From the IMG/VR virus record IMGVR_UViG_3300016476_000568, positions 1 through 30,472 of that record: 30,472 bases of DNA, one strand, 5' to 3'. The stretch comes from a virus (lineage: Duplodnaviria > Caudoviricetes). The notes under the pieces were generated by a model that was not told the DNA's origin, did no database searches, and was given only the letters and a program-made list of their open reading frames with translations. Shown here piece by piece: positions 1 through 30,472 of this stretch; positions within the stretch are counted from its first letter, which is position 1, and every line of letters starts with the position of its first letter. A program made the position numbers and the translations under genes.

Positions 1-56
1 GTGCGCTTAGGTTTGTTGTAGCCTGCGAACTTTTCGCCACGATACTCAATAGCCAT
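1..56 (-). CDS. Partial small phage protein (MAIEYRGEKFAGYNKPKR...), runs off the window
   Basis: ATG at 56 overlaps the upstream stop (TAATG); open to the window edge. Confidence 0.75.
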   Translation of the reverse strand, partial: MAIEYRGEKFAGYNKPKR

Positions 57-337
57 TACTTAACAATACCTGTCTCTACTTGCCATTCATACTTGGCTTT
101 CTTTTCCATCTCGGCAGAACCATCAATCGCTTTAGGTTGCAGCCCTTCTTTGCGGAGACGTTTATATGCGGGCATATCCACATTCCACTGCTTCTCACGC
201 TTATTCACTTGTTCCACCTGTTGACCACGGGTAGTGGTGGTGTTCATACCTGTACGGACGTGGGCGATACGGCAGCCGAAGCAGCCTTCCACATCCAGGT
301 TAGGGTGAGTTTCACGATGCTTCAATGTATTCCCCAT
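56..337 (-). CDS. Hypothetical phage protein with H..HP..CxxC motif
   Basis: ORF in late operon, HRETHP...CFGC; the true start may be the TTG a few codons in. Confidence 0.8.
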   Translation of the reverse strand: MGNTLKHRETHPNLDVEGCFGCRIAHVRTGMNTTTTRGQQVEQVNKREKQWNVDMPAYKRLRKEGLQPKAIDGSAEMEKKAKYEWQVETGIVK

Positions 338-584
338 ATCCAGCAGCCGTCAGGTCTGCTTCTTCCGTGGCGTCAATAATGTTTTCGTGTCCACCGAAAT
401 AGATTTTTTCTATCATGTCAAAGGTGGCTGGCTGGTTCTCTGTGTACCCGCCGTCTGTCAACTTGTACACGTTGCGTCCACGAGGTCCGTTGGCTACACG
501 GGCGAATAGCCGTGATTCTGGGCTGTTGTCGTATAGGTCTGTCCAATACACAAAGTCATCTGTTGGTGGACGAAACACAGCCAT
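312..584 (-). CDS. Hypothetical virion-module protein, probably leaderless
   Basis: 90 aa ORF after the capsid gene; TGcTATTAT ends 6 nt before the ATG. Confidence 0.8.
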   Translation of the reverse strand: MAVFRPPTDDFVYWTDLYDNSPESRLFARVANGPRGRNVYKLTDGGYTENQPATFDMIEKIYFGGHENIIDATEEADLTAAGYGEYIEAS

Positions 585-590
585 ACATTC

Positions 591-599
591 ATAATAGCA
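591..599 (-). promoter_or_regulatory. Extended -10 promoter (TGcTATTAT) for a leaderless mRNA
   Basis: Predicted +1 coincides with the A of the ATG at 584. Confidence 0.55.
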
Positions 600-627
600 A
601 AAGCCCCCCGCCTTTCGGACAGGGGGC
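599..627 (-). terminator. Rho-independent terminator after the major capsid gene
   Basis: GCCCCCTGTCC-GAAA-GGCGGGGGGC-TTTT. Confidence 0.8.
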
Positions 628-649
628 CTCGCTAACTGGGTTCAGTTAA

Positions 650-1621
650 TTATGAAGCGTTAGCACCAATGCTGGATGCTGACTCAATTCGGCGGAGGCT
701 TGCCTCACGGAAGCGTCCGTATCCACCAAGCCAGTACCAACCGAGAGGCTGAAGACGCATGAGAAGGTCTGTCACGTTTCCACGGACAATCTTCGGAACA
801 GCGCCGTTACCATCGGTGATGGAGTGTGCCTTAGCAAGAGCCTGACGACCCATGATGAGCGTTGCATAAACGTCAATGTTTCCTGCTGCACCAGCGTTGT
901 CTGATGCGTTTGCAAACAATGGCGCACGAGGCGTCTCAATGAAACGGACACCTTCAAAGGTTCCGATTTCACCGTTGTAGATGCCTGATGGGTTGACGTA
1001 GTTTGCAGGGGTACGCCATGCTGCAGCGTCGGTTGAACTACGGAAGTCGTAGGACACGTCTGGGTGGATGTAGCCCATGTAGGTTCCGTTGAAGGTTGCT
1101 ACGTTTGCTGCACGAAGTTTTGCAACTTCCTTACGGACGTCATTCGCTGCAAGCACGTCATCGGAGTTGATGGTGGTACGGCTTGTTGGGTCGGTTGCAC
1201 CGCCCGTTGCGTATGACACGTTGGAACCGCCAGCAAGAACGTCACGCACAACACGGTCAATGGAGTCACCAGCGTTGTAACCAACAATGTTGGCTGCTGC
1301 TGCGTCAACGTCCAAGAACGAGGTTCCACGGAGTTTTGCGGTGGTAACAACTGCGTTACCGTATTCAGCGAGGGTAACTGTTACCTGGCTGTCCGACAAT
1401 GCAACTGGGGTAACGTCTGTTACTTCGTTGAGTGTGGAGGTTGCAGGCGACAAGTCGCTGAAGATTGTGAATGTGACAGCCGAACCTGGCATTGATTGTG
1501 CGGTTGGCATAACGTCTGCAGCCTGGTCAAACAAGAGTTCTGAACGCAATGCGAAATAGGCAATGCGGTCAAACGCTGTCTGGTCTACTGCAAGGGAGGA
1601 GGTAGTTGTTTCTCCAGCCAT
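650..1621 (-). CDS. Major capsid protein (N4-gp56-like family)
   Basis: 323 aa; VTLAEYGN, YIHPDVSYD, GEIGTFEGVRFIET and LGWY motifs; follows scaffold, precedes terminator. Confidence 0.92.
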   Translation of the reverse strand: MAGETTTSSLAVDQTAFDRIAYFALRSELLFDQAADVMPTAQSMPGSAVTFTIFSDLSPATSTLNEVTDVTPVALSDSQVTVTLAEYGNAVVTTAKLRGTSFLDVDAAAANIVGYNAGDSIDRVVRDVLAGGSNVSYATGGATDPTSRTTINSDDVLAANDVRKEVAKLRAANVATFNGTYMGYIHPDVSYDFRSSTDAAAWRTPANYVNPSGIYNGEIGTFEGVRFIETPRAPLFANASDNAGAAGNIDVYATLIMGRQALAKAHSITDGNGAVPKIVRGNVTDLLMRLQPLGWYWLGGYGRFREASLRRIESASSIGANAS

Positions 1622-1647
1622 TTTGATTTTCCTTTACGGGTTGAAGT

Positions 1648-2076
1648 TTAGAGTAATTCTCGTGCTTCAGCCAGGATTGCCAAGACTTCTTCTTCTGAGG
1701 AGGCTTCGTTGATTCGCTTGTTCCAGTCCACAGGTGGTTGGGCTGTGCCTTGACCCTGGGCTACATTTTCAGTTCGCTTCCAGGCGGCGGCTTCTTCACC
1801 GTTGTTCGGGGTGCTAATCAAGTTTGCTTCCACAGCAGCCTGCTTGATGGCTTCTGGAGTTAGTTCACCGTCATAGGCCTTAACGAAATATTGCGTCATC
1901 TTGTCTTGCAGGTTTAGTCCTGCTTCCAAGAACGATGCCTTTCGTGCGGCTTGTTCGGCTTGTTGCGCCCGCCTTTCGGCTTCTGCAAGTTGCTTCTCCA
2001 GTTCCTTCATCCTTGCCCGAACTGGGTTGCGGGTTTCGGTTTCAGACTGTTCGTCTTCGTAATCGTACTCTGACAT
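1648..2076 (-). CDS. Capsid scaffolding protein
   Basis: Acidic coiled-coil 142 aa protein directly upstream of the capsid gene; AAGGAG RBS. Confidence 0.75.
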   Translation of the reverse strand: MSEYDYEDEQSETETRNPVRARMKELEKQLAEAERRAQQAEQAARKASFLEAGLNLQDKMTQYFVKAYDGELTPEAIKQAAVEANLISTPNNGEEAAAWKRTENVAQGQGTAQPPVDWNKRINEASSEEEVLAILAEARELL

Positions 2077-2211
2077 ATGGCACTCTCCTTAGAGTCCACA
2101 CCACATCGGAGGTATGTGGTGGCTACGTTTGATTTGCACCCCTTGTTACGCTGCGCTATCGGGGGATGTCACGCAGGTTTCAGCCTTCGGCTTACAGGTG
2201 TCACTATAACA
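2077..2211 (-). promoter_or_regulatory. Extended -10 promoter (TGtTATAGT, 2203-2211) plus structured ~120 nt leader of the scaffold-capsid operon
   Basis: Three hairpins and two possible loop pairings (see findings). Confidence 0.6.
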
Positions 2212-2213
2212 CA

Positions 2214-3050
2214 CTATTGTCCGACTGTGCGTAGTCCTGTCACTCCTTGTTGAGTTTCTGCTAGGCCGCCACCTGCTTCAAACTCTGCTTGTCGTTGACG
2301 GCGGCGTGAAGCGATACGTTGTGCTGCTGCTGCGTTAGTGCCGAAGGTTCCTGCGATTTGTTCTTCAACGCTGATGGCTTGTTCGCCTTCTACCATTGGT
2401 CGGAACAGTTCTTGTGTTTCTGCGAGTTGTGCGAAACCTTGTTGTGCTGTGGATTGTCCTACGCCACGAGCGACCAGTTCTTCTGATTGGGCTGCGGTGA
2501 GTTGGAGTCCTTGTTCACGGGCTGCGTTTGCTCGTCTTGCGGCTTCTGCTTTCTTCACTGCTTCTGTTTGTTGGAAACGGGTTGGGTCAATGAGGAACGC
2601 TGCGATGTCGGAGTCGTTGAGTCCGTAGAGTCGTTTTAGTTCTTCTTTGGTCCCTGGTTCTGTTTCCATTACCGCACGGTAACCTCTTTGGATTCGGGTG
2701 TTGAGTTCGTCTGCTCGGACATCGTTGCCGATGAAGTTGGCGAAATCTTCCTGTGAATCGTAAAACCCTTTGGGCATACCATTAGCACGAAGCGTGTCAC
2801 GAAACTCCTCCTCAATCTTCAAATAGTCCTGCTCATTGATTGGTGGCAGACCACGTTGCTTACGCAACTCCAACCCCTTAAAACGAGCCTTGTACTGGGC
2901 TGTGTCACGGACAGCACGGAACACAGAGTTCAAAGCATACGGACCTGTGAACTGGTCAGGGTCATCCTGAATAGCGGCATCAAGGTTCCCAATCAAACCT
3001 TCCAAGCCGTACTCACGAAGAATGTCTAGTGCTTCATCTCTTGCAGCCAT
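2214..3050 (-). CDS. Hypothetical virion protein (putative internal/ejection protein)
   Basis: 278 aa helical Ala/Gln-rich ORF, coupled to upstream gene by TAATG. Confidence 0.7.
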   Translation of the reverse strand: MAARDEALDILREYGLEGLIGNLDAAIQDDPDQFTGPYALNSVFRAVRDTAQYKARFKGLELRKQRGLPPINEQDYLKIEEEFRDTLRANGMPKGFYDSQEDFANFIGNDVRADELNTRIQRGYRAVMETEPGTKEELKRLYGLNDSDIAAFLIDPTRFQQTEAVKKAEAARRANAAREQGLQLTAAQSEELVARGVGQSTAQQGFAQLAETQELFRPMVEGEQAISVEEQIAGTFGTNAAAAQRIASRRRQRQAEFEAGGGLAETQQGVTGLRTVGQ

Positions 3051-4852
3051 TACGCCATCTTTCCAAATCCCTGGGCCAAGCCCATCGCTACGTTACGGTA
3101 TATATCTTTAGCCTGGTCAGTGTTCTGCCACTCAGGAAGGCTACGAAGATACTTGTTCCACTCCCACAAATCCATCTGACGGTACTCGTTCGTCTTCGGG
3201 TCACGATAGTTAAGAGCCTTGTTCCACTTGTCGCTAGTCCAGTCAATCTCAGACATATCAACAGCAGAACCGAGAGTTGCCTGGGCCTGTTGCTTATAGG
3301 CGTACAGTGCTGTCTCAACGTCCTGTCCTTTGTCTAGGGCTGGCTGGAGTGAACGGAACTGTGTCTTGGCGGAGTCACGCATGAGGTCTTCCCATTGTGT
3401 CTCTGATTTTTCACCACGCATAATCTGTTGAATCCAAGTATCAATCTGCGAGTCAGATGGTTTCTGTGCATACGCCGCAGCCTTCTGGCGAAGGTTGCGT
3501 CCGACAACACCTGAACGCAGGTCAGCGATTCCTTGTGCGCCACCAAGTTGTGCAGTAGCAATCGCTTCGGAACCAATAGCATTTGAGAGTTGCTGTGCTG
3601 ACCAGCCAAACTTGATTTTATCTGTGGCTAGTTTGCGGAGAGTGTTGTCGTCAAGAGTGATGCCTGTCGCTGTTGTGCTGGCTCGCAGCCCTTCTACTTC
3701 CTGGTTGATTTCGTCATCCAGAGTTGCTGGGTCTGTTGATTGGCGGATAGCGAACTGACGGGCAGACTGTTGGGTAGTACGGAACCAGCCAGTGTTAGTC
3801 AACGAAGCCGTCAACTTAGTTTCGTCATTGAACCAACCTTCCTTAACGGACTGGTCAATAACTTTCTTCACATCGGCGTTGCCGTTGTATACGTCCCAGA
3901 GTGAACCGAATTCTTGCTGGATGATTTGTTGCCAACGTTGTCCACCAACTTTGACTTTTTCTCCATCAACAACAACAGTTGTTCCGCCACCAGCAGCAGG
4001 TCGGCTTGGTGTCGTTGTTGTTTTCTTGGTTGTCGTTGTTGTCTTAGGGGCTGTCGGGCCTGTCGTTTTCGCACCTGTTGGGCCAGTAACTTTTGCGCCT
4101 GTTGTAGTGGTTGTTGTTGGACCAGTCGGGCCAGTAGCACCAGTAGGCCCTGTCTGGGTTGCAGTTGCAGTTTTACCAGAACGGAGATTATCAATGACAG
4201 CATTTCTACGGTCAAGTTCTGCCTGATTGGTAACAACTTTACGAGTAGACCTTGTTGCCGAAGGACCATTACCCTTAATAATTGTTTCTGTTCTGATGGT
4301 TCCCTGTTCGGCAAATCTGTCAAGGAACTGGTCTGCCTGCTTCGGGCTTTCCGTTAAGAAACTTTTGAATCGTGAATCCTTTGTCGGGTCAATAGCAATA
4401 TTGGTTAAACGTGTAACATCTCTGCCGTTTTCACCCTTTAATGTGACTTCACGTTTTACAACAGCAACAATGTTCTTGTTTGATTTAACAAAATCAGAAA
4501 CCTTTTTCCACGCTTCATAGTTCGCTACAGCACTGTCAAAGTCTTTTACATCAATAGCGGCGGCTTCATTGTAGAGACGCAAGAATTCTTCACCAGCAGC
4601 ATTTGATTTTGCTTGGTCACCAACACTAGGTCCGTATCTGCCGTACTTCTTTTTGTCTGCTTCAAGTTGTTTTACTTTTGCTTTTTTGTCTTTGATTAGT
4701 TTGTCAAGTTGAGAAGATGTGTAGGTCTTACCACCAACAACATAACCACGTTTCTTGCTGTCATATGAAACTGTATTCAGGTCTTCAATTTCCGAATTAA
4801 GTTTCTTAATGTCGTCATCGTAGAAGTTTGGGTTAGGAACATATGATGCCAT
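3050..4852 (-). CDS. Putative internal virion protein with Thr/Gly/Pro-rich linker
   Basis: 600 aa; central TGPTGATGPTGPTTTT tract. Confidence 0.7.
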   Translation of the reverse strand: MASYVPNPNFYDDDIKKLNSEIEDLNTVSYDSKKRGYVVGGKTYTSSQLDKLIKDKKAKVKQLEADKKKYGRYGPSVGDQAKSNAAGEEFLRLYNEAAAIDVKDFDSAVANYEAWKKVSDFVKSNKNIVAVVKREVTLKGENGRDVTRLTNIAIDPTKDSRFKSFLTESPKQADQFLDRFAEQGTIRTETIIKGNGPSATRSTRKVVTNQAELDRRNAVIDNLRSGKTATATQTGPTGATGPTGPTTTTTTGAKVTGPTGAKTTGPTAPKTTTTTKKTTTTPSRPAAGGGTTVVVDGEKVKVGGQRWQQIIQQEFGSLWDVYNGNADVKKVIDQSVKEGWFNDETKLTASLTNTGWFRTTQQSARQFAIRQSTDPATLDDEINQEVEGLRASTTATGITLDDNTLRKLATDKIKFGWSAQQLSNAIGSEAIATAQLGGAQGIADLRSGVVGRNLRQKAAAYAQKPSDSQIDTWIQQIMRGEKSETQWEDLMRDSAKTQFRSLQPALDKGQDVETALYAYKQQAQATLGSAVDMSEIDWTSDKWNKALNYRDPKTNEYRQMDLWEWNKYLRSLPEWQNTDQAKDIYRNVAMGLAQGFGKMA

Positions 4853-5607
4853 TACAGACCCTCAATCAGTTTCGCTACGTTGCTAATAGCACTCAAATAC
4901 TTATAACCTTCAGACTCGGCCCCATACTTCTGTTGGATACGGTTCTGGAAAAACACATCAGCCGATGGTGCTTGCTGTGAAGAACCACCCGCCTCAGCAC
5001 GTTGAACACCCTGATATGCAGCAGAAAACTGTTTCGCTTCCGTCTCCGTCAACTTGCGACCAATGGTTGCCAATGCTGTTTTGTTGGCAATCTCTACAAG
5101 GTCAGCAGTATTTGATACTTGCGCTACACGACCAGAACCCTGTGTCATAGGTGCTTGTGCAACAGTGTTGAGAACAGTGTCCCAGGTTACGCCTTTGATG
5201 TTGGCGTAGTACAAAAGGTCGCCAAAGGCTGCTCTGTCGTTATCGCCAAAGCCACCTTCTTTCTTTCTGTTTCCATACCAGCCACGAGAATACAAAGTGT
5301 TAACAAGCCTTCTTCGGGTTGTTTCTTTCAAGCCGCCAAGAATCTGACCAGGGTCAGTGTTCAAGTTATAGAACGGGTAAACCTTTCCATCTGGGGAAAC
5401 AACACCAGATACAGCCATCTGCTTAGGTTTTGTAAAAAGACCTTGTTCAATGCGTTGTGGCGGCATCACATAATTTGGCTGTGCAGGAACATATCCTTCA
5501 CTTACACCAGTCGCACCACCACCAGTTCCACCTGTCCCGCCACCAGAAGGGAACGGGGTATCACCAATTTGGTTATCAAGAAATGCGGAATCACCCATAT
5601 CAGACAT
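4852..5607 (-). CDS. Hypothetical virion protein
   Basis: 251 aa ORF with TAATG overlaps on both sides. Confidence 0.7.
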   Translation of the reverse strand: MSDMGDSAFLDNQIGDTPFPSGGGTGGTGGGATGVSEGYVPAQPNYVMPPQRIEQGLFTKPKQMAVSGVVSPDGKVYPFYNLNTDPGQILGGLKETTRRRLVNTLYSRGWYGNRKKEGGFGDNDRAAFGDLLYYANIKGVTWDTVLNTVAQAPMTQGSGRVAQVSNTADLVEIANKTALATIGRKLTETEAKQFSAAYQGVQRAEAGGSSQQAPSADVFFQNRIQQKYGAESEGYKYLSAISNVAKLIEGL

Positions 5608-8600
5608 TAGTCAATCTCCTGTGACAGTAGACGGTCATAAACCCTAGCAAACTCTGGGTACTGCTCAATAAGAGCATCAGCGTGAGAAGCCAAATATTCG
5701 TGCAAGTCACCAAGTTCATCGCTCTTTAATGTTTGGAAACCACGCTTGTTGGCTTCAGCCAGTGCAAGGTTGCGTATTTCTTCGTACTCCAACACAGCCT
5801 TAGCAACAGGGTTGTCTTGCAGGTCGTCACGTTTCGCAGCCTCAAACAAAGAGTTGATGTTGCGTGGGACCTCTGTCGGGTCGTATTCCATCTCGCCAAA
5901 GCCAGGGTACTTGGCAATGATTTTCTTTTTGTAGTCAGCCAGATAAGCACGGGTTTGCTTATTCATATTGGGGCCGAGGTATTCTTTCATGTCCTTGTAG
6001 TACGCCAAGCCGATAGCCTTTTGTGAGGCGTTAAGGATTTCTTCTGGGGTGAGACGGCGGCGCTTACCTGTACGCAACTGGCGGGTGTACACCTCAAAGT
6101 CAAACTCTGTACCCATCGGACCGAAGTATCCAGCGACACCTTTGTATTGGCGGAACAAAGCATCGTTACGGCGTTCAAAGTCACCGAACTGTTCTGATGC
6201 TTCCAGGCCACCAGCCTCGGATACTGTCTTGCCAGAGAGGTATGCGAAGGCGTCTTCACCGAAGATTTCAATGAAGCGAAGGTTTGCGGTGTCGTAGTTT
6301 TGGTTGCGGAGTGACTGCAATGCTGCGGCTAGACCAGAAGTATGAATGTCGCCTACTGCTGTTTCTACTGTTACGTCATAGTCACCTGCGGCTGGACCAG
6401 TAAATTGCGTTAAGCCACGAAGTACCACAAGGATACGGGCCTTGTCACGGGCTTCTTCCAGTAGACGGTCACGGTCATTCGGGTTAGCCAAATCGTACTT
6501 ACCCGTAGACGACAAAGCCTGCATAGTCTCGGCATAAGTGTTAGCGAAGAAACGCCCGTTAGTTTGGCCCGTAATACCGTCATAGATTTTTTGGATATAA
6601 GACGGGGTTAACGCACCAACAACGTTGGTTTTCTCACCGTATGGGAGCATGACACTACGAACAAAGTCAAGCGATGGCGTGTCCTTCAACAGTGCGCTTG
6701 CCGCTACGGTAGCCATAGGTCCAAGACCAGGACGAACGTCCAAACCGAGGAACAAACCTTTTACTGGTGCAGCAAGTTCAGCATCAACACCTGTCACCAT
6801 CTTGGTCAGATTCCCTGTTAACGGGAACGTGAATGACCATTGCCCGTTGGTTGGGTCTTTGAAGAAGAATCCACGTCCGTCACCATCAGGGTCAAAGTCA
6901 CGTCCACCCTCAATAAGTAACTGCATCTTACGAAGGGTTTGAGCATTAGGGAGATAGCCAAGTTCTCCACCCTTTACAGGCACAAACGAGAATCGTGCGA
7001 GACGACCCAAAAACTCTGCCTGTTGCTGTGCGAATGGTGAAATAAGACGAAGAACGTCAGTTGCGTTACGGCGCTCAACAGCGTTATACACCATCTTCTG
7101 ATATTCATCAAGGGCTTTACCAGAAGCAAAAGAACTAACTTCCTCAGCGTTTAATGTTCCATAGAGTTTGTCGGGGTTAGCCTTCAAGTCTTGAAGTTTC
7201 GCCCACAAACCAGGTGTCAAAAATTCTTCTGGGTTATTGCTACGTTCCGTGATGTCATCAATGATTTTGTTCAATGATGCCTCGTCAAGGGAGATAGCAA
7301 GTTTGTCTACCCAATCATAGTAGAGACTCTTAAATGCTGGGGAACGTTCAAGTGTGGCGATTGGTTTTGTGTACAGGTACGAGTGAAAAGCGTTAACCAT
7401 ACGGTCCATTGATTTCAGCAGCGATGCTGATTGTGGGTTGCGTGGGTCACGGATTTCACCAACAGAAACCTTCGGCATATTGGGGTCCATATAGATTGCT
7501 TCGTCACGGAGCAGTTCTTCAAGGCGAAGACTGTTATCTCCTGCGCCATCAAATGCGAACGGTGAAACATTAAACGTTGTGCCTGCTGCGGTTTCGTCAA
7601 TGGATTCAACACGGGCAAGATAGGTTTGCTTTACCTTACGCTTGCCTACGTTGCGAACCGTGCTTACTTCTACACGTCCACCAACACGCATATCGCCAGC
7701 AATGTTCTTTGCGTCTACTGCTTCAATGCGACCAGTGAGGCGTCCCTGGCCCACAACATCAAGTAGTTCAAGGTTTCTTCCTGTTACTTTGTCAAGGCGG
7801 GCAGAGTTTGACTGGAGCAAATAGCGAAGGTTATCGGCTTCTTCAAGGTCAATACGTTCAAAAGATGTTTGACGTGTTGTCTTGTTGTAGATTGCTTTGC
7901 CGTTCTTATATGAATCGTTGATGGTATTAAACCATTTAACTGCGTCTTCATCACCAGATTTAACAAGGCTAATGATTTCGTCAATGGATTTACCCTGGGC
8001 TAATGCTCGCATTGACCAGTCAGCGTTAAGGCGTCCTAGTTCGTCACCGTGCGCTCTAGCGACATCGGCGTCCACCTTGTCTAAACGGCGTTCGTATGGC
8101 TTGAAGATTCCTAGTTTTGTTGCACGGCGCTGTGCAGCGAGAGGGTCTTTATAGTATGCGGCAACAATGTCACCAGTGGCAGCACGATAAGCACGGATAG
8201 CGTCATCAACGGAACCTTCACCACCGAGTTGTTCCCAGTTCTGTGCAAGGATGTCACCTTGTCCACGCTTCTTGCCGACCATTGCCCACCATTGGAACGG
8301 GTGGATAAATGGGTTTGCTGCACCAGCCTTACCTGACAATGCGATAGACAACTGCGAGTCAACGGTGTTGCGGAAGAAGTTACCACCAGTGAGTGTGACA
8401 AGTTTACGCCACACGTTTTCTTGGATGTTTTCAACGATTGCTAATGGAAGACGTAACTGGCCTGCTTCGTCAAGACGTGCAAGATTCGGGTCTTTCTTTA
8501 CATAGAACTTGTTGTATTTGTTTGTGAGGCGGCGTACTTGTTTGGGGTCTGGGATAAAGAATTCTTTTTGCCCGATTTCGCCCACTGTTTGTGGACCGAC

Positions 8601-10187
8601 AATAACAATGTCGTCTGCGTCATCGCCTAAACCGTAAATGTTTTTTAGCAAACCTTCGTCTGTTTTTTGGCCTAACTCGTCAAGGTTAAATAGTAGTGTG
8701 TCTTCACGGTATTGGCTGAGACTTGCGTACAGTTGGTCTACTATTTCTTTTGGTGTGCCAAAACGCACCATTGCTTTCTTGGCTTCTTCTTCAAGGTCGT
8801 CATAGAACTTGTTGATTTCTACTTCGTTGCGTGTCGCTAAGAGTTTACCTGCACGGTTAATGAAGTCTTTTCGTAGGTCTGGAACTGCAACATTGCCAGC
8901 ATCATCAAGGATTGCTTCACCTGTTTTGGGGTCAACTTTTGGACCTGAAACCTTAAACAGTTTCAAAGCACGGTCAATAGTTTCTAACTGTTCAATCTGG
9001 TCACGAGGGGTTTCTGCCTGATACAAGTTGACGTGTGTCCGTGGCATCTTTGCAAACGCACGAGACACGCCCTCACCAAATGGTAAAGATTGGATTAAAG
9101 CGTTACGTTGCGCTAGTGAACGATACACACGGCGTCCACCACGAATACCAGCAGTGTTAGTTACTTCTGTGCCGAGAGCGTCCAGCAAACCAGCCATAAC
9201 TTCTTGCTCTGTCTTAGCGTCAGCAAGACGTTGGGTAGTGGCAGGGTCTAACTTTCGTCCCCACAGTTCCCATGTTTCAGCGAAATCGTTTGTTTTTGCG
9301 GTACGTTCAATAATTCGGCGTCCAAAACCAGTAGTAAAGAAACGGTTTGCTTGTTCAAGGTCTACCGATTCACCAATCAAACCAACAGATTCACGCAATG
9401 CTTCACGTTCAGCAGCGTTAAGTTTCGTTAAACCAACTTCTTTTGAACCTTTGCCAACCATACGGGATACGTCAGCGACAGCACCAACAACTTTGCTAGT
9501 GCTACCTGCTTCTTGTGCGGCACGAGCAGCAGAACCAACAGCACCAGCACCAGGGACAACAGGCATACCAAGAGCAAGACCAGCGTCCAAAGCGCCAGAC
9601 AAAGTGCGGTATGCAATAGTGTCAGGCTCTAAAAATGTGGAAGCCAAACCACGACCAATAGTGAAAGCCTCACCGTTGATTTCGCCACGATACCTTCTGG
9701 CCCGTTCAGACTGTAATTCTTTCGCACGACCACCAATGAAGAAACCTGTTCCTGATTCATCGCCGTTAGCAATCATTGAACCCAGGTCGGTAGAAATAAA
9801 CCAGCCGTCTACATCTTCGTTCTTGTCAAAAATCTGGGCGATACCGCCCTGAACGAACTGTGTAGGGAACTCCAACGCTGCAAATGTATAACGTGAAGCA
9901 GTTTTTAATGCGTTAGAAATGTTACCGAATAAACCACTTGGCTTTTTGGGTTTCTTATCAGCCGCTACTGGCGCTGCTTTTTTAGCGATTTCTTTGATTT
10001 GTTCATCAGTGAACTCTGCTTTAGCAGCAGAAAGTTTCAAACCATTAGGAAGAAACGGAAACTGGTTATGGATTTGTCCTACACGTTGCGCTAACTGTGG
10101 TGTAGCAGTGGAACGCATAGCGTTACGTTGACGTTCTTCTTCAGCAATCGTTGTCCAGATTGCATCTTCCATCTCTGGTGTGGACAC
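5607..10187 (-). CDS. Large putative internal virion (ejection) protein
   Basis: 1526 aa, helical, in the structural operon; function inferred from size and context only. Confidence 0.65.
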   Translation of the reverse strand: MSTPEMEDAIWTTIAEEERQRNAMRSTATPQLAQRVGQIHNQFPFLPNGLKLSAAKAEFTDEQIKEIAKKAAPVAADKKPKKPSGLFGNISNALKTASRYTFAALEFPTQFVQGGIAQIFDKNEDVDGWFISTDLGSMIANGDESGTGFFIGGRAKELQSERARRYRGEINGEAFTIGRGLASTFLEPDTIAYRTLSGALDAGLALGMPVVPGAGAVGSAARAAQEAGSTSKVVGAVADVSRMVGKGSKEVGLTKLNAAEREALRESVGLIGESVDLEQANRFFTTGFGRRIIERTAKTNDFAETWELWGRKLDPATTQRLADAKTEQEVMAGLLDALGTEVTNTAGIRGGRRVYRSLAQRNALIQSLPFGEGVSRAFAKMPRTHVNLYQAETPRDQIEQLETIDRALKLFKVSGPKVDPKTGEAILDDAGNVAVPDLRKDFINRAGKLLATRNEVEINKFYDDLEEEAKKAMVRFGTPKEIVDQLYASLSQYREDTLLFNLDELGQKTDEGLLKNIYGLGDDADDIVIVGPQTVGEIGQKEFFIPDPKQVRRLTNKYNKFYVKKDPNLARLDEAGQLRLPLAIVENIQENVWRKLVTLTGGNFFRNTVDSQLSIALSGKAGAANPFIHPFQWWAMVGKKRGQGDILAQNWEQLGGEGSVDDAIRAYRAATGDIVAAYYKDPLAAQRRATKLGIFKPYERRLDKVDADVARAHGDELGRLNADWSMRALAQGKSIDEIISLVKSGDEDAVKWFNTINDSYKNGKAIYNKTTRQTSFERIDLEEADNLRYLLQSNSARLDKVTGRNLELLDVVGQGRLTGRIEAVDAKNIAGDMRVGGRVEVSTVRNVGKRKVKQTYLARVESIDETAAGTTFNVSPFAFDGAGDNSLRLEELLRDEAIYMDPNMPKVSVGEIRDPRNPQSASLLKSMDRMVNAFHSYLYTKPIATLERSPAFKSLYYDWVDKLAISLDEASLNKIIDDITERSNNPEEFLTPGLWAKLQDLKANPDKLYGTLNAEEVSSFASGKALDEYQKMVYNAVERRNATDVLRLISPFAQQQAEFLGRLARFSFVPVKGGELGYLPNAQTLRKMQLLIEGGRDFDPDGDGRGFFFKDPTNGQWSFTFPLTGNLTKMVTGVDAELAAPVKGLFLGLDVRPGLGPMATVAASALLKDTPSLDFVRSVMLPYGEKTNVVGALTPSYIQKIYDGITGQTNGRFFANTYAETMQALSSTGKYDLANPNDRDRLLEEARDKARILVVLRGLTQFTGPAAGDYDVTVETAVGDIHTSGLAAALQSLRNQNYDTANLRFIEIFGEDAFAYLSGKTVSEAGGLEASEQFGDFERRNDALFRQYKGVAGYFGPMGTEFDFEVYTRQLRTGKRRRLTPEEILNASQKAIGLAYYKDMKEYLGPNMNKQTRAYLADYKKKIIAKYPGFGEMEYDPTEVPRNINSLFEAAKRDDLQDNPVAKAVLEYEEIRNLALAEANKRGFQTLKSDELGDLHEYLASHADALIEQYPEFARVYDRLLSQEID

Positions 10188-10550
10188 TTATTGACCACCA
10201 AACTTCAACGCTGAAATCAAATCACGCAAATCATCGTTCGGATACATCTGATACAACACATCAAGTTCTTCCAACACAGGGTCACGGGTAGGAAGAATCA
10301 TTGGTTTAGAACCCATAACAGGAGCCATGATGTCTTGTGGTCGTTCTGTTGGGGCCATCAAATCAACCACATTGCCAGGTGCAGGACGTGGTTTTTGTGG
10401 GGCCATATCAGTTGGAGGCGCACCCATTGGTGTGATTTTTTGTGCAGCAAGTTGTTTACCTGCTTCACCATATGTTTGCCCTTTAGCGGCTGTTGCAGCC
10501 ATCTTTGCTGCAGGGTTCTGCAGGTCTGTACGGTTTGGATATTCAGCCAT
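10188..10550 (-). CDS. Hypothetical Pro-rich protein downstream of portal
   Basis: 120 aa ORF with GGAGG RBS. Confidence 0.75.
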   Translation of the reverse strand: MAEYPNRTDLQNPAAKMAATAAKGQTYGEAGKQLAAQKITPMGAPPTDMAPQKPRPAPGNVVDLMAPTERPQDIMAPVMGSKPMILPTRDPVLEELDVLYQMYPNDDLRDLISALKFGGQ

Positions 10551-10552
10551 TG

Positions 10553-12382
10553 TTACCCTCCGAGTCTGCTGGCAAGGCTAAGAACTCCACCTGGCGAACC
10601 TGGAGGGGCGGCTGCTCCTGCTTGTGGTCCACCTAACTGTCCGAGAAGTTGGTCTAACGAAGGTTCTCCACCAGGACCACCCATACCTGCTTCTGCACCC
10701 ATACCTGGCATCGCCAATCCTGGCATTGTTTCTGGTGAACCAGCAGGTGCTTGCGCTGCCTGTCGTTCTTGCGCTCGTTTCTGTGCAGCCTGGATAGCGG
10801 CAGGAAGTGACATCTTGTTTGTACCAACAAGTTCAGCGATATACGCCAAATCATCTGGCTGGTATGGACCGTTCGGGTCTGCTGCTTGTGCCTGGATAGA
10901 TGACAAGAGTGCTGCTTCAATTCCTTCGGCAACGATACGGTCACGTTCCAGTTCTGGGTCTGCAATCAACGGGTCTGCTTCACGGGCAGATTCTTTAGAC
11001 ATCAATCCAGTTCCAAGTCGCTGTCCCAACCCGACAATAAGGCTGTTAACGTCCGAACCAGAAGCAGGGTAAGAAACAAAGTGATGGTCTGTTTCCCAAA
11101 GTTTCTCAGGCGTGTAATCCTTCTTACCACCTGTGAACCCTGACAAGAAGAAAGACTTAGGTTGCTTACCCCAGTAGGTACGTTCAATAGCGATAGCGAT
11201 TTTATCTTCTTCTTTGAGTGAGGATTCAAAGATTGATTGTGCTTCTTGTACACGGAAGTCAATTGTTGCGGAGAGGATTGATTCTCCTCGGCGTCCTGTG
11301 CGGATGTTGCTTCCTGATTCTCCACCGAACTCTGCGGGGATTGCACCTTCAAGACGTTCTTGGCGTTCCAAACGGTCCAAAGCAACATCGGTTTTGTAGC
11401 CTGGGTTGATTTGGTATTGCTGGATGTCTCCACCTTTAACCACACCTAACTGTCCTGTTTTGCCGTCAGCGACCTGCATGATTTCTGGGTTTTCACCAGG
11501 GCGGGCAACAAGGTATTCGTCAGGGAAAATGCCACGTTCAATAGCAATCTCTGTCAATGCTTGCAATCTTGCACGAGTGAAGTATGTGTTGAGCATACCG
11601 TCAAACTGTCCACGAGGACGGTCAAGAGTAATGCGTTGCGGCACGACAGCAAGAGGCATACCAGTGCGGTTGTAGATACGTTCCAGTTCTACAATCTCTT
11701 TACCCTGATATTCGTGGCCTGACTGCCAGTCTTTTTTCTCTGTCCCGATAACAGCCATGACGATTTCATCGGCGCAAACATATTCAAGAATGGTGAACGT
11801 CTGGTCATACGACAGTTTGCCCATACGGAGTTGCCCGATTACTTGACCTGCGTAGTTGTCCATCAGCCATTTCGCTGACTTCGTGTAGGTGAAGATTACG
11901 TTGTCGGGTACTGGGTCGTCTGGGTCGTCACGGAAAGAAGGGAAGGTGTCCAATGGGTTACGGACGTGCCACTTAGGTGTGAGTGTTTTGAAGTCTGGTT
12001 TGATGATGACTGGTGAGGATGAGTATGCGAGAAGGTGGCGGCTTCGGCGGCGCATCTTCATGTTCATACGGTTAGCGTCCCAGATAGAAAGCATTGCTTT
12101 CTTACGGTCACGAGCAATGTTCATGCTGCGTTCCTGTCCATCTTTCAGTGGTGGGAAGTACGGCATTGGCATAGTGGACGCCACACGGGTAGACATCTGG
12201 TCTAGACCCTGGGTCAAGAGTGAAGCAACAGAGGAGACAGCGTTACGGTCAAGTTCGTTTAACGGTACAACAATGTCGCCGTTGGCGTGGTCCCTTACTT
12301 TACGCATTTGCGCCAAGATAGGGCCTTGTGCGGTGACTCGCTCTTTGTAGAGTTGATGGATTTCTTCTACGGTAATTGCCAT
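10553..12382 (-). CDS. Portal protein
   Basis: 609 aa directly after terminase; low-complexity Gly/Pro/Gln/Met C-terminal tail typical of podovirus portals. Confidence 0.82.
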   Translation of the reverse strand: MAITVEEIHQLYKERVTAQGPILAQMRKVRDHANGDIVVPLNELDRNAVSSVASLLTQGLDQMSTRVASTMPMPYFPPLKDGQERSMNIARDRKKAMLSIWDANRMNMKMRRRSRHLLAYSSSPVIIKPDFKTLTPKWHVRNPLDTFPSFRDDPDDPVPDNVIFTYTKSAKWLMDNYAGQVIGQLRMGKLSYDQTFTILEYVCADEIVMAVIGTEKKDWQSGHEYQGKEIVELERIYNRTGMPLAVVPQRITLDRPRGQFDGMLNTYFTRARLQALTEIAIERGIFPDEYLVARPGENPEIMQVADGKTGQLGVVKGGDIQQYQINPGYKTDVALDRLERQERLEGAIPAEFGGESGSNIRTGRRGESILSATIDFRVQEAQSIFESSLKEEDKIAIAIERTYWGKQPKSFFLSGFTGGKKDYTPEKLWETDHHFVSYPASGSDVNSLIVGLGQRLGTGLMSKESAREADPLIADPELERDRIVAEGIEAALLSSIQAQAADPNGPYQPDDLAYIAELVGTNKMSLPAAIQAAQKRAQERQAAQAPAGSPETMPGLAMPGMGAEAGMGGPGGEPSLDQLLGQLGGPQAGAAAPPGSPGGVLSLASRLGG

Positions 12383-12405
12383 GACGGGTTTAACTATACA
12401 TCATT

Positions 12406-14376
12406 TCACAGCCATGATGGACGCCACTGGCGGGGTGGCAGTTTGAACTGTGACAAGTTCGGGATATTCAAAGCAGCCATCCACATAGACATAACAATGT
12501 CTGTGCCGTTCTTTTTGTCACGGGTCCACTTAGTTAGTTCTTCTACAGCAGCGAGGGTTTTCCAGTTGCCACGCATATGAGGGAGACGAATAGCGCCTGT
12601 ACGGAACAATGGTGGTAGTAAAGCCTCCACGCCCATTTTCTCGTCCAGTTTGTTACGGGACGTGGTGTGTGGAATGACGTTTACGCCCATACGGGTTTGC
12701 CATTTCCGCACAAAGTCGTGCGCTAGAAGGAATCGTTGGGCTGCGTTGATTTCTACTACCCAATGTGAGATGGGGTAACCCATACGGAAGGAGCGTTCTT
12801 GCCAGTCTTCCATGATTCCTGTGTATTCACCTGTGGTGGTGTTGTAACCCAACAGGTCTTCGGCGGTTAGTTTGCACCGTTCAATGTCTATAACGTGGTA
12901 CAGGTTTTGGTTGGGTTGGTACAGAATCCATGTGAGCGCCCAGAACATCGTTGGGGAGGGGTCCACCGAAACAATGGACAATACGGGCGGTGCCAAACCA
13001 GCAGGTATCTCCCCATGTCCCCGTTCATGGTCAATACATCCTGGATATTGAACACCATCTTGTCCGAGTCCACCGTGAATCCAGGTTTTGTCAATGAGGT
13101 ACGCATCAAGGTCTAGTTCTCCTTGTTGATATACAACTTCAAAAACATCAGGTTTGTTGTAACGAATAAAGGATAGGTCTTTCCAGGGGAGACGTTTGGG
13201 GTCTAGGAGTGGCCCGTCTGGGTAGGCGGGTGCGTCAAATCGGCGGGATTCTTTCCCTGTGTCCAACTCTGGATAGTACGCCTGATAAATGATGTGTTTG
13301 TATTTGCTGGATTTGAGGGGTTCCATCGCATTGACCTGTTCAGGCGTAGTGACATCGGAACCGTCATAATCCTCATCATCCAAATCATAGGTAACTTTTG
13401 CGAGGCAATGTGCGTATAGGTCGCCTGGTCCGAGGCGCTGCCCAACAACAGCCAGCAACCCTCCTGGGTCGCAACGTGCTTCCGCCACGTTGTCCCATCT
13501 TTCAAGAAGTTTGTCACGGGCGACAGATTCACGGGCGTTGTCTGGGGACGCAACATCGTCAAATAAGCATAGGTCTGCACGGTGTCCGATGAATTCTGCT
13601 TCAATACCGTAAGCACGAACTGTAGGTTCTTTGTTATCAAGGCCATTCCCATCTAGTTGTTCCACCACAAATTCTTCGGCTCGCCATAATGCGCCTTTAT
13701 CTGTGGGTTTGAATCGTCCATAGTCTATGGATAGGCATCCTTTGGCGTTTTGTGCCAGCCCTTTAGCGACCAGTTGTGGGTCTGGTTCTATCGGCATAGG
13801 ACGTTCTAGGGTTTCACGGATACGGCGGGAGTACATCTTCGCCATATTTTGCGATACCGAGCCAATCATCACACGAATTTTGCGGTCACGAACGATAGCC
13901 CATACAGCAACATCGTGGAACAGGGTGGATTTGCCTGCGCCTGGGGGGACGTTGACGACTACGAATTCTTTTTCTTCCGACTCCAACAGTTTTACAAGTT
14001 CAAGTGCGGCTTCAACCTGCCACGGAGAAGGAACACGCCCCAAATAGTATTCACGAAAGAACGCAAAGTCCTCTTTACCTCGTTTTGCTTCTTCACATAA
14101 CTGGTCATCACCAAGAGCAGACGGCAATTCAATAGCATCCATAAACGAGTTGTACTCGTCACGCTGTCTACCGCCCTGGTCACGGACGTGTTTCTTCGCT
14201 GTGGCCTCTGCCGCATCAGCAGCAGCCTGCGCCGCTTTCGCTTTCTTCAACCATTTAGAACCAGTATTGACGTGTACACCTGCAGTTCTAGCGGCTTGGG
14301 TAATGGATTGGCCTGCGGAGATAGCAGCAAAGAATTTTGCTTTATCTGCTGGTGAGACTGAACGTTTTGTTCCCAT
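12406..14376 (-). CDS. terL: Terminase large subunit with N-terminal HTH
   Basis: Walker A VPPGAGKST, Walker B LCLFDD, nuclease SVDPS, VVEINAAQ, DIVMSMW; ATG at 14376 follows TGgTACTAT. Confidence 0.93.
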   Translation of the reverse strand: MGTKRSVSPADKAKFFAAISAGQSITQAARTAGVHVNTGSKWLKKAKAAQAAADAAEATAKKHVRDQGGRQRDEYNSFMDAIELPSALGDDQLCEEAKRGKEDFAFFREYYLGRVPSPWQVEAALELVKLLESEEKEFVVVNVPPGAGKSTLFHDVAVWAIVRDRKIRVMIGSVSQNMAKMYSRRIRETLERPMPIEPDPQLVAKGLAQNAKGCLSIDYGRFKPTDKGALWRAEEFVVEQLDGNGLDNKEPTVRAYGIEAEFIGHRADLCLFDDVASPDNARESVARDKLLERWDNVAEARCDPGGLLAVVGQRLGPGDLYAHCLAKVTYDLDDEDYDGSDVTTPEQVNAMEPLKSSKYKHIIYQAYYPELDTGKESRRFDAPAYPDGPLLDPKRLPWKDLSFIRYNKPDVFEVVYQQGELDLDAYLIDKTWIHGGLGQDGVQYPGCIDHERGHGEIPAGLAPPVLSIVSVDPSPTMFWALTWILYQPNQNLYHVIDIERCKLTAEDLLGYNTTTGEYTGIMEDWQERSFRMGYPISHWVVEINAAQRFLLAHDFVRKWQTRMGVNVIPHTTSRNKLDEKMGVEALLPPLFRTGAIRLPHMRGNWKTLAAVEELTKWTRDKKNGTDIVMSMWMAALNIPNLSQFKLPPRQWRPSWL

Positions 14377-14428
14377 GAGTGTTGCAAATAGTACCACACC
14401 CCTGTAGAGTTGGTGCTGAAATAATTAT

Positions 14429-14457
14429 TTGCCAAAATAAATTTCAACCTATATAGT
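14429..14457 (+). promoter_or_regulatory. Sigma70-type promoter for ncRNA 1
   Basis: TTGCCA-N17-TATAGT; +1 near 14464. Confidence 0.7.
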
Positions 14458-14463
14458 GTTAGT

Positions 14464-14661
14464 AGAGAAATAACGAAGCAGTAACGGCGGGACTGCACAA
14501 ACCAGCGACTAAGGCGTCCTACACAAGGGCATCGTATCCAACTAAACCTTCTAAACACAGCCTTGAAAACTGTGGGATACGGTGAAGATGCAGGGACATT
14601 ACGGCGCAGTTTGAACCACAGGTTTAGGTGGTCGTGGGTTCGGCTCCCATCTTATTTTTCT
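14464..14661 (+). ncRNA. Putative tRNA-shaped structured RNA with expanded anticodon-arm domain
   Basis: Terminal stem, D-like arm, long central arm, variable arm, T-like arm and an 8-bp loop pairing. Confidence 0.65.
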
Positions 14662-14669
14662 GCTACACT
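14661..14669 (+). promoter_or_regulatory. Extended -10 promoter for ncRNA 2
   Basis: TGcTACACT; predicted +1 coincides with the first stem at 14675. Confidence 0.6.
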
Positions 14670-14674
14670 ATGTA

Positions 14675-14932
14675 GCGCAACAGAGCAAGTCCCCCACGAT
14701 GGGAATCGTTAGGGCAAGCAGGGCTGTACCTCATTTGCACGAGGCGGGGCGTTTAATACACGGGAACGTGGGTTGATGTTTCCTGCAACCAAGCAAACAT
14801 TAAGTAGTTGATTGCCCCTGTTGCGTAAGAGAAACAAGCAGCGTCATCAACGTCATATGATGAAAACATGGTGTCGGCTAGAATTGCCACGGCGACCAAG
14901 AACATATTGTTCTGAACTGTGGGGGAGGCTAT
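14675..14932 (+). ncRNA. Putative large multi-pseudoknot RNA
   Basis: Many nested stems, two GNRA tetraloops, three long-range pairings, no ORF. Confidence 0.65.
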
Positions 14933-14952
14933 CTAGATTATCTGTTGACCTG

Positions 14953-15005
14953 TTCCGCTTCGCTGTCGCTTGCGGCTGACGCCCTCACTACGTTCGGTTG
15001 TCGGC
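14953..15005. other. ssDNA hairpin element resembling a primosome assembly or single-strand initiation site
   Basis: Minus strand has GAAGCGG and the GNA-triloop mini-hairpins GCGAAGC and ACGTAGT. Confidence 0.4.
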
Positions 15006-15361
15006 AGAGAAAACATGAACAAGCGTGATGCCCAGGTCCACCTCGGAGGGTTACTTTTCTTTTTTCTCTTTTTTTCTTTTGAGAATATTCAACTGCTCTA
15101 GAAGAAGAACCTCACAGACGTTCGGCCCGCCCAGACATATGTAAAACACGGACAGCAACCCACCCCATTCCAGAGCCAACCAACTTGCCAACCACACACG
15201 TCAGACCCCACCAACAACACAACACGGCACACACCAAAAGAGTGAAACCATCCCTCTCTGATATATACATACATAGCGCCCCCGTAGCCTCGGCAGACCC
15301 CCAGTTGCGGTAGGTTTTCTACCTACTAGACGGTAGGGACATTGCGTTACGCTACCCAACC

Positions 15362-15375
15362 CGAACAAATGTTCG
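15362..15375. promoter_or_regulatory. LexA (Gram-positive/actinobacterial SOS) box-like site
   Basis: CGAAC-AAAT-GTTCG. Confidence 0.6.
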
Positions 15376-15552
15376 CTAACTGTTGCTAGCACCCCCCACC
15401 ACCCCAGCAAGCACCACGAAAAGTCACAGACTGCCGACCAACAGTCAGAACGTAGACTGTCCGCCTAGAAATAATGAGAGTGGTTGGGAATGAGAATGGG
15501 TGGGAATGGGAGCAGTCGGTGTCTGTTGGTTGTGGCAGCGGGGCGCTGGTGG

Positions 15553-15566
15553 CGAACGTGTGTTCT
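15553..15566. promoter_or_regulatory. Second LexA box-like site
   Basis: CGAAC-GTGT-GTTCT abutting the CRP-like box. Confidence 0.5.
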
Positions 15567-15581
15567 GTGACAAGTGTCACA
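15566..15581. promoter_or_regulatory. CRP/GlxR-like operator, copy 1
   Basis: TGTGA-CAAGTG-TCACA, 10 nt upstream of the -35. Confidence 0.65.
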
Positions 15582-15591
15582 TAGAAAAGGC

Positions 15592-15620
15592 TTGACAGGG
15601 GGGTAGGGATTTTGTAACGT
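15592..15620 (+). promoter_or_regulatory. Early promoter P1
   Basis: TTGACA-N17-TAACGT. Confidence 0.7.
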
Positions 15621-15665
15621 AGTAGGCATAGAGGAACGGGGCAACCCGAACTAGTAGATAGAGAA

Positions 15666-15681
15666 TGTTTCACGTGAAACA
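15666..15681. other. parS: parS site (ParB-binding palindrome)
   Basis: TGTTTCACGTGAAACA, exact chromosomal consensus, within a 22-bp perfect palindrome (15663-15684). Confidence 0.85.
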
Positions 15682-15703
15682 TTCAGAGAGAAAGGTAGAG
15701 AGA

Positions 15704-15898
15704 ATGGCAACAGAGAGGTGCGAAGTGTGCGGTATTAGTTGGGAGACATACGAGGCAACCCAACCAGACTGCGAGGGTGGCGAGGAGTGCCACGATTGGG
15801 AAGACTCTATGAATGATGACGAAATGCCAGAGGGTGAGAACGTCATTATCGGCGGGCAGAGCGCCTACAAGGTGGGCGGGTTCATTACTTGGGATTAG
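15704..15898 (+). CDS. Small acidic Cys-rich early protein
   Basis: MATERCEVCG...; AGAAAGG RBS. Confidence 0.7.
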   Translation: MATERCEVCGISWETYEATQPDCEGGEECHDWEDSMNDDEMPEGENVIIGGQSAYKVGGFITWD

Positions 15899-15954
15899 CC
15901 GAAACGCCTACGGGCGTCTACGGGGGATAGTCTCCCCGTACTGACGAGGCAGAC
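15898..15954 (+). ncRNA. Hammerhead ribozyme, type II
   Basis: GCC-GAAA-CGCC(TACG)GGCG-TC^-TACGGGG(GATAGTCT)CCCCGTA-CTGACGA-GGC-AGAC; complete catalytic core. Confidence 0.92.
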
Positions 15955-15973
15955 AAATAGAAAGGGTCAGATA

Positions 15974-16150
15974 ATGAACACAACAACAGCGGACAAGTGG
16001 CAACACTTTACAGATACGGAAATAGACATTCTGTATTCGGCGTTAGCCCTCTACCGCAAGCAATGTCACAAGGTAATCCAACAGCAGGCGCACAAGGTGG
16101 CAGACGATTTGATTGCCGACCTAATCAACATTCCTAGAAAGGGGAACTAA
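15974..16150 (+). CDS. Small early protein, 58 aa (MNTTTADKWQHF...), not in ORF track
   Basis: AGAAAGGG RBS; TAATG coupling to next gene. Confidence 0.75.
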   Translation: MNTTTADKWQHFTDTEIDILYSALALYRKQCHKVIQQQAHKVADDLIADLINIPRKGN

Positions 16151-16350
16151 TGGCAACGAAATACAGGGCTATCTTTTACATACAAGATAGGAACGGCTAC
16201 AAGTGGGCGGAAACTACTACCCCACTATGGGACACATACGAAAAGGCGGATAGCACCGCCCGACAGTATGCGGACATCATCAACGGGGCTACCAGTCATA
16301 GGGTAGTGACGGGCTACGCAATCAAAACCACAGAAAGGGGCGAGCAATGA
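16150..16350 (+). CDS. Small early hypothetical protein
   Basis: 66 aa; AGAAAGGGG RBS. Confidence 0.75.
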   Translation: MATKYRAIFYIQDRNGYKWAETTTPLWDTYEKADSTARQYADIINGATSHRVVTGYAIKTTERGEQ

Positions 16351-16517
16351 ACAGAAACGACAACGTGACCGAACAGGAACTAGAGAACTATTACAACCTG
16401 AAATGGGCGCTAGCAATCCTGCGTAGGGTTCAGTCGGGGCAGGGTCGCCACGATTGGGAGTTACCTTACGCAATCAGACGGCTAGAACGGTTACAGGCAG
16501 GCATTACAGACAAGTGA
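16347..16517 (+). CDS. Small early protein, 56 aa (MNRNDNVTEQELENYY...), not in ORF track
   Basis: AGAAAGGGG RBS; ATGA overlap. Confidence 0.7.
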   Translation: MNRNDNVTEQELENYYNLKWALAILRRVQSGQGRHDWELPYAIRRLERLQAGITDK

Positions 16518-16568
16518 CAAGTGTCACAGGGTTTATGGGTTGCCTATTCTCCCCGACTGTGTTACGGT
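16513..16568 (+). promoter_or_regulatory. CRP-like operator copy 2 plus early promoter P2
   Basis: GTGACAAGTGTCACA identical to copy 1, 11 nt before TTGCCT-N17-TACGGT with TGn extension. Confidence 0.65.
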
Positions 16569-16620
16569 TGGGGGGAGTGGGGAGAGCATAAGGCTATTCC
16601 ACAAATAGAAAGGGGCAGAA

Positions 16621-16887
16621 ATGCCAACAGAAAACAAATTAGAGAGAGTGACCCTCTCATATCACCAATCAGTAGAAACAAGGTTCCTACCAAATACTCG
16701 CCGTATCAAGGTTGTGGCAAGCGGTGGGGTGACTAAATCCTACGTATGGAATGACGCCCTAGACGTGGCAGAAAATCACGCCCGTGCTATCCAACAATTC
16801 CTAGATTTTATGGAATGGGGCGGTACCTACACTATCGGTTCTAGTGTTTCGGGTCGGGGTTATGTCGCCGTAAAGGTGGGCGCATAA
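16621..16887 (+). CDS. Early hypothetical protein
   Basis: 88 aa; AGAAAGGGG RBS. Confidence 0.78.
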   Translation: MPTENKLERVTLSYHQSVETRFLPNTRRIKVVASGGVTKSYVWNDALDVAENHARAIQQFLDFMEWGGTYTIGSSVSGRGYVAVKVGA

Positions 16888-17078
16888 TGGAAACCTACAC
16901 CGTGACAAGAGACGGGCGTACCCTCGCCACAGTCCCAACAGAGAGCGAGGCGTGGCGCTGTCTCCACAACATACAGGGACAGAGTATCGGTCACGCCGTC
17001 ACATACGAGGGCTACGACATCATCTACCCCAACGGGGCGAAACTATCCACCTACTACAAGAGAACAGGGAACAACTAA
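16887..17078 (+). CDS. Early hypothetical protein
   Basis: 63 aa; TAATG coupling. Confidence 0.75.
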   Translation: METYTVTRDGRTLATVPTESEAWRCLHNIQGQSIGHAVTYEGYDIIYPNGAKLSTYYKRTGNN

Positions 17079-17299
17079 TGAGAGTGGCATACAAAATCCA
17101 CAAGACAGGCACACCAAAAATAGCCAACGACAGGGGGCGTCTAGTCCCTGCGGGGTTGTGGTGGCACGGCGCAGAATGGGGCGGAACAGATAACGCCCTT
17201 ATCTATGACACCAAAACTACTGCCCAACCATTACCAACCTATGGCGATTGGGAATGGGTAGAGATTTATCTCAACGAAACAACAGAGGGGAACAACTAA
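17078..17299 (+). CDS. Early hypothetical protein (MRVAYKIH...)
   Basis: Start moved to the TAATG overlap. Confidence 0.72.
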   Translation: MRVAYKIHKTGTPKIANDRGRLVPAGLWWHGAEWGGTDNALIYDTKTTAQPLPTYGDWEWVEIYLNETTEGNN

Positions 17300-17601
17300 T
17301 GGCAACGCTCACACAACAACAAGTGGACACCCTAAGGTATGTCTGCGACCTAACAGAGACGGAACTACGAGCCTATTCAGGTCGGGCAATGTATGGCGAG
17401 GTATGTCTAGGGATTGTGATAGACGGGGCAGGCGACCTATTCGCCCTCGCTCTAGAAATACAACGGCAAGACCCCGACCTAGCGGTTCTGTTAGTAAACC
17501 AATGTTGCCGTACGGACAGTATGGGTAGCAGAGAGATTGTCTATTGGCAGTATGTCAAGACGGCAGGGACAGATTTAGACGATAACGAGGAGGAGGACTA
17601 A
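17299..17601 (+). CDS. Early hypothetical protein with YSGRxMYG..CLG motif
   Basis: GAGGGG RBS and TAATG overlap; motif recurs in phage proteins of unknown function. Confidence 0.78.
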   Translation: MATLTQQQVDTLRYVCDLTETELRAYSGRAMYGEVCLGIVIDGAGDLFALALEIQRQDPDLAVLLVNQCCRTDSMGSREIVYWQYVKTAGTDLDDNEEED

Positions 17602-17960
17602 TGACTACCACACAGATACGGCTACTACCTGAAAAGGTGACAGAGTATGTCCGCTACGTCATCACCTACGAGGAAATCGGAGAACGCCACAAGGCTAACG
17701 CTGGTCGGGTTCTGCGGGAGATGTGGGAGGAACTAAACGCCTCGCCGTTCTACCCGCCGACAGGTTTGGATTGGGCGGAAATTGTGGCGGATTGGCAGGG
17801 TGGATACATTCACGACCCTGCTATGACTACGGCACAGATACTTGACACCGTGCGTGATGTGGCTAATACTTACCTTGACCAATGGGAGACAGGGGAGTGT
17901 GTGTCTTGCGGGTCGGGCGGTTGGGTGAACCCCAACGGCGAATGTTCGGATTGTGAATAG
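17601..17960 (+). CDS. Early protein with C-terminal CxxC..CxxC zinc ribbon
   Basis: CVSC...CSDC; GGAGG RBS. Confidence 0.75.
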   Translation: MTTTQIRLLPEKVTEYVRYVITYEEIGERHKANAGRVLREMWEELNASPFYPPTGLDWAEIVADWQGGYIHDPAMTTAQILDTVRDVANTYLDQWETGECVSCGSGGWVNPNGECSDCE

Positions 17961-17975
17961 AGAAAGGAAACAACA

Positions 17976-18134
17976 ATGAGTCAGGAAACAGTAGTCGGGT
18001 TATGGGTTATCACGGCACCGCTAGTAATCTTTATTGGTGATGTCTTGTATAAGGCTATGAAAGAGTATCGGGTGGAGCAGAGGCGGTTGTCTCGGTCTAA
18101 TCACCCAACAAGTAAAGGTCTGCCTCGCAAATAG
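17976..18134 (+). CDS. Small single-TM early protein, 52 aa, not in ORF track
   Basis: MSQETVVGLWVITAPLVIFIG...; AGAAAGG RBS. Confidence 0.68.
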   Translation: MSQETVVGLWVITAPLVIFIGDVLYKAMKEYRVEQRRLSRSNHPTSKGLPRK

Positions 18135-18160
18135 GCGGGGTTAGAGAAAGGGAAAACAAA

Positions 18161-18382
18161 ATGAAAAAGCAACAACTATTAGAAATCCTTAGCGAGATTG
18201 GGGACAACGAGGAAATCGCTGTACCTATCATCTGGACTAAGCAAGACGCCGAACAACTATTTGATGTTGTTCTGACCGATACTGAATGGTCTAGCGTTGT
18301 GGATACATACACCAATGGTGACTATCACGACAGCGAGGCTATGGAGTCTGCGGTAGAGGCTTTCTACAAGGCTGATAAGTAA
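18161..18382 (+). CDS. Acidic early hypothetical protein
   Basis: 73 aa; strong RBS. Confidence 0.78.
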   Translation: MKKQQLLEILSEIGDNEEIAVPIIWTKQDAEQLFDVVLTDTEWSSVVDTYTNGDYHDSEAMESAVEAFYKADK

Positions 18383-18401
18383 TAGAGAAAGGGAAAACAA
18401 A

Positions 18402-18521
18402 ATGGAAATGGAAATGTGTGTGGCTTGCCACAATGTAGAGACAGAGGACAGTCTGTGTGATGACTGTTTCGCAGAGTTACCTATGGATACTTGGGTGACT
18501 GTTACAGAGAAAGGGAAATAA
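18402..18521 (+). CDS. 39 aa CxxC..CxxC micro-protein, not in ORF track
   Basis: MEMEMCVACHNVETEDSLCDDCF...; preceded by the repeated RBS module. Confidence 0.7.
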   Translation: MEMEMCVACHNVETEDSLCDDCFAELPMDTWVTVTEKGK

Positions 18522-18523
18522 CA

Positions 18524-18745
18524 ATGGAAACAAACCGATACCACCTTGTCACCTTGACGGTGACATACAGGGTGGAAGAAGCAAAAAATAATGATGAAGC
18601 AATAGACATTGCGGTGCGTACTATCCAGCCACCAACAAACCTTGACGGTGTGGTGTTGGAAGATTATTGCGATTGGTTCTGTTCACACATTAGCGAAACA
18701 GAAGAAGGCATTGAGTGTCTATCTATTACAGAGGAAGGGAAATAA
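18524..18745 (+). CDS. Early hypothetical protein (METNRYHL...)
   Basis: Start placed after the RBS module. Confidence 0.75.
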   Translation: METNRYHLVTLTVTYRVEEAKNNDEAIDIAVRTIQPPTNLDGVVLEDYCDWFCSHISETEEGIECLSITEEGK

Positions 18746-18747
18746 CA

Positions 18748-19029
18748 ATGGAAACAACAACATTCAACAACTACACAGAGGAACAGGCGCTACTGCTTGT
18801 CTCCAAATTCGCCCAACGTTTTGGGTGGAAGTACACAATGTTTACTCGTGATGATGTGCGACAGGCAATCATTGACCATTGCGGGGAACGCCCAACACTT
18901 GACCTACAAGTGGACAAGGTAATGGCGACCCGTATGTGGGTCAAGACATTAGAGGACTCTATTATCCGTGAGGGTATGGAATGTATCTATGACGCCGTGC
19001 GTGAGGTTGAGGAAAAGGTGACGCTGTGA
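18748..19029 (+). CDS. Early hypothetical protein (METTTFNN...)
   Basis: Start placed after the RBS module. Confidence 0.75.
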   Translation: METTTFNNYTEEQALLLVSKFAQRFGWKYTMFTRDDVRQAIIDHCGERPTLDLQVDKVMATRMWVKTLEDSIIREGMECIYDAVREVEEKVTL

Positions 19030-19223
19030 GTATGACAGATAGCAAATACGCAGTAGCACATAGAGTCACATTCGTACTGCCATACGCCACCCTTACTACG
19101 GTTGTGTATGCGGTAGATGAAGATGAGGCTTTTGAGAAGGCACACCAATTCATTAGAGATGAATACGGCTGGCAACCTGAGATGTTCGCACAGGACATTG
19201 ACGTAGAAAGAGAGGAACGATAA
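19026..19223 (+). CDS. Early hypothetical protein
   Basis: 65 aa; overlapping junctions. Confidence 0.72.
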   Translation: MSMTDSKYAVAHRVTFVLPYATLTTVVYAVDEDEAFEKAHQFIRDEYGWQPEMFAQDIDVEREER

Positions 19224-19495
19224 TGACTGAGTTGGTACGACCATTAGACGCTATGCCGTTGCGAGTAAAAGCGTTCGCCCGACTATGGGCTATGAAATGG
19301 ATAGCAAAACACCCCGACTGGGCTGACTCAGGTGGAACGTATGAAGACCACTGGTATCAGTTCGGTGACTACGACCTAAACCTGTGGTGTGAAGATGGTC
19401 GCCTGCGGGTATCGGCCTATGCGCTCTACAAAGACAATGAAGATTTGACGACTGACCATTCTGATTGGGTCACGATTGTAGATAGGGAAGGCTGA
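19223..19495 (+). CDS. Early hypothetical protein (Trp-rich)
   Basis: 90 aa; TAATG coupling. Confidence 0.75.
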   Translation: MTELVRPLDAMPLRVKAFARLWAMKWIAKHPDWADSGGTYEDHWYQFGDYDLNLWCEDGRLRVSAYALYKDNEDLTTDHSDWVTIVDREG

Positions 19496-19758
19496 TGAAT
19501 AAGACATACGAGATTGAGTACGTCGGTATCCATACTGAGGTCGTACACCGTGAGGTTGTCACCGTTGATGGGCGTTCCGCACGACAGAACCGTGTCCCAA
19601 CCTGTCTTATTGAGTACGCCGACCACTATGCTAAAACATTTTGGAAGGCATACAAGTATGAGATTAGCCTCTATAAGCCACCGCACATCACCGCCTCAGG
19701 CGTACAGATTGGGGTAGCGCACCTCGTCTATACAGGGATAGTGGATGAAAACTGTTAG
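19495..19758 (+). CDS. Early hypothetical protein
   Basis: 87 aa; TGATG coupling. Confidence 0.68.
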   Translation: MNKTYEIEYVGIHTEVVHREVVTVDGRSARQNRVPTCLIEYADHYAKTFWKAYKYEISLYKPPHITASGVQIGVAHLVYTGIVDENC

Positions 19759-19999
19759 GTATTTGACAGGGACACTACGCACAATCCATAACACCAAGCA
19801 GGCTGAGAAACAGGTCAGGTTTATCATCAAGAAACGTTATGCCCCACGCCCTATGTTCTACCGTATGACCCTGTGGGGTTACGAGTGGGACAGGAACCGT
19901 GACAAGGCTACGGTGTTCCCCAATCGGAGATTGTTAGACGCCGAGTTGGTCGCTACCACTATGGCTATCTATGACCATTATGAAATAATACAAATCTGA
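19745..19999 (+). CDS. Basic early hypothetical protein
   Basis: 84 aa; last plus-strand gene. Confidence 0.68.
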   Translation: MKTVRYLTGTLRTIHNTKQAEKQVRFIIKKRYAPRPMFYRMTLWGYEWDRNRDKATVFPNRRLLDAELVATTMAIYDHYEIIQI

Positions 20000-20016
20000 G
20001 TTGTGTTACACTCAGT

Positions 20017-20064
20017 AGTGACCCTCGTGTGATGTCCCCCCTTCCGTCACACGGGGGTCACTTG
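20017..20064 (+). ncRNA. C6-loop hairpin A (putative sRNA; may also act as the convergent terminator)
   Basis: 18-bp stem with G-U pairs on the + strand, loop TCCCCCCTTC, preceded by TGtTACACT at 20004-20012. Confidence 0.55.
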
Positions 20065-20330
20065 TATGTACGGACAGGTGTGGGGGCGTACTCTAACTGT
20101 CCTCGTTCACGAGGGGATAAACCCCCGAACATTCCGAAGCGGGAACGTTGCCCTTTCTCGTGTTCCATAGCATATGCTAAGCACTGCGTTGTTACTTCGC
20201 ATTGACGGCAGAACTCACGGGCTTTGTCATACACATTGTCTTGACCCCCTGGGTTGTCGGGGAAAAAGATTTCTGTTGGCACTCCACGACAAGACGCTTT
20301 CTCTTGCCAGTCGGGGCGTTCCAAAATCAT
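20058..20330 (-). CDS. whiB: WhiB family transcription factor
   Basis: WQEKASC..FFP..C..C.V...CL..A....GMFGG.S..ER. Confidence 0.95.
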   Translation of the reverse strand: MILERPDWQEKASCRGVPTEIFFPDNPGGQDNVYDKAREFCRQCEVTTQCLAYAMEHEKGQRSRFGMFGGLSPRERGQLEYAPTPVRTYK

Positions 20331-20527
20331 TTACGTTTCCTTCTAGTTTTCTTTGCCTCTGCCTGTTCTGCCAGCGCCTTACTTGTTTTGTTGGTGTGGC
20401 AGATACAGGGGCAGGTGTCGTGGATTTGTTGCGACCATTTCGTGACGGCACCAAGAAATGTTCCGCAGTGGTTACAGTCGGGGTGCTTACGGGGGAAATC
20501 CATAAGCCCTTCTCTGTCAATGGTCAC
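20327..20527 (-). CDS. Small Cys-rich protein
   Basis: CNHC...CPCICH; overlaps neighbours. Confidence 0.7.
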   Translation of the reverse strand: MTIDREGLMDFPRKHPDCNHCGTFLGAVTKWSQQIHDTCPCICHTNKTSKALAEQAEAKKTRRKRK

Positions 20528-20711
20528 GTTCTACTTCCGACATTGGTGTGTCCTCTGTGTAGATACGGACTACAAGGATACAGGGGTCGCCCCCTTCGTC
20601 CCATTCTTTTTCTTCCGCTTCGGATTGGGGTACACCTTCGTGGGTGTCACACGCTATGCGTGAGCAGAACCCGTGTTCCCTGCCGATTGCTATCCATTCG
20701 TGTAGTTCCAT
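20517..20711 (-). CDS. Small phage protein (C..C.TH.G.P...W..G.DPC)
   Basis: TAATG overlap at 20711. Confidence 0.75.
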   Translation of the reverse strand: MELHEWIAIGREHGFCSRIACDTHEGVPQSEAEEKEWDEGGDPCILVVRIYTEDTPMSEVERDH

Positions 20712-21526
20712 TACAGACCGCACATCCCTTCACATTCTTGATTGAATAAAGACAAGATACCTTTTTCTTCTTTGGTTCTTAGGTCAGCCTCAGCCAACGG
20801 CACCTTTGACTGGTGTAGATACGGAGTCCCACGGTAACGGGCAACTAGATGTGGCAGTGTGCGTAAAGCATTATCAAACTCCACAGCATCAGCCCATTCT
20901 TCTTCGTTCTCCCGTAACGCCCGCCATTCGTCAGCGTTCTTGAAAGGACACCCAATGCAGGCGGAACGAGGGGGGAGTGCGTACCCTTTTTCGGCGCACC
21001 AATCCAAACAATCTTGTCTGGTGATGCGCTTGTCAATCAGTGGGTATTCGTGTTGTATCCACGAGAACTGTGGGTCTTTGATGCGTTGCACTTCGTCCCA
21101 AGAGATACCGATAATGGTTGTGATGCGGTGTTCTTTGCAGCGTTGACCTGATTTCAGACCAGCCAGTTCTCTTTGCTTCTTCATCAGTGGGGCAAGTTTG
21201 TATTCGGCTGTGCATTGACGGCGCACCATACCTTTCTTGCCGTCCTCACCAATAAGGTGCAATGGCATAGAGGCGTACCGTTTCCCGTCAGTCAGGAAAT
21301 CTTCCCTGATGTTTCCCTTTGACACCATATGGAATGGCATCTTTGCTTCTTCCATTAGCCCTTTGAGATAGTCAAGGTGTTTGTACACAGCCTTTGGTTC
21401 CCAGCCTGTGTCGGCAAAGATAACGTGGTCGGCTCGTTCTACTTCACCGTGCAACATCATCAGCAACAAGGTGGTTGATTGCACCCCTGCCCCCAACGAT
21501 AAAACTCTTAGAGGGTATTCACTCAT
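20711..21526 (-). CDS. PAPS-reductase-like PP-loop (adenine nucleotide alpha hydrolase) protein
   Basis: SLGAGVQST, FADTGWE, RQCT..YK..P, IGISWDE, SACIGCPF, terminal CEGMC. Confidence 0.85.
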   Translation of the reverse strand: MSEYPLRVLSLGAGVQSTTLLLMMLHGEVERADHVIFADTGWEPKAVYKHLDYLKGLMEEAKMPFHMVSKGNIREDFLTDGKRYASMPLHLIGEDGKKGMVRRQCTAEYKLAPLMKKQRELAGLKSGQRCKEHRITTIIGISWDEVQRIKDPQFSWIQHEYPLIDKRITRQDCLDWCAEKGYALPPRSACIGCPFKNADEWRALRENEEEWADAVEFDNALRTLPHLVARYRGTPYLHQSKVPLAEADLRTKEEKGILSLFNQECEGMCGL

Positions 21527-21614
21527 TGTCTTTCCTTTCGTACCACCAGTTCAGTGCTGTCGCAACCAGTACACAGTACAGGAGTATGAGTATGGGTGCG
21601 TACAGGAAGAACAC
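21519..21614 (-). CDS. 31 aa hydrophobic peptide, not in ORF track
   Basis: GTG start overlapping the ssb stop; MFFLYAPILILLYCVLVATALNWWYERKDNE. Confidence 0.5.
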   Translation of the reverse strand: MFFLYAPILILLYCVLVATALNWWYERKDNE

Positions 21615-22015
21615 TAGAATGGTTCTTCGTCCGACAGTGCTGGCATTTGCTTACCGATAAAGCCTGTCTGCGCCATTACCTTTTCGGTTTGGTCAGCAAC
21701 CCAAGCGTTCCAGCGGCAGGAAGCACCAACTTCGTCTGCGATTAGTTTGCGGGCGACACCTTTTGTGCCGTCTTTCTTGGTGTATTCCTCTTGCTCAAAG
21801 CGACCCGTGATGATGACGCTTGTGCCTTTGGTGATGGTGTTGGCTACGTTCTCTGCGAGTTTGCCGAACACCATAATGTCCCACCAGGTTGTTTTCTTTT
21901 TGTCATCTTTGCCGTAGTTGTCTGCCACGGTGAAGGTGAGTACGGCGTTTCCGCCTTGTGAGAAACGGAGGTCTGGTTCTTTACCGACTGTTCCGTGTAC
22001 GGTTACATTGTTCAT
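21614..22015 (-). CDS. ssb: Single-stranded DNA-binding protein
   Basis: OB-fold motifs G....P.LRF, GKLAEN, acidic EEPF tail. Confidence 0.93.
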   Translation of the reverse strand: MNNVTVHGTVGKEPDLRFSQGGNAVLTFTVADNYGKDDKKKTTWWDIMVFGKLAENVANTITKGTSVIITGRFEQEEYTKKDGTKGVARKLIADEVGASCRWNAWVADQTEKVMAQTGFIGKQMPALSDEEPF

Positions 22016-22029
22016 TTGTTTCTTCCCTT

Positions 22030-22674
22030 CTAAGGATTGAATAGTGGCAGTGGTACATCTACCCCTGACCAGTTTACTTTGTTCACGATGTTTATCAACT
22101 TTGGTGTATTTTTATCGGGTCCGAAAGCCAGATAAGTTCCATCAACAGAGTCAACACCCCATTGTTTTGCTAACAACATTCGTTTGAAAGAGTTTACTCT
22201 ACCCATATGTACCCATATGGATAAAGATTTTGCTTTTTGGCACATTTCTTTTGCTGTGTTTGACAATTTGAATTCTGTTGTGCCTCCAATAAACAAACAT
22301 CCCATTGTTTCCCACGGGATTGTTGCTTCTTCTGCCCCGTCTTGGAGAACAAACGCTGGTTTGTACCCCAGGTCAGCAACCGTTTTATAATAGTGGTTCC
22401 ATCTTTCAACAGTCTTATCGTGGTCTGCGACCACATCGGGAACCGTGGCAAATAAAGCATCCTTTGGATTGTCAAAACTTTTAAGCCACGAAACCCACAC
22501 GTTTTCGTCCCATTTCTCAGCGAAGCACCCGTTATCAGCAGCCCAAGACCACTGATACGGGGACGCTTTCGTGCTTCGTTGACTAAATGGTGTAAGCATC
22601 ATTCCTATGCCATTATCTTGTAATGCTTTTTGGATTTCAAGATTTGAAGGCAGGCATCCGCTTAGATAAATCAT
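22030..22674 (-). CDS. TGT-fold protein, candidate DpdA-like DNA deazaguanine transglycosylase
   Basis: DNGCF (cf. DSGGF), PDVV, VLQDG, FIGG, VHMGRVN, DSVDGT in TGT order; adjacent to VUT gene. Confidence 0.65.
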   Translation of the reverse strand: MIYLSGCLPSNLEIQKALQDNGIGMMLTPFSQRSTKASPYQWSWAADNGCFAEKWDENVWVSWLKSFDNPKDALFATVPDVVADHDKTVERWNHYYKTVADLGYKPAFVLQDGAEEATIPWETMGCLFIGGTTEFKLSNTAKEMCQKAKSLSIWVHMGRVNSFKRMLLAKQWGVDSVDGTYLAFGPDKNTPKLINIVNKVNWSGVDVPLPLFNP

Positions 22675-23176
22675 TCGCAATCCAAATCAAAACACCACCG
22701 ACTAAAGCCATTTGTGTTTTGCCGATAACCTGACCTTGCCAATACTGGGTTGAGCCAAAAGCAATTTGTAAGAACACGAACGAGTCAATGACCCCGCCAA
22801 TAAAACCTGACGAGACTACAGCGCCAACTAGTGTTTTTTCTTTGAGGTTTGAATACACCAAAAAGTCTGCCAGTTCACCCAATGCGAAGGCTACTGCGCT
22901 GGCAATGGCTACGGCAGGGTTGATGAAGTACGACAGAAGGACACCAACACCCATAGCCTGCAATGTGGTTGTCTTGCCATATGTGTTTTGCACAATGTCA
23001 CGCATAAACATCGCAATGCCAATCATCAGAACACCTGATGGGGCGTTGTACCCAAACCCTACTGGGATTGTGTGTGGTCCTCCTGGAAAAAATTGAGTTC
23101 CTACATTGGAAATCATCCAGTTGGCAATGGGAATTGTCGCTAAGTACAAACTGATTAGTGTGATTTTCTTTCTCAT
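22637..23176 (-). CDS. VUT/YhhQ family queuosine-precursor transporter
   Basis: Multi-TM; ANW, RDIVQ..YG, IASAVAF..GELADF.VY, DSFVFL.IAFG, GQVIGK. Confidence 0.88.
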   Translation of the reverse strand: MRKKITLISLYLATIPIANWMISNVGTQFFPGGPHTIPVGFGYNAPSGVLMIGIAMFMRDIVQNTYGKTTTLQAMGVGVLLSYFINPAVAIASAVAFALGELADFLVYSNLKEKTLVGAVVSSGFIGGVIDSFVFLQIAFGSTQYWQGQVIGKTQMALVGGVLIWIANDLSKRMPAFKS

Positions 23177-23337
23177 TTTGTTTCTTCCTTCTTTGGTTGG
23201 AGATTTACTATCCGCATCGCCTTCTTTGGGCAGGGGTGTTGCGGTGGGCTTGTCAATGTCACATACGTTGTGACTGACACATTGCAAGATGGGCAGTACC
23301 AATCTTGTCTGAGACTTATTCCCTTCATTGCGCTCAT
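23173..23337 (-). CDS. 54 aa zinc-ribbon-like protein, not in ORF track
   Basis: WYCPSC...HPC; ATGA overlap with the VUT gene. Confidence 0.65.
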   Translation of the reverse strand: MSAMKGISLRQDWYCPSCNVSVTTYVTLTSPPQHPCPKKAMRIVNLQPKKEETK

Positions 23338-23338
23338 G

Positions 23339-23752
23339 CTAGCACCTGTATTTCCATCGTTGTACTTTGGGATGTTTGGATTTACACACTAGGTCTTTGA
23401 GTCCGTTGCAGTTCGCTTTGATTGCGCCCCAACCCCACGGTCCGACAGGGTAGGTGTAGATGTTTCCTCGCCAGTGTCCTTCCCAGGCTATGTTGTCCAC
23501 GACACGGGCTTGTTCCAGTGAGGTTAGACCTTTGGCTGAGGTGCGGTTTGACCAGCGTTGCCAAGTGCCACGGGCTATCCCGAACATTGAGGTGTATGTG
23601 CGGGTGGAGTGGTTGATGTTTGACCCTGTTTCGCATTGTGCTAGTCGGCGGTAGAAACCCCACGGCATGACCAGTTCTTCGCCGTATGCGCTGGCTTTGG
23701 CGGGGGCTACCGATACTAATAGCAGGGTAGTGATGAACATAATTTTTCGCAT
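23339..23752 (-). CDS. Secreted Rpf-like (resuscitation-promoting factor) transglycosylase
   Basis: Signal peptide, LAQCETGSN, GTW, EQARV, W.WG; AAAGGAGG RBS before ATG 23752. Confidence 0.75.
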   Translation of the reverse strand: MRKIMFITTLLLVSVAPAKASAYGEELVMPWGFYRRLAQCETGSNINHSTRTYTSMFGIARGTWQRWSNRTSAKGLTSLEQARVVDNIAWEGHWRGNIYTYPVGPWGWGAIKANCNGLKDLVCKSKHPKVQRWKYRC

Positions 23753-23808
23753 AGTGCCTCCTTTGGGTTGGCTTTGCGTCCCTCTTTCTCTGACGGACAG
23801 TCTAGCAG

Positions 23809-24222
23809 TTAGTCGTAGAGTTCGTTTGTTTGCAGGTCTTGGACGTGCTGTGGATAAAGTAGGAACCCTCGTGCTGGGTTGTCTGAGTTGGGTGCGAAGT
23901 CCCGTTTTTCTAGGGTGTAGTAGTTGTGTCGGAGATAGTTCTTCATTCGTTGTACAGATACGATTATGAAACTGTCGGGTGCGAACCTGTACGCCCACCA
24001 TTGTGCCTGGGTGACGTTGATGCCTGATAGTTTCCAGCCTTTACCGCCAGGGTTTTGTTCTGTTTCCACAGCCATACGCCCATTACGGTAACGGTCAGCC
24101 TTTACTTCTACGGTTCCGAGATTGAAAGCGTTGAAAAAATCAATCAGGTTTTGTTCGCCTTCGTGTCCGTACTCTAGGTCGGTCTTGAAGTCAAACTTAG
24201 GGTTGTAGCCTCCGATTTCCAT
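23809..24222 (-). CDS. PD-(D/E)XK-fold phage protein
   Basis: F..DL..G..GE, VEVKAD, G..SGI..T.A.WW. Confidence 0.65.
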   Translation of the reverse strand: MEIGGYNPKFDFKTDLEYGHEGEQNLIDFFNAFNLGTVEVKADRYRNGRMAVETEQNPGGKGWKLSGINVTQAQWWAYRFAPDSFIIVSVQRMKNYLRHNYYTLEKRDFAPNSDNPARGFLLYPQHVQDLQTNELYD

Positions 24223-24224
24223 AC

Positions 24225-24572
24225 CTACGCCACGTCTTCCCTGCTGAAACAGTTGCGGTAGAAATCTTGACCCCAGATTTCAATGGGGTGGTAGCCCAGG
24301 GTGATTGCCCATTTGTCTGCGTTGTACAGTTCTATACCTTCGTCACGCCATCGTGATTTTATACTGGCTTCTACTGCTGTGGTGCGTCCGTCTAGGTCTA
24401 ACCTGCGTAGTAGTGGTGTTGCGTCTACTCGTAGTCCTGCGTTGATTTTTTCTCTGCGGTAACGAAGACGGTATTCTCGTGCGTCTGTTACACAGATGTC
24501 GCAACGGCAGTGGTACTTCAGGTAGGACGAACGTCCGTGTTTTATTTCTCTGGTTGGTTTAGTTTCAGCCAT
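24225..24572 (-). CDS. Protein with HG...Y...CRC..C motif and possible HTH
   Basis: HGRSSYLKYHCRCDIC; ADKWAITLGYHPIEIW. Confidence 0.7.
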   Translation of the reverse strand: MAETKPTREIKHGRSSYLKYHCRCDICVTDAREYRLRYRREKINAGLRVDATPLLRRLDLDGRTTAVEASIKSRWRDEGIELYNADKWAITLGYHPIEIWGQDFYRNCFSREDVA

Positions 24573-24694
24573 TGGTCTATTGCTTCTCGTTCTCGTGGGG
24601 TCATAGCACCGAGTCGTTCAAAGTCTGAGATGTTGTAGATACGGTTCATCAGACATTCAAAGAGGGTGCGTCCTACTTGTTCTAGTTCATTCAC
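24542..24694 (-). CDS. 50 aa hypothetical protein (MNELEQVGRTLFECLM...), not in ORF track
   Basis: GTG start; fills the operon gap. Confidence 0.6.
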   Translation of the reverse strand: MNELEQVGRTLFECLMNRIYNISDFERLGAMTPREREAIDQWLKLNQPEK

Positions 24695-24869
24695 CACGCA
24701 CCGCCTTTTGGTATGCTTCGCACTCCCAACAACGGCTAATCAAAGCGCAGGTACGCCCATAGTCGTGTCGTGAATGGAACATATCTGCCACCTTGCGCCA
24801 CTTATCACGTTCTTCTGTGACCCGCATAAGTTCAACCTGCAACTCCCTAATCACTGCGTCCTGTTCCAT
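24687..24869 (-). CDS. Small hypothetical protein
   Basis: 60 aa coiled coil plus Cys/His motif. Confidence 0.7.
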   Translation of the reverse strand: MEQDAVIRELQVELMRVTEERDKWRKVADMFHSRHDYGRTCALISRCWECEAYQKAVRGE

Positions 24870-25204
24870 CAGTAACCTGCCTGCTTCAACAGTTTCACCA
24901 TTTCCTCAAAGCGCATAATCGCATACTGCTCTGCACCAGTGGCGTGACCCTGACGTTTCACGACCAGCACACCGAAGTCAGCGCCAGCATTGATACGTTC
25001 CTGTTCTGTTTCTGAAAGCCAGGTGGATAACTCGTGTCGTTTCGCAGCCTTACATTCAAAGACGAGTGGTGCGCCAGCGTTGATGTCGCCTTTGTCTAGG
25101 TTGCCGTGTAATGCTCGGCGTTCCGCATAAGGGAAGCCGTTGTCACGGAGGAACCTGGCGATTAGGGTTTCAAAGGCTGTGCCTTTAGAACGGCTCTTGG
25201 ACAT
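24869..25204 (-). CDS. Holliday junction resolvase (Hjc-like PD-(D/E)XK)
   Basis: SKGTAFE, AERRALHG.LDKGDI, FECK. Confidence 0.85.
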   Translation of the reverse strand: MSKSRSKGTAFETLIARFLRDNGFPYAERRALHGNLDKGDINAGAPLVFECKAAKRHELSTWLSETEQERINAGADFGVLVVKRQGHATGAEQYAIMRFEEMVKLLKQAGY

Positions 25205-25370
25205 TTTCCCACGCCTCCTGAATCAACATTCGTAACGCTTGTGATTTGCTGACACCACGAGACAATGCGATTGTTTCAATCTGTTGGAACTGTTTACTTG
25301 TGACCCGTAAACCAATGAAGCGGGTTGATGCCACTTCACCTTCGGGGTCTACTGTTTTCTTAGCCGACAT
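25185..25370 (-). CDS. Ribbon-helix-helix DNA-binding protein
   Basis: FIGLRVT...IE.IA..RGVSKSQALRMLI. Confidence 0.72.
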   Translation of the reverse strand: MSAKKTVDPEGEVASTRFIGLRVTSKQFQQIETIALSRGVSKSQALRMLIQEAWENVQEPF

Positions 25371-26083
25371 TACTGTGCCTTCTTCGCTTCTTGGAAAGCC
25401 TTACGCAAAGCGTTCAGGTCTTTCTGTGTAGCGAAACCAAACTTCACATTGGCGTCACGATAGATGGTGATAGGGCTGAGGTTCGCTTGGGTGCAAGCCT
25501 TGTTGAACGCTTCAATCTGTTGCTCTGTCAATGGTGCGTCAGGGTTTAACGCTGGTTCTGTTGGCTTTTGTTGTGGCGTTGGCTTTGCGGGTGTGGGCTT
25601 TGGCGCTGGCTTATCACCATCAAGGTCTGCCCACTGGTTCTTAGTCCACAAGTTCAGTGAGATACCGAAACGCATAGACGCATTACGAAGGAAGTCACCG
25701 ATAAGTTCTTTGTCAAGGTCTACCTTGTCTGCTTTGACTGACCCGACACCAAGCATTTCTTTGCCGTGTACTGTGAGCCAGCCCCACATAGTTGCCATAC
25801 CGTTCTCAACGTGGATAGCGGGACGTCCATTCACCCAGCCACAGGGTTCCCATGACCAGTATGGGTCAATCTCAATGAGGATACGGGTGATGTCTGCGTG
25901 ACCTACGAAGTCCAGTTTCACTCCACCTTTGGGGAGTTGCTGAACGATTGATGGGTCTGGCTTGGCGTAGTCCTTGAGGATGTTACGCAGTTCTTTTTCT
26001 TTATTTGTTTCCATTGGTTGTACCTTTCTCGGTGTTTGATATGTGTAAGTGATGTGCTGTTCGTTGTATTTCTTTTCGTCCAT
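25370..26083 (-). CDS. Rad52/Sak-like single-strand annealing protein
   Basis: LDFVGHADIT..L..IDP.WSW, KELIGDFLRNASMRFGI...LW; follows YqaJ. Confidence 0.8.
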   Translation of the reverse strand: MDEKKYNEQHITYTYQTPRKVQPMETNKEKELRNILKDYAKPDPSIVQQLPKGGVKLDFVGHADITRILIEIDPYWSWEPCGWVNGRPAIHVENGMATMWGWLTVHGKEMLGVGSVKADKVDLDKELIGDFLRNASMRFGISLNLWTKNQWADLDGDKPAPKPTPAKPTPQQKPTEPALNPDAPLTEQQIEAFNKACTQANLSPITIYRDANVKFGFATQKDLNALRKAFQEAKKAQ

Positions 26084-26085
26084 TG

Positions 26086-27033
26086 TTACTCCCCTTTCAA
26101 GCGAAGTGTTCTACTGGTTGATGTCTTAACATACTTGTCGTATGTGTCAGGGTTTTCTGCTTGGAACTTCTTGGCGTCAAACCAGTCCCGCTTGTATCCC
26201 TTCCACGTTGCTACGACAGTGCCGTTGATTGTGGCTGTTTCATTTGCCCCAATCAGTTCACACAACTCAGCCTTCAAACGGTCCTCCATCTGTTTATAGG
26301 ATGCAAGTTCACTCTTGACGTGTTTGAGTTGGGCGATTAAATCCGCTACTGATGGTTCAAGTTCAACAGGGTTTGAATCTGTTTGTTGGTAGCGGGTAGA
26401 GATTGATTCATAGGAGTACACAACTCCTGGTGGGTCAATGCCGAGAGCGATGTTGTTCAGCCATGCTGCTGTGGCGTTGATGTGTTCTTCTTTCTCCTCG
26501 TCTGTGACGTTCTGTTCTACAAGGGTGAGGCGAAGTGTGTTGTCAAAGATTGCCCAGGTCACACGAGTGGCGTCTGAGCAGATTGCTTGCTGTACACCCT
26601 GGATACGCCAGTAGTCGGGCAGTGTGCCTGAGTATTCACGGCTTGTTGTTTTTACTTCAAGGATGTGTTTGGTGTCTTCGTTCCAGCCGTCAAGGGTGGA
26701 GATGAGGTGTGACCCGTTGTCATCGTCATAGCAGAACAACTCGTCAGGGGTGACGAACTTGATTCCGAGACGGTCACCTGCCCATTGGATGATGGTGTCT
26801 TCTAAACGGTTGCCTGTTTCCATTGCAGCGTTAGGTGGGATTGGTGTTGGTGCTACGCCTGACAGTAGTTCTGCTGCGTATACGTCTTGCTTGACGAATG
26901 GGTGCAGGCCGTAGATTGCTGCGGCTGCTGATGCTGAGATGCGGCGGTTGCCGTTGTCATCTTCGTAGCGTTGGTTCAACCATTCTTGTGAACCGTGTGG
27001 TGCTTTGGCAATGCGGTAACGCTTGTGTGCCAT
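26086..27033 (-). CDS. YqaJ-like viral recombinase exonuclease
   Basis: EWL..R, ISAS, GN.LE, STLDG, LEVKT, P.YW..Q..QQ. Confidence 0.9.
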   Translation of the reverse strand: MAHKRYRIAKAPHGSQEWLNQRYEDDNGNRRISASAAAAIYGLHPFVKQDVYAAELLSGVAPTPIPPNAAMETGNRLEDTIIQWAGDRLGIKFVTPDELFCYDDDNGSHLISTLDGWNEDTKHILEVKTTSREYSGTLPDYWRIQGVQQAICSDATRVTWAIFDNTLRLTLVEQNVTDEEKEEHINATAAWLNNIALGIDPPGVVYSYESISTRYQQTDSNPVELEPSVADLIAQLKHVKSELASYKQMEDRLKAELCELIGANETATINGTVVATWKGYKRDWFDAKKFQAENPDTYDKYVKTSTSRTLRLKGE

Positions 27034-27082
27034 GTGGGATTCCCCTTCCTTCTGTGTTGTACATATGTGCTATGTATAAAAC

Positions 27083-27111
27083 ACCATACAGGAAGGTTGT
27101 GTCAATTGCAA
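27083..27111 (-). promoter_or_regulatory. Promoter of the recombination/DNA-metabolism operon
   Basis: TTGCAA-N17-TATGGT; downstream palindrome TACATA-N5-TATGTA (27060-27076). Confidence 0.6.
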
Positions 27112-27368
27112 GGGGTAAGCACAAAAGTTTTTCTGACCATACCGACAGGGATATGGAACAGGTGGATTCCTTCACCTTCGTGGTACGACTGGAGCAGTGT
27201 GACGTGGTGTTCTTTAGCGCCTGGTTCACCAACAGGGATGAGGAAACCTACGGTTTGTACGAGGGTTTCGCCGTCATCTTCTACTTCTTCTAGTGATAGC
27301 CAGCCTGGTTCACCACCGCAGGCGTCTGCCCATTCAATGAGAACGATTGCATAGTTATTGTTCGTCAT
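27102..27368 (-). CDS. Conserved-type phage hypothetical protein (W.DA....W...VG..IP.GMV)
   Basis: Start moved to MTNNNY. Confidence 0.75.
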   Translation of the reverse strand: MTNNNYAIVLIEWADACGGEPGWLSLEEVEDDGETLVQTVGFLIPVGEPGAKEHHVTLLQSYHEGEGIHLFHIPVGMVRKTFVLTPCN

Positions 27369-27474
27369 CTGCGGGTGCGCCTTCTGTGCGACATTCAGGA
27401 CAGTATCTTCCTTGCGACTGGTGCCAAGCCTCACCGCAGGTGGGGCAGACGTAGATGTGAGCCAGAGATGTCAT
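27355..27474 (-). CDS. 39 aa zinc-ribbon micro-protein, probably leaderless, not in ORF track
   Basis: YVCPTCG...YCPEC; TACAAT ends 6 nt before the ATG. Confidence 0.65.
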   Translation of the reverse strand: MTSLAHIYVCPTCGEAWHQSQGRYCPECRTEGAPADDEQ

Positions 27475-27486
27475 GGTCTGATTGTA

Positions 27487-27618
27487 CTATGCGGCTTGGT
27501 GGCGGGCAATCAGGCTGTCAATCGTGTTAATAAGGTTGACCAGTTCTTGTTCTTCTGGCCCACGAACCACGACTTTTATTAGGAAATGACGGATGGAAAG
27601 CAGTTGTGTCAGAGTCAT
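27487..27618 (-). CDS. 43 aa hypothetical protein (MTLTQLLSIRHFL...), not in ORF track
   Basis: Fills the gap; TGaTACTCT upstream. Confidence 0.6.
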   Translation of the reverse strand: MTLTQLLSIRHFLIKVVVRGPEEQELVNLINTIDSLIARHQAA

Positions 27619-27634
27619 AGGACCCGACAGAGTA

Positions 27635-27865
27635 TCACTTAGGCTTAGTGATGTACGCTTCTACAAGCGTCAAACGATTCTCAATTCTGTCCAGAGAATC
27701 ACGCACCGAAGACCCGCTATTGGGCTTCATTTGTTCCTCAACAAAGTCAATAGTTCGTTCTAGTTTCTGCCCCCATTTGTACACAGGGTAAATCACAGCA
27801 CGGTGGATAACACCGAGGGAAACGATTGCGCCCGCAACCATCCCCAACCAATCAACGGGACTCAC
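27635..27865 (-). CDS. Single-TM lysis-cassette membrane protein (holin-like)
   Basis: N-terminal TM then PNSGSSVRDSLDRIE; follows endolysin. Confidence 0.65.
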   Translation of the reverse strand: MSPVDWLGMVAGAIVSLGVIHRAVIYPVYKWGQKLERTIDFVEEQMKPNSGSSVRDSLDRIENRLTLVEAYITKPK

Positions 27866-28434
27866 TCCCCACCGTCACAATACTGCCAGTGCCAAGCCTC
27901 AAACTCAGGAGACTTAGGGTCAGAACCCTGCAAATAGAAACCATAGGTGGGAGCGTTCAAACACATCCACTTAAACGCTTTCTTTGCTGATGCCATACCA
28001 ACAATGTTTCCGCCCTTGCCCTCTACCGCCAAGTCAATAGCGAGGCCCCAACCGTGGTTAGAACCTGACTTACCTGTTGGGTCTGGCGCTGCTGATGGTG
28101 CTTTGCCTTTCTTCAGAATCCACGTCTTGCCGTCATACTTACGGGTCACAACCTTTGGCTTCTTCAAACGAGGGTCGTTTGGTTTCGCTGGTTCATAACG
28201 GTCAAGGAACATTTGCAACTGCCCATCAAACGAACGGTAATCACCAATGTTTCTGAGGGTGATTCCTGCTGCGAGGGCTGCGTCATACATCTTGTTGAAC
28301 TGTTCGGCTGCAGTCTTATACATCTTTCCGCCTGTCTTTACACGTTCAAGCAAAGCCTTGTCAAGTCGTCCGTTAATTTGACCTTTCAAACCTTTCGGCA
28401 GAACCAGTTTCTTGTATGGGTATTGCTTTGCCAT
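27862..28434 (-). CDS. Endolysin, peptidase M15 (VanY-like)
   Basis: YRS...Q, SNHGWGLAID, EAWHWQY. Confidence 0.88.
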   Translation of the reverse strand: MAKQYPYKKLVLPKGLKGQINGRLDKALLERVKTGGKMYKTAAEQFNKMYDAALAAGITLRNIGDYRSFDGQLQMFLDRYEPAKPNDPRLKKPKVVTRKYDGKTWILKKGKAPSAAPDPTGKSGSNHGWGLAIDLAVEGKGGNIVGMASAKKAFKWMCLNAPTYGFYLQGSDPKSPEFEAWHWQYCDGGE

Positions 28435-28449
28435 TTGTTTGTTTCCTTG

Positions 28450-28478
28450 TTGCTTTTGTTATAAGACGGTGGTATGTT
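28450..28478 (+). promoter_or_regulatory. Antisense-oriented promoter for C6-loop hairpin B
   Basis: TTGCTT-N17-TATGTT with TGn extension; +1 near G28485. Confidence 0.6.
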
Positions 28479-28484
28479 TCTGTT

Positions 28485-28531
28485 GCCTCTAGCAAGGTCG
28501 TTCCCCCCTTTCTCCCTTGCTAGGGGCTTTT
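28485..28531 (+). ncRNA. C6-loop hairpin B, ~47 nt putative sRNA
   Basis: 13-bp stem, loop TCGTTCCCCCCTTTCTC, TTTT tail, own promoter. Confidence 0.65.
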
Positions 28532-28535
28532 ACTA

Positions 28536-28709
28536 TTAGTCGTCATCCACGCCAACACCAAAGATGATGGCGACAATCTGTACGAATAGTGTTGCGGCGC
28601 TGATGAATAGGGCTTTTTGTAGCACCTCTCCAGACAGGGTAATAAGAACAAATCCTGTACCTGATGCCCATAGCAACAGTGATGTGATTGCTCCTAAATA
28701 CTTACGCAT
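28536..28709 (-). CDS. 57 aa two-TM membrane protein, not in ORF track
   Basis: MRKYLGAITSLLLWASGTGFVLITL...IIFGVGVDDD. Confidence 0.72.
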   Translation of the reverse strand: MRKYLGAITSLLLWASGTGFVLITLSGEVLQKALFISAATLFVQIVAIIFGVGVDDD

Positions 28710-28720
28710 AGATACCTACC

Positions 28721-29830
28721 TTACCATTTACGGGCTGTGACTATTGCCGCCCCTAATAAGGTGACGGACACTACGATGAGCGCACGGCGCTGCGAGACAG
28801 GGATAGTGGAGCCGAGTGGGACGTAGGTATCTACTGCCCCGCCGAAGATGTTGACCTCGGCTTCAAAGGATTCTCGTACCTCTGCGGGGGCTTCTTGTAC
28901 GGCTGCGACCAGGGCTTCGGCTTGTTCCTCGGATAGTTCAGTCACGTCTAGGGTGGCGAATACTTCGCTGGCTTCTTCGGCTGTGAGTTCCGCTACGGCT
29001 TCAGGGTCGGTTGCTACCGCCACTGCTTGTGCTTGTGTGATTGTTTCGGGTATTGTCGTGGTTGATGTGGGTATTGGATTTAACAGGGTTGTTGTTGTCG
29101 GCGGCAGTGTGCTTGTTGTCGTACTGGTGGTGGAAGGAGCAGCAGTCGTAGATGTGGTGGCGAGTTGAGTTGTTGTCGTGGAGATTTCAACGGTGGTTGA
29201 AACGGGTACAGAAGAAGATGTGGTGGTCGTTGGTTCCAGTGTTGTTGTGGTGGTTGGTTCTAATGTTGTCGTGGTGGCTCCTGTCGTGGTTACTGCGACC
29301 TGAGTGAACGCCGTATCAGGAACAACGTCCCATGTGTCGTTCAGGTTCCACCACAGTTGGACCCAGGCCCCGCCCCCATTCTCATAAAACCACAGTGTTA
29401 TCTTTTTAGATACCCCCTCTTGGAACGGGACGGGCTGGCTCATTGAGCCGCCACCACCCTTGTCGTACCAGTCAGACGTAACTATCTCATCGTCCAAATA
29501 CAGGATTGTCCCGTCATCTGCGAGGGCTATAAACCGAATATCACAGGTACAGGGTGCTGTTATGAAACCTTCGTATTTAACTACGAAATCCTCATACATT
29601 TGAAACACAGGGGACTGGTCAAAATTTTGATTGATTCCAGAAAATACGGTAACGCCTGCCACCTGCCCTGTTGGGGGTAAAGGTGGGGCGTTGTTGTATC
29701 CCCTGTTGTTATAGACCGTGGCAGTTAGCCCTGGTGTTGTATCTGCTTTCGCTCCTGCTGTGGAGAGTAGGGCAGTAGCCCCTATCAGTAGAAGTATGGC
29801 TCTAGAGAGCCGAGTCTTCACTGGCCTCAC
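28721..29830 (-). CDS. Membrane-anchored PA14-domain protein with Thr-rich stalk
   Basis: Signal peptide, ADDG..LYLD and FYENGGGA..QL.W PA14 motifs, Thr/Ser tract, C-terminal TM. Confidence 0.82.
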   Translation of the reverse strand: MRPVKTRLSRAILLLIGATALLSTAGAKADTTPGLTATVYNNRGYNNAPPLPPTGQVAGVTVFSGINQNFDQSPVFQMYEDFVVKYEGFITAPCTCDIRFIALADDGTILYLDDEIVTSDWYDKGGGGSMSQPVPFQEGVSKKITLWFYENGGGAWVQLWWNLNDTWDVVPDTAFTQVAVTTTGATTTTLEPTTTTTLEPTTTTSSSVPVSTTVEISTTTTQLATTSTTAAPSTTSTTTSTLPPTTTTLLNPIPTSTTTIPETITQAQAVAVATDPEAVAELTAEEASEVFATLDVTELSEEQAEALVAAVQEAPAEVRESFEAEVNIFGGAVDTYVPLGSTIPVSQRRALIVVSVTLLGAAIVTARKW

Positions 29831-30080
29831 GCTTCACGCCGAACGCTGCGTCTACTTCATGTGCTTCCAACTTGCCGTCAAGTGAGGCTTTGGCGAGATT
29901 CACGAGAACGTCTGCTACTGCGTGGAATCCACCGAGGGCTGCTGAGTACCAGAGTGGGATTTGGACATCGGTTGCTACGCCGTTGATGATGCTGGAGCCT
30001 GTGATGATGGTAAGGCTGGACATGATGAACAGGGCCAAGATGCGTGATACGACATCTTTAGCAATCTTCAGTGACAACAT
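29802..30080 (-). CDS. Two-TM membrane protein (holin-like)
   Basis: 92 aa hydrophobic; DGKL...EVD..F tail; TGcTAAGAT promoter at 30120-30128. Confidence 0.7.
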   Translation of the reverse strand: MLSLKIAKDVVSRILALFIMSSLTIITGSSIINGVATDVQIPLWYSAALGGFHAVADVLVNLAKASLDGKLEAHEVDAAFGVKREASEDSAL

Positions 30081-30130
30081 GAGAGGTTCTCCTATGGGTT
30101 GGCCCCTCCTGGCCTACCTATCTTAGCAGG

Positions 30131-30472
30131 CTAGTCGTGCTTGATGATGTAGTTAACGACCAGGTAAGGCTGGTAGTAGGCTTCTCCACCACCTGTATTG
30201 GCGTTGGTCATAGTGACTATGGTGCTTGCTGATGCTGTAATCCCTGTTGCGCCAGAAGGAATTGTGTGGTCGTGGACGCCTAATTCACTGTCTGTGGTGA
30301 GGTTGTCAACACCTGTTGCACTTCCACCCGCCGCATATGTTGTGGACCCTGTGTGGGTGTGGCTGGTTGACGAGGTTTGACGTGCATCAGGAAGACCGTG
30401 GCTATGGCTTAAATCTTTTCCACCAGTCTTGCCACTGTGACTATGTTCTGGGTCGGTAATAGTTACAGTTGT
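30131..30472 (-). CDS. Partial tail fibre / tail-collar-type protein (C-terminus)
   Basis: Open frame with repeated HxH motifs, ending QPYLVVNYIIKHD*. Confidence 0.82.
   Translation of the reverse strand, partial: TTVTITDPEHSHSGKTGGKDLSHSHGLPDARQTSSTSHTHTGSTTYAAGGSATGVDNLTTDSELGVHDHTIPSGATGITASASTIVTMTNANTGGGEAYYQPYLVVNYIIKHD

Follow-up and report, generated by a model that had tools for sequence, protein, structure and literature searches.

What is the tRNA-shaped RNA that appears to be encoded beside the terminase gene of a phage, and why would a phage carry it? The stretch of DNA analysed here (the window) is a 30,472-base virus record that encodes terminase, portal, capsid, RusA and WhiB proteins (PHROGs), and the WhiB gene suggests an actinobacterial host. 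A sequence-only reading of this DNA had described an unclassified tRNA-mimic RNA, in which a large folded insert (hereafter the cargo) replaces the anticodon arm within a tRNA-like shell. The reason that small phages carry non-decoding tRNA-like RNAs has been a standing question since the T4 RNAs rnaC and rnaD.

Anatomy and genomic setting of the element

Every stem proposed in the sequence-only reading, the 5-bp insert helix included, is present at its proposed position (Table 1), and the nested cloverleaf that it had drawn is the single-strand minimum free energy structure of positions 14464-14661. The stability of this fold is modest when taken alone (z -1.71; 11 of 200 shuffles equally stable), and for positions 14455-14670 the value is z -2.85, with none of 200 shuffles equally stable. 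The decisive support for the predicted structure comes from covariation among homologues, as described below. ARAGORN calls nothing in the window, and no family of Rfam 15 matches the element when the window is searched at gathering thresholds, when positions 14300-16500 are searched at E values up to 10, or when 10 related loci are searched.

Table 1. Features of the element and of its flanks in the window (position 1 is the first base of the window).
Feature	Positions	Strand	Remarks
Promoter-like site TTGCAA-17-TAGAGT	14382..14410	+	upstream of the element; 8/12 consensus matches, below scan threshold
Sigma-70-type promoter-like site	14429..14457	+	predicted start ~14464, the first terminal-stem base
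Element	14464-14661	+	in the gap diverging from the terminase start (14376, minus strand)
Terminal (acceptor-like) stem, 5' strand	14464..14473	+	pairs with 14652-14661; extendable to 14 contiguous pairs; family covariation
CGAA linker	14474..14477	+	its C lies opposite junction base 14651
D arm	14478..14496	+	5-bp stem; 9-nt loop whose GG is predicted to contact the T loop
Cargo domain replacing the anticodon arm	14498..14613	+	covariation; core re-found by cargo-only searches
Cargo closing stem	14498-502/14609-13	+	
Cargo conserved irregular helix	14503-16/14597-609	+	
Cargo stem (GTCC/GGAC)	14516-19/14594-97	+	
Cargo 10-bp helix	14530-39/14575-84	+	
Cargo loop	14540-55	+	
Cargo loop octamer	14542..14549	+	complement of the variable-arm loop; predicted pseudoknot, pairing window-specific
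Cargo hairpin	14556-74	+	
Variable arm	14615..14632	+	5-bp hairpin, 8-nt loop
T arm	14634..14650	+	loop TTCGGCT, G at 58; family consensus TTCGACT
Terminal stem, 3' strand	14652..14664	+	without CCA
TG-extended -10 box of the next, separate conserved RNA	14661..14669	+	box 14664-69; overlaps the 3' end of the element

The promoter-like site proposed ahead of the element is indeed there, and it is the only one within 13000-16500. It has 10/12 matches and shuffles give 3.7, and thus the match is weak by itself. Across the family, a TANNNT hexamer lies 13-22 nt before the CGAA linker in 27 of 38 members, with 30 matches in those 10 positions compared with 16 in the other roughly 70. With this spacing, the transcript start would fall on the first base of the terminal stem. 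The weaker upstream site occupies the location where relatives lacking the element carry the promoter of the neighbouring RNA (comparison with L002, L003 and L027). At the opposite end, the T arm together with the U-rich strand behind it scores like an intrinsic terminator. The terminal stem can be extended into both -10 boxes (14455-14473 and 14652-14670), and an imperfect inverted repeat containing promoter sequence thus encloses the element; this repeat may record how the element was inserted.

Positions 14675-14935 (+) hold a second candidate for a conserved structured non-coding RNA, of ~260 nt and with its own extended -10 box. This neighbouring RNA has no Rfam match, and 18 of its 32 predicted pairs exhibit two-sided change in a rough alignment of 48 sequences. 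As a core feature of the phage group, it was found at 66 of 81 terminase-linked loci, most of which do not have the element. The suggestion that the element is an RNase P-processed leader for this RNA does not survive the comparison. The -10 box of the neighbour matches the promoter of relatives that lack the element, and the element is therefore not its required leader; moreover, the element occurs at 6 of 79 loci only, and other family members lie far from the neighbouring RNA.

Terminase-linked loci without the element number 73 of 79, many of them with short flanks, and the nearest relatives with upstream DNA, L002 (96%) and L003 (94%), clearly lack it. Three cargo classes (L004/L014, L013/L066/L069 and L038) share the one slot ahead of the neighbouring RNA. 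Other members are located ahead of DnaB, in the interval from terminase to portal, or in further gene neighbourhoods, with flanks that vary by group, and the genes flanking metagenome members are phage-type where PHROGs names them. The distribution of the element is of the accessory type, patchy and optional. An ordinary tRNA gene is missing from 9 of 10 carrier records, which argues that the element is not part of a tRNA supply cluster. The sole tRNA among these 10 carriers is a normal tRNA-Thr(UGU) in L014 (1854-1926, -), directly behind the element and ahead of the promoter of the neighbouring RNA. No dedicated partner protein was found among 11 carrier genomes, whose shared proteins are core phage genes (up to 3.5 kb of some records fell outside this comparison).

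Two further features of the window lie away from the element. A Type II hammerhead ribozyme (15897-15958, +; 57.6 bits), the only Rfam match in the window, is located just before a run of small ORFs. A PAPS-reductase-like gene and a Vut_1-family gene lie close together (20711-23302, -), and the pair is possibly a DNA-modification or precursor-uptake module.

The family and its shell

Sequence comparisons place the element in an uncatalogued phage RNA family that numbers at least 41 distinct sequences and is united by a predicted tRNA-like shell. This shell comprises a terminal stem of at least 7 bp, an unpaired C opposite C or A, a CGAA linker, a 5-bp D arm and a 5-bp T arm. The lead came from some terminase relatives that had identical D-arm letters and a shorter insert, and pattern scans followed. 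The D-arm pattern gave 43 matches in viral sequences, consisting of 32 full shells, one cut at a contig end, and 10 from a single coding-sequence family that lacks the shell and was not counted as members. Metagenomes yielded 71 matches, of which 30 have a canonical T arm and a few more have variant T loops. None of the 27 GTDB matches has a T arm by pattern; nine of the 27 were inspected, and the four scored with the model reached 21-25 bits on the D arm only. A structure-based parse resulted in 41 distinct members, including that of the window, with 30-180 nt between the D and T arms; members L135, L145 and L247 lie outside this parse.

A covariance model trained on 15 short members only detects the window element (14466-14660, 45 bits) and gives no match to the L014 tRNA-Thr or the T4 RNAs rnaC and rnaD. 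Applied to 151 Actinomycetota genomes, some of them flagged as unpublished, with 23 candidates scored per genome, the model returned four matches, all of them tRNA-His, tRNA-Met or tmRNA ends. Blastn searches of 50,697 annotated phages with the window element, L123 and L112 gave only short chance or T-arm matches, and thus no cultured carrier was found. The tRNA and Rfam scans miss all members checked. No description of the family was found in the full-text literature, a search that subscription papers fall outside of, and the family or part of it may be an unnamed entry among the 10,006 viral candidate RNAs of PMC10690425. With covarying homologues and nothing found by Rfam or ARAGORN, the designation as an unclassified tRNA-mimic RNA is supported.

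Three other loci are of separate interest. L371 was rejected as a member: it matched a 17-mer by chance, and the locus is a group I intron in a viral contig (1035-1369, +; 65 bits), followed by a 315-aa ORF. Xanthomonas phage Soumapaz (L283, 534-632) carries an unannotated, degenerate tRNA-like sequence that does not belong to the family, with a canonical T arm and a promoter-like site ahead. A weak tRNA-like match (18.5 bits) in L024 (443-540, -) has a T arm and a different 5' part.

The terminal stem is strongly covariant. Among 38 members, the heptamer that precedes CGAA is paired with the strand beginning one base past the T stem in 244 of 266 cells, compared with 119±9 cells in 2,000 partner shuffles. 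An alignment of 28 sequences has 96.2% of its cells paired and 124 two-sided changes, and slid controls give 41-53%. The D arm also covaries (A-U/G-C at pair 3; G-U/G-C/A-U at pair 1). Across the 41 members, the base opposite the C of CGAA is C in 26 and A in 15, and is never G or U, and the base preceding the T stem is C in 39. C56 is likewise found in 39 of 41, and U55 was a requirement of the parse. The absence of A58, pointed out in the sequence-only reading, is true of the window but atypical of the family, since A58 is present in 35 of 41 and G58 occurs only in the window and five other members. The variable arm, too, was correctly located in the window, but its hairpin is optional across the family.

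Because most members were collected by the D-arm pattern, the invariance of this arm is partly circular. Cargo-only searches provide an independent check: of their 26 distinct matches, 10 are chance and 16 carry a tRNA shell. Thirteen of these 16 shells have the same D arm, one has a single-base variant of it, and two have an alternative D arm.

The acceptor stem, D arm and T arm occur in cloverleaf order, as in tRNA (RF00005). However, an anticodon-like arm (7-nt loop with U33) is present in none of the 41 members, even the shortest, and without an anticodon loop the members cannot read codons. None has the U8, the 2-nt linker or the T stem directly on the acceptor 3' strand that are seen in tRNA; instead, all 41 carry the CGAA linker and the extra C or A. 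Two standard tRNA core contacts are lacking, since U8 is absent and position 15 is variable opposite a fixed C48, and the core is therefore non-standard. The terminal stem varies in length between 7 and about 15 bp, one of 38 members has ACCA behind it, and there is no fixed discriminator, findings which suggest that charging is unlikely to be general. In the window and its close group, the stems are U-rich, 10-14 bp long and devoid of an ACCA-like end.

Cargo classes and contacts with the variable region

The cargo of the window belongs to a class characterized by an irregular helix of CAGCGACUAAG with CAUUACGGCGC, which is common to a second subgroup located ahead of a DnaB-like helicase. 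The 51 pairs named for the window's group (9 sequences) are formed in 95.1% of cells, a level that none of 500 shuffles reaches, and 20 of these pairs carry two-sided changes. The second subgroup (7 sequences) reaches 99.2%, with nine pairs showing two-sided change. RNAalifold recovers the same main helices, with two-sided change at 25 of 59 pairs and the innermost core registered differently. These cargo counts come from related sequences rather than from independent events.

Other cargo classes are unrelated in sequence, and the short classes have conserved loops of their own. The smallest members, L136 and L145, have 30-32 nt between the arms and almost no cargo. L372, L374 and L381 carry the same cargo core as the window's class in an alternative shell (8/5, with a 2-nt linker, a long D stem of 6 or 7 bp and a 4-nt loop) at the same DnaB-linked locus; in L372 this shell lies at about 1060-1245 (-). 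The shell and flanks of L372 and L374 are identical, and the distal cargo alone differs. The cargo is interchangeable. The interpretation given in the sequence-only reading is upheld in part; it missed that shell and cargo are separable modules. The near-invariance of the cargo core across two subgroups, surviving a change of D arm, suggests that the cargo and not the shell may do the job.

Two pseudoknots had been proposed from the window sequence. In the first (CTAAACCT/AGGTTTAG), the 8-nt loop-loop complement is exact, but the pairing is found in the window only; about 0.2-0.4% of shuffles give such a complement, a figure to be read as post hoc. The recurring design appears to be a variable region that pairs with a distal cargo loop, regardless of the specific letters. 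In seven of 14 long members, the variable region can form at least six Watson-Crick pairs with a cargo loop that is predicted to be unpaired, compared with 12.6% of mismatched member pairs (combined p about 0.01, with members that are not independent), and the remaining seven show no such pairing beyond chance. In L117, L118 and L196, an apical hairpin loop can pair with the variable region over 7-9 bp using different letters. The five pairs of the second proposed pseudoknot (CCTTG/CAAGG) exist in the window but do not exceed chance there (p 0.07); five are also possible in L118 and six in L128, and the pseudoknot is absent in 7 of 10.

Possible roles and known tRNA-like RNAs

We hypothesize, with a probability of roughly 40%, that the element is a trans-acting, non-cleavable tRNA decoy, a step of the argument that rests on anatomy and distribution. 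The element would be a stand-alone gene transcribed from its own promoter, and its leaderless transcript would start at the terminal stem. The RNA is modelled to fold into an L-shaped shell through contacts of the D-loop GG with U55 and C56 of the T loop, while the cargo domain would dock on the variable region. Such an RNA would neither decode nor, mostly, be charged, and would be bound by a host tRNA-recognising protein as a substrate that is not productively cut or modified. If we were to guess, the target would most plausibly be a defence or toxin enzyme that damages tRNA, or a stress factor that senses tRNA, in an actinobacterial host, and the cargo might add affinity or specificity.

Several observations argue for a decoy. 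The shell is kept while the stem sequence turns over, an anticodon arm is found in 0/41, and the elbow bases are retained. A promoter-like site of its own precedes the element in 27 of 38 members, the distribution is of the accessory type, and no dedicated partner gene was found. Precedents are the tRNA mimicry of YrlA (PMC4201824) and an inhibitory phage tRNA-like domain (TLD; PMC4131195, PMC11915505). Counting against a decoy are the two missing core contacts, G58 in 6 of 41 members, the partly circular invariance of the D arm and the near-invariant cargo core. We also consider, though we are more doubtful of it, a modular actinophage platform in which a fixed, non-decoding, tRNA-Sec-like shell would carry exchangeable payloads, swapped like accessory genes, to give RNA-only inhibitors of tRNA-targeting defences or stress sensors. 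A true decoy would constitute an RNA-only counter-defence. The family is in any case a clean comparative test set, with one shell that bears no, short or long cargo and that is present or absent at one slot in close relatives.

A rival that we regard as possible, if doubtful, is that the shell only stabilises or presents the cargo, and that each cargo class is an aptamer-like effector with its own protein or ligand. Compensatory changes preserve the core CAGCGACUAAG/CAUUACGGCGC in the two long subgroups and also within the alternative shell, all 16 genuine cargo-selected loci have a tRNA shell, the distal cargo differs within the common shell and flanks of L372 and L374, and short classes have their own conserved loops. 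However, pairing alone does not account for the conservation of the D loop and CGAA linker, which extends to 13 of the 16 cargo-selected loci and to one single-base variant, and two members (L136 and L145, 30-32 nt between arms) are almost cargo-free. If true, this alternative would make the family a natural version of a laboratory trick, pointing to several new RNA folds. We judge it unlikely that the element acts in cis as a promoter insulator, a terminator or a processed leader for the neighbouring RNA or the divergent terminase gene. The terminator-like score of the T arm and U-rich strand, the 3' end that overlaps the next -10 box and the fixed position in the terminase-linked group fit such a role, but the neighbouring RNA (66/81 loci) mostly does without the element, a tRNA-Thr intervenes between the two in L014, and other members lie at the DnaB, terminase-portal and further sites named above.

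LeuRS and SerRS ignore the anticodon, and a synthetase of this type might charge the RNA, which would then interfere with EF-Tu or the ribosome. The DnaB-linked subgroup has a 7-bp stem followed by A and CC-like bases, and there is a resemblance to tRNA-Sec in the 13-bp acceptor-plus-T length and in the alternative D arm; nevertheless, the U-rich 10-14-bp stems of the window and its close group, which lack an ACCA-like end, and the unconserved acceptor sequence make charging very unlikely. Most improbable of all, in our estimation, is a tRNA interrupted by a self-splicing or self-cleaving RNA. A folded, pseudoknotted insert does sit at the usual intron position, and a hammerhead lies elsewhere in the window. 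However, an Rfam intron and ribozyme search of the window and 10 related loci is negative for the element while its positive controls, the group I intron of L371 and the window's hammerhead, are detected. In addition, no U33 anticodon loop could be rebuilt from the bases that flank the closing stem, and the inserts are of unrelated types of 30-180 nt.

Two rivals arise directly from known RNAs. YrlA is described as a tRNA mimic with near-invariant D and T stems, encoded within 4 kb of Ro60 (PMC4201824). Like YrlA and Yrn1, the element is non-decoding, has near-invariant D and T stems, occurs in the setting of Actinobacteria and phages, and carries a CGAA-type motif near its 5' end (PMC4201824). 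A Y-RNA-like ligand of host Ro60/Rsr in the Yrn1 orientation (terminal stem, D-like arm, T arm) would draw on these likenesses, and the invariant CGAAG overlaps the Rsr motif GNCGAAN0-1G. However, YrlA has a permuted T-AS-D order (same source) whereas D precedes T in all family members, and the cargo of the family is large and interchangeable. The full Rsr motif is found in 8 of 38 members, the window not among them, with CGAA itself fixed by the search pattern. No TROVE (Ro60) gene was found in 18 carrier records, seven of them at least 90% complete, or among the window ORFs (PHROGs), and Rfam gives no match. We therefore rejected identity with YrlA and consider a Ro60 ligand quite unlikely.

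Mycobacteriophage DS6A is a small actinophage with a single tRNA-like RNA, in this respect similar to the carriers described here; its TLD-only tmRNA is incapable of decoding and reportedly inhibits a tRNA-like pathway of the host (PMC4131195, PMC11915505). A tmRNA-derived decoy of SmpB would be in keeping with a D-arm segment that resembles the 5' end of some actinobacterial tmRNAs, a T arm that can be identical to theirs, and weak RF00023 scores of 13-18 bits in three members. However, the DS6A TLD retains G3-U70 and UCGAC and has no D stem, and it scores 9.3 bits with the family model compared with 45 for the window. The element lacks the tmRNA invariants, of which GG..UCGAC is seen in 26 of 26 tmRNAs from actinobacteria, and has a profile score of -2 versus 19 that 7% of shuffles equal, and the GAC that precedes the T arm of tmRNA occurs in 4 of 38 members. 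The sequence-only reading was right that a tmRNA alanine acceptor is lacking, as G3-U70 was not found in the listed stems, and that there is no convincing tag frame, as three-frame translation of long members reveals no shared tag and ARAGORN reports none. Missing invariants, G3-U70 and tag frame, together with the presence of a D stem, led us to reject tmRNA or TLD identity, and make an SmpB decoy highly improbable.

Other known RNAs resemble the family in single respects. The T4 RNAs rnaC and rnaD (species 1 and 2 RNAs) are stable phage RNAs with tRNA-like ends and a role described as unknown (PMC3014915, PMC12685909), and rnaD has a short D-like stem whose loop end is similar to that of the family. 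They differ in lying within a tRNA cluster, in having no family-model match and in sharing no cargo; kinship was rejected given the lack of sequence or model similarity and carriers that are not tRNA clusters. The shell attains the 13-bp acceptor-plus-T length of tRNA-Sec (RF01852) if the C-C/C-A opposition is counted as pair 8. The geometry of the alternative shell (L372, L374, L381) matches that of actinobacterial tRNA-Sec (17 examples), whereas that of the window does not, and the family lacks an anticodon arm, UCA and any RF01852 match. Allo-tRNAs have 8/4 or 9/3 stems and anticodons (PMC7609411), and the family, having no anticodon, was not assigned to them. A resemblance to rRNA was also set aside, with 2 of 63 comparisons at p <=0.05, which is the chance level.

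In the engineered tRNA scaffold for recombinant RNA, a foreign folded RNA is placed in the anticodon stem of a tRNA shell. The family differs in being natural, in its non-canonical shell and in a predicted pseudoknot between cargo and variable arm. Set against these systems, the members are real, uncatalogued phage RNAs that represent a variant of the tRNA-mimic RNAs, with shell-plus-cargo modularity as their distinctive trait.

Follow-up and report, generated by a model that had tools for sequence, protein, structure and literature searches.

A conserved pseudoknotted RNA beside the terminase gene of freshwater actinophages, a candidate primer for DNA synthesis

Introduction

According to the cited passages, the plasmid ColE1 replicates without an initiator of its own from an origin located downstream of a G-rich stretch that is essential, and mitochondrial CSBII works in a similar way (PMC5043065, PMC6317783, PMC3167613). 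The portions of the literature cited here describe ColE1 RNA II and the mitochondrial LSP transcript as RNA primers, each anchoring an R-loop where the sequence is rich in G (PMC5043065, PMC6317783, PMC3167613, PMC5333043). In DNA packaging, prohead RNA (pRNA) is, in the sections cited, reported only in phi29-like phages and thought to replace part of the large terminase (PMC5066667), and in T7 it is transcription reaching the concatemer junction that sets off packaging, according to the cited section (PMC3276506).

Here we describe a real RNA family outside Rfam that is near-universal in its clade, a widespread and abundant clade of freshwater actinophages with genomes of 36-41 kb. Like ColE1 RNA II in the passages cited (PMC5043065, PMC6317783), it combines a folded body with a G-rich stretch on the 3' side and, going by the ORFs scanned, occurs where no initiator is recognisable. 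By analogy, we propose, at somewhat less than an even chance, that it may act in cis to prime the synthesis of DNA toward the inferred genome end, in the manner of RNA II.

Results

The window, the whole 30,472-nt stretch of DNA analysed, is a 30.5-kb phage record (78% complete) with its capsid, portal and terminase genes all on the minus strand and small plus-strand genes beginning at 15665. The large terminase subunit (terL; 12406-14397, minus strand; 663 amino acids; PHROG 38 and 4102) carries an N-terminal TerS-like segment, is divergent from the RNA and has distant relatives in Streptomyces BF phages and T7 gp19. SSB, RusA and WhiB (20058-20330, minus strand; Pfam PF02467, E 6.8e-18) are also encoded, and because of WhiB we take the host to be actinobacterial. 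A single-strand annealing protein and a RecE-like exonuclease (25370-27033, minus strand; PHROG) are the only non-structural genes present in all 11 genomes compared. RecE is adjoined by a small protein (27102-27434, minus strand) found in 5/5 genomes first compared, for which we detected no Pfam or PHROG family and, in the ESM Atlas, only unnamed viral clusters. At 20711-23302 (minus strand) PAPS-reductase-like, Vut_1 transporter-like and unknown genes are clustered, perhaps as a base-modification module.

Upstream of the RNA lies an extended -10 promoter (TGnTAnnnT, here TGcTACACT; 14661-14669, plus strand), from which transcription would start at about 14675-14677. Most homologues listed have a similar element at a distance that tracks the length of the RNA, and a promoter-like element is present in 19/21 copies of the type 3 RNA described below, so that the promoter named in the first-pass annotation is a conserved feature. 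That annotation had read 14661-14932 as a compact RNA with several pseudoknots. All complementary segments that it listed are present, and the region folds better than 200/200 shuffles (z -3.59). We then counted paired cells for each of its ten stems across 45 homologues. Three stems hold with compensatory changes, namely CCTC/GAGG (178/180), CACG/CGTG (180/180) and TGTTTC/GAAACA (265/270), the last of which had been taken for a pseudoknot and is a nested stem. ACGAT/ATCGT (128/214) is part of an optional 5' hairpin missing in many homologues. The remaining six are unsupported: GCGCAACAG/CTGTTGCGT (262/404), GGGCAA/TTGCCC (133/270), GTTTAAT/ATTAAGT (123/301), the long-range pairing TTTGC/GCAAA (145/225), TCCCCCAC/GTGGGGGA, which was thought to clamp the two ends (266/360), and GGTTG/CAACC (187/225, no two-sided change). 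Pooled, these six are 63.0% paired as compared to 63.1% in shuffled alignments (332/500 shuffles). The overall fold drawn in the annotation is wrong, as is most of its long-range wiring.

A corrected model of 54 pairs was derived from a covariation alignment of 46 type 1a sequences. It leaves 96.4% of the cells paired, compensatory, two-sided changes are present in 30 of its pairs, and 0/500 shuffles reach any of these measures; slid controls are 33-43% paired, a lenient comparison as the model was drawn from the same sequences. RNAalifold recovers P2-P7 independently. As judged from sequence comparison, the core (14719-14926) is a conserved, structured and covarying RNA, a multi-way junction in which a 4-bp P1 closes P2, P3, a variable P4, P5, P6 and P7. 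The optional 5' hairpin P0 (14689-14715, plus strand; 128/214 cells in alignment A1) is absent or different in many homologues, and minimal copies of the RNA begin just ahead of P1. P1 itself (14719-14722 with 14918-14921, plus strand, closing 14719-14921) consists of two pairs that never vary, one that is G-C or G-U and a position that is loose, and, because none of them changes on both sides, this weakest helix is drawn from conservation.

P2 (14723-14750, plus strand) consists of P2a (14723-14725/14748-14750; 98.5% paired), a conserved 3x3 internal loop, P2b (14729-14732/14741-14744; 98.9%) and an apical loop, with two-sided changes in 7/7 pairs. Bases 14735-14738 of this loop pair with 14838-14841 (14735-14841, plus strand), and in 105 parsed sequences the partners are TTGC/GCAG (91), TCGC/GCGG (7), TCGC/GCGA (5), TTGC/GCAA (1) and one mismatch, a covariation in which pairs within and between molecules look alike. 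The pseudoknotted character proposed before stands, but the true pseudoknot is this loop pairing and not one of those listed in the annotation. P3 (14758-14773, plus strand) is a hairpin with a GNRA-type tetraloop, 100% paired with two covarying pairs, and a related module is retained in types 2 and 3. The P4 domain (14777-14836, plus strand) comprises P4a (14777-14782/14831-14836; 98.2% paired), P4b (14784-14789/14820-14825; 99.3%) and P4c (89.7%), and is followed by the hairpin P5 (14844-14863, plus strand; 92.0%, 4/5 pairs covarying) with a conserved ACG in its loop. P6 (14870-14897, plus strand) is the most conserved helix and near-invariant, its 5' strand being exact in 64/66 and 52/54 protein-anchored copies and changed in a compensatory manner in L337/L339. 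The bulged base 14894 in P6 pairs with 14917, the base preceding the 3' strand of P1, canonically in 194/199 sequences (G-C 118, C-G 48, T-A 27, T-G 1, C-A 5). P7 (14900-14912, plus strand) is a variable hairpin (95.7% paired, 4/4 pairs covarying). Invariant residues are concentrated in P6, the internal loop of P2, and P3.

These pairs also bear on the idea that the element acts as single-stranded DNA, as a priming or packaging signal, and never as RNA. It lies near the inferred terminus and the RNA is predicted from sequence, but many one-sided changes keep G-U pairs on the RNA strand, the P3 loop is GNRA-like and the promoter motif moves with the 5' end, and we consider a DNA-level role very improbable.

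Occurrence was surveyed in overlapping locus sets whose members are not independent genomes. In a first terL-anchored set the slot beside terL was filled in 71/80 loci (67 direct matches, two rewired RNAs and two contigs cut through the RNA), the other nine having less than 700 nt of upstream sequence. In a second set the RNA model matched in 55/80 loci, all divergent from terL; among the remaining 25, type 3 was present in 22 (21 full, one cut) and three were cut contigs, giving 77/80 for the slot, and no locus carried both a model match and type 3. In a third sample 22/24 in-clade loci matched. The in-clade loci L501 and L502 (terL 71% identical) gave no match to either RNA profile in 1486 and 2480 nt of upstream sequence; they may have lost the RNA, carry a further type or have a longer cargo region. 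Pattern scans added 107/119 and 103/119 true loci, and about 480 and 510 stored stretches are estimated, chance matches included. A high-GC look-alike, L334, had no model score and was discarded.

According to a rough classification, in which at least one locus (L127) was put in the wrong type, type 1a, which includes the form in the window, accounts for 90 loci, type 1b, with P4 as a plain hairpin, for 60, and type 2, in which the pseudoknot partner has moved inside P4 and the loop partners covary, for 23. Type 3 is a distinct fold of about 170 nt (for example L384, 2506-2691, minus strand, and 20 more loci) that replaces the RNA in one subclade; besides a promoter motif of its own it shows the P3 module, pseudoknot-like pairs that covary and a tail of G6-7, and P6 is missing. 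Promoter, direction, last position before a downstream DNA motif and the 3' G-tract persist across the folds. Outside the clade, 52/53 outgroup loci had no match to these RNA profiles, and searches starting from two single outgroup terminases returned no loci. L509 (terL 31% identical) gave a weak type 1/2 match (E 1.5e-5). In L469, another outgroup locus, a promoter-like motif, hairpins and a G6 run appear to precede a comparable DNA motif, some 1200-1330 nt upstream of terL.

The first-pass annotation recognised no family for its compact RNA, and scans for known RNAs likewise place this pseudoknotted RNA in no Rfam family. With Rfam 15 covariance models, the best of the hits at the locus (E up to 10) reached 14.1 and 10.8 bits (E 6.6-9.6), the highest score for type 3 was 20.2 bits, the cut-off being 36.2, and ARAGORN found nothing at the locus. 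In 13 homologous loci Rfam gave nothing except a hammerhead elsewhere. In the window a type II hammerhead ribozyme (15897-15958, plus strand; 57.6 bits) begins where an early ORF of 77 aa has its stop, and one is also present in L007. A ribozyme-like RNA was one of three functions suggested before; such a ribozyme could be self-cleaving or end-processing, with a putative active site at P6, P1 and 14894:14917. The clustering of invariant residues in P6, the P2 internal loop and P3, the near-perfect covariation of a single long-range pair and the hammerhead encoded by the same phage would suit such an activity; type 3, however, fills the slot without P6, and no Rfam ribozyme matched, which makes a catalytic role quite unlikely in our judgement.

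The RNA ends in a G-tract (14921-14928, plus strand; G5 here), the first G of which is in P1 and the rest without a conserved partner. As the first-pass annotation had noted, the terminal G-run is a conserved feature: all full copies checked retain a G5-8 tract, with G5-7 in 54/54 full model matches of the protein-anchored set, G6-7 in 21/21 type 3 copies and G5-8 in 199/199 sequences found with search patterns that required the tract. No terminator is predicted after the RNA in the window, and only 25/196 sequences have a U-tract in the next 60 nt, both of which support the primer reading. An antisense promoter of the extended -10 type, the type searched, occurs inside the RNA in only 8/169.

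Downstream, a conserved DNA motif (15261-15306, no strand assigned), identified by conservation in homologous loci, may be a terminus or packaging signal. It is found 135-427 nt past the G-run in 58/86 distinct loci, in 0/67 upstream controls and in 18/21 type 3 loci. A resemblance to the terminal repeat of the BF phage WRightOn was not significant, 41-246 of 300 shuffles being as good. The WRightOn genome is bounded by a repeat of about 264 bp, and the start of its terL lies 659 nt in from the left end; going by gene order, the ends of the phage studied here are probably between the RNA and 15665.

This position would also suit a packaging function, the second of the earlier suggestions. The transcript or a paused polymerase could mark the terminus as in T7, or the RNA could belong to the motor in the way of phi29 pRNA, its pseudoknot then joining separate copies. 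The RNA always adjoins terL and is directed at the conserved terminus-like motif, 49/91 contig ends lie no more than 600 nt beyond the G-run (a biased count, as flank lengths differ), and BF phages also hold a structured stretch in the slot. RNA type moreover tracks the terL tree, with nine changes against a shuffled mean of 48 (one of the 99 proteins looks mis-extracted), although linkage alone would explain this. A phi29-type RNA is weakened by the finding of types 1b and 2 on terminases 99.7% identical, and the large terminase, part of which pRNA may replace according to the cited section (PMC5066667), is present in full here. Taken together, we regard a role in packaging as rather unlikely.

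The slot houses further RNAs. At 14465-14660 (plus strand) a separate, optional RNA, with a promoter of its own (14429-14457), is closed by an acceptor-like stem and includes a T-arm like that of tRNA; it has homologues in six loci, is found in 3/80 terL loci, folds with a z of only -1.0 and matched nothing in Rfam or ARAGORN. A further conserved element, about 60-70 nt long and with a GTTGG/CCAAC-type closing stem, recurs as cargo immediately upstream of the RNA promoter in L231, L232, L240, L259 and L260. In cultured BF Streptomyces phages (L205, about 375-625, minus strand; L428-L433) a hairpin-rich non-coding stretch with some covarying pairs lies between terminal repeat and terL.

Copies outside these phages and signs of transcription were sought as well. 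No match was found by blastn in cultured phages or in plasmids (PLSDB, E 1). The sections of the literature consulted contain no account of this RNA; a fragment may sit among the 10,006 candidate viral RNAs (up to 151 nt) aligned in PMC10690425, four supplementary files of which contained no match. Four of five pattern matches among all GTDB species are chance and the fifth is real, on a terL-bearing contig. L200, a 10.9-kb contig with a type 1b RNA beside terL in a bin labelled Crocinitomicaceae (Bacteroidota), is probably a misbinned phage contig. Among 151 Actinomycetota genomes there were 0 credible matches, the sole model match (18.1 bits) looking like coding DNA. A 224-nt contig from metatranscriptome run X1 (depth 7.1; assembled contigs only) matches the extent of the RNA; it is no proof of expression, since a terL contig reaches a depth of 10.5 in that run and assemblies tend to break at conserved islands anyway.

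These data can be set against a trans-acting ornate RNA like raiA, manA, ROOL or GOLLD that would bind a host protein or RNA or form an oligomer, the slot serving as an RNA gene store; partners could be, for example, the tRNA CCA end via UGG, or the ribosome. tRNA genes and other T-arm RNAs share the slot (T-arm pattern in 14/147 loci, some spurious), P6 is invariant, the GNRA-type loop is kept, and the metatranscriptome contig corresponds to the RNA in extent. The other slot RNAs are optional, however, whereas this one is near-universal and always last before the DNA motif, and neither the GTDB nor the Actinomycetota search yielded a host counterpart. We hold both the general proposal and its example partners to be fairly improbable.

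Finally we looked for genes of replication. Of 31 genomes with a completeness of 92-100%, none gave a match above the cut-off for DnaB_C, Toprim_2, Prim-Pol or DNA_pol_A, with the helicase and primase of WRightOn as positive control for DnaB_C and Toprim_2; below the cut-off there were four weak DnaB_C matches in terL-sized frames and two weak polymerase matches. PHROG scans of selected ORFs from 11 genomes (33, 90 and 61 proteins) revealed no initiator, many ORFs being without a family. In 18 outgroup genomes (13 at least 90% complete; terL 31-55% identical) DnaB_C and Toprim_2 were likewise found in 0/18. As the outgroups, nearly all of whose loci are without the RNA, also lack primase and helicase, the missing primase is not tied to the RNA, the attempted correlation does not discriminate and the argument from absent primase is weak. 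The outgroups may carry still other folds in this position; alternatively, the entire group may do without such an RNA and replicate by recombination. Third-position G/C skew, used to test the direction of replication, gave a mixed picture: the genes on the RNA strand are more G-rich in 4/4 genomes having them, yet codon families disagree, and G008 is opposite.

Discussion

Among the three functions raised in the first-pass annotation, ribozyme, packaging-associated RNA and replication pre-primer, the pre-primer fits best, because even a change of fold leaves the G-tract, the promoter, the orientation and the slot in place. Host RNA polymerase would transcribe the RNA, the folded 5' body would prevent re-annealing and the G-tract would anchor a persistent RNA-DNA hybrid; borrowing from ColE1, host RNase H may trim the RNA and host Pol I extend it. 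The product might recruit the host restart primosome to a genome that the RecE/annealing pair of the phage has circularised or joined; alternatively, it might do no more than copy the short terminal repeat ahead of packaging.

Several observations argue against the primer reading. Most genes lie on the opposite strand, so that whole-genome replication from the RNA would be head-on. The spacing between G-run and motif varies (135-427 nt), antisense control is not seen (8/169), and L501 and L502 are without a match. A ligand-binding or catalytic RNA would be just as compatible with the near-invariant P6 and the fine tertiary pairs, a G-tract left free might instead have a CCA end or some other RNA as its target, and BF phages, which encode primase and helicase, keep a hairpin-rich stretch in the slot with no conserved G-tail.

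Near-universal retention together with exchangeable folds suggests a core job in the life cycle. A broader and more doubtful possibility is that exchangeable, tertiary-folded primer RNAs have replaced initiators and primase in freshwater actinophages, a ColE1-like RNA origin in a tailed phage; in the same doubtful scenario at least four architectures that share only the tetraloop module and the 3' G-tail might start replication or build the terminal repeat with host enzymes alone. Priming, if true, would explain how 36-41 kb phages in which no replication proteins are recognisable initiate copying or complete their ends. Should the RNA have another role, it would still lend itself to ribozyme screens and cryo-EM, for which nature supplies both minimal (about 170 nt) and rewired variants.

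GOLLD, ROOL, manA, ARRPOF and EGFOA are, like this RNA, highly structured, without an assigned function and often phage-borne, as far as the cited part goes (10.64898/2026.07.01.735769). Rfam scans and the descriptions in the portion cited (PMC12286853) set them apart, types 1 and 3 having no Rfam score above gathering. With raiA (RF03072) the RNA shares a length of about 200 nt, an actinobacterial context, a G-rich 3' part and, as a generic feature, an internally looped hairpin whose apical loop is in a pseudoknot. raiA, in contrast, is chromosomal and has a long three-segment P1, compared with 4 bp here; a conserved PK1-P6 linker is lacking in the phage RNA, and a feature described for raiA is absent from alignments A1 and A3. 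Neither model scores the other and model R1 misses a raiA locus, so we dismissed identity with raiA, as portrayed in the cited excerpts (PMC10861870, PMC12968392), and regard the resemblance as superficial.

The RNA has in common with phi29 prohead RNA that a phage encodes it and that its loop pseudoknot might join separate copies; unlike in the phi29 motor, the large terminase is complete and RNA types swap on near-identical terminases, and the motor type sets the two apart. CSBII, which forms a hybrid G-quadruplex, differs from the phage RNA with its single G5-8 run, elaborate tertiary fold and bacterial host. Compared with ColE1 RNA II, the phage RNA is shorter (about 150-250 nt versus 550) and phage-borne, with no conserved antisense RNA I promoter and no plasmid sequence match, whereas the dedicated promoter and the G-rich stretch of a ColE1-type primer are both present. 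It resembles the mitochondrial LSP transcript, in the parts cited (PMC6317783), in being a short RNA whose terminal G-run could anchor an R-loop.

Follow-up and report, generated by a model that had tools for sequence, protein, structure and literature searches.

The S. aureus RNAIII and the RsaE/RoxS C-rich-loop sRNAs block the translation of several mRNAs by pairing a loop with the Shine-Dalgarno (SD) sequence. These RNAs are chromosomal, of larger size and marked by UCCC motifs; their targets are mixed, they have no role in phage temporal control and no shared ribosome binding site (RBS) serves as an address. The P1 C4 and P4 CI RNAs are phage-encoded and act in trans on phage mRNA. They are processed, serve immunity control through one or a few dedicated targets and do not read the RBS of a whole class of genes.

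The actinobacterial 6C RNA (RF01066) has been shown to pair with the RBS through C-rich loops in a chaperone-free manner (PMC6486639). The cuckoo RNAs of Alphaproteobacteria combine variable, covarying stems with a fixed anti-SD-like loop and are described as 2-4 adjacent hairpins, each with CCUCCUCCC (PMC4615179). A further parallel is provided by the SAS of cluster K mycobacteriophages and cluster EF Microbacterium phages (PMC3203893, PMC7302621, PMC11373665), an unusually conserved RBS on non-structural genes with one reverse copy. The passages on SAS in these papers describe no RNA partner and state the role as unknown, from 2011 to 2024 (PMC3203893, PMC11373665). Whether RNA or protein binds was left open by those who defined the motif (PMC3203893).

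The locus described here, H1 (28450-28531, + strand), and a second promoter-hairpin unit overlooked by the preliminary description, H2 (20017-20062, + strand), lie 8.4 kb apart in a 30.5-kb window (the whole stretch of DNA analysed, 30,472 nt). The window is part of a podovirus-like phage encoding portal, terminase, capsid, WhiB, SSB, a RecE-like exonuclease, a VanY-type endolysin and an annealing protein. The inferred early region is a run of small genes on the + strand (15704-19999), with everything else on the - strand. An actinobacterial host is inferred because the phage carries WhiB, and among cultured phages the closest capsids belong to Streptomyces cluster BF (41-46%). The best sequencing-run holder and most labelled holders of related sequence are freshwater metagenomes; a RecE search of genome contigs found no relative.

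H1 shares with anti-SD sRNAs an open pyrimidine loop, a conserved stem and SD complementarity. It is similar to 6C RNA in its open C-rich loop, predicted to pair with a G-rich RBS, and in its actinobacterial setting. However, 6C RNA is chromosomal and has two conserved C-rich loops, whereas H1 is a phage-encoded single hairpin with 2-6 C and an invariant CUUUCU. The link to 6C RNA drawn initially was not borne out, as RF01066 (gathering score 47) gave no match at H1 up to E 10 and only 15.9 bits (E 6) at H2, and six C occur in 1/20 homologues. Membership through two C-rich loops was rejected, there being one hairpin per unit and 8.4 kb between the units. No Rfam family matched H1 or H2 at gathering level. 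Membership of the cuckoo RNAs was ruled out by the single hairpin and by the different loop, CC(C)UUUCU, which shifts with the phage's own RBS and belongs to another host group. An intrinsic terminator was also rejected for H1, given the 16-17 nt loop, the loss of the U tract in several relatives and the absence of a + strand gene upstream. No description of H1- or H2-type units was found in the main text of open-access papers. The novelty would lie in a minimal, phage-encoded and separately promoted pair, the loops of which appear to track class-specific RBS variants of the same genome.

The H1 and H2 units and their conservation

The coordinates first given for H1 all held when the sequence, fold and RBS list were checked. 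A predicted -35 hexamer, TTGCTT (28450-28455), is followed after a 17-nt spacer by a predicted extended -10, TGg-TATGTT (28470-28478), and 6 nt separate the -10 box from the stem. The 5' arm (28485-28497), with a predicted +1 at or near G28485, forms 13 bp with the 3' arm (28515-28527), including one G.U pair; both arms are supported by fold and covariation. These enclose an open 17-nt loop, TCGTTCCCCCCTTTCTC (28498-28514), which is the complement of the GAGAAAGGG-type RBS and is mostly unpaired in the ensemble. A short U tract, TTTT (28528-28531), marks a possible 3' end. The energy of the fold is -22.7 kcal/mol (z -4.2), matched by 0/200 shuffles. The minus strand reaches almost the same stability (-21.4 kcal/mol), hence energy alone cannot assign the strand. 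The promoter is missed by a standard promoter scan because its hexamers score under the threshold. When both strands of the 30-kb window were scanned for stems of at least 9 bp beginning 4-10 nt after a -10-like box, only H1 and H2 (20017) were returned. The flanking genes, both on the - strand, are those for the VanY-type endolysin (27862-28434) and a 57-aa membrane protein (28536-28709), which are given as context.

A promoter and hairpin with stem covariation, as anticipated in the preliminary description, were found in relatives. In an alignment of 20 homologues with 256 stem cells, with a slight misalignment of two rows whose stem has 11 bp, 98.4% of the stem cells were paired (0/500 shuffles match; slid controls 39-61%), and double-sided changes occurred at 6 of the 13 stem pairs. 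The non-Watson-Crick pairs were G.U on the + strand, at 7 of the 13 stem positions, with A.C in none of the 11 distinct stems. This fixes the strand as + and agrees with the initial statement that the G-U pair works only on that strand. The loop motif CTTTCT was invariant in 20/20 homologues, while the C run ranged from 2 to 6 and reached six in the window alone (1/20). The conserved part is CC(C)UUUCU, and the six-C run of the preliminary description is not retained.

The own-promoter pattern, predicted from sequence, was conserved in all 14 H1 units considered. Each has TAnnnT 6-8 nt 5' of the stem, 13 have the TG extension and 9 have TTGnnn 17 nt 5' of the -10; the background frequency of the extended -10 is 0.19%. 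The T, A and T positions of the -10 hexamer were invariant in 20/20 homologues, with the remaining letters varying. The U tract is replaced in several relatives.

A pattern scan of viral contigs identified H1 at 17 of 27 loci, the other 10 being unrelated hairpins which were dropped. H1 was present upstream of 10/80 endolysin relatives, and further copies were obtained from additional pattern and protein scans of viral contigs; a separate 80-locus pattern scan gave chance matches in most. The unit is not tied to one neighbour. It is missing beside an endolysin 84% identical, does not adjoin the endolysin gene in G004 or G021, and lies within a minus-strand ORF in G007. In the latter (C1, about 4700-4790; L230), the promoter and hairpin are overprinted in the Thr/Pro-rich part of a 351-codon ORF. 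Cultured phages had no DNA match to window positions 27600-30100. A metatranscriptome contig of one relative covers H1 (27688-28565); neither strand nor ends are visible in it and it was not counted as evidence.

H2 is located at the end of the early block and has a predicted extended -10, TGt-TACACT (20004-20012, + strand), with no -35. Its hairpin (20017-20062, + strand) has an 18-bp stem and the loop TCCCCCCTTC (20035-20044), which complements the GAAGGGG-type RBS. Among 14 H2 units the -10 was found in 13, the TG extension in 12 and a -35 in none. H2 was seen at the early-block end in nearly every relative covering that place, with quite different stems and a CCCCTTC-type loop. It may double as a terminator of convergent transcripts. 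In the window an inverted repeat straddles the H2 -10 box. At the H2 position of G007 (C1, about 35895-35965) there is a small hairpin with an anti-SD loop and then an ordinary terminator, a split version of H2. In G019 (L052) a promoter-anchored hairpin 5' of the endolysin, at the H1 position, has the H2-type loop TCGTCCCTTC, and GAAGGGA sites are used by RecE and two other middle genes.

Predicted targets in this and cultured phages

The early gene block (about 15688-19999, + strand) contains predicted H1 sites at 15688, 15959, 16136, 16332, 16607, 17960, 18144, 18385 and 18507, together with weaker ones. All RBS positions listed in the preliminary description are present in the sequence. 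A Watson-Crick run of at least 7 with the H1 loop was found at 11/18 early, 1/17 middle and 0/17 late starts (Fisher p 1e-4), for 52 hand-picked starts (three listed positions are 1-3 nt off the start codon) classed by gene order and function, not by transcripts. The early-late gap was equalled by 0/300 shuffled loops. The mean duplex energy of the H1 loop was -13.6 kcal/mol at early, -9.1 at middle and -7.4 at late starts, and that of the 16S tail, as a control, was -9.9, -8.6 and -7.8 kcal/mol (p 0.053). The one middle gene with an 8-bp H1 match encodes the single-strand annealing protein (25370-26083), with the RBS GAAAGGGG at 26091-26098 (- strand). Late genes had been said mostly to use AAGGAG, AGGAG or AAGGAA or to be leaderless; only 5/17 late starts have one of these three SDs, and the others have a different SD or none.

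With automatic gene calls, H1 favoured early over late starts in 5/5 H1 genomes tested (p 0.003 to 4e-5). The 16S tail also pairs better with early than with late starts in most genomes tested, so part of the H1 selectivity reflects stronger early SDs. In G001, H1 pairing of middle genes equals that of early genes. The H2 loop has a single 7-bp match in the window, the RBS GGAAGGGG (27042-27049, - strand) of the RecE-like exonuclease gene (26086-27033), which is the best predicted H2 target. This loop corresponds to the GAAGGGG-type RBS in front of RecE and SSB.

Co-change of loop and RBS was clearest for H1 in L234, the one clean switch, where AGAAAGGU sites occur with a ACCUUUCU loop. Here AGAAAGGT is found at 8/14 early starts and the H1 loop is TTACCTTTCTT. 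As read from the sequence, the two changes compensate each other exactly and depart from the 16S complement. When matched and permuted pairings of H1 were compared over 8 related lineages, the result was borderline (p 0.051) and carried by L234 alone. For the H2 loop and the RecE/SSB RBS of the same genome, matched pairings were better than permuted ones (p 0.009) over 14 lineages, which are also related and include an L285 value inflated by a loop shortened in the folding step. The clearest H2 switch is that of G021, with the loop TTCCTTCC and GGAAGGA/T sites in RecE and SSB. Two RecE-tree clades have no H1, and their typical early site is GAAGGGG, matched by H2. In G016 and G017, GAAGGGG early sites were forecast from the absence of H1 before inspection and were then found. 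The early blocks of G008, G009, G011 and G025 have a CTTAAGTC/CTTAAGAC motif directly before the ATG at many early starts, which is a second start-associated motif in the H1-less clade.

There are also counter-cases. In G004, 9/17 early sites are of the AGAAAGGA type, yet the loop has CCC; the G022-G024 clade has 5-6 AGAAAGGG sites but no H1; and the H1 loop of G021 fits GGGAAAGGGG better than its own AGAAAGGGA early sites. The H1 loop still forms 8 bp with the GAGAAAGGA and GAGAAAGGT sites of the window. The strict code first suggested, in which GGGG-type and not GGAG-type sites would be recognised, is unsupported in view of these pairings and of the G004 and G022 clade cases. The main discriminator of H1 pairing appears mostly to be the 5' AGAAA extension.

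A comparable arrangement was found in cultured Streptomyces phages of cluster BF. In all five, the early-block genes share GGGAGAG (9/10, 8/11, 7/11, 9/11 and 8/14), and a long hairpin with a changing, covarying stem follows just after the early block, its loop CTCTCTCCC being the complement of the GGGAGAGAG early sites. These hairpins are on the - strand (L348, 38100-38061; L349, about 11101; L350, about 11444; L351, about 10730; L352, about 11918). The architecture differs from H1, since the BF hairpin has no visible promoter of its own. A second conserved multi-stem element is located one gene upstream of the hairpin.

In the examined stretch of the cluster K phage Adephagia, SAS occurs 16 times in forward and once in reverse orientation, and the reverse copy forms the loop of a long hairpin (L342 33683-33695; JF704105 58682-58694) between genes 92 and 93. 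This interval has been reported as the start of late transcription (PMC11373665). The Adephagia hairpin is part of a longer leader rather than a 47-nt unit and has no sequence homology to H1. A clean match of loop and SAS was present in 2/5 cluster K phages examined; the loop of Unicorn has no exact SAS match, and no such loop was found in the stretches of ShedlockHolmes and Omnicron examined. The cluster K system combines a 13-bp SAS motif with ESAS inverted repeats; the early RBS of the window differs from that SAS motif.

Proposed mechanism and alternatives

A self-contained + strand unit with an anti-SD loop apparently aimed at the phage's own early RBS is supported, as the stem covaries, the promoter is conserved, the unit occurs in different locations and the loop varies with the RBS. 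Sequence comparison establishes the fold and its strand, a promoter pattern, complementarity that is selective for a gene class, and loops that change together with the RBS. Taken with the gain and loss of the unit, this comparative signal exceeds that of a single-genome match. H1 probably encodes a trans-acting repressor of early translation of about 47 nt, with H2 acting likewise on GAAGGGG sites. The RNA would be made by the host RNA polymerase and would build up after infection in a timer-like manner. Through 7-9 bp of loop pairing in trans, without a chaperone, it would occupy the extended SD on early mRNAs and outcompete the 16S tail, so that translation of the early genes would be blocked together as one class. 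H2 would do the same for RecE, SSB and, in H1-less clades, the early genes, and may additionally terminate the early transcript. As the H1 promoter resembles early promoters, the late timing of the RNA is only proposed.

A wider interpretation, offered tentatively and with rather less than even expectation, is that actinophages use an RBS address code. Each temporal class would carry a private SD variant read by a co-evolving minimal hairpin RNA (H1 for early genes, H2 for recombination and replication), which together would constitute a protein-free translational timer. If true, this would also explain the GGGAGAGAG hairpin of the BF phages and the SAS with their single reverse copy in cluster K. 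Early protein shut-off is poorly known in small lytic phages with no evident repressor, and a 47-nt RNA reading a class-wide RBS would supply a mechanism both for it and for the SAS motifs. The cultured BF phages render the idea testable on Streptomyces lividans. For work in Actinobacteria, an H1-type RNA would in addition offer a small genetic part that turns off sets of genes and needs no chaperone.

It is unlikely that H1 RNA mainly silences the early mRNAs of a second, related phage, in superinfection exclusion or a carrier state, and not the phage's own genes. The P1 C4 and P4 CI RNAs do act in immunity, most H1 loops pair about equally with the early sites of related genomes, and an early-type promoter would yield RNA from the start. 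However, the phage's own early mRNA has identical sites and would also be affected. A search with 52 proteins from the complete relative G004 (its set less the portal and one large virion protein) found no integrase or partition family, which gives no sign of a lysogenic state.

Host shut-off, in which the loop would be a 16S-tail mimic directed at host mRNAs whose SD is an extended AGAAAGG, its match to the phage early RBS following from both copying the tail, is distinctly unlikely. The invariant CUUUCU equals the 3' end of the actinobacterial 16S tail, and the early sites of G004 are canonical AGAAAGGA. The loops nevertheless leave the tail in step with the phage sites (ACC/GGT in L234; CTCTCTCCC/GGGAGAGAG in the BF phages), and no targets would suit it better than the early genes of the phage itself. 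A host with a CCCCC 16S tail is unsupported, with 2 matches in 185,579 genomes, both CPR (many MAGs have no 16S), so the G-type sites do not look copied from a variant host tail. Pairing of the 16S tail to SAS has been discussed for cluster K (PMC3203893).

It is decidedly improbable that the role of the hairpins is in cis only, either to terminate antisense transcription or to modulate the overlapped lysis mRNA as a perfectly matched antisense RNA, with the C-rich loop serving termination and the RBS match secondary. The hypothesis that C-rich stem-loops act as terminators is mentioned in PMC6486639. H2 is at a convergent junction, where a terminator is expected, H1 is always found within the lysis region, where it is antisense to the late mRNA over its full length, and the BF phage hairpin, with no visible promoter, is in the leader of the next gene. 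A conserved promoter directly 5' of the stem is unexpected for a terminator, though, and a cis-antisense RNA needs no fixed loop, yet CTTTCT is invariant while the stems vary. H1 is also dispensable beside the 84% identical endolysin. A minus-strand element, in which the loop on the late mRNA would present GAGAAAGGG as a decoy, a standby site for ribosomes or a leader of the endolysin gene, is highly improbable: that strand folds nearly as well and the hairpin is about 50 nt 5' of the endolysin start in most relatives, but every non-Watson-Crick pair is G.U on the + strand and would be A.C on the other, the + strand promoter pattern is conserved, H1 is located inside coding sequence in G007 and does not neighbour the endolysin gene in G004 or G021, and homologue lists inspected by eye gave no small ORF or conserved start codon behind the minus-strand loop.

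Other features of the genome

Between the terminase and the early block (14400-15660), about 1.2 kb has no convincing gene and contains CA-rich and T-rich tracts, possibly representing genome ends or an origin. Two palindromes lie 5' of the early promoters of the window. They are identical, 14 bp long (15567 and 16514) and just 5' of the early promoter-like sites 15592 and 16540, and are candidate operators. The middle block includes PAPS-reductase-like and Vut_1 (queuosine precursor transporter-like) genes (20711-23176, - strand), which are missing in several relatives.

A type II hammerhead ribozyme (RF02276, 57.6 bits) is found at 15897-15958 (+ strand) and ends 1 nt before the RBS of the early gene at 15974. 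Self-cleavage would leave early mRNAs with a 5'-OH end. Hammerheads are also present in the early region of G002, G004 (two copies) and G007, and those that were viewed stand immediately ahead of an RBS; the loci in relatives are L194 18292-18362 and 18642-18712, L190 11130-11191 and L252 12133-12196.
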